From Tubiluchus corallicola (taxonomy: Eukaryota; Animalia; Priapulida), in contig JAQGDQ010000399.1 in assembly GCA_030141605.1 (NCBI GenBank), positions 124,001 through 188,000 of the forward strand: a stretch of 64,000 bases of DNA, in the 5' to 3' direction. This document shows positions 1-64,000 of this stretch, piece after piece (the stretch's first letter is position 1; the number at the start of each line of letters is the position of its first letter). The notes beneath the pieces were generated by a model. That model worked only from the letters and a program-made list of their open reading frames with translations, ran no database searches and was not told the DNA's origin. The position numbers and the translations under genes are program-made.

Positions 1-429
1 AAGCAATGCGAAAATAATGAGAAACATGTAAAATTCAAGATCAATACGGTTAGTTTCGACTGAAACTTTGTTAATGCCAAACCTAACTTTTAGTATTATT
101 GGTGCGAGGAAGTTTTTTTGCTCATGTACTTAAAACAAGCATGTATACAAGTTTGTCTTTACCGTGCATGCGATTAGTATACCTTCTTTTGTTTTCCATA
201 GTTACCTAGTAGTATCGAGAAAGATGTATACACCCCAAAAGTGATCAAGACACCTCTACCAGTAAGGTAGCTCTCAGAGGGTTTTTCTTGGTAATTGTCT
301 AGGTAGCGGTCCTGTCACAAGCTTGTATAATAAATAGTTTTCTTGGCTTATAGGGTGCCATACTATTCACATGAGCTGGGAAACTACGCCGCTCTTTGTG
401 AAAATTATGCTTTAAACATATACTTGGTT

Positions 430-1055
430 ATCAAATAAGGAAAACTATTCAGCTACGGCAAGCTGAAAAAACTAAACGTTCCCACCATAGACGCCATTAT
501 ACAATACCTTTACGTTCATTTACAAAGACATATATAATATCAGCAAACCATTTAAATATAATCACATTCCTTTTATTAAAGACAAACAGTTAAACAAGTG
601 AACTCTAGACATAAAGCTAATTCAGACAAACATTAAACAAAGTCATAACTCAGTATCTAAAGCAGCATTTAATATCTGGAATTCAGCACCTCAAGAAATA
701 AAATCTTCAACGAGTTTAAGAGATCTCAAAAAGAAACTAAAGAACACGCTACTCAAAAATTATGAGAGGCCCCTTTACAGTAAATTCCATCTAAAAAATC
801 GAAATGAAAATACGACTCACTGTAAAAATACATATGTTAAAACTCATTTTTAAATGTTTTATGCGCATGCATTGTCGACATGAATTTGTGAACTTCATTC
901 ACTTTCATTCACTTAAAACTTAACTTTTGTAAAATTTCTTTAGTCATTTAGTTTAACACTACTGCCTACAACAGTCGTTGATTGGTTATACATATAACAT
1001 TTTCATACATTCTATCATACCTGTAAATGTGTGTAACTTATGCAATAAAGATTCT
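430..1055 (+). mobile_element. LINE (CR1/L2-group) 3' end fragment with 3' UTR
   Basis: Translates near 648-765 to SVSKAAFNIWNSAPQEIKSSTSLRDLKKKLKNTLLKNY, resembling the typical CR1/L2 ORF2 C-terminus (WN.LP..IK....FK..LK); followed by an AT-rich UTR ending in AATAAA at ~1044. Confidence 0.6.
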
Positions 1056-4000
1056 ATATACATCCTGAATTTTTGACTGTTTAGTGCATACGTATAAACA
1101 TCAATCTACATATATCGAAAATCCATTAATGTAACAAAACTTACACAAAATTGTACAATGGTGCCAGGAATTATTAATAGACTGCACTGAATTTAAAATG
1201 TGACACGGCAGCGCTTAAATTACTTTACATTTTGAATAAGATCACTAATCTGTGTTTTTGGGTATCAGTCATTGGGATGGCGAAGCAGTGCCGTTTTACC
1301 GCGAATATTTTAAATTATTAAGAATTTTCCTCTCCAATTACATAAATCTTTCAGGCGGGTAAATGCACTGCCAAGTGATATAAATTTGTGTAGAAAATTC
1401 TTTAGGGTATGCTTTAAAATTCCCCTTTCTTCCCCTGTGATTATAGAGAAGTCATATCTCTACTTATCTGAAAACTTGTGTAGGTGACTAGGCGTCTGTT
1501 GTCTCAATCTTCCAGTAAATGGTCAATCGTTCGCTCTTTTACTGGAACATCTTGGGAAATTATTCAAGATTGAAATTTCTCAGAAAGGCTATCTAGTAAA
1601 TCAGAATAGTTGGCAAACGACTGCAAGTTGCAGTAAAAAACCTATTTCGGCGCTTATGATACATGTTGCTTGCAAGTGAAATTTGCTAAATTGCACACGA
1701 GATGAAGAGCTGCGAACTCGTTTAGATAAGAGGGTTTTTTGACTTCTTGGAGGCAGTCTACTACTTTATCACTCTATGGAAAATACATCTGTAGTCTCTA
1801 CTATTATTGTTTACCGAGAAATGCATTTAAAACTCCCATCATTCTTTAGCCAGAATTTTCAAAAAATATTCTAGTCAACAGTCTGACCGGTCGCTATGTA
1901 CGGCGGGGTTCATGGCTGCGTGTGGTTGCGGGCTTACGGCGTTGTGCTTAGCAAGAGTTTAACAATGGCGCCTAGGTTGTTTAGTTAATGGATTGGTAAA
2001 TCGCTTCGACTCTCCCTCTGCGCGCTCTCATTTACCATGCCACTTCTGGCTGTTTACTTCGTAGATGGACGATGTACACACATCTGATTCTAGACAAAAT
2101 ACCTCTTTTGGTTCAGTGGCCCATCGTAGAGGCATAGCCTTGATATTGAATTAACTTCCCGAATTCGCTAATTCCTAAGTTGGATTCCGAATTGTGTAAA
2201 ATATCTACACAATTATAGGCTCTTTTTGTTTAGCCAATATAGATAAGCTTATTTCATAAATATAAAAAGGTTGAACAGTAAAAGCCACATTACAAAATTT
2301 TTGTAAAGGGAATATATTGTTGAATTTACATATAGACCTGTGTGGGTCCTCAAAATGAAAGAATTGCAAAGAAGCCTATTTTTTCTAAACCGAACAACCG
2401 TCTTTTTTTCAAGAATGTGTGTTTGTTTATTGAACCACCATTACATACGTACAAACAATTAAACAAGTCAGATTTAAGCTAGAGTGAAAGAAACGTTTAC
2501 TAAAGACAAAATCCCCTTTAAAGGAATATTGTGACTTTAGCGTACAGCACAACTAATTCGTACAACGGGAAAGTTTGTTACAGTATAAGAAAACGATTAC
2601 TTGAACTTGTAAACAATAAACATCTACTAGCTAAATTGTCAACTCCGTACGAATCGTACAATCTTGTTATTTTGTGGAACAAAGGTCTGTTTCTAAATAA
2701 CAATCGTCGGACGTGATAGCTGCGAATGCTTATTTACTGAATGTATTTAGTGTAACTTTTATTGTAGTGTGATGTTTTCATGTTTTTTATGGCTTTTATG
2801 CTGAAATGAATTAAACTGATCTAATTTAAGCTAATCTAATCTAATCTAATAGTTATCACAACAATGTTACATAAACTAGTACTAATAACTCTTTACACAA
2901 TTGTTTCTAGATTTTATGCATATCATTCTTAGTCTGAAAGGCTGATTCCAGAAAAGCTAAAGTAATCTTGCGTAATTCGAATATAAATAATTGCCATGCA
3001 TAACTCTATTCTGATGTATCCCCATATAATGACAAATTATATGTAATTTTGATTTTGTGACTACAGTAATTGGATTATTTTTGCTGTAACTGAAGTGAAA
3101 GCGAAAGTTAACCTTTGCGCCGGCTTCCCGTGGATGGTAAAAAGCTGATTATATAATTAGCCGCGTGTCTGATGTAGATAAGAGGCTTTGATTTATGAAG
3201 CCATTATAGCAATGTCAGGGTTGTCTTCGACATTAATTAAAAACGGTTTAATTGGCCGTAAAGGAAGATCATAATGAGACAGCGGCGGGTGTGTAATGGT
3301 GTAATTTGCAAGGCCATTTAAAACCTTAATTGCCATTTAACTAGAAGTATTTGGGGGAAATTGTGTCATTACAACATTGTTTTCCAGAAGTTGCTTTGAT
3401 GATGTTCATTACCCTTTATCGACTGTTATAAAATATGTACGCGTAGTGAAAAGTTAACCAACAACCAACAGGACAATGGTTGGCTCTTAATGGTTGGGGT
3501 ACTAGAGCTCAAAACTAAAAATTAATTTACTCTTTAGACCGTGACTCTTCAATTAATACGTAAACTCGTAGTTTGCAAAATTTATGCGTTTACATCTGTT
3601 TACATCTTTTTCACGTTAACCAACGTTAACAGTTTTGTTAGTAATTCGCAGCTGATTGCTTATGACAGTTTAACAGTCGGTTTATGGGCGCTAAATTACA
3701 AATTTAAAACGCATTTCAGTCCAGAACTTTACTCTTGAAAATTTCATCATAATTTATGCTCTTGCAAATCATTTGACGTTTGTAGACGATGCCTGCATCT
3801 TTCTCCCGGGGCTAAATTGTCTACACACGTTTTAAGACGTTCATTCTAATTTTTTTCTGGAGGAATGTATTTAACAACACACCGTTTTTTATATTATTGC
3901 TTTTTTTATTATTTATGTTATATGGCAAAGGTAACTCCCGAATAATAATAATTTCTGTAGTGATAATGTGTAGTGTAGGTCTGCATACAAGTGTTTAGTT

Positions 4001-5397
4001 ATAATATTCCACGCATGCGCAGTGTACTCCACGTGCATGATGTTTTGCAGGGTTACAAACGTGAATACATTTAAAATTTATATGTTACCTGCCATATTTG
4101 AAGCTGAAATTGTTGTAAATAGGTTTTTGACCTTATGGCGCCTGAAGGTGTTAAAGTAAAAGCTGTGCCTGAGTTATTAAGGATGAAATCAAAATGTGAA
4201 GTATTTGCGCTACAGTTTCGGGTGCTTTGGGGTTGATTCTTCGGTAGATTATCTTTATCTCAAATTTAAATGGGCGAGTGGATTTCACTCGCACAATGTG
4301 CTGTTATATAAAAAAGTGCATAATTTTCACAGAAATTGTGACTGAAAGTGCTCTATTGTCATTAAGTTAATTCTGAAGAAATTACTGCTAGTGCTAGCAT
4401 GCAAGCCTTGCTGACTCAGTATTTTTAACGTACCTGTGTTTGAAGTTGGCTTTGCTACATTAGCTTTGATCTACGTAAATGTCATCCTTTAGAAAAATCT
4501 AATGGACTTTTGCATCAAAGTTCTAAACGGCGTCCTGACCCTGATAAAGTGCTTTTATATCTATAAGACACTTATGCCACCTATTGCCAGACACTCTTTA
4601 GTTTTCCCCCTCAGTTTCCATATCAGACTTTCAGAATTCTTGTCTATCTGAGATTGTGAGACGCAGTAAATCCAGATTTCTGCAAATCTGTTAGACTTAT
4701 GCAAACGCAAAATATTCTCCTATCTAACGTGAGCAGACCTAGTTTAGCTAAAATATTATTTGAACAGTGATGGACTGCTTCTTTAAATTTTATCAATCAC
4801 TTCTTTTTTCTTGAATAACTCCCTGAGCTTTTGATTTATGTGTATGTACACGATTTGAGAGCACAGCTCGTGCTGTGTAGATATATGTACATTCATCATT
4901 TATTTACTAACAGTCTTGCATATACGTAGAATCATTGTTTATTTACTGACAGTCTTGAACTGTGTATTTGTATGTAGTGCATGTAAAAATTTATCTCATC
5001 ATCTGAATACACTCGACCAGACAGACACAACGTGAACGAGCACTCGACCTTGACATTCCTAGTTGCTTGCTCAGGGAAAACGACAGATTTTGGTAAAAAT
5101 ATCTAAAAAATCGTACTTATTTTTAAAAATCATGTTAAAAACTCATCTTGCAAAAATGCAATTTTACTAAATTTTTAGTGCCTTGTTTGCCTGTCTTATC
5201 TTGACAGGTGTCGGTCATTAGAATTAGATTAATAAATGTTTTGTCAACTAAAGTATTTTTTGAACATGATTAAACATGGCGTGAAATTGTTGACAAAGTG
5301 ACACTTCGCGTATTTAAAAATGCGTTTTAAAAGCACGTGGTTACTACCGAAATTTCATTTCTGGTATAGCTTCCATTGAGATCTCATTGCTTGCATG

Positions 5398-5413
5398 TTG
5401 TTGTTGGTGTTGT

Positions 5414-5453
<40 letters not shown>

Positions 5454-5481
5454 CCTGTTATTATAAATCGTTCCTTAGTAC

Positions 5482-5541
<60 letters not shown>
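5398..5541. repeat. (TTG/CTG)n followed by (AT)n microsatellites
   Basis: Directly visible. Confidence 0.95.
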
Positions 5542-5547
<6 letters not shown>

Positions 5548-6294
5548 ATTTCGCAAAAGAGTAAATATTACATTTTACTGAATTGCAATCTTAAATTAGT
5601 TCATCTGTACAATATTTAATATAAATTATATTGTTTAGCAAATAACATTTATACTTAGCATCTGTGTATAAAAGTCAAGTAATTTAATCTTTGGCTGATT
5701 TGCAGATTTAGCAATATCTATTTTACTTCATCTTTACAAAAGCTTTGGGTTACACATTCACCATTAAGTGTCCAGAAGAGTTCACAGCACATAAAATCAA
5801 TTTCATTAAAACTAGTAATACTCCTAAACTTTAATGAATTAACGAGTGTACGATTCTTTCCCATTGTTGTTATCATTTAAATTGACAAGTTTCTCATGAT
5901 CACATTGTTTTCATAACTTTTGTACGAATGTGCAACGTTTGCGTGCGTTTTGCAATTATAACAGGGAATGGTAATATACCAGAAATGCAATGAGTCATAC
6001 TATAATGAGAATTATATGGAATATCTAAAATCCTACGCAAAGCCTGCGTTAATTCAATAGCTAAAGATTTAACACTCTTGCATGTTAAAGGACAAGAAAA
6101 GGGGTACCTGAAGTAGGTTTCAGAAAAATCGAATTAAAATTATATTACTTTACATCAATTTTATGCACATATCGTATTCGCGTTGAAAGGAATTTTTGTT
6201 TGTTTTCATTTTAAATCTCCCGCAATACTGTTCCGATGGCGCCATTACATGACGTCACTAAAACAAATCAGGAGAAGAAAAGGAAATGTTAAAT

Positions 6295-6830
6295 TATGAC
6301 CCAAAACACTTTCCGTGCAAATCTATATTACTTGGTTTATCGCGTACCTATTGGAAACACTTATGTAACTAGACTAATAGTTTAAAATGTTTGTGCCAAT
6401 TGGTAAAATGTCGCTGACCCACCCTCCAGGGTGCGCCACTCACTAGCCAAAAACTTATTTTTAATCATATTGACAAGATACAGTAATTTAAAATTTTATT
6501 TAATTAGCAACATGTATGCTACGAATGCTCTGATTATTTTTTCAAACTTTACTTAATGATATCAAAACTTGTTTCAAACGACCTACCATTAAAATGGCTG
6601 CGCCTAACTTTCATCGCGGGAGTTTAAATTTACACGTTTCATACAGCGTTACGACCGATGCATGCCTTGCATACGAAAAGGTAGTATGTAAGAGGTATAA
6701 AATTTCGAGACGAATTTTTTAAGCTTAATGTAAGTGGAGGGTTTTCTTGTTCTTTAACTCAAGTATAGAGCTGCAGAATGACCAAAAGAACTTAAGAATT
6801 TCACGTTTATTTTTAACTGACCTGAAAAAG
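6295..6830 (+). mobile_element. Copy of a dispersed repeat family (probable non-autonomous DNA transposon), also at 9138-10280 (+) and 44285-44610 (-)
   Basis: Shared blocks such as ACTTTCC.T.CAAA..TATATTACTT, GCTACGAATGCTC.GATTA and AAAATG.CTGCG.CTAAC. Confidence 0.7.
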
Positions 6831-8199
6831 CATTGAAGCGAATTTACTGATTCGATAAAATCATTCTTACATCTAGTAACATCAGGCTGTTGATCGAGAT
6901 TGTTACTTAACTTTTGCCCTAAATGAGTAACACTACTGTGCCATTTTAGCTTTTTAGTACAAATATATATATATATATATATATCAGGCATGTATGTGTA
7001 AAACACAACAATCTATCTCTTCTAGCGCAAGTAAGGAGAAAATTCAGAAAACGGAAAAACATGACTGCATTAATTACTAGCCCATAGCAAAGCCTGACAT
7101 TCTTTCAAGTTAATTGCAACTGTCCGCTTGTGGTCAATTTTCAATTTTTGCATAATTTAGACTATAATTATGCATGTATTTAAACATCAGTAGCAAAATC
7201 TTCGCCGTCAACATAATTACAAATGAAAGTTTTTGTAATGTGCATTTTTTATTATATAATTTGTTTTTGCTTTACCTTGAAAGCGGTTTCAGTTTGTAGT
7301 AATTACCAGTAAGCAAAGGTATTTATTTTCAAAAAAAGCAATTTACTACAATATCCTGCTTTCAAAAACCAAATTGATAATAGAAACACCTCACAGTCAC
7401 CTGGGGCGTATTAATCAATAGGCTATAGTCTAGGGCGCCAAAGTTTGGCAACATTTTAGGTGCCCAATTTTAATTTTTTCTGCTCGGAAATTGTGTATCC
7501 ATTTATATTATAGTAAAATAAGCATTGTGTAACACACCACAGGCTGTTACTGAATCGTATTATTATATAAGTGCCGTATAACGAACAAGTACAAAGTATT
7601 ACACAACGAGCAGTAACCTGCTTTTATGTAAGCACAGTTCATATGTACGTAATTAACAATGACCACGTAGAAGAAACTAGGTTAATAGAATTACTAATAC
7701 ACCACAAGTAATTCTTTATCTGTTCAGTACATAATCATAAATTCGCAATAAAGATGGGTGGGACAGCCTAGGGCGTCGTGAAACCCTTGACAGTCACTGC
7801 ATGCACACGAGATTGGAAACCATGTCGCAACCTGTAGGCCTATTGTACCGGATTCACAGAAAACAAGTCTGCAGCCGGAATTCTCTAATTATGCATACGG
7901 AAAGTTAATGCACTATAAATATTATGACACAGTATTAATTGCGATAGTTAAATGTTTTTAATGACCTGCTATCAGACGCAAAGCAACAAGTGTTGTTAAT
8001 TTCATGCTGTTTTGTAATCGCGCATTAATGATATTAAGCAATTATGCAACTTTATGGTACCTTCAGTATCGCAATTCAGTCAGTGCGTTTGTGGGTTGAT
8101 GCAATAAGGTAATGTACAGAGATGATTTTTGTACAGTTTGTATGTGGGTGTGAGTGACGTAGTTGAAGGATGATCACCCGGTGTAAGTTTAGGGACGGA

Positions 8200-8819
8200 A
8201 ATTAAAGCAAAACCGGATCCAATCTTAACCTGTAGGTCAAAACAATCTACGCTTTAAAATACTGAAAGAAACACTATTTTTTTCAAAAATGACTTACGTG
8301 AAAGAATTATTACCACACAAACACAGTTTCTCGTTCGCGCTGCTAATACTCCGCTGTTGCATGCATTTCGCCATTCGCTAGTTAGACGAGTACTGGCGCC
8401 TGCATTTCTGAAACGCATTGAACAAAAAACAGGTGCTGTACCTCTCAGTTCAGATGTGTTAGTTTCTGACGAACTAAACTCATTCGACAGCGCATGCGTG
8501 AGCGCAACGGTAAATTTGAAATTTGAGTTTTTATCTTAAAACCTGCCTATTTTTAGTACAACACACTGGATCTCTTACAGTAGCACCGTACTTCAATTTT
8601 TGCTTTCGCAAACACGTGCAACACGCTCGTGGAATATTTTTGGTGTTGGAAATTATGTTAGTTTGTGATGTCATCAATAATTGGGCTCGCCCGTCGTTAA
8701 TTAAATTTTTCATCTATTATTTAATTATCAGAAAGGCTTTTGCAGTATTAATTGTGTTAAAAGGCATACTTTTGTCGGATTTGAAAGGGGTGGTATATGA
8801 AAAATCATCCTGTCTTCCT
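8200..8819 (+). mobile_element. Kolobok-like non-autonomous DNA transposon, family B (other copies 12104-12530, 52325-52941)
   Basis: Three near-identical copies (CAGGTGCTGTACCTCTCAG.TCAGATGTGTTAG...); right end AATCATCC.GTCTTCCT followed by TTAA. Confidence 0.7.
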
Positions 8820-9137
8820 TTAACTATCATAATTAAAGACAAGTGGAAATAGCAAAGTTCAGCTAACTATTTCCTTTACTCTCAAGAGCCACCTAAACAT
8901 TTGTTTGTGATTTAATTGTTCATCATTATGATGGTAAAAAATTTAAAATCATTCTGAATTTTATTATTTAATTTGCCCGATCATTGAAAGTTTCGATATA
9001 TTTTATCTTAACTTGATTAACTAAAATGATGTTAAGCTTCCCGTTTTTAAGAGGTACTGTATTTAGAAATGTGCCTCGTATTGTAATGTGGATTTTTTTA
9101 CATTGATGTCTTTTATACTGTATTTTGATTTACTTAA

Positions 9138-10280
9138 AGGGGGAGGGTACGTCTCAAAAAACTTTCCATACAAAGTTATATTACTTAGCATTACGATTAC
9201 CTATTTGAAATACTTTGGTAACTAGAAAAGAAAATTCTTAGTACCTGGTAATTTAAAATGTTCGCGCCAACAAGTAAAATGTTACTGATTCACTTTCCCA
9301 GTGTGCACCACTCACTCACTTTCCCAGTGTGCACCACTGACTCACCTTCCCAGTGTGCTCCACTGACTCACCTTCCCAGTGTGCACCACTGACTCACCTT
9401 CCCAGTGTGCACCACTGATTCACTTTCCCAGTATGCACCACTCACTCACTTTCCCAGTGTGCACCACTGACTCACCTTCCCAGTGTGCTCCACTGACTCA
9501 CCTTCCCAGTGTGCACCACTCACTCACTTTTCCAGTGTGCACCACTGATTCACTTTCCCAGTATGCACCACTCACTCACTTTCCCAGTGTGCACCACTCA
9601 TTCACTTTCGCAGTGTGCACCACTCACTCACTTTCCCAGTGTGCACCACTGACTCACCTTCCCAGTGTGCACCACTCACTCACTGGCTCACTTTCCCAGT
9701 GTGCACCACTGACTCACCAAATGTATGTTTATCCCTGTTGACAAGATAAAGTAAGTTCTACTTTTGCTTAGTTAGCGAAGTGCGTGCTACGAATGCTCCG
9801 ATTAACTCTTCAAGCTTTACTCAATGTTATGTAAACTTGCTTCAAATGGTCTATCGTCAAAATGACTGCGTCTAACGGTTAACGTGGTAGTTTAAATTTC
9901 AGGTTTTTCGTACAGCGTTACTGCCGATACAAACTTTGTATACAATAAGGCAGTACGCAGACGACACAAAATTTGAAGACGAATTTTTTAGGCTTTATTT
10001 ATGGCAAGTGTTTTCTTGTGCTTCAAGTTTGTGTCAGTGCATTGAAATTTTGTGTTTTAACATTTTTGTAGTAGGCACTTTGTTTACCTTGAAAAGCTTT
10101 GAAAAGTTCAAAGTCAAACTTTTTTATTTGAATAATTCGAAATTTCATAACGTGATAAAACGTAAGTAACAATGTAATTCGACGCTGCATTATAATTGCT
10201 AACAATATTTTAACTTTGTACTTGGTATGCAGATATTTCCTGGCATAATGATAATTTTATTATTATTTTACGTTTATTTT
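9138..10280 (+). mobile_element. Dispersed repeat copy (TTAA|AGG start, Kolobok-like) containing an internal 26-bp minisatellite
   Basis: Homologous to 6295-6830 and 44285-44610; begins TTAA-AGGGGGAGGGTAC. Confidence 0.65.
9284..9718. repeat. 26-bp minisatellite (ACTGACTCACCTTCCCAGTGTGCACC), ~16 copies
   Basis: Directly visible tandem units. Confidence 0.95.
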
Positions 10281-11339
10281 AGTAAATAAAAAGTATCATA
10301 GAATAATGAACAAAGCTTAGTTAAAAATCACAATTAAAAAAATTACTGCAAAATAAATAAAATAAATATTAACACAGAGAACAGAGAATTAGTAAGCTAA
10401 ATGTGTAAGAAAGGGTTAGTAAGTCTATATTCCCAATGGGCAAAGATATTCGAAGTTTAAATGACATCAGTGTTATGAATAAAACTACGTACGACTTGAA
10501 TTTAAAACTTGCTGACGAAGGCTAAAAGCATTTTTGCGTAAAATGAATGTAAAATAATAAATGTATAAGATTTGTTCACTAGTTAAGTACCTAAATGTGA
10601 ATATAACGGAATTATTCTGTGTTGTTCTTGGTAATATTTGTACTTCAATAAAACCATGGTCTATGCTAAAACTATCAGTGTGCGTTGTACCCTTTGGTTT
10701 TATCTATTTCCTATTCCTATCGTCTTTCTCTCGATTATAAACAGTCTGTTGGTGATGAAATTTTACAACTCTCGTCGTGTTTTCTATATGCTGTTTTGTT
10801 TTTATTTATGATTATGTGAATTTGCATTAGAATTGGTAATTATGTTTATTATAATTGTACTCGCTGTTTTTCATTGTGTATAATGTGTGTAAATTTTTGT
10901 TACTAAGTATTAAAATATGTTCGTTATCTTTTATTATGTATGTATGTAGTGTTGGATTATAATTTGTAACTATGTCTATTGTATATGATCGTTGTCGTTC
11001 AATGTGTCTCATGCGTTGGATTCTAAATTATATACTATGTGAATAGGTTTAATACGTTGTAGATGCTTTTAGAAATTTTAAACATATCCCTACAAATAGA
11101 GGGAATGTATTCTGTACATAATTTTTAAAAATAAAGGATTATAATAATAATAATAATATCTGTCTCATAGAAAAGTATCAGTGAAACCGGTATATCGATA
11201 GAATTATTCATCTCTAAACTGTTTATTTATTCCTTCGCGTCGCGCTTTTGGCTCAATTTTGTGTGATAAATCTTGACATTTAGCGACTTGACTGACGTAT
11301 TTTAATCAACTTATTCATGCCAGAGTGCTCCCACAGCTT

Positions 11340-11540
11340 TTATGCAACGCAGTTTTACTCATTCGTGGAAAAGCTTTACTCACACAGCCGTCACGCAAGT
11401 GCATTGCGTAGAACATTCCTCAGGGAGTAACACTTGGACCATCCACTTCTAAACTGCAAACATCTCCCTGATTGAAACGGGTCTTTTTCAGTGATCAATA
11501 ATCAACCTCCAGAACTGAAGGTCGTCCATGACTGCTTGTC
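11340..11540 (+). mobile_element. Highly degraded LINE RT fragment
   Basis: ATT CCT CAG GGA GTA ACA CTT GGA CCA = IPQGVTLGP, resembling the RT motif GVPQGSVLGP; otherwise not open. Confidence 0.35.
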
Positions 11541-12103
11541 TTTTCGCATATTTATTTTTGTTTTGACCGACTGGCTGGCTAATAGACTAACTGATTACAA
11601 TCTCTGATTATTTGTGAGATTTTGCTGAAGTCGTGTTTAGATAAATATATTCTGCTATCTTTCTTCTTTACTTGAAATCTGGAATATTTGTTTGTCTGTT
11701 TATTTGTTTTTCATTTGTACGTTTTTCTGTTCGCTGGTTTGTCCGTTTGTGTCCTCGACATGTTGCCGCATTTCCAGGGTTACTGACTATATTTGAATTT
11801 GTTGCCCACATGCTATGGCATGAAAAGAAAAAGAATTATGCTACTGCTTATTAATCCAATGTTTTATAACGTTTTAATAAAGTGATCTGTCACGAGCGCC
11901 CCCTGGGGTACATTATTTTAATGGACATTGCAACGTTCCAACGTTCCAAACAGAAATGACAGGGCAATTAATGTTTACGTTGTAAATTAAGCTTTAGCAC
12001 ACCCAGGTGCGTGTGTGTGACGAATAGCTTAGTAGTAGGAATTCCGCAGCGGTTAAGCATTTAGAATTGTCAAATATAGTAAAAAATAAGTAATCCACAC
12101 GAC

Positions 12104-12530
12104 GGGCACTAACGCCTGCATTTCAGAAACGCATTGCAAAAAAACAGGTGCTGTACCTCTCAGTTCAGATGTGTTAGTTTCTGACGAACTACACACGTTC
12201 GATAGCTCGTGCGTGTGTACAGCGGTAAATTTTAAATTTGAATTTTTATCTTAAAACTTGCCTAGTTTTAGTACAACACACTGAATATCTTACAGCAGAA
12301 CAATTTTCACTTTCGCAAACACGTGTAACACGCTCGTGAAATATTTTTGCTCTTGAAAATTGTGTTAGTTTGTGATGTCATCAATAGTTTGGACTCGCCC
12401 GCCGTTAATTAAGTTTTTAATCTATTATTTAATTATCAGAAACGCTTTCGCAGTATTAAGTGTGTTAAAATGTATACTTTTTATTGGACTTGAAAATGGA
12501 GCTGTATATGAAAAATCATCCTGTCTTCCA
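12104..12530 (+). mobile_element. Kolobok-like family B copy (partial)
   Basis: Homologous to 8390-8819. Confidence 0.7.
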
Positions 12531-12742
12531 CTAATTGTTTAAACATCGCAATTTTGTTGCTGTTTGTTAATATAAGAGAAGTGTTTCGTTGTAGGCTAAG
12601 TTTTGATAATTCTGTTGAGTTACCAGTTTTCCACGTGCCACACATAGTATGGGCATTTTGTTTATATGCGTAATGTAGCAACGGCAAATAGAGTGGATTT
12701 ACTGTAGACGGTAGACCTATAAGGTCAATTTCTAGAAGCCGA

Positions 12743-13447
12743 TGGCTAGCAATGTTCTTGTAACGTTGGCTAAACGTGGCACGTTGGCTAGCAATGTTCT
12801 TGTAACGTTGACTAAACGTGGCACGTTGGCTAGCAATGTTCTTGTAACGTTGACTAAACGTGGCACGTTGGCTAGCAATGTTCTTGTAACCTTGACTAAA
12901 CGTGGCACGTTGGCTAGCAATGCTCTTGTAACCTTGACTAAACGTGGCACGTTGGCTAGCAATGTTCTTGTAACCTTGACTAAACGTTGCACGTTGGCTA
13001 GCAATGTTCTTGTAACGTTGACTAAACGTGGCACGTTGGCTAGCAATGTTCTTGTAACGTTGACTCAACGTGGCACGTTGGCTAGCAATGTTCTTGTAAC
13101 GTTGATTAAACGTGGCACGTTGGCTAGCAATGTTCTTGTAACGTTGACTAAACGTGGCACGTTGGCTAGCAATGTTCTTGTAACGTTGACTAAACGTGGC
13201 ACGTTGGCTAGCAATGTTCTTGTAACGTTGACTAAACGTGGCACGTTGGCTAGTAATGTTCTTGTAACGTTGACTAAACGTGGCACGTTGGCTAGCAATG
13301 TTCTTGTAACGTTGACTAAACGTGGCACGTTGGCTAGCAATGTTCTTGTAACGTTGACTAAACGTGGCACGTTGGCTAGCAATGTTCTTGTAACGTTGAC
13401 TAAACGTGGCGCGTTGGCTAGCAATGTTCTTGTAACGTTGACTAAAC
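12743..13447. repeat. 42-bp minisatellite, ~17 copies
   Basis: Unit TGGCTAGCAATGTTCTTGTAACGTTGACTAAACGTGGCACGT; the long ORFs here are artefacts of a 14-codon unit. Confidence 0.95.
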
Positions 13448-13799
13448 TTGTTGTCCAACTTAAGTGTGCACTGCACCATTTTGCAATAATTTTGGCTATT
13501 ACTATGTAAGTCAGGATAAACTCGAGATGTCAAACAATTTACACCATCAGAAATGTGATAAGAAGTCACCTTTGTATAGATTTGTAGATAAGTAGATCTG
13601 TTGCATATGAATAAATAAATAAGTTTTGTATATTTAAAAAAACGAGATGATATTTCGATCTCGATTCTCAAAGTGCTAAATGTGGCTCTAATAAACCGCA
13701 AACAATTGGTATTTTTTAAGCTTTTAGAAAGCAGATCAGCTGAATATTCTAGCGGTTTTATGAATTGTATGTAACACATTATATGTATGGCTGCATCAG

Positions 13800-14750
13800 A
13801 CAAAGAGGTACCTGCATATACATTCATACGCAAATATAGATATGTTGCTTATGCAAAAATTTGAGCGTTAAGCGAGGCTGGCATTACAGATTGGGAGCGT
13901 TATGAGGAGTTTTGACTGTACCCAAGTGAAAATTATCAAGGATATGACATAAGTTTAGTGACCAATGGAAGAGACACAGGAGTGATTCGTCTGTATTTTG
14001 TGGACGGTATGCAATTACGCCACTACCAATATTCACGTGACCATCAAGGGTTTCCGGTGGTCGAGGGTCAGTTTTTAGTTTTCCGTTGTAAATCTCTTGT
14101 ATAGTTTGCAGTGTAGAGTTAAGTAGCGCCAGCATATCATTCGTCCAAGTGCGTGTGAGCATGTTCAATATGCGTGTGAGCATGTTCAATGTGCGTGTGA
14201 GAACATTCAATATGCGTGTGAGCATGTTCAACATGCGCGTGAGCATGTTCAATATGCGTGTGAGCATGTTCAATATGCGTGTGAGCATGTTCAATATGCG
14301 TGTGAGCATGTTCAATATGCGTGTGAGCATGTTCAACATGCGTGTGAGCATGTTCAATATGCGTGTGAGCATGTTCAATATGCGTGCGAGCATGTTCAAT
14401 GTGTGCGCGAGCATGTTCAATATGCGTGTGAGCATGTTCTATGTGCGTGTGAGCATGTTCAATATGCGTGTGAGCATGTTCAATATGCGTGTGAGCATGT
14501 TCAATATGCGTGTGAGCATGTTCAATATGCGTGTGAGCATGTTCTATGTGCGTGTGAGCATGTTCAATATGCGTGTGAGCATGTTCTATGTGCGTGTGAG
14601 CATGTTCAATATGCGTGTGAGCATGTTCAATATGCGTGTGAGCATGTTCAATATGCGTGTGAGCATGTTCAATATGCGTGTGAGCATGTTCAATATGCGT
14701 GTGAGCATGTTCAATAATGTTGTGTATGACATGATAATACATTAAAACTG
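13800..14750 (-). mobile_element. Dispersed element carrying an internal 21-bp tandem array (inverted copy at 37460-38250)
   Basis: Unique flanks on both sides of the array align to 37460-38250 in reverse complement. Confidence 0.8.
14150..14714. repeat. 21-bp minisatellite (ATGCGTGTGAGCATGTTCAAT), ~27 copies
   Basis: Directly visible. Confidence 0.95.
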
Positions 14751-15317
14751 TGTTGATATGTTGGCTGTTATACATATACTTGAATCTCATAATTTTTAGC
14801 AGCATTTTGTGAGGCGATAACTGGTGATGTATCGTCTGGCTAGACTACCCTTCCTAGTCACATGATTACGTGTGTCATCTGGCTAGACTGTCCTTTCTAG
14901 TCACATCATTGCGTGTATCTGACACAAATACAGTTGCAAATTCATTATGAGTCAGGCAATTACCGTCTCAAGGGATTTAAACTCTAATGGACAAAAAGTC
15001 AACAGTCCAGTCACTGATGAAGCTGTTGAGAAACTGGAAAAACGTCCGCTAGGGGGCTGTTTAGCGATGAGTAAAATCACGATTGGAAAAAAGCACAGAA
15101 TTTGGGTCCTTAGTTTAATTATTGGCCTCGTTTAGGTAGAGGTAATCGTTGCTTTAATACCTTTTGCCGGGTGAAATAATGGTTTTAACATTTGAATATT
15201 TTCCGCGATGAGGATTAATTTCTTTAAAATGAGCTTTGCGTCTAAAATGAATACTTTGGTTCGAAACCCGGTTTCGTTTTCGGTGTTAGACTCTAACACT
15301 TTTAGGAGCTGCTATGT

Positions 15318-16160
<843 letters not shown>

Positions 16161-17075
16161 AGGTAAACTTGTCTTTCGACTGCCTCGTCTTCGGTTTTTT
16201 ATTTTCTATGTTTACTTTATAAAATGTTTACTTTCAGTTGATTTTTATTGGTTTTGCTTGATATATTTTTTGCTCTAAGTTGAATTCCGGTTTGATTTGC
16301 TTGTGATAACTTCTTTTTATTTTGAGTTGAATTGCGTTTTGCTTGACATATAATCATTTTGTTCCTTGCTAATTTTTGTTTGCTTTCTAGTTTTTGCTTG
16401 ATATGAGATATATTTATTATTTGTTTTTTTGTATTGCATCTTGATATTACTGTCTCTGTTTTTATCGTAAATTTATGCGTATAGTATAAATATTATTATT
16501 ATCAAAATGTAACTTTGTATTCAGTTTTCAAGTAAGTGCCGTTTACTATTTTTCCACTCTTTAAAAATCTGACTAGACTGAGTGATTAAGCTTAGACAAT
16601 ACCATTTTCTACTTCTCAGTATATAATCTCACACCAAATTTCTTTTTAATACGATAATGTTTATTTACATAATAAGCACCTAAGTAGTTTTCTGTGGCTG
16701 TAAGTAAACTTGTGTTTTCAATAAGCGGCAGCTGATCAAATGACCAACGGCTAGTCTTTCGCTGCTCCTTCTCAGTTACATTGAAATTGGCAAATAATCA
16801 TGTCAAATTTTTAACTATTATTGAGACGATAAAATTGAATTGAATTGAATTATATATAATGCTGCAGTGCAATATATTAATTGCCACTACACTCAAGTTT
16901 AAGAATAACGTAGCAGTTAGACGCGTTGACCGTGAATTCCATCATTCAGTGATGGTTTATTATTAAACTTTGTCACTGATGTCTTGTTGTGTACAAACGT
17001 TAGGGCAGAATGCCCGTAAAGTGAATCAATATTGACGGATATTGTCATTATAACTGCATTTAGCGTTTCAAGCTG

Positions 17076-18018
17076 TATAGAGAGTAGACTTACATTGTTA
17101 TAGAGAGTAGACTTACATTGTTATAGAGAGTAGACTTACATTGTTATAGAGAGTAGACTTACATTGTTATAGAGAGTAGACTTACATTGTTATAGAGAGT
17201 AGACTTACATTGTTATAGAGAGTAGACTTACATTGTTATAGAGAGTAGACTTACATTGTTATGGAGAGTAGACTTACATTGTTATAGAGAGTAGACTTAC
17301 ATTGTTGTAGAGACTAGACTTACATTGTTGTAGAGACTAGACTTACATTGTTATAGAGACTAGACTTACATTGTTGTAGAGACTAGTCTTACATTGTTGT
17401 AGAGAGTAGACTTACATTGTTATAGAGAGTAGTCTTACATTGTTATAGAGAGTAGACTTACATTGTTATAGAGAGTAGTCTTACATTGTTGTAGAGACTA
17501 GACTTACATTGTTGTAGAGACTAGACTTACATTGTTATAGAGAGTAGACTTACATTGTTGTAGAGACTAGACTTACATTGTTGTAGAGACTAGACTTACA
17601 TTGTTATAGAGAGTAGTCTTACATTGTTATAGAGACTAGATTTACATTGTTATAGAGAGTAGACTTACATTGTTGTAGAGACTAGACTTACATTGTTATA
17701 GAGAGTAGACTTACATTGTTGTAGAGACTAGACTTACATTGTTGTAGAGACTAGACTTACATTGTTGTAGAGACTAGACTTACATTGTTATAGAGAGTAG
17801 ACTTACATTGTTGTAGAGACTAGACTTACATTGTTATAGAGAGTAGACTTACATTGTTATAGAGAGTAGACTTACATTGTTATAGAGAGTAGACTTACAT
17901 TGTTGTAGAGACTAGACTTACATTGTTGTAGAGACTAGACTTACATTGTTATAGAGAGTAGACTTACATTGTTATAGAGACTAGACTTACATTGTTATAG
18001 AGAGTAGACTTACATTGT
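17076..18018. repeat. 23-bp minisatellite (TAGAGAGTAGACTTACATTGTTA), ~41 copies
   Basis: Directly visible. Confidence 0.95.
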
Positions 18019-18559
18019 TTATCTTATTACTGGTAAATTATTGTGCAAACAAGCGCCATTTGTGATGTGATGATTTTAGAAAAATTGTTAGTATGTGTTG
18101 TGTTTTTAAGAATCTTGAATCAAAAAACCAGGAGGACGAGTAAAGAACTACATAAGCCTTTGTAAAAAATCAATAAAAATTTCTTCCATAAAATAATTGC
18201 ATATACTATGAATGATACCAAGTTTTAAATTAAAAATAGAAAATTTGGAGATTTTAATGCATTTAAATAAAAAAGTTCAAATTTTCTTAAGTAAAAATAT
18301 AATTTATCCTTTTTGTTTTTATTTGGCTTAAAAACTGTTGAATTTTTTCCTGACATTTCACTTAATTTTCTCACTCAAGGCCTGAATTCATATATCTTTG
18401 TTGACAATACAATCTTACTAAACAAACAAACAAATAAACGAATAAACAAAAGCAATCTAAACTATATTGACATCTAATTGTTTTTATTTTGATAATATAT
18501 CATCATCATCTCATTAACTCTTCATTGTCGTTTCCTTATCCTTACTACGACCCTTGCAT

Positions 18560-19460
<901 letters not shown>

Positions 19461-19917
19461 CATTTTTTTATTTTGTACATTTTACGTTTTCTCTTTCCAT
19501 TTTAAAAACTTCTGCTCAATGTTGTACAAGTTTAACCTGAACTGATATATGAATATGAATATCGGATGAACTTAAACTTTGTTTTGATTTGCAGTAGTAA
19601 CAGCTTGTTTTGTAAAGTTGTGTAACAATGTACTATTCGTGGCATTTTGGAAATAAAATCAGCATAAGCGCATAGCATAAAACGTTTATCTCTTTAACTC
19701 TCTCAGTAAAGTACAAAAATGTTTCTAGTTTACTAGTAAATTTATATACAAATTTGGTGAAAATTCTCAGCATTTAAAAAGGGCTGAGCTTTATTATGTC
19801 CACCCTGTAATATACTGTTAATTGCGGTGCGTTAGATCATTACGTAACTATTTAAAAAAAATTCACTCTTTAAGGCTCACTCAAGGTCGTAATTACATAT
19901 TATGTTTTCCTTTCTCA

Positions 19918-21670
19918 ACTTTCAGGTTTGTTGCTCTTATACCATTTAATATTATTACATCATTTACTTCATCCTTATTTACATTAAATTATCTACAGAA
20001 GCATGCATAACTATAATCATTATTTCATTTAAGTAAGGTGAGTGTGTTAATGACCGTATGGTCGTACACTCACCTCGCACTACTCAAATTATTACATCAT
20101 TTACTTCATCCTTATTTACATTAAGTTATCTACAGAAGCATGCATAACTATAATCATTTTTCATTTAAGTAAGGTGAGTGTGTTAATGACCGTATGGTCG
20201 TACACTCACCTCGCACTACTCAAATTATTACATCATTTACTTCATCCTTATTTACATTAAGTTATCTACAGAAGCATGCATAACTATAATCATTTTTCAT
20301 TTAAGTAAGGTGAGTGTGTTAATGACCGTATGGTCGTACACTCACCTCGCACTACTCAAATTATTACATCATTTACTTCATCCTTATTTACATTAAGTTA
20401 TCTACAGAAGCATGCATAACTATAATCATTTTTTCATTTAAGTAAGGTGAGTGTGTTAATGACCGTATGGTCGTACACTCACCTCGCACTACTCAAATTA
20501 TTACATCATTTACTTCATCCTTATTTACATTAAGTTATCTACAGAAGCATGCATAACTATAATCATTTTTTATTTAAGTAAGGTGAGTGCGTTAATGACC
20601 GTATGGTCGTACACTCACCTCGCACTACTCAAATTATTACATCATTTACTTCATCCTTATTTACATTAAGTTATCTACAGAAGCATGCATAACTATAATC
20701 ATTTTTTCATTTAAGTAAGGTGAGTGTGTTAATGACCGTATGGTCGTACACTCACCTCGCACTACTCAAATTATTACATCATTTACTTCATCCTTATTTA
20801 CATTAAGTTATCTACAGAAGCATGCATAACTATAATCATTTTTTCATTTAAGTAAGGTGAGTGTGTTAATGACTGTGTGGTCGTACACTCACCTTGCACT
20901 ACTCAAATTATTACATCATTTACTTCATCCTTATTTACATTAAGTTATCTACAGAAGCATGCATAACTATAATCATTTTTTATTTAAGTAAGGTGAGTGT
21001 GTTAATGACCGTATGGTCGTACACTCACCTCGCACTAGTCAAATTATTACATCATTTACTTCATCCTTATTTACATTAAGTTATCTACAGAAGCATGCAT
21101 AACTATAATCATTTTTTATTTAAGTAAGGTGAGTGTGTTAATGACCGTATGGTCGTACACTCACCTCGCACTAGTCAAATTATTACATCATTTACTTCAT
21201 CCTTATTTACATTAAGTTATCTACAGAAGCATGCATAACTATAATCATTTTTTCATTTAAGTAAGGTGAGTGTGTTAATGACTGTGTGGTCGTACACTCA
21301 CCTTGCACTACTCAAATTATTACATCATTTACTTCATCCTTATTTACATTAAGTTATCTACAGAAGCATGCATAACTATAATCATTTTTTATTTAAGTAA
21401 GGTGAGTGTGTTAATGACCGTATGGTCGTACACTCACCTCGCACTAGTCAAATTATTACATCATTTACTTCATCCTTAGTTACATTAAGTTATCTACAGA
21501 AGCATGCATAACTATAATCATTTTTTCATTTAAGTAAGGTGAGTGTGTTAAAGACCGTATGGTCGTACACTCACCTCGCACTACTCAAATCATTTTATTT
21601 AAAGTTTATTAATGTGTTTGATATTGTATTTTTTGATGTGTGAAAATAAATTCATAGGTCATAGGTCATA
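19918..21670 (+). repeat. 136/137-bp tandem array (12 units) embedded in a LINE-3'UTR-like dispersed repeat
   Basis: Units directly visible; the same left and right flanks occur at 47500-47875 (about 2 units) and a degenerate single-unit version lies at 36955-37110; ends AATAAA + (TCATAGG)n. Confidence 0.9.
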
Positions 21671-21727
21671 GTACGTCATCTTAATGTTGTTTTAATGTCA
21701 TCTTAATGTCGCAATCCGTGTTTTTAG

Positions 21728-21873
21728 GATTATCATGTAATACTGGTCTATAGTGAACAAGCTGGAAGTTTGGTTTATGATCTGGATTCACTTTTGCCGT
21801 TTCCGTATTCATTTCGAAAATACGCATCTCAGACATTCAAATCAGATCTGCTTCTCTTACCCCCCTATCACAG
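21728..21873 (+). CDS. NTAQ1: Protein N-terminal glutamine amidohydrolase, internal exon (DYHV exon)
   Basis: ttttag|GAT...CACAG|gtatgt; DYHVILVYSEQAGSLVYDLDSLLPFPYSFRKYASQTFKSDLLLLPPYHR matches WDYHV1 (W)DYHV...IYDLDTVLPFP. Confidence 0.93.
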
Positions 21874-22042
21874 GTATGTCTCTTACCCCCCTATCACAGG
21901 TATGACATTTTAGCTCATTAGTGATTTTTTTTCTAGGATATTTATTGTAAATGACTGTTTGCGAACTGCCAAACACTGGCCAGTAGCATTTTTTCTTTAT
22001 TTTATCAGGTATAAATGTTTTAGATATAGATATAGTTTAAAG

Positions 22043-22976
22043 TTATTGTTGGCATGCTTCTGTCTCGGAAGACAATGGAGTGTGCGCCAAGAGAGTCAGT
22101 TACGTAAAATAATAATAAAATTATCATTATGCCAGGAAAAATACGCATACCAACTACAAAGTTAAAATTTTGTTAGCAATTATAATGCAGCGTCGAATTA
22201 CATTGTTACTTACGTTTTATCACGTTATGAAATTTCGAATTATTCAAATAAAAAAGTTTGACTTTTAACTTTGCAAAGCTTTTCAAGGTAAACAAAGTGC
22301 CTACTACAAAAATGATACTATATGTATATTAATTATTGCTGACATGCCTTAGCGTTTCAATCAATGTCACCAGTTTCTCCCTATATATATATATATATGA
22401 TAAATATTTTGTCACAGGGAGAAACTGATTACAAAAGCTTTGGGTTACACATTCGCCATTAACTGTCCAGAAGAGTTCACAGCACATAAAATCAATTTCA
22501 TTAACATTGATGGAGCTGCAGCGTCGACTGTGGCTGAGCAGTGCGATCCTTGAACGTCTCCAGGGCGCACGCCTGGGCAAGGTGTTTGGAGATCCTGTGT
22601 TGCCCAGACCGCAGGAACCCCCTCTCTTCCTCCCTGGTGTAGTCCAAAGGAAAGCGGGGCGATACGTTTGGCACCAGGTTGGCTGCAGGAGCTGCAGGAG
22701 TCAGTGAGCATGCTGTACTGATCCGCCTTCAGGGCTGCACTCCTGATTTGGAAGGTTTACTCCTCTACACATGGCCGTTGGGTCACTTGACCTCCTCCAC
22801 CCTCTAGCCGTTGGCTGCTTGTGCCGCTCCTCCGCCTAGTGTCGAGATACAATGTGGGCATCCCGCAAACCTACAGCACCTAGGCGGTCGCCCATCCAAG
22901 TACTAACCAGGCTCTGCGTTGCTTAACTTCGGTGATCAGACGAGAACCGGTGTTTTCAACGTGATATGGCCGTAGT
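22043..22976 (-). mobile_element. 5S rRNA-derived SINE (SINE3-type) with RTE-like tail, copy 1, interrupted by a ~400-bp insertion
   Basis: 5S-like head 22868-22976 (with a 9-bp deletion); body near-identical to 42903-43454; tail ...CCATTGTCTTCCGAGACAGAAGCATGCCAACAA; possible TSD tttaaag/tttaagg. Confidence 0.9.
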
Positions 22977-23387
22977 TTTAAGGATGGATATGGATATCCA
23001 TATATGAGCGTAGATATATATGTAGACGTAAATGTACTTGTCGACATAATAGATACAGATGTAGATAGTAGACATCAATGCATTAATAGTACTTACTAAA
23101 TAGCCACTTTATAGTTTACACCTAACAACTATTGTGACACGTTTCAAGCAGCAGTGCTTCATTGTCTCGTGTTTTTGTTTCTTGATGAAGCATCTTTCTT
23201 TTTGTTTTATGAAAACATGGCTGTTGTCCTTAGTTATACGAAAGTTGACTTTTGATCTTTTGGAACCACGTCTTTCATCTTTTTTGGTTCTTGAAACGTA
23301 ACTTTTCTTTCTTTGGAAACATCACTTTTGTCTTTTTTATTTCATTTCTCCAGAGTACAAATTTTTGAAACGGTATTGATTTTGTAG

Positions 23388-23509
23388 AAAATTTCGAGCA
23401 GTTTCAGCTCAAATGTACTTGGGCACATTTGCATCGGACAGGACGCATATGATCCGCGATGGCCGCTACATGATGGAGCCACCTACCTACCCCTGCATAC
23501 AAACATCTG
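23388..23509 (+). CDS. NTAQ1: NTAQ1 internal exon
   Basis: tttgtag|A AAA...TCT G|gtaagg; KFRAVSAQMYLGTFASDRTHMIRDGRYMMEPPTYPCIQTS matches WDYHV1 RKFRV..YLKNFASDRSHM...PPPYPCI; phases 2 to 1 are compatible with the neighbouring exons. Confidence 0.93.
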
Positions 23510-23573
23510 GTAAGGTTCTTCACGTCCTCACATATTTCATTTTTTACTATTATTTATCATAAATGATATTATT

Positions 23574-24267
23574 GGGCGCCGAGTAACCCACTAGCCGAAG
23601 TAGGACAATTGGCGTACATGGGCTGCCCAAGTACGACACTAGAAACAGGTCGCGAATTGAGTCGTTAAGCGTACTGTCCGTTGTCCTTGTTTATGGAATA
23701 ATAATAATTAAAAACGTCAATATACGTTAAACAATTTATTATACATCTGATAAAATGAAATTTTTTTATTCTGAGCTAGAAGAATTAATACTTGCCAATA
23801 TTAATCTTCTTTAAAGTGAAATAGCACTCTTTTCAGGCGATCCAACATTTGTTTAAGGTATATCATTTTTTGTCTCGCTGCACAGACAGGTGACCCGTTT
23901 CACTACCTCTTGGACAAATAATTGTTTTCTACTAAGTAAACGGGTTAGCGAGTTATGTGCCCTACATAGTTTCTCTCTTTAAAGCATTAGATACTTAGTT
24001 TACTGTTATGATGATATTAATGGAACTAATAATAGTGATGATATTGTTGTAAAAAATACATTTGTAAATTGTCAAAGACTATCCATCATTGTTATAAAGT
24101 TACTTCTTTTCTAAAACAAATTTACTTTTATGTTTTTGTATGTCATAAATCTTGATTCTCGACAGAAATCGCTAGTGTCCTATTTGGGCTGCCCGTGTAC
24201 GACACTGCTTTAGCACACGGGTTTTGCCGGAAGTGTCCTACTTCGGCTAGTGGGTTACTCGGCGCCC
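23574..24267. mobile_element. MITE with a 34-bp perfect TIR and subterminal repeats
   Basis: GGGCGCCGAGTAACCCACTAGCCGAAGTAGGACA ... TGTCCTACTTCGGCTAGTGGGTTACTCGGCGCCC; no clear TSD, superfamily unassigned. Confidence 0.85.
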
Positions 24268-25710
24268 TACAATATATCATATTAGTACTTGCAGACAAAC
24301 CACATGTTCACATGCTCTGATGACTAGGGGTGAGTGATTCGAAGGGTCGAATTCGATTCAAATGAGTTTTTTTAGTTCGAATTCAATTTGAACCTGAAAT
24401 TATAGATTCGAATGATTCCGCACTTCAGCCACGTACGTTCTTTATCATCAAAATGTTTGAAGCAGCAAGCAATTAGCGCAATTTAGCTGCAGTTTCTGCA
24501 CAACATTTTTAACAAACTATTAGTGGTTTTCTGCAGAACAAAATCAAGTACTGTGCATGATCTTTGTAAGACCACTTTTTACTAGTGGTTCCAAAACTTG
24601 TTTGAAAACCTTTTAAAACTCAATTCGAATTCGAAATACTGAAATTTGGTTTGATTCAAATCCGAAAGTCACAAATTTGATTTGAAGTCGCTTTCTGGTA
24701 GAGAATGCTCACTGTTACACGTTACAATAATATTAGCAACCAGACAAATGCGTGCATAATAAAGTAGCATTTATTAAACTAATTAGGAATTTAAACAAAG
24801 AAAATCAGAGCAGCATGACAGTCTAGAATGCAGAACACTGCTAAGCAATCACCAAGATCTTTGATCTACACAAACCATATCTATGGTATTGGTACACTCA
24901 CCCGTACTGATGACTGATCTAGTTTCTACAGTGTGCATATGAACAAGAACGCCTCTAGAAAGCACCTGTAGGCCTTTTAAAAGTGTGGTGCTGAAAATTT
25001 TGTTTGTTGGAAGCTAAACTGTTATTGGTAAATTGTCTTTTATAGCATTAATAGTTTGCCATTCATACTTTCATAAGTTTTTGTTGTTTAAGTCAAATGA
25101 TCGCATGCTGTATGTAGTTCTGTTCATTTCTGTCTGCTGCTCTAGGAACCATATTGTATCCAAATTATAATTGATTACTGCATCATTGCTAGGCGACTGC
25201 TATCCCTTATTGGGTGTTTTAGATCATTTACACATAAATTATTGACTCTGTTGCTCCATCTCTTTGTCATTATTTTCTAGGCAACTGGACTGTGGTCATT
25301 TAGCTTGTGTTTGGGCATATGCCACTGTTGCTGTTTGTGAAAAACCTTTCTCTTGCTTATAACAGTTTGGTGCTAATTTGCATAAATTGTCACAAACAAT
25401 TTACTTTAAAAAGAGTGTAATTTGGCATTCGATGTTAAATTCAGCAAAAATTGTGTCCACGTACCAGAATTTTACATTGATCGAGCATGGAACAGAATTT
25501 CCCATATTACCAAATACCAATAGTTGCTCTCAATACAAGTAATCCATCATCTGAATAAATCAAAATGGCTGCAGAGGGAGGTGTGAAAGAATGTACCCTC
25601 ATTAAATTATCCATACATTATTATCTTATCTATCATTGTTACAGTAATAGTAATACTAAAGTTTATTCAGCTTCATGAACTTATTACAGTAGTTAAGATG
25701 TTAGTGCGAC

Positions 25711-28150
25711 GTGATGAAAGACCATACGGTCACCCAGTCAGTCACCTCTGATTGGATGCATATGATACAGATAAATACGAGCGGAGGTGATGAAAGACCA
25801 TACGGTCACCCAGTCAGTCACCTCTGATTGGATGCATATGTTACAGATAAATACGGGCAGAGGTGATGAAAGACCATACGGTCACCCAGTCAGTCACCTC
25901 TGATTGGATGCATATGATACAGATAAATACGGGCGGAGGTGATGAAAGACCATACGGTCACCCAGTCAGTCACCTCTGATTGGATGCATATGATACAGAT
26001 AAATACGAGCGGAGGTGATGAAAGACCATGTGGTCACCCAGTCAGTCACCTCTGATTGGATGCATATGATACAGATAAATACGAGCAGAAGTGATGAAAG
26101 ACCATACGGTCACCCAGTCAGTCACCTCTGATTGGATGCATATGATACAGATAAATACGAGCGGAGGTGATGAAAGACCATACGGTCACCCAGTCAGTCA
26201 CCTCTGATTGGATGCATATGATACAGATAAATACGAGCGGAGGTGATGAAAGACCATACGGTCACCCAGTCAGTCACCTCTGATTGGATGCATATGATAC
26301 AGATAAATACGGGCAGAAGTGATGAAAGACCATACGGTCACCCAGTCAGTCACCTCTGATTAGATGCATATGTTACAGATAAATACGAGCGGAGGTGATG
26401 AAAGACCATATGGTCACCCAGTCAGTCACCTCTGATTGGATGCATATGATACAGATAAATACGAGCAGAGGTGATGAAAGACCATGTGGTCACCCAGTCA
26501 GTCACCTCTGATTAGATGCATATGATACAGATAAATACGGGCAGAGGTGATGAAAGACCATATGGTCACCCAGTCAGTCACCTCTGATTAGATGCATATG
26601 TTACAGATAAATACGGGCAGAGGTGATGAAAGACCATGTGGTCACCCAGTCAGTCACCTCTGATTGGATGCATATGATACAGATAAATACGGGCAGAGGT
26701 GATGAAAGACCATGTGGTCACCCAGTCAGTCACCTCTGATTAGATGCATATGATACAGATAAATACGAGCGGAGGTGATGAAAGACCATATGGTCACCCA
26801 GTCAGTCACCTCTGATTGGATGCATATGATACAGATAAATACGAGCGGAGGTGATGAAAGACCATGTGGTCACCCAGTCAGTCACCTCTGATTAGATGCA
26901 TATGATACAGATAAATACGAGCGGAGGTGATGAAAGACCATATGGTCACCCAGTCAGTCACCTCTGATTGGATGCATATGATACAGATAAATACGAGCGG
27001 AGGTGATGAAAGACCATACGGTCACCCAGTCAGTCACCTCTGATTAGATGCATATGATACAGATAAATACGAGCAGAAGTGATGAAAGACCATGTGGTCA
27101 CCCAGTCAGTCACTTCTGATTAGATGCATATGATACAGATAAATACGAGCAGAAGTGATGAAAGACCATGTGGTCACCCAGTCAGTCACCTCTGATTAGA
27201 AGCATATGATGCAGATAAATACGAGCGGAGGTGATGAAAGACCATACGGTCACCCAGTCAGTCACCTCTGATTAGATGCATATGATACAGATAAATACGA
27301 GCAGAGGTGATGAAAGACCATACGGTCACCCAGTCAGTCACCTCTGATTAGATGCATATGATACAGATAAATACGAGCGGAGGTGATGAAAGACCATATG
27401 GTCACCCAGTCAGTCACCTCTGATTGGATGCATATGATACAGATAAATACGGGCAGAAGTGATGAAAGACCATATGGTCACCCAGTCAGTCACCTCTGAT
27501 TGGATGCATATGATGCAGATAAATACGAGCGGAGGTGATGAAAGACCATACGGTCACCCAGTCAGTCACCTCTGATTGGATGCATATGATACAGATAAAT
27601 ACGAGCAGAGGTGATGAAAGACCATGTGGTCACCCAGTCAGTCACCTCTGATTGGATGCATATGATACAGATAAATACGAGCGGAGGTGATGAAAGACCA
27701 TACGGTCACCCAGTCAGTCACCTCTGATTAGAAGCATATGTTACAGATAAATACGAGCGGAGGTGATGAAAGATCATACGGTCACCCAGTCAGTCACGAG
27801 CGGAAGTGATGAAAGACCATACGGTCACCCAGTCAGTCACCTCTGATTGGATGCATATGATACAGATAAATACGAGCAGAGGTGATGAAAGACCATACGG
27901 TCACCCAGTCAGTCACCTCTGATTAGATGCATATGATACAGATAAATACGAGCAGAGGTGATCAAAGACCATGTGGTCACCCAGTCAGTCACCTCTGATT
28001 GGATGCATATGATACAGATAAATACGGGCAGAGGTGATGAAAGACCATGTGGTCACCCAGTCAGTCACCTCTGATTGGATGCATATGATACAGATAAATA
28101 CGGGCAGAGGTGATGAAAGACCATGTGGTCACCCAGTCAGTCACCTCTCA
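25711..28150. repeat. 76-bp tandem array, ~32 copies, in the last NTAQ1 intron
   Basis: Unit GTGATGAAAGACCATACGGTCACCCAGTCAGTCACCTCTGATTGGATGCATATGATACAGATAAATACGAGCGGAG. Confidence 0.95.
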
Positions 28151-28485
28151 TTAGATGTTAGTGACATTAACATTGTGCTAGTAGCAATTAATCAAAGTCT
28201 TAATTACATTAATAATTCATAAAAAGGCAAACATGTCTATATACGTACATAACCTACGCGCATACTTATACACATCAATTGAGAATGAGATTAGATAATG
28301 TAGTGATAATAATAAAAAGAGTGAGAAAAATAATAGAGTTTTAACAGAAATTTGTGGGGGGGATGTTAAAGGAATAAAATTGAAGGATGAAATGTCAAAA
28401 TCTTAAACCAAAGACTGTAAGGACAGAGCTAATTTGGAGTGCTTAAATGACTTTTTAGATTTTTGAGTATATTGAATAGGTACAT

Positions 28486-28617
<132 letters not shown>

Positions 28618-28866
28618 ACATATTTTACATAAGTGAAGTAAAGTGAAGTGATGTTTAGTAATTGTAAGTTCTCAACTATATGATTGAAGTAATTTGTTTC
28701 TATATTTTTGAGTAAATTGAGTAGGTATATAACATATTTTACATAAAGAAAGTGATGTTTAGTAATTGCAAGTAATTAACCATGTGACTGAAGTAATTTG
28801 TTTCTATATTTTAATATTATTATCGTAATGGATGTAGAGAGTTTCACAACTGAGTTTAGCGTGAAA

Positions 28867-29641
28867 TGTTACTTTGTTACAGCGTATTGTTACTTTGTTT
28901 CAGCGTATTGTTACTTTGTTACAGCGTATTGTTACTTTGTTTCAGTGTATTGTTACTTTGTTTCAGCATATTGTTACTTTGTTTCAGCGTATTGTTACTT
29001 TGTTTCAGCGTATTGTTACTTTGTTTCAGCGTATTGTTACTTTGTTACAGCGTATTGTTACTTTGTTTCAGCGTATTGCTACTTTGTTACAGCATATTGT
29101 TACTTTGTTACAGCGTATTGTTACTTTGTTACAGCATATTGTTACTTTGTTACAGCGTATTGCTACTTTGTTTCAGCGTATTGTTACTTTGTTACAGCGT
29201 ATTGCTACTTTGTTACAGCGTATTGTTACTTTGTTTCAGCGTATTGTTACTTTGTTACAGCGTATTGTTACTTTGTTACAGCGTATTGTTACTTTGTTAC
29301 AGCGTATTGTTACTTTGTTTCAGCATATTGTTACTTTGTTACAGCGTATTGTTACTTTGTTTCAGTGTATTGTTACTTTGTTTCAGCATATTGTTACTTT
29401 GTTACAGCGTATTGTTACTTTGTTTCAGCATATTGTTACTTTGTTTCAGCGTATTGTTACTTTGTTTCAGCGTATTGTTACTTTGTTACAGCGTATTGTT
29501 ACTTTGTTACAGCGTATTGTTACTTTGTTACAGCGTATTGTTACTTTGTTACAGCGTATTGTTACTTTGTTTCAGCGTATTGTTACTTTGTTTCAGCGTA
29601 TTGTTACTTTGTTACAGCGTATTGTTACTTTGTTTCAGCGT
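28867..29641 (+). repeat. 21-bp minisatellite made of 37 copies of the NTAQ1 last-exon splice acceptor
   Basis: Unit ATTGTTACTTTGTT(T/A)CAG|CGT; the last unit is the acceptor of exon 29639. Confidence 0.93.
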
Positions 29642-29748
29642 GCACTAATAATCTTCAGCAGTTCATCAGTATGGATGGAACAGCTGGAGTTGGCGAAGTT
29701 TTGACACTTCCAGAGTTTCTGAGGAAATTTTCTGGTGCAAAAAGCTGA
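29639..29748 (+). CDS. NTAQ1: NTAQ1 terminal coding exon
   Basis: tttcag|CG TGC...TGA; ACTNNLQQFISMDGTAGVGEVLTLPEFLRKFSGAKS* matches the WDYHV1 C-terminus MNLNDFISMD...GWGAVYTLSEF. Confidence 0.92.
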
Positions 29749-29859
29749 TGTCTTGGGAACATTTGATTATTGCGGTCTGAACGTTTTGTACTTGTTCGAG
29801 AACTTATTGATCTGTACCTCGTCTGCATTATTTTCATGTAGATTTATTTGTGACCGTGG

Positions 29860-30580
29860 CAGAGATGGGCGGATATCGCTTTCTCGTTTATCCACAACCA
29901 TGAAATCCGCAACTGTACATATCCGCATCCGCAAAATCCGCGGATTGAGTGAAATTTGAATATCCACGTATCCGCAGAAATGTAGGCAAGAAATTGACTA
30001 GGTTTGCTATTGGTGCTCTATTGTTAAAAACCGTTTCTTTGTAGCTGAAGCTAGGAGTTATAACCTCAAATCAATAATGACTTACTAGCGAGACCCCAAT
30101 TTTGCTTGTAAACCTTCAACGACAACTCACACAGCACGATGTACGTAGTACATCACTCGACCAAATCGTGCCAATCACATCACACCACAAATCATAATAG
30201 GCTCGAGTAAAAAACTATAATATTTGTAATTATAAGTAATGTTTTGCGTCTAGGAATTTCCAGGTAAATTAGTGAAAAGTAGCAAAAAAGCAAGGGATCT
30301 TGAGAACATCTTACAATAAACTAGTGATGAAAGGCATTTAATGTGGCAACAAGCCTTTTATTGTACAAGGAAATGCTTGACGAACTGACATTGTGTAAAC
30401 TTTTTGTGCAACACTTGAAAATTTAGAAACGTGACTTTTGCTTGCTGCAGTTTCGCGTGAAATCTACAATTTTAGGCATTAAAAATCCGCAGCCCCAATA
30501 ATTCACTATATACAATCCACAAAATTATTGCGGATTCCGCAACCGCATGACCGCAAATCCACTATATCCACCCATCTCTG
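29860..30580. mobile_element. hAT-like MITE
   Basis: TIR CAGAGATGGGCGGATAT / ATATCCACCCATCTCTG; 8-bp TSD GACCGTGG/GATTGTGG (2 transitions); ATCCGC subterminal repeats. Confidence 0.8.
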
Positions 30581-30744
30581 GATTGTGGTCTATCATCACT
30601 TGCAATGTGTGTGTGTCCATGTGCTAAATGTAAGGAAATCTTCATTTTTGGCTTTTATTCAAAAATTTTAAAGCAATTGTAATTCTAAAGTTTGTTTTTT
30701 CCAACAGTACAGTTACAAATAATTTTTTGTTGTAAAAATAGATA

Positions 30745-31580
30745 CAGTCATACCTCGGTTGTCAAACGTCTCCGTACTCGTACAAATCGGTTTTGTTTCC
30801 TTTATAACTCTGAGCTCTGGACATTAAAAGCAAATCATAAAGCTGAAATCGATGCATTTCAAAGGCGAAATTACAGAAACATTTTGGGTATCAGATGGCC
30901 AAAGAAAATTTCAAACAAAGATCTGTATGAAAAAATAAAAGAAGAACCTTGGACAAGAAAAATAAAAAGATGCAGTTTAAGATGGATTGGGCATATGCTT
31001 AGACTACCTGATGATATTCCAGTGAAGATAGCTCTTCAACAAGCCATAGAACCAGCTAAAAAACTTGCAGGAGGACAAATGTTAACATACTTAGATTTTG
31101 CACAGAAAGATTTAAACACATCAGCATTGATCCTTAGAAATAAATCTGCTTGGGGCATTGCAGCGTGTAGGGAGTCCTGGCATAGGGAGGTGAGCAGAAT
31201 CATGTCACTGGACGTGTGATTCATTGGATGATGATGATGATGACCGCGCCCGAGAGTAGTTACACACGTGTTTCTACTCTTGTTTACATATACACTGCTA
31301 CCAGCACGTAAAGTTTTTTCATGCAGGAATAATTATGTTTTTCTTTCTAAGGAATTCTATTATGTTTTTCTTATCAGTAATATCACATCTACTTTTTGAA
31401 TAAGCATTTTTGCATTATTATATTTCGTTTTAGTAATACTTTACAGTTCATAACGTGCTTGAGAACGGATTATTTGGTTTTAAGTCATTTCTCATGGGAA
31501 TAAATGATTCGGTACTCAACCAAATCGGTTTTCAAACACTTTTTAGGAACGAATTATGGTCGAAAACCGAGGTATGACTG
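30745..31580. mobile_element. Tc1/mariner (pogo/Tigger-like) MITE with a nested RTE fragment
   Basis: TA|CAGTCATACCTCGGTT ... AACCGAGGTATGACTG|TA. Confidence 0.85.
30796..31243 (+). mobile_element. RTE-clade LINE 3' fragment with (GAT)n tail
   Basis: FLYNSELWTL...DAFQRRNYRNILGIRWPKKISNKDLY...LRWIGHMLRLPD, typical of the RTE post-RT region; (GAT)n at ~31228-31242. Confidence 0.85.
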
Positions 31581-32376
31581 TACAAGGGAGGTTTCCAGGA
31601 AATTCTAATAGAAATCCATGCTGTTGTTTTTGCTGAACTAACCAAACTGTCAGTATTGAAATGTTTCAAGAATGTCTTCTGCATTTTACACACATTAAAC
31701 CATTCGTTTTAATGTACAGGCGTCCAGATACCAGAGTTTTTAATTTTTTTATAGTCAAAAATTGCATTTTGCACAAGGTATTCAAAAGATTTGTGATGCT
31801 GTTCTCTGCTTAAAATTTGAAAAGCACAAGGTATTTAAAAGATTGGTGATGCTGTTCTCTGCTTAAAATTTGAAAAACTATATCAAAACACGAGTTTCTT
31901 GTAAATAACAATAATATATTTTCTTTAACAAATCTGCATAGCACTTCCTGCATCTGTCAAAGTCATAATGCCTTCGCATCACAACAAGCTTCCAACAACA
32001 CGAATACACATGAAGGCTGAATCAGTCTATATGCTAAAATCAGCATTCAGTTTACAAACTAAAAATTGTCGCTAAACATATTCATGCTCTAATTACCAGT
32101 CTAATAAAAACGGTGTTTCCCCTTTCAATTCGCCAAGCGATACTCGGTGACCAGACATATGATCTCTGGCTACCAGATCTGTTGCGTAATGCATAGGAGT
32201 CATACTCCACAGCGCCGTGTATGTACATAAAATAGTAAAAAAGCTGCTCAAAATGTGAAAGTACAATATTACACAATAAAAAATTTGATGTAAAACTATG
32301 TACAAATGTTACAAACGAAGCAATGCATACTTTTAGTGTACAAGCGGAACTGTTAGAATGTCCAAATATTATTAAA

Positions 32377-32833
32377 CAGGGTTCCCACCATCAGAGAATA
32401 TCCTAGAAAAACAGGCTATCCTGGAAAGTCATGGAAAAAGATAGTTTGGTAAAAAGTCAGGGATAATGATGAAAATGGGGCGAAGAGTCAGGGAAATTGG
32501 AAAGGGTTGCAAAAATAATCACCGTGAACCGATATTTTTCCAAACATATTTTTCAGGGATTCGTGTTCCAATAGAATTTTGCTATGGCAGGCTCCCAATT
32601 TCGACTTCTGTTCCAAAAGTAGTGATTGGATTAAGATAGTTTATTCAATGTGATTAGTGTAATTTCGTTAGCGCTACTGCAACTTGTCATGACACATTAT
32701 ATATCAGTATATGTATGAATGTCCGTACACAAAAATGTTTGAATGTGTATACTGGTAATGAAATTTCTGGAAAATCAATATTTGGTCAGGGAAAAGTCAG
32801 GAAAATTTATTTTAAAATTCTGTGGGAACCCTG
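32377..32833. mobile_element. MITE, hAT-like TIR
   Basis: CAGGGTTCCCAC ... GTGGGAACCCTG; TCAGGGAA subterminal repeats; TSD not evident. Confidence 0.7.
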
Positions 32834-33510
32834 ATTTTAGCAAAATTGAGTAGTACACTTAAATAAAAATGAATGATTTGTTTCATAAATAAATTTTCAA
32901 TTATTTGCTTACAGACAATAACAGTACAGCCTTCTTGAACTCGAAATGGATAGTCTATATATAAACTGATCAAAATTCATTATGCAAAATATGCAATTAC
33001 TTGTATATTTAAAGGATTACATACAAAATCAGTAAATTTCAATGAGCAATCCTTCAAAAACACACGAGTACGTTAAAAACAAAAGAAAAATATACATATC
33101 GAAAGACAATTGACTTACATAGTCATTAATATCTAAAAGATGCATCAATAAGAGACATTGTCTAAATCTCACGCGTGTAAATAGTTGTGCACATAAAACT
33201 GTACCATCTGTACAAGTATAAGATGAACATTAGATTTATGAAAAAATACGTCTATGTACAATTCAGCATGCTCATCTATGCATATAGTGCACTGTATCAC
33301 AATACGCTATCATAATTATTCACTCTGTTGATCTGAAGCTTAGGCTTAAAAGCAAAATAAAAGTTGTGCATATAATATGAAATGATCATGTAAAAAGACA
33401 GGTGGACAAATAAAATTCATAGAATCTCTTCATCAAAAATGATTTTAAATTTAGTAAACGTGTGCAGATTTGTGCAAACTTTACAAACGAATTGTTAGTA
33501 TAAAATTAAA

Positions 33511-34150
33511 TGTGTGCTTGCATAGCAAAATCGTCCATAAGACGGCAATTAAGTTTTTCTAGTTATTCACATATCCTGAATCTCCATTTCATGAGGATCA
33601 TTTTGATACCAAGTTCATCTCTCTATGTTATTTCTAAGGTGAGATAATCCACGTTGAAGTTGACGCTATGCAGTTGAAAACAATTTTGAGAAAATCGTTG
33701 TTAAGTCAGCCATTGTTTTTTGTCGCGTCTCGAAATACGAAAGTGCGGTTGTTACAGACTTTACAAGAACACATTAAAGTTATGTTTAAGTCCAGTAGAT
33801 GGCTCTTCCTGACGAAGATTTGGGCTTGACAGAAAAAACCCAAAGCAAAATGACTGCTTCCAAGAGAGCTACTATTGGAGTTTGAAAATACAAGTTTTTT
33901 ACATTTGCAGTACTAGTTTCTATGCAGGAAAGTGGGTACGGGGTTATATAATAAGATTTTTAGTATTTTTTGGACATTTTCTTGATAATATGATGCTAGA
34001 ATATAAAAGTCCAATATATTTAGCGTCTGTTTTTATAAAAAACAAAAAATTAACATTAGACCAAAATTTTGGTGCATTCTACTTTGAAGCATCATAACGT
34101 AATTTTAACTGTGCCGACTCGTGAACGGTTTTGGTTTGCAAGCAGCACAT
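33511..34150. mobile_element. Non-autonomous TIR element (other copies 51876-52285 and 56223-56848, inverted)
   Basis: TIR-like TGTGCTTGCA.A.CAAAATCGTCCATAAG.CGGCA at both ends; interior aligns to the other copies. Confidence 0.75.
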
Positions 34151-34653
34151 ACTAAGGGGTTATTAGTAATGTATAGTATGTATATCAAGTTTATGAATAA
34201 ATGATTGAATTGAAAAATTCTAATACCATTCAGTACCAGTTGTATAACACTATAGCACTATTTCATACACGACTAAGTAATATTGTATTTCCCGTATGTA
34301 CGAAAGTTCTGGTACGAAGTAATCCAGACTGCAAAAAAGCAGCAATTCCATGCAAGGGATAAATAAAAAAATTTGCACAACTGATCAAAAAATTAGATGT
34401 AAGTATAAAGCCATATCAAAAATTTTGTCTGGCTTGTCAAATTTTGCATTGCTTACAAAATCCAACAACAGTAACAGTAAAATCTAGCTTCATCGTTTCA
34501 AATGCATGCCAGTGCTCTTTCAGGATTGAAAACAAATAGGAGCCCATATTGAGCAAATCTGTGATGTACTGGTATCTCAATGCACTTTTACAATCAATTA
34601 CATTTTGATATTTTAACTCGAATTTTGGAGGCAGCTAAGAACTTTTTTGTTAA

Positions 34654-35192
34654 AGGAAGACCGGATGATTGTTTAGTCTCAATCTCATTTTAATTTACTG
34701 TCCAAAATAAACATTTTCTTGCTTATAAAAGTTAACATTGTTCCTTATATTTGAATAATTAGCTTAGAAAGTTAATTAACGGCAACCGAACACAACTGCT
34801 GCTTACGTCAGAAACTAAACACAGTTTGCGCAATGGCAGGTGTCTTCCCTTGCGCATCAAACACATTTGCATAAGTACTGCTTAAATGCGTGATGTCACG
34901 AATAATGGGGTCTACGTCATATGACGTCACAAACTAACACTGCAGTTCGTGATCATGCTTATCAAGGTACCGCCTTGTATTTGTCTGCCAAGCGAATATG
35001 GCAAAAAGGCGCCGTTGCCAGTCTTAGTAGATTCACTGACCCGCGCGTAGCTTTGAAAGTTTAACAAAATTTAACTATCCGAGATAATTATTATTTAATC
35101 TAAGCTTTGATATAAAAAAGCTATTGTAGTTTTCAATATTTTAGAGCATTCTTTATTCTGAACTCATGTTTTCACAATCATCCGGTTTTTCT
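34654..35192. mobile_element. Kolobok-like MITE, family A (truncated copy 47109-47501)
   Basis: TTAA|AGGAAGACCGGATGATTG ... CAATCATCCGGTTTTTCT|TTAA; TTAA TSD and purine-purine termini. Confidence 0.8.
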
Positions 35193-35494
35193 TTAACCTC
35201 AAAATTTTCTGCATAAGATGTACAGCAACTTAATATTTTTTATCAGCACAATGATAAATTAAAACTGCTACCATAATTATATTAAATTACTAACTCACTA
35301 TCTGTTTTCAACAAACTAATAATAATAATAATAATAATAACATTATTTCGTTTTTCTTTTGGGCATCAGTTGAAACTTCCTGCAATGTACCAAACACAAT
35401 CTAACAGATATCGATCATGCTAGTTTATTCTTACTTCTGCCTCTCATTTAAAAAACTTGGAAGTAAGCATAGCGGTTTCAAACAAAAGAACCTG

Positions 35495-35559
35495 TTAACA
35501 TTTCTGATCTGAACCACCTTCTGTCGAGATTCTTTTGGCTCCATCTGTTGACAGATTAC
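35495..35559 (-). CDS. MEGF10: Draper/CED-1/MEGF10-11-like receptor, putative terminal coding exon
   Basis: gtttag|GT AAT...TGT TAA; GNLSTDGAKRISTEGGSDQKC*; phase 1 matches the preceding exon; no homology support for the peptide. Confidence 0.55.
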
Positions 35560-35659
35560 CTAAACGAATGCAAAAAAACGTGGTACATGTGGTTAAGACA
35601 AACTTAGTTAAACTGTAGGTATCGAGTTAAACCTGAACAATTATAAACCTTTTTTCCAA

Positions 35660-35965
35660 GGCTGATTAACTGAGCTGGTCAGATCAAGCAATTGTCTAAT
35701 GACTGCAAGCTCAAAATTCAAGCTTAATTTTCTGACTCGGCGTCATCTTTAGGTAAGGCACATTTGCTCATGCAATGCCTAGGTGGCTCTTTGACGAAAA
35801 GGAGAAATGAGTCGACTACAGTACGATAAAGTTACATACATGTTAAGCAGCTGCATCTGGCTGCCGGGCTTGTAATCCCCCAGGAAATGAGAACTGAATG
35901 GGAACGAACAGCCTGCAAAGTTGTGCAAACACACGGGTAGCGCAGACCTATAAATCTTTTTTTAC
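35660..35965 (+). mobile_element. Degraded tRNA-type SINE with a conserved central domain (Meta/Deu-like)
   Basis: GGCTGCCGGGCTTGTAATCCCCAGGAAATGAG...GAACGAACAG resembles central domains of invertebrate SINEs as I recall them; ends CTATAAAT. Confidence 0.35.
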
Positions 35966-36018
35966 ATGCATACTGAACTTGACTCGACTCGTATGCACAT
36001 GCACTCCTTCACCGAAGC

Positions 36019-36435
36019 AAATACCCAAAGGCAGCAAGATAGAAGAAACCACTCAGAACAACTACTGAATGTGATGGCTACCATCCATTTACTGGCCAGG
36101 CTCACTGCTGCTTAATTTTGGTTGCTAGAAATACCCAAAGGCAGCAAGATAGAAGAAACCACTCAGAACAACTACTGAATGTGATGGCTACCATCCATTT
36201 ACTGGCTAGGCTCACTGCTGCTTAATTTTGGTTGCTAGAAATACCCAAAGGCAGCAAGATAGAAGAAACCACTCAGAACAACTACTGAATGTGATGGCTA
36301 CCATCCATTTACTGGCGGTTGTGTTTTTTGGTTCAAGATAGAAGAAACCACTCAGAACAACTACTGAATGTGATGGCTACCATCCATTTACTGGCTAGGC
36401 TCACTGCTGCTTAATTTTGGTTGCCAGAAATACCA
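36019..36435. repeat. 110-bp tandem repeat (~3.8 units) containing a degenerate antisense 5S internal segment
   Basis: CCATCCATTTACTGGCCAGGCTCACTGCTGCTTAATTTTGGT versus 5S reverse complement CCATCCAAGTACTAACCAGGCTCTGCGTTGCTTAACTTCGGT. Confidence 0.8.
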
Positions 36436-36554
36436 CATGACTGATTACTTCGACCTATCAAGGTAAGTACTAATTTTTGTTTTCACGTGTTCACATTGAA
36501 ATTTCACAGTAAACAAGAACAAAACCCATTGACATTATCAGCTGTAGCACTTAC

Positions 36555-36839
36555 CTAATGAAAATGAATAATCACAATCGGAAGCTGCGGCTCCTCCTCC
36601 TCCGACGGATCGATCGTACATTCCGTGCGACGTCTCCTGGAGATAGTCCGGTTCCGTGTAGATGGCGTCGACTTCGCAGAACGCTTCGGCCGGCTGCTTG
36701 CCAAACGACGACGAGTAGCCGGATTCCATCGATTCCATTCTGGGAGGTGGGAAAGGCGGGCGGGATTGGTAATGATCAGGACGAGACGGAATGTCAGGAA
36801 ATGCCACAGGAATCTCTTCATATTTCGGATGTTCTTGAC
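36555..36839 (-). CDS. MEGF10: Draper/MEGF10-like cytoplasmic exon (YEEI and other Tyr motifs, proline-rich)
   Basis: ctttag|GT...TTA G|gtaagt; QEHPKYEEIPVAFPDIPSRPDHYQSRPPFPPPR...IYTEPDY...CDYSFSL; GC-rich, phase 1-1. Confidence 0.85.
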   Translation of the reverse strand, partial: VKNIRNMKRFLWHFLTFRLVLIITNPARLSHLPEWNRWNPATRRRLASSRPKRSAKSTPSTRNRTISRRRRTECTIDPSEEEEPQLPIVIIHFH

Positions 36840-37203
36840 CTAAAGAAGTATTAAAGGAATTGGTGCATACGCAAATTTTACGTATTGTTTACCGAGTACA
36901 AAAATTAATTAGCACAATATTTAGTTCAGGGGTGTGCAAACTGAGGCCCTACTACGTTACATTACATTACATTATATTATAGTATTTTTTCTATTAAGGT
37001 GAGTGCGCAAATGACCAAAGAGTTGTACAACATTCTCACACAACTGTTTTATTTCAAATTTCACTGATGTGTTTGTTAATGCATTTTGTTTTGTGAAATA
37101 AATTTCACCGTTCATATTTAGCTAGCCTGTAATGGCATGCATCTCAGTTTAGTCTATGTTTACTAACGTCAACCAGTCATAAGTTATTCTACTTGTAACT
37201 TAC

Positions 37204-37371
37204 TTAGGCTACTAGTCTCGCTCTCACTAGGTAGCAAATCATTTGGTTCAGTTGGCACAACTACAGCCTGCTTCTTGAAATCCATGCTCTGATAGATGTT
37301 AGGATCAGCTCTTTGTAGAGATTCAAACTTTAAGTTACAACTTGCATTGTCGTCTTCTGAGTCGGATATAT
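37204..37371 (-). CDS. MEGF10: Draper/MEGF10-like cytoplasmic exon
   Basis: tttgcag|AT...CTA A|gtaagt (alternative in-frame donor at 37228); DISDSEDDNASCNLKFESLQRADPNIYQSMDFKK..., where PNIYQSMD resembles the Draper NP.NVYHSI region. Confidence 0.78.
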
Positions 37372-37459
37372 CTGCAAAAATGCGATTTTAAAAATACCAA
37401 AAAAACACGAAGTTACAGTGACAATAATAATGCAGAATTCTTACACCGGAGAAGCAGTT

Positions 37460-38250
37460 TACAGTTTTCACGTATTATGCCATACACAACATTCTTGAAC
37501 ATGCTCACACGCACATTGAACATGCTCACATGCATATTGAACATGCTCACACGCACATTGAACATGCTCACACGCATATTGAACATGCTCACATGCATAT
37601 TGAATGTTCTCACATGCATATTGAACATGCTCACACGCACATTGAACATGCTCACACGCATATTGAACATGCTCACATGCATATTGAACATGCTCACATG
37701 CATATTGAACATGCTCACACGCATATTGAACATGCTCACACGCATGTTGAACATGCTCACACGCATGTTGAACATGCTCACACGCATGTTGAACATGCTC
37801 ACACGCATGTTGAACATGCTCACACGCATATTGAACATGCTCACATGCATATTGAACATGCTCACACGCATATTGAACATGCTCACACGCATATTGAACA
37901 TGCTCACATGCACTTCGATGAATGATATGCTGGCGCTATTTAACTCTACACTGCAAACTATACAAGAGATTTACAACGGAAAATTAAAAACTGACCCTCG
38001 ACCACCGGAAACCTTTGATGGTCACGTGAATATTGGTAGTGGCGTAATTGCATACTGTCCACAAAATACAGAAGAATCACTCCTGTGTCTCTTCCATTTG
38101 TCACTAAACTTATGTCTTACCCTTGATAACTTTTCACTTGGGTACAGTCAAAACTCGTCATAACGCTCCCCCTCGCTTAACGCTCAAATTTGTACATAAG
38201 TAAAATATCTATATTTGCGTAGACATGAATATATGTAGGCGCCTCTTTGT
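37460..38250 (+). mobile_element. Dispersed element with an internal 21-bp array (~20 copies, 37496-37912); inverted copy of 13800-14750
   Basis: Flank and unit homology. Confidence 0.8.
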
Positions 38251-38509
38251 AATGCCAACATTTCTTACAGTCCATAAAGTAGGCAGCATAAAGAGGTTTG
38301 TCTGTAGGTTGTGTTAAGTTTACACACGAAAAATTATAAGAAATTCGTCAGAAGGCATGTTTTTAAATAGTGAATAGCATTATTTTACTTAATTAGATCT
38401 CCTAGGCCTAATAAGGAGACCTAATACAGGCCATTATTCCACAACAATGCCTAATTTCAAAGCCAACTAAAATGTACTACAAAAATTTCTCATTTCTGCC
38501 AATAGAGAA

Positions 38510-40605
38510 AGTCAATATGATGGCAGCACTGGTGATAGCACCACATACTGACTGATGATAGCAGTCAGTAAGATGGCAGCACTGGTGATAGCACCACATA
38601 TTGACTGATGATAGCAGTCAGTATGATGGCAGCACTGGTGATAGCACCACATACTGACTGATGATAGCAGTCAATATGATGGCAGCACTGGTGATAGCAC
38701 CACATACTGACTTATGATAGCAGTCAGTAAGATGGCAGCACTGGTGATAGCACCACATACTGACTGATGATAGCAGTCAGTATGATGGCTGCACTGGTGA
38801 TAGCACCACATACTGACTTATGATAGCAGTCATTAAGATGGCAGCACTGGTGATAGCACCACATACTGACTTATGATAGCAGTCATTAAGATGGCAGCAC
38901 TGGTAATAGCACCACATACTGACTGATGATAGCAGTCAATATGATGGCAGCACTGGTGATAGCACCACATACTGACTTATGATAGCAGTCAATATGATGG
39001 CAGCACTGGTGATAGCACCACATACTGACTGATGATAGCAGTCAATATGATGGCAGCACTGGTGATAGCACCACATACTGACTTATGATAGCAGTCATTA
39101 AGATGGCAGCACTGGTGATAGCACCACATACTGACTGATGATAGCAGTCAATATGATGGCAGCACTGGTGATAGCACCACATACTGACTTATGATAGCAG
39201 TCATTAAGATGGCAGCACTGGTGATAGCACCACATACTGACTGATGATAGCAGTCAATATGATGGCAGCACTGGTGATAGCACCACATACTGACTTATGA
39301 TAGCAGTCATTAAGATGGCAGCACTGGTGATAGCACCACATACTGACTGATGATAGCAGTCAGTATGATGGCAGCACTGGTGATAGCACCACATACTGAC
39401 TTATGATAGCAGTCATTATGATGGCAGCACTGGTGATAGCACCACATACTGACTTATGATAGCAGTCAATATGATGGCAGCACTGGTGATAGCACCACAT
39501 ACTGACTTATGATAGCAGTCATTAAGATGGCAGCACTGGTGATAGCACCACATACTGACTGATGATAGCAGTCAATATGATGGCAGCACTGGTGATAGCA
39601 CCACATACTGACTTATGATAGCAGTCAGTAAGATGGCAGCACTGGTGATAGCACCACATATTGACTGATGATAGCAGTCAGTATGATGGCAGCACTGGTG
39701 ATAGCACCACATACTGACTTATGATAGCAGTCATTAAGATGGCAGCACTGGTGATAGCACCACATACTGACTGATGATAGCAGTCAATATGATGGCAGCA
39801 CTGGTGATAGCACCACATACTGACTTATGATAGCAGTCATTAAGATGGCAGCACTGGTGATAGCACCACATACTGACTTATGATAGCAGTCATTAAGATG
39901 GCAGCACTGGTGATAGCACCACATACTGACTTATGATAGCAGTCATTAAGATGGCAGCACTGGTGATAGCACCACATACTGACTGATGATAGCAGTCAAT
40001 ATGATGGCAGCACTGGTGATAGCACCACATACTGACTTATGATAGCAGTCATTAAGATGGCAGCACTGGTGATAGCACCACATACTGACTGATGATAGCA
40101 GTCAGTATGATGGCAGCACTGGTGATAGCACCACATACTGACTTATGATAGCAGTCAATATGATGGCAGCACTGGTGATAGCACCACATACTGACTTATG
40201 ATAGCAGTCAATATGATGGCAGCACTGGTGATAGCACCACATACTGACTTATGATAGCAGTCAGTAAGATGGCAGCACTGGTGATAGCACCACATATGTT
40301 GTGGTTTGTGGGTGGTGTGTTGTTGTGGTATATGATGGCAGCACTGGTGATAGCACCACATACTGACTTATGATAGCAGTCAATATGATGGCAGCACTGG
40401 TGATAGCACCACATACTGACTTATGATAGCAGTCATTAAGATGGCAGCACTGGTGATAGCACCACATACTAACTTATGATAGCAGTCAGTAAGATGGCAG
40501 CACTGGTGATAGCACCACATACTGACTGATGATAGCAGTCATTAAGATGGCAGCACTGGTGATAGCACCACATACTGACTTATGATAGCAGTCAGTATGA
40601 TGGTG
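38510..40605. repeat. 53-bp tandem array, ~39 copies, with a GT-rich interruption at ~40297-40330
   Basis: Unit ATGGCAGCACTGGTGATAGCACCACATACTGACT(G/T)ATGATAGCAGTCA(G/A/T)TA(A/T)G. Confidence 0.95.
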
Positions 40606-40842
40606 CTGGGGTGAAAATGCCACTGACTTGTAATTAACATTATAATGAAAGTAAATAAAGCATAAAAAGTCAAACGACATCTGCTTATAGTAGACAGATA
40701 ATCATTTGAACACAGAAGAGGACAGACAGCGGAGGCTTCATGGCAAAATGATACAACAAACACGTTTGGGGTCCCCATGTTTTTGCACCTATTTCAAGTG
40801 ACCAAGGGTTAAGTACTGCTGAACTTAATCACAAACGATTAC

Positions 40843-40906
40843 CTTTCGCTTTGCAAGTGTTCAATTTCTTCTGTTCATCAGTACCACAAGCTCCATACAA
40901 TTTTGC
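40843..40906 (-). CDS. MEGF10: Draper/MEGF10-like cytoplasmic exon
   Basis: ttctag|GCA...AAA G|gtaatc; AKLYGACGTDEQKKLNTCKAK; phase 0 to 1 bridges the neighbours. Confidence 0.75.
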
Positions 40907-41984
40907 CTAGAATGTAAAAATTAACGATAGTATTTAAAAAGTTAACATAGCAGTTGTTATATTATCACATAAGACAACAAGTCCATAATTTGGTGAATGG
41001 TAGCTAACACCTCACTCAGTGGGTTAAAACTATCAAGGCAATGAAGTAACTAGTCTGGAATGCAAAGCATTGAATTACTTGGTTACTGATTTTTTCCTGC
41101 AGAAACACCTAGCTTTGACTACTGTTTAGCATTGCTGTGGAATCTATTGCGTGAATATGTTATTTAGAAAGCCATTTGCCATTGTCGTTGTGCTGATTTA
41201 AACTTGTGTTGCCCCCTCTTTTCTGTTATAAACTGGTTTCCTTTTAAACAGGTCATGTGACTAGTCTTTTACCTGTACACTTACCTGTAGATTGGAGTAA
41301 CTCAGGCGTTCACACACTGCAGTGACAGATTGTTTAGCGTCATTTATTGATTCGTTGTTATAATTTCACAATTACACTTATAGAAGATCACCATGTAAGT
41401 TGATTTCTTAATTTCTTAAATCTTGAACCTTTGTTTATTAAAAAGACTAGAGATTAGATTTTATCATTTGCGTAAAACTTTGTTAAAGTTAATTAGATCA
41501 ATTTGGTTTAGATTTCGCCGTAAAATTGAGCAAAATTATATAAAATTATCTTATTTGTTTTCAGATTAAACGATACAAGATACACAATTATGTTGTTGGA
41601 GATTTTTTATAAGAAGGTAGCACAGTCGTAGATCTGTTTTATCCCATATGAAATGACTCTATAATGATGTCACAATATAAATGTTGGCTAAAACGTATTA
41701 CATGAACAAACAGAATGAGAACAAGACCAGTTTCACGGTGAAACACACCTCTTTATAAAGTTACATCGTAAGTACTTAACCAAAAAACATATTGAACTTC
41801 AAAAGAGTTACTAGAATAATAAGCCACTAGCAAAAAATAATTTATTTACTGAGGCAAGATAGAGCTGTCATGCGAGATTAAACAAAACTGTCAGTATTTA
41901 AAAATTAGAATTTGAGTCAAGTTTCGTATTTATTTTCCAAAAATTTACTGCCCACAGTACCAGTTTTTGGTAAAGGCTCTACGG

Positions 41985-42466
41985 CAGGGGTGTGCAAATT
42001 GCGGCCCGCCGAGAGAATTTGTGCGGCCCGCGAAGTGATTTGTCAACCTAATGAAAGTACGGCCCGGGCGATTAATTGAGTGTATCCAGCTGAAGTCCGT
42101 GCCACGGTCCCAAAGATAGTGCGGGTAGTTTTTTCTACTAGATCGGATGCCATTAACCCTTACAAGACTGTTGTAGCTTAATGTCACTGTACTACACAGA
42201 CTGTGTGATACACATTACTAATATGCATTGTAATGAAATCACCACTATCTGTCCTGAAATTAGAAATATATGGTTTGTAATATAAATTTTAATAACTTCT
42301 AAAATAGTTTCTTGAGTGTAGTAGTAATGATGTACGCAGATCGGATGCAAAAAAATCGTTATTAGGCCTTTCTGTACTTGGCTTCTTGATCAAACTGCCT
42401 GTGGCCCGCAGGAATTGCGGGAAAGTTTAATGTGACCCGGCTAGTCAGATAATTTGCACACCCCTG
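41985..42466. mobile_element. hAT (Charlie-like) MITE
   Basis: TIR CAGGGGTGTGCAAATT / AATTTGCACACCCCTG; perfect 8-bp TSD CTCTACGG; GGCCCG subterminal repeats. Confidence 0.92.
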
Positions 42467-42577
42467 CTCTACGGAATATGAGTATCAAAAAATCATATTT
42501 AGATCTGACATATCTCAAATTCCCTCCGCCAGCAAAAGGTTAAAAATATTAAGCTAGAAGTTGAGCTTTGAACTCAC

Positions 42578-42734
42578 GTGTTCCAGATTCTTCGGAGCGG
42601 AAAAAATATCGTTTTTCACCACGTTGACATTATTCAGTGGTTTGACTACAGCAGAATTGCCACAGGTGTTGGTGAAGAGCGGATTCTCGGCAGAATGATT
42701 ACCAGCAGAATCCGGAAGAGGTGCTGCAACATAC
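42578..42734 (-). CDS. MEGF10: Draper/MEGF10-like juxtamembrane cytoplasmic exon (NPLF motif)
   Basis: ttacag|G TAT...CAC|gtgagt; YVAAPLPDSAGNHSAENPLFTNTCGNS...KNLEH. Confidence 0.85.
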
Positions 42735-42902
42735 CTGTAATTAGGAGAACTCGTTATTGCAATTGATATGAAATCACAGTGAAGAAGAATAAGAGGAAAA
42801 AAGTTATTTGAATGAAAATTCTGAAGGAAACACAATGTAGCACCTGTCAAAATTTGTCTAGACGAGAAAACAGGTTTCAGAGTTGGGCACGATTCAGACA
42901 GT

Positions 42903-43454
42903 TGTTGTTATTGTTGGCATCCTTCTGTCTCGGAAGACAATGGAGTGTGCGCCAAGAGAGTCAGTTATTGATCACATTGATGGAGCTGCAGTGTCGACTG
43001 TGGCTGAGCAGTGCGATCCTTGAACGTCTTCAGGGCGCACGCCTGGGCAAAGTGTATGGAGATCCTGAGTTGCCCAGACAACAGGAACCCCCTCTCTTCC
43101 TCCCTGGTGTAGTCCAAAGGAAAGCGGAGCGATACGTTTGGCACCAGGTTGGCTGCAGGAGCTGCCGGAGTCAGTGAGCATGCTGCACTGATCCGCCTTC
43201 GGAGCTCCACTCCTGGTTTGGAAGGCTTACTCCTCTACACATGGCCGTTGGTCACTTGACCTCCTCTGCCCTCTAGCCGTTGGCTGCTTGTACAGCTCCT
43301 TTGCCTAGTGTCGAGATACATTGTAAGCATCCCGCAAGCCTACAGCACCTGGTATTCCTAGGCGGTCACCCATCCAAGTACTAAGCAGGCTCTATGTTGC
43401 TTAACTTCGGTGATCAGACGAGGACCGGTGTTTTCAACGCGATTTGGCCGTAGT
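42903..43454 (-). mobile_element. 5S rRNA-derived SINE with RTE-like tail, full-length copy 2
   Basis: 5S head 43336-43454 lacks an oligo-T terminator; (CAA)n-like tail; 11-bp TSD ATTCAGACAGT (42892-42902 / 43455-43465). Confidence 0.93.
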
Positions 43455-43584
43455 ATTCAGACAGTAAACCCTATTAAACCCTATTATGCTTCTTATTATC
43501 TACTAATACACACTATACTACTTAATTACTATACTAATTAATTAACAGCTCTTAACTGATTAAGTATGAAAACAACCAACTTAC

Positions 43585-43765
43585 GAAACAGGTGGCAAGT
43601 TTCTCTTTAAGCGTTGTATGCGTCGTCTATAGTATATGATGATGATGAGAATGATGAGCAAGATGATGATTCCTGCAATGATGCCGCCGATCATTCCAAC
43701 ATTGACTGATGATTCGTCCTCTGCAGAACCTGCAACGCGATACGACCCACCAGCTGGTAATACTT
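43585..43765 (-). CDS. MEGF10: Draper/MEGF10-like transmembrane exon
   Basis: ttgcag|AA...GTT TC|gtaagt; EVLPAGGSYRVAGSAEDESSVNVGMIGGIIAGIIILLIILIIIIYYRRRIQRLKRNLPPVS (TM helix plus basic stop-transfer). Confidence 0.92.
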
Positions 43766-43802
43766 CTGCAAATAAACAAACTCTAATATCAATACTAGTA
43801 AT

Positions 43803-44085
43803 GTTGTTGGCATCCTTCTGTCTCGGAAGACAATGGAGTGTGCGCCAAGCGAGTCAGTTATTGATCACATTGATGGAGCTGCAGCGTCGACTGTGGCTGA
43901 GCAGTGCGATACTTGAACGTCTCTAGGGCGCACGCCTGGGCAAGGTGTATGGAGATCCTGAGTTGCCCAGACAACAGGAACCCCCTCTCTTCCTCCCTGG
44001 TGTAGTCCAAGGGAAAGCGGAGTCATACGTTTGGCACCAGGAGCTGCCGGAGTCAGTGAGCATGCTGCACTGGTCTGTTTGTAAT
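43803..44085 (-). mobile_element. 5'-truncated copy 3 of the 5S/RTE SINE
   Basis: Body and tail homologous to copy 2, no 5S head; 12-bp TSD AATACTAGTAAT (43791-43802 / 44086-44097). Confidence 0.9.
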
Positions 44086-44284
44086 AATACTAGTAATATT
44101 ATTATTAATAGTAAAATACATAAAAGAATTCTTTCTTATAAATAAACTCAGAAAGTATATACCATAGGAGCTTTACCATTAAATGAAATGCTGATCAAAT
44201 TAAATAAATAAAAAATGTGAGATTAGATTCTATAATTAAAGTTAAAAAATTAAAGCACAAGACAACCTCCACTTACATACTGCC

Positions 44285-44610
44285 TATTGCATACAGGGCT
44301 TGCGTCCACCGTAGCACTGTATAAAACGTGTAAATTTAAACTTCCGCGATGATCATTAGACGCAGCCATTTTGACAACAGGTCATTTGAAAGAAGTTTAG
44401 ATAATGTGTTTAGACAAGTTATATCATATATATAACAATGAGTAAAGTTTGAAAAATAAGTAGAGCTTTCGTAGCGCGCACCTCACTAACTAAGTAAAAT
44501 TTACTGTATTTTGTCAATAAGATTAAAAATACGTTTTTGGTTAGTGAGTGATGCACCCCGGAGGGAGAGTCAGCGACATTTTACCAATTGGTGAAAGCAC
44601 TTTAAATAAT
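44285..44610 (-). mobile_element. Copy of the 6295/9138 dispersed family
   Basis: Reverse-complement homology to 6395-6700. Confidence 0.7.
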
Positions 44611-44679
44611 TAATAATTTCCTTTTCCAATTACATAAGTCTTTCAAGCAGGTAAGCGAAATGCTAAGTAATATAACTTT

Positions 44680-44848
44680 ATACTGCAATGCATCTGTGAC
44701 ATTTTGGACAAATACTGCAATGCATCTGTGACATTTTGGACAAATACTGCAATGCATCTGTGACATTTTGGACAAATACTGCAATGCATCTGTGACATTT
44801 TGAACAAATACTGCAATGCATCTGTGACATTTTAAACAAATACTGCAA
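44680..44848. repeat. 33-bp minisatellite, ~5 copies
   Basis: Unit ATACTGCAATGCATCTGTGACATTTTGGACAA(A). Confidence 0.92.
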
Positions 44849-44915
44849 CTTTTTAACCTCCCACTTATTTACCCATTTCTTCCACCTTTGTTAAATGAAT
44901 ATAAAACGTTTGTAC

Positions 44916-45041
44916 CATTTTCACAGTCTGGTCCGGTGTAATCCTCCTGGCAGACGCATCCTCTCTCTGCATCGCAATGCTGCCGTTCCGTACACCTGCA
45001 AACTTCCTCACAATCATTTCCGTACGTGCCATCCGGACAAC
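44916..45041 (-). CDS. MEGF10: Draper/MEGF10-like EGF-repeat exon (last EGF)
   Basis: cttag|GT TGT...AAT G|gtacaa; CPDGTYGNDCEEVCRCTERQHCDAERGCVCQEDYTGPDCEN. Confidence 0.9.
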
Positions 45042-45747
45042 CTAAGATGCACAATTACTAATCAACATTGTTATGATGGCTACATTACTACCATCAATTA
45101 TATTTAAATGTTCTATACAATTATAGCTATTACTACAAGTATAATGTAAAATTTAATCTCTTCTCCCCCACTTAAATTTGGTTACATATATGTGTATATG
45201 TATATCATTGTATATCCAAGTAAGCAATATGGTGCATGATTTTCTTATACTTATAATTCTACCTTGGTGATTTATAAAAGAGGCAATATGGTACAAATGA
45301 GTTATTTGCAAACAAATTACGGAAGTTCAATTTTGCACTTTTTGCTTGGTAGATGATGTTGAAAGATGAAAAAGCCCCTAACTACAACATAGCTGATTGC
45401 ATCGTCGCTAGCTTTTTGTGTACTTTACATGGCCATTTCTGTCTAGTCCACTGCTGCATAATGTAAACTAGGTAGATAGACATCCGGTGCTTGCAAAAAT
45501 AGGTAACGCAAAGCAGGCAAACACTATCATTATCGCTGAAGTCACTCAATCATAAGTGTCTTTATATTCGGCTGTTTAATTGACGCAGCCAAGCAAATAA
45601 CTAAAGTGATCCATTAGATACAAACAATTGTCACCTAATAGTAAACGTGACACAGTTTGGCACCAGAGGTCTGGCAAGGCACTTTCAAAATGTTTTTCGT
45701 GCATCTCAAGCTTTGCGTTTTCATGGTTTTGACTTTAGTAGCTCTAG

Positions 45748-47061
45748 GTGCAACAAAAGACGTGTGCAAAGATCAGAACTGTCAATGGAAATTACTCCTG
45801 GCAAGGAAGTGTTACAAAGAATGAAATAATAAGCTACCACAATATTTTTCAACCAAATTGCAGTTCGTTAGAAGGAAAACAGCTTCAAATAGGCATGGCA
45901 ATGGACGAATCACGCCCGTTTCTAGAGAAATTACTTCTGATGCTCAGTAAAACTCAAAATTTCACATACTCCATCAAAGAAGTTGGAAGTTTACGTGATC
46001 CTAATATTGTACTCAGCAATGAAAACATTGACGTGCTTTTTGGTTTGTTCACCATGCTTCCAGAAAGAACAAAATACATGACATTTCTTCACCCAATTAT
46101 CTATTTACGCCGTATCTTTATAATAAAGAGACACGACTTTCAAGGATTTAGTTTGTTGGACCCTTTTCCCAGAAATGTATGGCTGCTTGTGCTAACATAT
46201 GTCATATTGAGTGGGATATTTTTAACTTGTATCTGTTGGCAGAAAACAGAAACACGAAGAGAGAATGATGGCATCGAGACAGATAATGAGAAAACAGCTG
46301 ATTACTTCATTTTGTACACATTATCCTCACTTCTTCAACAAGGTGGAAACTACATACCCTGCCGTTTATCTGCAAGGATGCTAATCGGATGGTGGTGGAT
46401 TTTTGCTCTTATAATGACGGCATTGTACACTGGCACTTTAGTTAGCAAACTGTTTGTAAGCAAATGGCAGCATCCGTTCACGTCACTGCAGGAGCTAATT
46501 GATGGAGATGTAACGCCTGTAACAATAGGAAACTTCTCCTCGACAATATTACTAAAGAATAGCCCCGCTGATACAGAATATGGGAAACTGTGGAAGAAAA
46601 TGGAAGCTGATGGAACGGTACCTGTCAGTACAAATGTCGAAGCACAGGAAAAAACTTTTTCGGGAAAATATACTATGCTTGATACTGACTTTTGGGCAAA
46701 ATTTCGAATCAATGAAGATTACAAGTTACACGGGACATGCAGGTTTTCAGTTGCTCCAGTTTCTTCTCTGCCCGTACCTGCATCAGCTGTCATTCCGAAA
46801 GGCGGCAAAGAGGCAGAACAGTTAAACTACGGACTGGCCACTTTATTGGAGAATGGGATAGCAGAGCAGCTCTTACAGGAGCATTCAGAACAAACATATG
46901 ATTGCCTTGATCCGGTTACTCAAACTGCGAATGCTCAGCCAGTCAACATAGAGTACATTGATGTTGTATTCTGCGCTCTGCTGCTTGGACTAAGCATTGG
47001 TTTAGTTGTATTTGTAGGTGAATGTCTCTACATAAAAGTAATGCGATTAATGAGCAGCTAA
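45748..47061 (+). CDS. Divergent ionotropic receptor (IR / variant iGluR family), intronless ORF nested antisense in a MEGF intron
   Basis: S1 FTMLPERTKYMTFLHP; pre-M1/M1 LLDPFPRNVWLLVL; pore LLQQG; M3 SARMLIGWWWIFALIMTALYTGTLVSKL; S2; M4 VFCALLLGLSIGLVVFVGE. Start uncertain: GTG after TAG, first ATG at ~45895. Confidence 0.9.
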   Translation: MQQKTCAKIRTVNGNYSWQGSVTKNEIISYHNIFQPNCSSLEGKQLQIGMAMDESRPFLEKLLLMLSKTQNFTYSIKEVGSLRDPNIVLSNENIDVLFGLFTMLPERTKYMTFLHPIIYLRRIFIIKRHDFQGFSLLDPFPRNVWLLVLTYVILSGIFLTCICWQKTETRRENDGIETDNEKTADYFILYTLSSLLQQGGNYIPCRLSARMLIGWWWIFALIMTALYTGTLVSKLFVSKWQHPFTSLQELIDGDVTPVTIGNFSSTILLKNSPADTEYGKLWKKMEADGTVPVSTNVEAQEKTFSGKYTMLDTDFWAKFRINEDYKLHGTCRFSVAPVSSLPVPASAVIPKGGKEAEQLNYGLATLLENGIAEQLLQEHSEQTYDCLDPVTQTANAQPVNIEYIDVVFCALLLGLSIGLVVFVGECLYIKVMRLMSS

Positions 47062-47108
47062 GAAAAATTCAAAAACATTGTGCTTGTTAAAAACTCTTGG
47101 TGCCTTAA

Positions 47109-47501
47109 AGGAAGACCGGACGATTGTTTAGACTCAATCTCATTTTAATTTACTGTCAAAAATATACATTTTCCTACCTATAAAAGTTGACAATTGTTCC
47201 TTATATTTGAATAATCAGCTTACAAAGTTAATTAACGGCAACCGAATACAGCTGTTGCTTATGATAGAAACTAACCACAGTTTATTCAATGGCAGGCATT
47301 TCCTTGAGCGTCAAGCACGTTTACATAAGTGTTACAGTACTGTTTAAACGCATGATGTCACGAAAATGGGCTCTACATCATACGACGCCAGAAGCTAACA
47401 CTGCAGTTCATGATCATGGTTATCATGGTACCACCTTCTATTTGTCGGCCACGCGAATGTGACAAAAAGGTGCCGTTGCCAATCTTAGTGGACACACTGA
47501 C
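47109..47501 (+). mobile_element. Kolobok-like MITE family A, right-truncated
   Basis: TTAA|AGGAAGACCGGACGATTG, aligns to 34654-35040. Confidence 0.8.
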
Positions 47502-47875
47502 TTTCAGGTTTATTGCTCTTATACCATTGCTATTATTACATCATTTACTTCATCCTTATTTACATTAAGTTATCTACAAAAGCATGCATAACTATAATCA
47601 TTTTTCATTTAAGTAAGGTGAGTGTGTTAATGACCGTATGGTCGTACACTCACCTCGCACTACTCAAATTATTACATCATTTACTTCACCCTTATTTACA
47701 TTAAGTTATCTACAGAAGCAGGCATAACTATAATCATTTTTTCATTTAAGTAAGGTGAGTGTGTTAATGACCGTATGGTCGTACACTCACCTCGCACTAC
47801 TCAAATTATTTTATTTAAAGTTTATTAATGTGTTTGATATTGTATTTTGATGTGTGAAATAAAATTCACAGTTCA
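47500..47875 (+). repeat. Short (~2-unit) copy of the 136-bp hairpin repeat element
   Basis: Same flanks and unit as 19918-21670. Confidence 0.88.
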
Positions 47876-49278
47876 ACATCAAAACAATCACACAAATTAG
47901 TAACTATACTATGTGATTCAATTCAGTAAGAAAACAACAATCTCCTTAGTAAAAATGTGCGACCTTTAACTAAAAACCATTTGTTTGTCCATTTCATCAG
48001 TAGATTCTGTTGGATTGGTTTTGGAAATCAGTTTCAGTGAACACTGTCACAATGAAAGTTTTAACATCAGCTTTAATATAAGCCCGTGAGGAGAATAGCT
48101 TACTGGTCACATTGCACACTTAGCAACCCAAGTTAAGTAAGATCGATTCTGCTTAGTGGCGACTTGTAGCTAAAATTAGTGGGGGGGGGGGCTGTATCAG
48201 AAAAATTTTAGCCTTTGTTTTAATACTGTGTAGAACGTAACAAACATACGTAATTTTAACGTTGTAGTTTTATTTGAATATCGCGTGTTGAACAACCTCT
48301 TTTCTTAACTGCAACTTTCTCATGGAGAGACAATTGTGAAAAATTAACCTGTTGTAGTCGACTTACAGTCACAAAACTTATTTCTTGGAGATGCAAGGCG
48401 TCCATTATTAAATCGTTTATGTTTTAAGCACACACGTTAAGTTTACACTTTATCATATTCAAGAATATGACGGTACACGGTAAGCACATGGCAAATGTTA
48501 CTGTGATAGAGACAGTACTTTTCCAAATAGCAACAGACGCTTGTGTACAGCGTGTTATCTCAGATGTGTTATAACAGCCAAACACCATGTTGCTTGGGCA
48601 GCAAATTGTACTTTCCTTGCAAGCTCCGGTTCAGCACGAGTATAAAAAAACTAAAGAACAGACTTATAATATTGAATATTATCGATAATAATGAGTGAAA
48701 ATAGGGGATGCTGCAGTACCACAGCACCTATACATAAGCCGCCACTGATCCTGGTTAGAAAATGGATAGATGATTACAGAAAAATTCTTTCTGGGCAGTT
48801 ATCGTATACCATACAGTTCTCGGTTGTTTATTTCAACAAACAAGCACAGATATGCATCGTTACGTAGCTAAAACAATTCTACCAGTTCAGCGTCAGAGTT
48901 CAGACTATCATGCTTAGAAAGGAGTTGGTTTTCTAGCTGCCGCAACGAACTGGCACTGAGGGCTGGATTCAAGACCTGCAGAGACCTGAGCCATAAATTT
49001 GCAGGAAATAATGTGCAGCTCGAGCCACTTTGTTTACACATGTTGATGATGAAATTTGAAACAATCACATATTTTTCCAGAAAAGTACATAAGACAACTA
49101 ACCTAATCTGTGCCCAGCTATATTTACAGTTACTGCCAAACTATGATGCTTCAGGCAGTCCAGGCAAGAAAAGGTTTTTTTTTAATGAAACTTGAATTAT
49201 AGTTCAATAGAAACTACACAGAATTCATGCAAAATAAACTAACAATACTGTCAACATTGGTAGACACAAAACAGCATA

Positions 49279-49602
49279 CAGTCAACCCTTGTTAAACCGG
49301 ACTATTTGGGGGGGGCGGGGTCCGGTTTAGCCGATTGTCCGATTTATCCGATATGCCTATATATGGTCTATATTATACAGGAATAATCACCTTAATAAGG
49401 CCTATATACATTGCACTATATACTGTATATTACTGTAAAATAGTTAACCTGTGAGGATAAAGAAATTATTGTACAGTTGGTAGGCCGTGTTGTGTTTAGC
49501 GCTCAGGCTCAGACGGAAATCTGTCAGTTTCCTTTACCACGGATGACGTCCGTCTTATCCGATATCCGGGCTAACAGGGTCCGGTTCAACGAGGGTCGAC
49601 CG
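49279..49602. mobile_element. Tc1/mariner (pogo/Tigger-like) MITE
   Basis: TA|CAGTCAACCCTTGTTAAACCGGAC ... GTCCGGTTCAACGAGGGTCGACCG|TA. Confidence 0.8.
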
Positions 49603-49629
49603 TATAGGAAAAGTAGCAGTAATACATAC

Positions 49630-49758
49630 GTATGTCACATATTCGGCCAGTCCATCCCGGGGTGCACGTGCATTTTCCAGTTACGAAATGACAGTAGGCG
49701 CCATTCTTACAGTCGCATTGCGATGCACACATCAGTCCGAAAGTACCATGAGGACATG
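49630..49758 (-). CDS. MEGF10: Draper/MEGF10-like EGF-repeat exon
   Basis: ctatag|CA TGT...ATA C|gtatgt; CPHGTFGLMCASQCDCKNGAYCHFVTGKCTCTPGWTGRICDI. Confidence 0.93.
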
Positions 49759-49974
49759 CTATAGTAGAAAAACAGGCATGGTGTGTTAGTAAGAAGAGAA
49801 TTTTATTAGTAATTGTTGAAATTAAAGTCCAAAAGGATGAAAAAGTCAAATACTCGATGTATAACAAGGAAGCGAAGGAACAGTACAGCAAGTATTACGT
49901 AACTGGTGCTGATATTACTTCGTTTTCTAGCAACTGAAATAAAATCATCTAAGGAAGACAAACTTGCTGAGCCT

Positions 49975-50115
49975 TGTATAAATGTTCACACCCGTATAAA
50001 CGTTCACACCCGTACGTTCACACCCATATAAACATTCACACCCATACGTTCACATCCGTACGTTCACACCCGTACGTTCACACCCGTACGTTCACACCCG
50101 CACGTTCACACCTGT
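49975..50115. repeat. 14/18-bp minisatellite (CGTACGTTCACACC)
   Basis: Directly visible. Confidence 0.85.
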
Positions 50116-50294
50116 ACTTTACTCATAATTTCTTGAAAAACAAAGAAGTACACTAAGATGTAGAACACTAAGTACAACCGCGTAGAAAGGTTTGTCACAA
50201 AAATATCATGTAAATATAACACAAAAACAATGAGTAAACAATGAGTAAATAGTAAATAAACGAAGTAAATGTTACGTATTGCTCCTTTTAGCAT

Positions 50295-50480
50295 TTCTTC
50301 TATGTGTTTGTGGAGAAATTCAGACAGAAGAGCATTTTTTGTGCGAGTGCCATGAAAATGCACTTTATAGATCACTGTACGCGTTAAATTATAGTAATAT
50401 TGCAAATTTATTTGACGGAGAATTAATGTCAATTGGAAATTTCATTTACGACTGTATGCATAGATTTTTGAATTAAATAG
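50295..50480 (+). mobile_element. LINE ORF2 C-terminal CCHC fragment
   Basis: LCVCGEIQTEEHFLCEC resembles the LINE C-terminal zinc-knuckle motif. Confidence 0.55.
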
Positions 50481-50801
50481 TATAGCTTTGTTAGCGGACA
50501 TATAACCGCATCACTGTGATTATCATATAGGTAAAATATTTGTTTATCACATGTGTACAAATGCTTAGTAAATAGTTTTTTTCGCTTCATAAAGTTTACA
50601 ACTAAATTTGTATATCTGTGTATATACCTTGTGCAGCTATGTTGAGTCAAATTGTTAGTATGATCTGGAAATCATTACCCGAGCTTTGCCCGCTGATAAA
50701 ACCATCGGGTATGCGTCGAGTTTGTCATTTTCGTGTAGGAAATTTGATTTTCAGAAATAATATGTCTATCTATCTATCTAAACAATCAAAATTGTCTAAT
50801 A

Positions 50802-51518
50802 CAGTAAGTCCTCGCTTAACGACTTCCCGTTTTGTGACGTTTTGTTTTAATGATGCTGAACATTTGACACTGATGACACCTTTTTCTCATTTAACGATGC
50901 ACGCTTCATTTTAACGACGATTTCTTTACTTTGCTCACAGCCATTTTTTATTTTATCAACAACTTTCTCTGCTTAATTTGAAGTCAGAAAGCGGTACATA
51001 CTGCGTTATTCTGTTCTAAAAACACATTAGTAATCTAAACAGTGCAATTGTTATAACGCCTTTGCTTCCCGACTGACTACGTATTAAATTCTAGCTGTTA
51101 GTATCAAGCGAGACCCGAGTTTAAACATTATGCTGAGGAATCTTGTCTGTAACTTGTTACTGTAACAACCAGATTAGTACTACCTGAAATTGTCTCAAGG
51201 TCACTTCATGCAGGGCTTGGCTTTCACTAGGCAGTGTTTAACCACTAACTGTCTAAATACAGGCTTCAAGAGACCGCCAGCAAGTCTAGCTAGATATTGC
51301 CAAGACAGATAGATGGTTTCAAGCAAACAGAAAGAAATTAATCAGTAGAAATATGAATGAAACTCATAAAATGTTTAATTTATATGATTAAGCAGCATTA
51401 ATTTTTTGCTTCTGGGACGTATCTCAATTTTTTTACATTATGTTGTATGGAAATTTTGGTTTCGTTTAACGACGTTTCGCTTAGCGTCGCATTAGCGTCG
51501 TTAAACGAGGACATACTG
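50802..51518. mobile_element. Tc1/mariner (Tigger-like) MITE
   Basis: TA|CAGTAAGTCCTCGCTTAACGAC ... GTCGTTAAACGAGGACATACTG|CA. Confidence 0.8.
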
Positions 51519-51557
51519 CACCTAACATTTTATAACCAACATTGAAATCCCACTTAC

Positions 51558-51713
51558 TGATGTTACACTTTGCACCAGTGAAGCCAATGTCACAGATACA
51601 TCCTCCGGTCACATGATGGCAGTCCTCATCATGCGGACAATCACAAGTGTTGAGGCAATCCAAACCCCACGTGAATTCTGGACACATTTCTGAACAAGAT
51701 GGGCCCATCCAAC
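51558..51713 (-). CDS. MEGF10: Draper/MEGF10-like EGF-repeat exon
   Basis: tttcag|GT TGG...ATC A|gtaagt; GWMGPSCSEMCPEFTWGLDCLNTCDCPHDEDCHHVTGGCICDIGFTGAKCNI. Confidence 0.93.
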
Positions 51714-51875
51714 CTGAAATAATTTGCGTAATATTCGCATTGATAAGGCAGTATAAAAAATTGACCCGCGGACGTCTCTAGCGAATGCGAACTGACGGGC
51801 TATTTAATGCAGCGAAAAGAACAACTTCCCTAAAATGGCTGCTAGCAACTGTCAACATCACAGTATGTTAACAAT

Positions 51876-52941
51876 TGTGTGCTTGCAAACCAAAATCGTC
51901 CATAAGTCGGCAGAGTTAAAACTACGTTTTGAAGCTTCAAATTAGAATGCACCAAAAATTTGGTCAAATGTGAATTTTTGTTTTTTATAAAAACAAATGG
52001 TAAATATATCAGACTTTAATATTCCCGCACCAAATTATCAAGAAAATGTTTAAAAACTACTAAATATCTAATTTTATAAGCCCATATCCACTTTTCTGGC
52101 TAGAAATTAGTGCTATAATTGTGAAAAACTTGTATTTTTTAAAACTCTGATAGTATCTCGTGGAGGCAATCATTTTGCTAGGGGTTTTTTCTGCTTCTAA
52201 GCCCAGATTTTCATCAGGAAGAGCCATCTACTGGATTTAAATATAACTCTAATGTGTTTTTGCAAAGTCTGTAGCATCAGCATTTGTTATACTCATTAAA
52301 ATAGTATGCTAAATATCTGCATTTTAAGCAAAACTGGACCCAGCCTTAAACTGTGGCTCAAAACAATCTACTACTTATAATATTGAAAGGAAACATACTG
52401 TTTTTTTTTCAAAAATGACTTACATGAAATAATTATTACCACACAAACACAATTTCACGTTCGTGCCACTAGTTCTTCGCTGTTACATGCACTTCACCAT
52501 TCGCTACTTAGACGGACACTAGCGCCTGTATTTCGGAAACGCATTGCACAAAAAAGCAGGTGCTGTACCTCTCAGCTCAGATGTGTTAGTTTGTGAGAAA
52601 ATATACATGTTTGACAGCTCATGTGTGAATACAGCAGTAAATGTGAAATTTGAATTTTAAAACTTGCCTAGTTTTACTACAACACACTGAATATCTTACA
52701 GCAGCACTGAACTTCAATTTTCGCTTTTGCAAACACGTGCAACACGCTCGTGGCATATTTTTGATGTTGAAAATTATGTTAGTTTGTGACGCCATCAATA
52801 ACTGGGCTCACCCATCGTTAATTAAGTTTTTAATCTATTATTTAATTAACAGAAACGCTTTTGCAGTATTAATCGTATAAATGTATACTTTTTATCAGAC
52901 TTGAAAATGGGGTAGTATACGAAAAATCATCCCGTCTTCCT
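51876..52941. mobile_element. Adjacent TE copies: TIR family (51876-52285) and Kolobok-like family B (52325-52941)
   Basis: Homology to 33760-34150 (reverse) and to 8200-8819. Confidence 0.75.
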
Positions 52942-53150
52942 TTAAGGGAAAGAAAACCTATTTCACATTGTAATTGTTTTAACTTTGTAAGTATCCCATT
53001 GTTTACATGGACATTTTAAAACACGCACATGTAACGCCTAGTTCCAGAAGTTCCATTAAACAATTCCAATTTGTGAAAAAATTACACACTAGTAAAGCTG
53101 AGAACAATCTAATTTCTCACTAGGAACAAAGCATAAAGATCGTAACAAAC

Positions 53151-53252
53151 CTGAACGGCAGATGCAAAGTCCGTCTTTCGCTCGGCACGTTGCTTCATTG
53201 CTACAACTGCACTTGTGACTGCAGTTAAATCCGTATGTGCCTTGCGGACATT
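53151..53252 (-). CDS. MEGF10: Draper/MEGF10-like EGF-repeat exon
   Basis: ttttag|AA TGT...TCA G|gtttgt; ECPQGTYGFNCSHKCSCSNEATCRAKDGLCICRS(G), joining GWMGPSC of the next exon. Confidence 0.9.
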
Positions 53253-53338
53253 CTAAAAAATTAGTTTGGATAATAAACTTTTTACTGATAATAAATAATA
53301 ATATAAGCAAGAAGTATGTTATAAGAGGTTGATTGCCA

Positions 53339-53612
53339 TTGTTGTTGTTGATTGCAGTTGTTGTTGTTGTTGTGTGTGTGTATGTGTGTGTGCACGTGTG
53401 TGCGTGCGTGTGTGTGTGTGCTATGCGTGTGTGTGTGTGTGTGTGCACGTGTGCATGTGTGTGCACGTGTGTGTGTGTGTGTGTGTGCGCGTGTGCGTGT
53501 GTGTGCACGTGTGTGCGTGTGTGTGTGTGTGTGTGTGCACGTGTGTGCCATGCGTGTGTGTGTGTGTTTGTGTGTGCATGTGTGTGTGTGTGCGTGCATG
53601 CGTGTGTATGTG
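53339..53612. repeat. (TTG)n plus complex (TG)n microsatellite
   Basis: Directly visible. Confidence 0.95.
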
Positions 53613-53980
53613 CTGTATGTTGAAAAAATGACAAAAAGTCTCAATAATGACACTTGTCCAGTGGACACAATGCAGCAAGGGTACAAAATAGTAATTGCTA
53701 TAGCTCTGCCCATGCTCCTGGTTGCTACACTACACACACATTTTCATGAACCTGGTCTAATCTAAACTAATCCAGTCTAATACAATCCACCGTCTTGCTC
53801 CACTGTAATCATTCAATTGATTCAGTCCAATCCAGTTCAATCCAGTTTATACATTAATAAGCATGTTTCACACACTTCAAACGCTCGATGTAATGTTCAC
53901 AAAAACTCTGCTTAAGACTAAGACACGATTACAAAAGCAAACTTAAACTTTTATTATGAAATAAAGATGACTAACTCTAC

Positions 53981-54109
53981 CTTGCGTGCAGTGGGTTCCT
54001 GTCCATCCAGGTAAACAGTGACATTCTCCGGTCACGTGGTCGCATCTCGTATTGGGAGCACAATTGCAAATGTCCTTGCATTCTTCACCATACTGACCAC
54101 TCGGGCAAA
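53981..54109 (-). CDS. MEGF10: Draper/MEGF10-like EGF-repeat exon
   Basis: ctatag|TT TGC...CAA G|gtagag; CPSGQYGEECKDICNCAPNTRCDHVTGECHCLPGWTGTHCTQ. Confidence 0.93.
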
Positions 54110-55492
54110 CTATAGACAGTATAAGCAATATTATAGACAAAATAAACACTGCTGTACTGACCGCTCGGGTAAACTACAGACAGTATGACAATTATTATAG
54201 ACAAAACAAAAACTGCTGTACTGACCACTCGGGCAAACTATAAAAACTGCTGTATTGACCACTCGGGCAAACTATAGACAGTATGACCAATATTACAGAC
54301 AAAATAAAGACTGCTGTACTGACCACTCGGGCAAACTATAAACACTGCTGTACTGACAGCTCGGGTAAACTATAAAAACTGCTGTACTGACAGCTCGGGT
54401 AAACTACAGACAGTATGACAATTATTATAGACAAAACAAAAACTGCTGTACTGACCACTCGGGCAAACTATAGACAGTATGACCAATATTACAGACAAAA
54501 TAAAGACTGCTGTACTGACCACTCGGGCAAACTATAAAAACTGCTGTACTGACCACTCGGGCAAACTATAAAAACTGCTGTACTGACCACTCGGGTAAAC
54601 TACAGACAGTATGACAATTATTATAGACAAAACAAAAACTGCTGTACTGACCACTCGGGCAAACTATAAAAACTGCTGTACTGACCACTCGGGCAAACTA
54701 TAGACAGTATGACCAATATTACAGACAAAATAAAGACTGCTGTACTGACCACTCGGGCAAACTATAAAAACTGCTGTACTGACCACTCGGGCAAACTATA
54801 AAAACTGCTGTACTGACCACTCGGGCAAACTATAGACAGTATGACCAATATTACAGACAAAATAAAGACTGCTGTACTGACCACTCGGGCAAACTATAAA
54901 AACTGCTGTACTGACCACTCGGGCAAACTATAAAAACTGCTGTACTGACCACTCGGGCAAACTATAGACAGTATGACCAATATTATAGACAAAATAAACA
55001 CTGCTGTACTGACCACTCGGGCAAACTATAGACAGTATGACCAATATTACAGACAAAATAAAGACTGCTGTACTGACCACCCGGGCAAACTATAAAAACT
55101 GCTGTACTGACCACTCGGGCAAACTATAAAAACTGCTGTACTGACCACTCGGGCAAACTATAGACAGTATGACCAATATTATAGACAAAATAAACACTGC
55201 TGTACTGACCACTCGGGTAAACTATAGACAGTATGACCAATATTACAGACAAAATAAAGACTGCTGTACTGACCACTCGGGCAAACTATAAAAACTGCTG
55301 TACTGACCACTCGGGCAAACTATAGACAGTATGACCAATATTATAGACAAAATAAACACTGCTGTACTGACCACTCGGGCAAACTATAGACAGTATAAGC
55401 AATATTATAGACAAAATAAACACTGCTGTACTGACCACTCGGGCAAACTATAGACAGTATAAGCAATATTATACACAAAATAAACACTGCTG
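54091..55492 (-). repeat. Mixed 64-bp/34-bp array (28 units) derived from the acceptor of exon 53981-54109
   Basis: Each unit on - reads ...T(A/G)TAG|TTT(G/A)CCCGAGTGGTCAGTA; unit 1 overlaps the real exon start. Confidence 0.93.
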
Positions 55493-55886
55493 TCATAAGG
55501 CATTACGGCTTTTTAAAAGAAAGTGAAATTGAAGAACTACCATGTTTCCTGTTTTTGCTCTTTATCCGGGGGAATGACCCGATCAATACTCTCTTTGCTA
55601 CTTTTAATGCAGAATGGGTAAGACTTATTTTCTCACGTACAGAAGTAGAATTTCACCTGCTATTACTGTGCAATTGTAACAATACAGGCTACCACTTTTT
55701 CTCTATAGTAAGAGCTATGTTACTACTATAGCTGTGTTAATAATAGTAATAACTAAACTATCAAAAAAACTGTTTAATCAAAATGAAACTCCAAAAAAAT
55801 TAGAAGTTTTACTATCAATGAAATGCTTAAAGCCACGTTTATTAATCCAAGCCAATTTTATTACAGGCACATAGAAATATAAGTAG

Positions 55887-56142
55887 TTAAAAACGACACA
55901 ACTTTATTAAAAACGTTTGCATTAAAAAGTTAAAATCATATTAAACGTCTCGACTAGCTGCTGCTGTCATCATCAGTGTTAAATTTACAAACGTACAGCC
56001 AGTTTATATAGGTTCTAAACTGCTTATATGTTTGTAAATTTACCACTGATGATGACAGCAGCAGCTAGTCGAAACAATTGGCACGAGTTTAATTTTTAAC
56101 TTTTTAATGTAAATGTTTTTAATAATGTTCTGTTGTTTTTAA
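55887..56142. mobile_element. Palindromic Penelope-like element end with two degenerate hammerhead-ribozyme-like cores
   Basis: ~125-bp inverted arms; + arm CTGATGA-TGAC-AGCAGCAGCTA-GTC-GAAAC (56046-56075); - arm is the same with GAGAC. Confidence 0.6.
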
Positions 56143-56222
56143 TCATGTTTATTAACTCTTATTATATTAACAAATCAAGCAAAGCAATAATTCTGCAAGA
56201 TAATGTCAAGATAATGCAAATC

Positions 56223-56848
56223 TGCACAGTTAAAACTACGTTACGATGCTTCAAAGTAGAATACACCAAAAATTAGCTCAAATGTCAATTTTTTGTTTTT
56301 TTATAAAAACAAATGCTAAATATATTAGACTCTTATATTCTATCATCAAATTATCAGGAAAATGTTCAAAATATACTAAAAATATAATTTTATCGCCCCG
56401 TACCAACTTTTCTGGATAGAAACTAGTAATGCAATTGTAAAAAAGCTTGTATTTTCAAACACCGATAGAACCTCGTGGAAGCAGTCATTTTGCTTCAGTT
56501 TTTTTCTCTTGTAAAGCCCACACCTTTGTCAGGAAGAGCCATCTACTGGATTTAAACATAACTTCACTGTGCACTTGCAAAGTCCATAGCAACCAACATT
56601 TGTGCCGTTGCTAAGTGTTTTGTAGAAACGCGACAAAAAAACAATGGCTGACTTTAACAGTGATTTTCTCAAGATTATGCTTTTCAGTGCACAGCCTGCA
56701 CCTCAATTTCAATGTGGATTATCTCAGCTTAGAAATAACATAGAGAGATGAACTTGGTATCAAAATGATCCTCATGAAATGGAGATTCGGGATGTGTGAA
56801 TAACTAGAAAAGCTTAATTGTCGATTTATGGACGATTTTGCTATGCAT
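56223..56848. mobile_element. TIR element copy (inverted relative to 33511-34150)
   Basis: Reverse-complement homology. Confidence 0.8.
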
Positions 56849-57291
56849 GCTATGTAATTACAATTTTGAGCGAGTCACGTATAATGAATATTTGAAAATT
56901 TTAAGTTTTCCAAACACTTTTCCAAGCAAGCACATGTTATTGACAGAGTAAAATAAAAGTAAAAGAAAACGAAATAAAAAAAACTTTTATAAATAAAAAA
57001 TACATTTTGCATTTTCACGTTTTGCATTGTCTTGGTCCCAGTAAACATTGTGTTCGGTCTTTTTCTTGATCTTGGACGCAAAAGCTTAGTCTGGGATTTT
57101 CCAGCAGAATAAAACACCTTTTCTACTCGAGCTTTGGTGTACAGCTTAAATATTCACGATATTTGAATAACTAGACAAACTTAACTGCCGACTTGTGGAT
57201 GATTGTGCTATCCGTGCACACATTTACATTGAATAAGAAAGAACAATAAATAAGAAAGAACAAGAATAAGAAAGAACAATAAAATACCTAC

Positions 57292-57426
57292 CATCAGTGC
57301 AATCGAAACCTGTATACCCTGCAGCACAAGGGCATTTGCCACTGACGGGGTCACATGTTCCAGTTTTTTTATCACATACAGGACAGCGAAGTTTGCATTC
57401 TTCACCATAAAAACCATCTGGACAAG
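57292..57426 (-). CDS. MEGF10: Draper/MEGF10-like EGF-repeat exon (most 5' exon found)
   Basis: tttcag|CT TGT...GAT G|gtaggt; CPDGFYGEECKLRCPVCDKKTGTCDPVSGKCPCAAGYTGFDCTD. Confidence 0.93.
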
Positions 57427-57446
57427 CTGAAAGATGCATAAAATTA

Positions 57447-59590
57447 TTTCACTCCAATCTCTTCCTCACACATGTCATTGTTTCACTCCTATCTCTTCCT
57501 CACACATGTCATTGTTTCACTCCTATCTCTTCCTCACACATGTCATTGTTTCACTCCTACCTCTTCCTCACACATGCCATTGTTTCACTCCAATCTCTTC
57601 CTCACACACGTCATTGTTTCACTCCTATCTCTTCCTCACACATGCCATTGTTTCACTCCTATCTCTTCCTCACACACGTCATTGTTTCACTCCTATCTCT
57701 TCCTCACACATGCCGTTGTTTCACTCCTATCTCTTCCTCACACATGTCATTGTTTCACTCCTATCTCTTCCTCACACATGCCATTGTTTCACTCCTATCT
57801 CTTCCTCACATGTCATTGTTTCACTCCTATCTCTTCCTCACACATGTCATTGTTTCACTCCTATCTCTTCCTCACACACGTCATTGTTTCACTCCTATCT
57901 CTTCCTCACACATGTCATTGTTTCACTCCTATCTCTTCCTCACACACGTCATTGTTTCACTCCTATCTCTTCCTCACACATGTCATTGTTTCACTCCTAT
58001 CTCTTCCTCACACGTCATTGTTTCACTCCTATCTCTTCCTCACACATGTCATTGTTTCACTCCTATCTCTTCCTCACACACGTCATTGTTTCACTCCTAT
58101 CCCTTCCTCACACATGTCATTGTTTCACTCCTATCTCTTCCTCACACACGTCATTGTTTCACTCCTATCTCTTCCTCACACATGCCATTGTTTCACTCCT
58201 ATCTCTTCCTCACACATGTCATTGTTTCACTCCTATCTCTTCCTCACACATGTCATTGTTTCACTCCTATCTCTTCCTCACACATGTCTTTGTTTCACTC
58301 CTATCTCTTCCTCACACATGTCATTGTTTCACTCCTATCTCTTCCTCACACATTCATTGTTTCACTCCTATCTCTTCCTCACACATGCCATTGTTTCACT
58401 CCTATCTCTTCCTCACACATGCCATTGTTTCACTCATATCTCTTCCTCACACATGCCATTGTTTCACTCCTATCTCTTCCTCACACATGCCATTGTTTCA
58501 CTCCTATCTCTTCCTCACACATGCCATTGTTTCACTCCTATCTCTTCCTCACACACGTCATTGTTTCACTCATATCTCTTCCTCACACACGCCGTTGTTT
58601 CACTCCTATCTCTTCCTCACACATGTCATTGTTTCACTCCTATCTCTTCCTCACACATGTCAGTGTTTCACTCCTATCTCTTCCTCACACACGTCATTGT
58701 TTCACTCCTATCTCTTCCTCACACATGTCATTGTTTCACTACTATCTCTTCCTCACACATGTCATTGTTTCACTCCCATCTCTTCCTCACACATGTCATT
58801 GTTTCACTCCTATCTCTTCCTCATACACGTCATTGTTTCACTCCTATCTCTTCCTCACACACGTCATTGTTTCACTCCTATCCCTTCCTCACACATGTCA
58901 TTGTTTCACTCCTATCTCTTCCTCACACATGTCATTGTTTCACTCCTATCTCTTCCTCACACATGCCATTGTTTCACTCCTATCTCTTCCTCACACACGT
59001 CATTGTTTCACTCATATCTCTTCCTCACACATGTCATTGTTTCACTCCTATCTCTTCCTCACACATGCGATGTTTCACTCCTATCTCTTCCTCACACATG
59101 TCATTGTTTCACTACTACCTCTTCCTCACACATGTCATTGTTTCACTCCTATCTCTTCCTCACACACGTCATTGTTTCACTCCTATCTCTTCCTCACACA
59201 TGTCATTGTTTCACTCCTATCTCTTCCTCACACATGTCATTGTTTCACTACTATCTCTTCCTCACACATGTCATTGTTTCACTCCTATCTCTTCCTCACA
59301 CAAGTCATTGTTTCACTCCTATCTCTTCCTCACACATGTCATTGTATCACTCCTATCTCTTCCTCACACATGTCGTTGTTTCACTCCCATCTCTTCCTCA
59401 CACATGTCATTGTTTCACTCCTATCTCTTCCTCACACAGGTCACTGTTTCACTCCTATCTCTTCCTCACACATGTCATTGTTTCACTCCTATCTCTTCCT
59501 CACACATGTCACTGTTTCACTCCTATCTCTTCCTCACACATATCATTGTATCACTCCTATCTCTTCCTCACCACACATATCACTGTTTCA
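57447..59590. repeat. 34-bp minisatellite, ~63 copies
   Basis: Unit TGTCATTGTTTCACTCCTATCTCTTCCTCACACA; the 700-aa ORFs are artefacts. Confidence 0.95.
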
Positions 59591-60418
59591 TAAGACTGGA
59601 TACATATTTATTATTAGCTCCACAATACATTCCGTTTCTAACACAACCGTACACAGTCAGTTCGTGCTGCATCGTCAACTCTGAACGATATGCGAGTACC
59701 GTTAAACAAATGAATTTAAATTGAACTTAAACAACCGTATCAAAACACCATGTTTGTAATAAAACAGATAGCAAAGCACAGCATTGTATTACACTAGCAT
59801 CTCTATCTACAGTCTGATAACAATGCTCACACGTATCGTTGAATTTATTTATCGGGACATGTTGTTTATTTGTCAACAGCCAGGAGGAAGATCAAGATAA
59901 AATCTCTGTTATTTGCACAAAGACTGTACAAATATCTGCTATCACGGATGGGTTATTATTCACTATTAAAACTCCCTACTGTGTAAAACGAGTTTAGCTG
60001 TTTGAAAATAAGTAAAAATATAACAAGATTCTGTTTTTTACTTACACTTACATAGTTACACCTGCCCACTGCAGTACAATTACTCTTTTATGTTAACGAT
60101 AGTGTATGAAACATAAGAATTTAATACAGTAGATGTAATCATTTTGATGTCACTGTGTGCTTAATGTCATTATATTGTACTGAATGTGATAATAATAGTA
60201 AATAAAAGTACAATAGGTGACGTTAATCAGTGTCATGTCAGACATGTTTGCTTATTGCTTTGAGTAAGGTTCTATACTAACCAAATCTTAAAATGTATGT
60301 ATATAAAACAAATATATCCTTTTCACTTATTTTTGTTTTTCACGTATATCGCAATAACTGTGCATAACATGCCTACAGTGATAACGCAGTAACGAGATGT
60401 GTCATTTCACATCACAAC

Positions 60419-60792
60419 TGTTGTGTTTTGTTTCTCTCGGAAGGCTCGTAGAGAAAACCGGAAAACACTTCGTCAAATTAAACTAGTTTATTAAGCGAGA
60501 ATTCTACGATACAAAAGTATGAAGGAACGCGAAATGATTACAGTAAACGTGAAAATCTGGAAAACGTTTGAGTGTATCTGAATATACAAGTACACAAGAG
60601 AATGCGTAAGTGTGCGTCCGTGTGAGTCTGCGTGCGTGTGTGTGTCAGCGGCCAGCTTCGCCTTATATAGCGTGCCAGGGAACATTCCAGAAGTTTCTTT
60701 CTAGAACACTCTACAAGGTAAGACGATTATTCTAATGGAACATTCTGCAATGTTCTATTTAATTCTAATAGATGCCAGCGATCTCCACAACA
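60419..60792 (-). mobile_element. Solo LTR (374 bp)
   Basis: TGTTGTG...CACAACA termini; 5-bp TSD ACAAC on both sides; on - strand TATA (CTATATAAGG, 60661-60670) then AATAAA (60487-60492). Confidence 0.85.
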
Positions 60793-61146
60793 ACAACCAA
60801 CTATTTACAGTAAATACATTGACCTTTGGACTATGAATCTGTCAGTATGCAAAGAAAGTGCATTTATACGTGGAACGCCTGGACTAAAATTTCTATTTGC
60901 AATATTGTGTCTTGGATAGTTTTTGCAAAACCAAACGAACGAAGATTTGCCAGTTCACAAAGCATGTGAGCTTATTAAAAGGCTGAAATGTAATGTTCCA
61001 AAGTGCAAACAAAGAGTAATCTAAAGTACAGTCTGATGATATTTGGTATGTTTGAGCAAATTCATTTGTTCTTCAGACATTATTTCTCTGTACTACAGTA
61101 CTGACAGTTATTTAATAATTGTGTGTTTACTTTTTCGTTTATCAAA

Positions 61147-61319
61147 TAGTTTAGTTTAGTTTAGTTTAGTTTAGTTTAGTTTAGTTTAGTTTAGTTTAGT
61201 TTAGTTTAGTTTAGTTTAGTTTAGTTTAGTTTAGTTTAGTTTAGTTTAGTTTAGTTTAGTTTAGTTTAGTTTAGTTTAGTTTAGTTTAGTTTAGTTTAGT
61301 TTAGTTTAGTTTAGTTTAG

Positions 61320-61350
<31 letters not shown>

Positions 61351-61520
61351 ATTATCACATTCAGTACAATATAGTGACATTAAGCACACATTGACATCAA
61401 AATTACTACGTCATACTGTATTAAATTGTTATGTTTCATACGCTATCGTTATTATAAAAGAATAATTGTACTGCAGTGGGCTAGAGAAGCAAAGGCTTGT
61501 ATAAGCCCACTGTCATGTGA
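61147..61520 (-). mobile_element. LINE/SINE 3' end with (CTAAA)n tail; partial inverted copy at 60064-60208
   Basis: (AGTTT)n at 61147-61346 follows AATAAA on -; 61346-61481 is the reverse complement of 60064-60208; hairpin CAGTGGGCT..AGCCCACTG. Confidence 0.65.
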
Positions 61521-63249
61521 ACCCGATAAAAAGAATGGATGAGTAAGCAAAAAAAAGACCTGGGAGAAACGTTAGATCACACAGGAAGGGTAGAAGGATG
61601 TGTTAGTGGAGATGGCAGGAAGAAAGATAATAGATTGCGCTATGTTGACATCAGCTCTAAAGATTTATCAATGACGCCTTGTTTTGCATAATCTATACCA
61701 GGATTTAATGCTTTAATTTAAAGCAATAAATTAAAGAATTGTCATAAAATTACCAGTTGATTTTGTGCTCTTCCATTAAAATAAACTAAATTTGGGTTTC
61801 TGCTGTAATTATTTTAGTCGACTGAAAACACAGTACAAACTTAGTTCACGTTCTGATCACCTATGCCATGCACTGTTAAGCACAGACACATGTAGACGTT
61901 GTACATCTTTTCTAAATTCTAAAGTTAATTTTAATAATTTTTTAGTCAATTTAATTTTGGTGAAAATATGATAATTTTACTATGTAAGGTAAAAGTTTTA
62001 ATGACGTTGCATTGTTTTAACTATAAATGTTTTAAAGTGCTTGTAATTAAAAAAAATGACTTATAATAATTTAATATGTTAGGAAGTCGCTTTTGAGGTG
62101 CTATTACAGTGGTCACTGGTAACCACTGGTAATTAGTCGGGCAGTTAGTCAAGTGGTGTTCTGTCACTTTTCACTGAAAATCAACATGGAATTTGTAAGC
62201 ATCATTGGAGGTTTGAGTATTTGTAGAAATCAACTGATCACTTCATTTCTGTAATTTAAATCTTTGTTTTGTTGCTCAAAATACATATCTTGTTTTTTAT
62301 TATATTCTGTAATGGTCTCACGCGGGTTGGATACATGTCATGCCATGGTAAGAAAAAAGTTTAGCGATATTTGCCTGACTGACAAATACGATTCACAAAA
62401 TTCTGGACGTGTTTTTTCATACTCATAGCAACTCACTACACATTTTTATACAAACACACGTACAATTGTTTTTTATGCTTTAATCTGTTTGGCAGAAATT
62501 GAAAGATGACAAAACTTTAGTTTAACACCTCTGATGCAAAAAGTCAAAGTCGAAAAATTGCGTCTCGGATGCAGCATCTCATGTCATCAACTCTTATTCA
62601 TGAATCTAATAAGCTATTCATAGAGTCCAGAGCCGCGCTGTTTCAGCCGAGCTCCAGCCGCTTTATTTTTACAGTCGATCTAGCCTCAGCTTTAGTCGCA
62701 CCAGCCGCTCAGTGCTGGGAGTCGAGCTAGCTGACATTTTTGCCGGCTGCGAAGATTTTCGCTCTTGCCCTTGCAAGATCACGTGACACTGCAAATCACT
62801 AGTTGAAATATGGCAAACGCAATGCGGATTCGCAGTCAGTTTGTGGTGACAGAGACACTAAACTTTAGAAATTTTTGAACAATAAAGCTGGCCAATTCAA
62901 AATTAAATACACAAATAGGCAACGTTTGTCACATGTATGGCATCATTTTGGTGTTTTGGTATTTATTTGTCGGTAATCAAGATAAGCCTCACCAAGAATT
63001 GGATTTAAATTATATTTGCAATAAATCCACTGCTTTTTTATAACAATAAAAAATTGATCTCTAATGCATTATTTGAATTTGTACATCAGCTTTTTTCTGT
63101 GTATAAGTAACACTAATTATTTTGTCTTCAAAATTTAACAGTTAACTAACAATTTATCATTTATTTAGTTAACAAAAAATTTGTAGCTTTAGCTGACTTA
63201 GTTGATTTTTTCTTTAAGCAAACTCAGCTGAAAAATTAGTCAACCTCGG

Positions 63250-64000
63250 CCGAGTTAGCTGATTTACTGTGCGAGTCAGCTGATGTAGCAGCAATTGACT
63301 CAGCTTCAACAGAGCTAGCTGATTTACAGTGTGAGTCAGCTGATGTAGCAGCAATTGACTCAGCTTCAACAGAGCTAGCTGATTTACTGTGCGAGTCAGC
63401 TGATGTAGCAGCAATTGACTCAGCTTCAGTCGAGCTAGCTGATTTACTGTGCGAGTCAGCTGATGCAGTAGTAACTGACTCAGCTTCAGGCGAGCTAGCT
63501 GATTTACTGTGTGAGTCAGCTGATGTTGCAGCAATTGACTCAGCTTCAGCCGAGCTAGCTGATTTACTGTGTGAGTCAGCTGATGTAGCAGCAATTGACT
63601 CAGCTTCAACAGAGCTAGCTGATTTACTGTGTGAGTCAGCTGATGTAGCAGCAATTGACTCAGCTTCAACAGAGCTAGCTGATTTACTGTGCGAGTCAGC
63701 TGATGTAGCAGCAATTGACTCAGCTTCAGTCGAGCTAGCTGATTTACTGTGCGAGTCAGCTGATGCAGTAGTAACTGACTCAGCTTCAGGCGAGCTAGCT
63801 GATTTACTGTGTGAGTCAGCTGATGTTGCAGCAATTGACTCAGCTTCAGCCGAGCTAGCTGATTTACTGTGTGAGTCAGCTGATGTAGCAGCAATTGACT
63901 CAGCTTCAACAGAGCTAGCTGATTTACTGTGTGAGTCAGCTGATGTAGCAGCAATTGACTCAGTTTCAACAGAGCTAGCTGATTTACTGTGTGAGTCAGC
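63250..64000. repeat. 60-bp tandem array with a 5-mer (300-bp) higher-order repeat; runs off the window end
   Basis: Unit GAGCTAGCTGATTTACTGTGTGAGTCAGCTGATGTAGCAGCAATTGACTCAGCTTCAACA; the variant order at 63301-63600 recurs at 63601-63900. Confidence 0.95.

What the first reader, a model, noticed from the sequence alone, without database searches (positions are those of the whole stretch)
28867..29748. Ladder of 37 in-frame splice acceptors in front of the NTAQ1 terminal exon
Seen: the 21-bp unit is the exon's own 3' splice site (18 nt of pyrimidine-rich intron ending CAG plus the first 3 exon nt, CGT). AGs recur every 21 nt from 28882 to 29638. The unit is a multiple of 3 and stop-free in the NTAQ1 frame (ORF 28798-29748), so each upstream acceptor would add AYCYFV(S/T), up to 36x7 = 252 aa, just before the conserved C-terminus. 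Known: NTAQ1 is the conserved Gln-specific Nt-amidase of the Arg/N-degron pathway, and spliceosomes tend to use the first suitable AG after the branch point. Inference: either the cell selects the last of 37 near-identical acceptors, or the locus makes a length ladder of isoforms, a VNTR-scale version of NAGNAG splicing that could tune enzyme dose with repeat number.
Basis: partly seen in the sequence, partly recalled or inferred. Interest (0 to 1): 0.85.

Follow-up and report, generated by a model that had tools for sequence, protein, structure and literature searches.

The report
In-frame splice-acceptor minisatellite in NTAQ1
In a protein-turnover gene (NTAQ1) of what is likely a priapulid worm, the last 18 bases of an intron plus the first 3 bases of the final exon are repeated 37 times in a row; this is a known kind of repeat ("mirage"), and the cell likely splices at the last copy, although no RNA was available to test this.

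Summary
There are 37 CAG acceptors exactly 21 nt apart (28882-29638), in frame and stop-free before the NTAQ1 last exon, giving an insert of up to 252 aa. The class is known: 'mirage' minisatellites spanning intron-exon boundaries (amphioxus Adh3, globins) and their donor-side human counterparts (F7, 6-16, CBS), where the authentic site is used alone or with one or two neighbours. The open frame is cheap: 54 of 60 simulated 21-nt duplications at six other phase-1 acceptors of the window are also stop-free. A second acceptor array 25 kb away has 27 decoys, none giving an open frame. Relatives lack the insert, which would be uncharged and hydrophobic. Three things keep the case open. The unit is too short to carry the likely original branch point, which now sits before copy 1. 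A last exon escapes exon-size and junction-based decay safeguards. All 36 amplified units differ from the flanking copy at the one base that would otherwise make a stop codon. No RNA covered the locus, and residues 1-68 (catalytic Cys) were not found in the window. The scan noted this class before in other genomes. Verdict: new member of a known kind; dose tuning unsupported.

The parts
28867..29641 (+). 21-bp minisatellite, 37 acceptor copies (18 nt intron end + first 3 exon nt); 7 unit variants interleaved plus a diverged first copy
29639..29748 (+). NTAQ1 last coding exon (phase 1, 110 nt to the TGA stop); keeps all 6 columns that are at least 90% conserved there
28850..28854 (+). Candidate original branch point (CTGAG, A at 28853, about 30 nt before copy 1 and about 785 nt before the real exon); consensus match only, inferred
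28857..28859 (+). TAG 23 nt before copy 1, followed by the same four bases as the true acceptor; use would give an immediate stop
29610..29615 (+). Weak in-array branch-point candidate (TGTTAC, A at 29614) for the last acceptor; the AG just after it is close enough to be bypassed under the mammalian rule; inferred
23388..23509 (+). NTAQ1 penultimate exon; its donor (GTAAGG) opens the 6129-nt last intron
21728..21873 (+). NTAQ1 exon carrying the His and Asp of the catalytic triad
21853..21904 (+). 26-bp x2 duplication of that exon's end and donor; the second donor shifts the frame (donor-side mirage in the same gene)
54091..55493 (-). Internal control: 64/34-bp acceptor array before exon 54109-53981 of an EGF-repeat gene; 27 decoys, 9 in frame, 0 open

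Best explanation
The array is a tandem repeat of the intron-exon boundary of the NTAQ1 last exon that likely arose by a 21-bp local duplication and likely grew by ordinary minisatellite turnover, and the spliceosome likely uses mainly the last acceptor, so the array would leave with the intron. Shown: the repeat, its frame, the intact exons, two other boundary-spanning repeats in the window. Inferred mechanism: the last exon is defined from its own side (exon-like sequence and 3'-end signals), which places U2AF and U2 on the nearest pyrimidine tract and on a weak in-array branch point about 25 nt upstream. The 36 upstream copies are followed by U-rich intron-like sequence and stay pseudo-sites, perhaps with minor use of the nearest one or two. 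Inferred and weak: being in frame may have let the first duplication survive (an extra 7 residues in a loop rather than loss of the C-terminus), without giving it a function.
For: Published class in which splicing is normal: amphioxus mirages (PMC3087553 passages; PMC3902484 passage). In F7, LMNB2 and PDGF only the authentic site is used, and in 6-16 and CBS two neighbours are used as well (PMC1557585). Window control: 27 decoy acceptors before an intact-looking EGF exon, 0 of 27 open. Boundary-spanning arrays: 3 of 32 arrays against 0.33 expected (P 0.004; without the index array 2 against 0.30, P 0.04). The 50 nt after the last AG are exon-like (T 0.26, purine 0.54; eight other exons T 0.24-0.36, purine 0.44-0.60), those after copies 1-34 are not (T 0.46-0.54, purine 0.34-0.38). 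Relatives P0001 and P0002 and Priapulus P0003 have no insert, and 115 of 121 homologues keep the same 12-residue span. The last exon is not decaying: 28 of 35 identical to P0001, against 26 of 35 between P0001 and P0002; 33 of 35 conserved columns are kept over the three exons. The insert has no charged residue and a mean hydropathy of +1.15, while four natural loops with insertions score -0.86 to -2.49. Unit variation is 4 sites, 2 of them CpG transitions, 2 silent and 2 replacing, with no coding signal (my reading).
Against: No junction read was seen, so site choice is untested. Intronic signals cannot single out the last copy: copies at 29071 and 29575 match it over 87 and 45 nt upstream plus 3 nt downstream, and 10 of 36 copies share its TTACAG-then-TTTCAG arrangement. 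The array has no YTNAY branch-point match, while better candidates lie before copy 1, so a 5'-to-3' scan from there would choose copy 1 (PMC1431707). In human genes new AGs between branch point and acceptor are often harmful (PMC9284458 abstract). In gamma-globin constructs with duplicated sites the proximal copy was used, though another study found the opposite (as cited in PMC1557585). A last exon has no size limit or downstream junction to penalise an upstream choice (established knowledge). The junction is in a predicted loop where 5 of 121 homologues carry 1-11 extra residues. All 36 amplified units differ from the flanking copy at the base that would otherwise form TAA in frame (7 of 63 single changes would do that). 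The EGF gene used as control was not shown to be expressed. Conserved exons do not exclude a very young damaging array.
Confidence: 0.6

Rival explanations
1. Leaky ladder without function: several copies are used at appreciable rates, giving mRNAs with 7n extra hydrophobic residues that escape nonsense decay; the short forms may fold, the long ones would be degraded, and the gene tolerates the loss.
For: Copies identical to the last one over the core signals; in frame and stop-free; loop position with natural inserts up to 11 aa; 6-16 and CBS use two neighbouring pseudo-sites; the stop-avoiding base is fixed in 36 of 36 units.
Against: Mirage loci tested by RT-PCR splice normally; sequence after upstream copies is intron-like; the open frame is common by chance.
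Confidence: 0.2
2. Damaged allele: the original branch point before copy 1 still dominates, so most mRNA carries the full 252-aa insert, or the exon is poorly spliced; the allele is weak or null and persists because it is young, heterozygous or dispensable.
For: The 18 intronic bases of the unit exclude the candidate original branch point at 28853; there is no YTNAY in the array; scanning model.
Against: The array has accumulated 7 interleaved variants, so it is not brand new, yet the last exon shows no excess divergence; the other boundary repeats suggest this genome copes with decoys.
Confidence: 0.1
3. Pseudogene or assembly artefact: the locus is a 5'-truncated dead copy, or the array length is wrongly assembled.
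For: Residues 1-68 with the catalytic Cys were not found in the 21.7 kb upstream; no genome was held to look further; no listed contig bridges array and exon.
Against: Three intact exons with canonical GT-AG sites and conserved columns kept; no other Pfam-detected gene interrupts 1-21700 among the stop-free stretches of 45 aa or more tested, which fits a long intron; variant units interleave without long repeated blocks; tandem units exist in X1 contigs.
Confidence: 0.07
4. Adaptive rheostat: repeat number sets the share of active enzyme, or the heptad ladder is a functional extension.
For: In-frame design and the stop-avoiding base; tandem repeats associated with splicing levels exist in humans (PMC10078293 passages).
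Against: No conservation in relatives; no coding signal in unit variation; frame-breaking arrays occur beside it; 9 of 32 arrays in the window have a period divisible by 3, as chance predicts.
Confidence: 0.03

Closest known systems
Amphioxus 'mirage' minisatellites (Adh3, globins BflGb6/BflGb9, troponin C, PGBD5; PMC3087553 and PMC3902484, passages read)
   Same: Tandem repeat whose unit is intron end plus exon start, carrying AG signals; homogenised interior and diverged edge copy; invertebrate genome rich in minisatellites.
   Different: Here the unit is short (21 nt; Adh3 units are 10-72, BflGb6 150-160), there are 37 copies (BflGb6 has 3 or 6), every copy is in frame and stop-free, it precedes a last exon, and the host is likely an ecdysozoan. 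Normal splicing was shown by RT-PCR there and is untested here.
Human donor-side boundary VNTRs: F7 IVS7 37 bp x5-9, interferon-inducible 6-16 (25 pseudo-sites), CBS IVS13 (15-20 repeats), LMNB2, PDGF (as described in PMC1557585; first part and passages read)
   Same: Many identical splice sites in a row; the one next to the exon is used alone or with two neighbours.
   Different: Those repeat the 5' donor, where exon-nearest is also first-transcribed. Here the acceptor is repeated, so exon-nearest is last-transcribed, and a branch point must also be chosen.
NAGNAG tandem acceptors (PMC1431707 passages; PMC3250501 search listing only)
   Same: Alternative in-frame acceptors for one exon.
   Different: NAGNAG sites compete within under 12 nt after one branch point; sites 21 nt apart would need different branch points.
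Human NTAQ1 (PDB 3C9Q, 4W79; PMC11168063 passages)
   Same: Same family; triad His81/Asp97 equivalents present in exon 21728-21873.
   Different: The Cys28-bearing exons were not found in the window; human NTAQ1 has no insert at this junction (alignment with P0001).

Membership tests
Mirage minisatellite | Tandem repeat spanning an intron-exon boundary | tested here: met
   Unit = 18 nt intron + 3 nt exon; array ends at 29641
Mirage minisatellite | Copies carry AG or GT splice signals | tested here: met
   37 of 37 copies end in CAG
Mirage minisatellite | Homogenised interior with diverged edge copy | tested here: met
   36 units in 7 variants differing by 1-2 nt; copy 1 differs at its 5' side
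Mirage minisatellite | Length varies between alleles | tested here: inconclusive
   Only short contigs of one run lie on the array; depth is not copy number
Mirage minisatellite | Regular splicing is not disturbed | tested here: inconclusive
   No RNA holder listed; relatives without insert are other species or paralogues
F7/6-16/CBS-type boundary VNTR | Reiterates the 5' donor site | tested here: not met
   It reiterates the acceptor; a two-copy donor case is at 21853-21904
NAGNAG tandem acceptor | AGs 3 nt (under 12 nt) apart after one branch point | tested here: not met
   Spacing is 21 nt throughout
AGGT-duplication intron gain / recursive splice sites | Unit holds AG directly followed by GT | tested here: not met
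   0 AGGT in the array
NTAQ1 (PF09764) | Profile match across the domain | tested here: met
   Profile positions 58-111, 111-150, 153-184 on three exons
NTAQ1 (PF09764) | Cys-His-Asp catalytic triad | tested here: inconclusive
   His and Asp present; the Cys exon was not found in the window

The most novel reading that the evidence does not exclude
A branch-point-less, in-frame acceptor array before a last exon that is really used: the mRNA pool carries a 21-nt ladder of NTAQ1 isoforms that no frameshift or decay filter removes, the share of normal enzyme falls as the array grows, and the stop-free unit was the one that selection allowed to expand.
Probability: 0.15. Interest if true: 0.65.

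Novelty: new member of a known kind. Interest (0 to 1): 0.3.

Why it matters
As a class it is known and likely harmless. Its value is as a clean natural test of 3' splice-site choice. There are 37 near-identical acceptors, every outcome is in frame, and in a last exon none should be removed by junction-based nonsense decay, so junction counts would report spliceosome choice directly: scanning from the old branch point predicts copy 1, exon-side definition predicts copy 37. It also likely extends mirages to an ecdysozoan, with three boundary repeats at 17 mapped splice sites in one 64-kb window.

Tried and rejected
RNA: no RNA holder listed; X2 (guessed RNA, same species label) had nothing laid on 29430-29770. 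This is no evidence on expression, and the donor-to-acceptor junction was not tested. Copy number from X1 depth: rejected, contig depth is not copy number. No whole genome was held, so upstream exons, paralogues and a species splice model were out of reach. Metagenome scan with P0001: 80 loci kept of 107, none above 52% identity, no orthologous intron. RNA structure as selector: 28780-29760 folds worse than all 20 shuffles (z +1.93). Pfam MSG hit on the long ORF: rejected as a low-complexity match. Single-sequence AlphaFold of the repeat plus last exon gave two long helices with pTM 0.49: uninformative. Intron gain or recursive splicing through AGGT: none in the array. Origin by the 23-nt microhomology duplication: does not give the 21-nt unit; a 21-nt duplication plus one substitution is simpler. 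Pfam scan covered the 323 stop-free stretches of 45 aa or more outside repeats; shorter exons would be missed. Literature: searches found no paper showing a used ladder from an acceptor-spanning minisatellite; the library lacks most subscription papers. Not held, so not read: Turri 1995, Canestro 2002, Smith 1993, Kuhne 1983 and a recalled PNAS paper on introns from tandem arrays. Supplementary alignments of PMC3087553 were not opened. Reed and Maniatis-type cis-competition results are recalled only and not used as evidence.

Full report
Observation. The sequence holds 37 CAG trinucleotides whose G lies at 28882+21n, ending at 29638, with all 36 spacings 21 nt. The unit pattern occurs 37 times in the window, only here, against 0.36 expected. 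Exons 21728-21873, 23388-23509 and 29639-29748 match PF09764 positions 58-111, 111-150 and 153-184 and join in frame through GT-AG sites using the last AG. Use of copy 1 would add 252 residues. All three plus-strand frames of the array are open.

Host and gene. The closest protein found, P0001 (unnamed, 193 aa), matches the three exons at 45 of 48, 36 of 40 and 28 of 35 residues. Its best named relative is Priapulus caudatus NTAQ1 at 63%, other animals at 56% or less, so the host is likely a priapulid (inference). Residues 1-68, which hold the catalytic Cys (human Cys28), were not found by tblastn or by a 9-residue word scan. No other Pfam-detected gene lies in 1-21700 among the stretches tested, so a long intron is the simplest reading, but a truncated copy is not excluded. 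The window keeps 33 of 35 columns that are at least 90% conserved in 121 homologues, including all 6 in the last exon.

Is the open frame meaningful? Simulated boundary duplications of 12-72 nt at seven other acceptors of the window are both in frame and stop-free in 1916 of 11893 cases (16%). At 21 nt, 54 of 60 are open at six other phase-1 acceptors and 0 of 20 at the phase-0 and phase-2 acceptors. Of 32 arrays with period 10 or more, 9 have a period divisible by three. The property is common. One detail points the other way: the intronic 18 nt of copy 1 differ from the other units at one base, an exact repeat of copy 1 would place TAA in the NTAQ1 frame, and all 36 amplified units carry the other base; 7 of 63 single changes would do this. 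It is a post hoc, single observation, and which state is ancestral is unknown.

Context. The window is 25% minisatellite. Three of 32 arrays span one of 17 mapped splice sites, against 0.33 expected by random placement (P 0.004; without the index array 2 against 0.30, P 0.04). These are this array, a 26-bp duplication of an NTAQ1 exon end with a frame-shifting second donor, and a 64/34-bp array of 28 acceptor copies before an EGF-repeat exon at 54109 on the minus strand. Of its 27 decoys 9 are in frame and none is open. If that gene is functional (not shown), this genome ignores decoy acceptors that cannot give a protein.

Which AG? The copies are 18 TTTCAG and 19 TTACAG; those at 29071 and 29575 equal the last copy over 87 and 45 nt upstream and 3 nt downstream, so core intronic signals cannot decide. 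The array has no YTNAY match; candidates lie before copy 1 (28846, 28853), and only weak TGTTAC motifs lie near the last copy, one with its A at 29614. Under the mammalian rule the first AG after the branch point is used and AGs within 12-15 nt of it can be bypassed (PMC1431707, passages). The old branch point would then select copy 1, and the A at 29614 would bypass the AG at 29616 and select copy 37. What differs at copy 37 is the downstream sequence, exon-like in composition, whereas copies 1-34 are followed by U-rich sequence. RNA structure offers no selector. I infer exon-side definition of the last exon, at 0.6.

Protein consequences. The junction lies in a coil (residues 143-162) of a confident model of P0001 (mean pLDDT 91.9). 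Of 121 homologues (the best 120 of 1526 hits, plus P0002), 115 keep a 12-residue span there, 5 have 1-11 more and 1 has one fewer. The natural inserts are polar; the heptad insert has no charged residue and averages +1.15 hydropathy. One or two heptads might be tolerated; dozens likely would not (inference).

Reads. Public run X1 holds short contigs matching tandem units (13 laid, 8 shown, 7 of them on the array with 0-1 differences). None shown bridges array and exon, copy number cannot be read, and X1 may be the window's source. Site choice remains untested.

Comparison with what is known. [quoted passage not shown] PMC1557585 (first part and passages) lists donor-side cases: only the authentic site in F7, LMNB2 and PDGF, two extra neighbours in 6-16 and CBS. 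The array meets the three sequence features of a mirage; allele variation and normal splicing are untested. It is not a NAGNAG site and not an AGGT-type intron-gain unit. Earlier notes of this scan report the same class in other genomes and gave me the term; I checked the papers, not their RNA claims. The searches found no paper showing a used ladder from an acceptor array.

Verdict. A real, new member of a known kind, most likely silent. It is unusual in combining a unit too short to hold its branch point, a fully open frame and a last-exon position, which makes it a clean test case. Interest 0.3. A real ladder that scales with repeat number has probability about 0.15 and would deserve about 0.65.

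Noticed in passing
window 54091-55493 (-): Second acceptor mirage: 28 copies of acceptor plus about 19 exon nt in 64- and 34-bp units before an EGF-repeat exon; 0 of 27 decoys give an open frame.
   Followed up: yes
window 21853-21904 (+): 26-bp duplication of an NTAQ1 exon end and donor; the second donor (GTATGA) would shift the frame and reach a stop in the next exon.
   Followed up: partly
window 21675-21710, 57226-57283, 57443-59571: Three more arrays end 8-18 nt from a splice site without spanning it; the first triplicates a TTAAT branch-point-like motif. Leaving out the index array, 5 of 31 arrays end within 25 nt of a site, against 0.79 expected (P 0.001).
   Followed up: partly
window 57426-44916 (-): Six exons of an EGF-repeat (MEGF-like, label recalled) gene with 102-156 nt exons, all multiples of three.
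   Followed up: partly
window 45748-47058 (+): 437-aa open frame with a ligand-gated ion channel domain (PF00060, E 1.8e-23), nested on the opposite strand in an intron of the EGF-repeat gene.
   Followed up: no
window 22868-22977 (-) and 43337-43455 (-): Two dispersed 5S rRNA matches, one inside an NTAQ1 intron; they share flanking sequence, so possibly a 5S-derived mobile repeat.
   Followed up: no
window 29860-30580: Element with 17-nt inverted ends (94%) 112 nt after the NTAQ1 stop, repeated in run X1; it holds the first AATAAA after the stop (30315), so the 3' end may depend on an inserted element.
   Followed up: no
window 14150-14716 and 37495-37912; 19951-21594 and 47532-47810: The same 21-bp unit (opposite strands) and the same 136-bp unit occur at two places each, suggesting minisatellites carried by dispersed elements.
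   Followed up: no
window 29638-29640: The junction codon is Ala here, where P0001, P0002 and Priapulus have Asp or Glu (94 of 121 homologues); the changed bases are the exon bases shared with the repeat unit.
   Followed up: no
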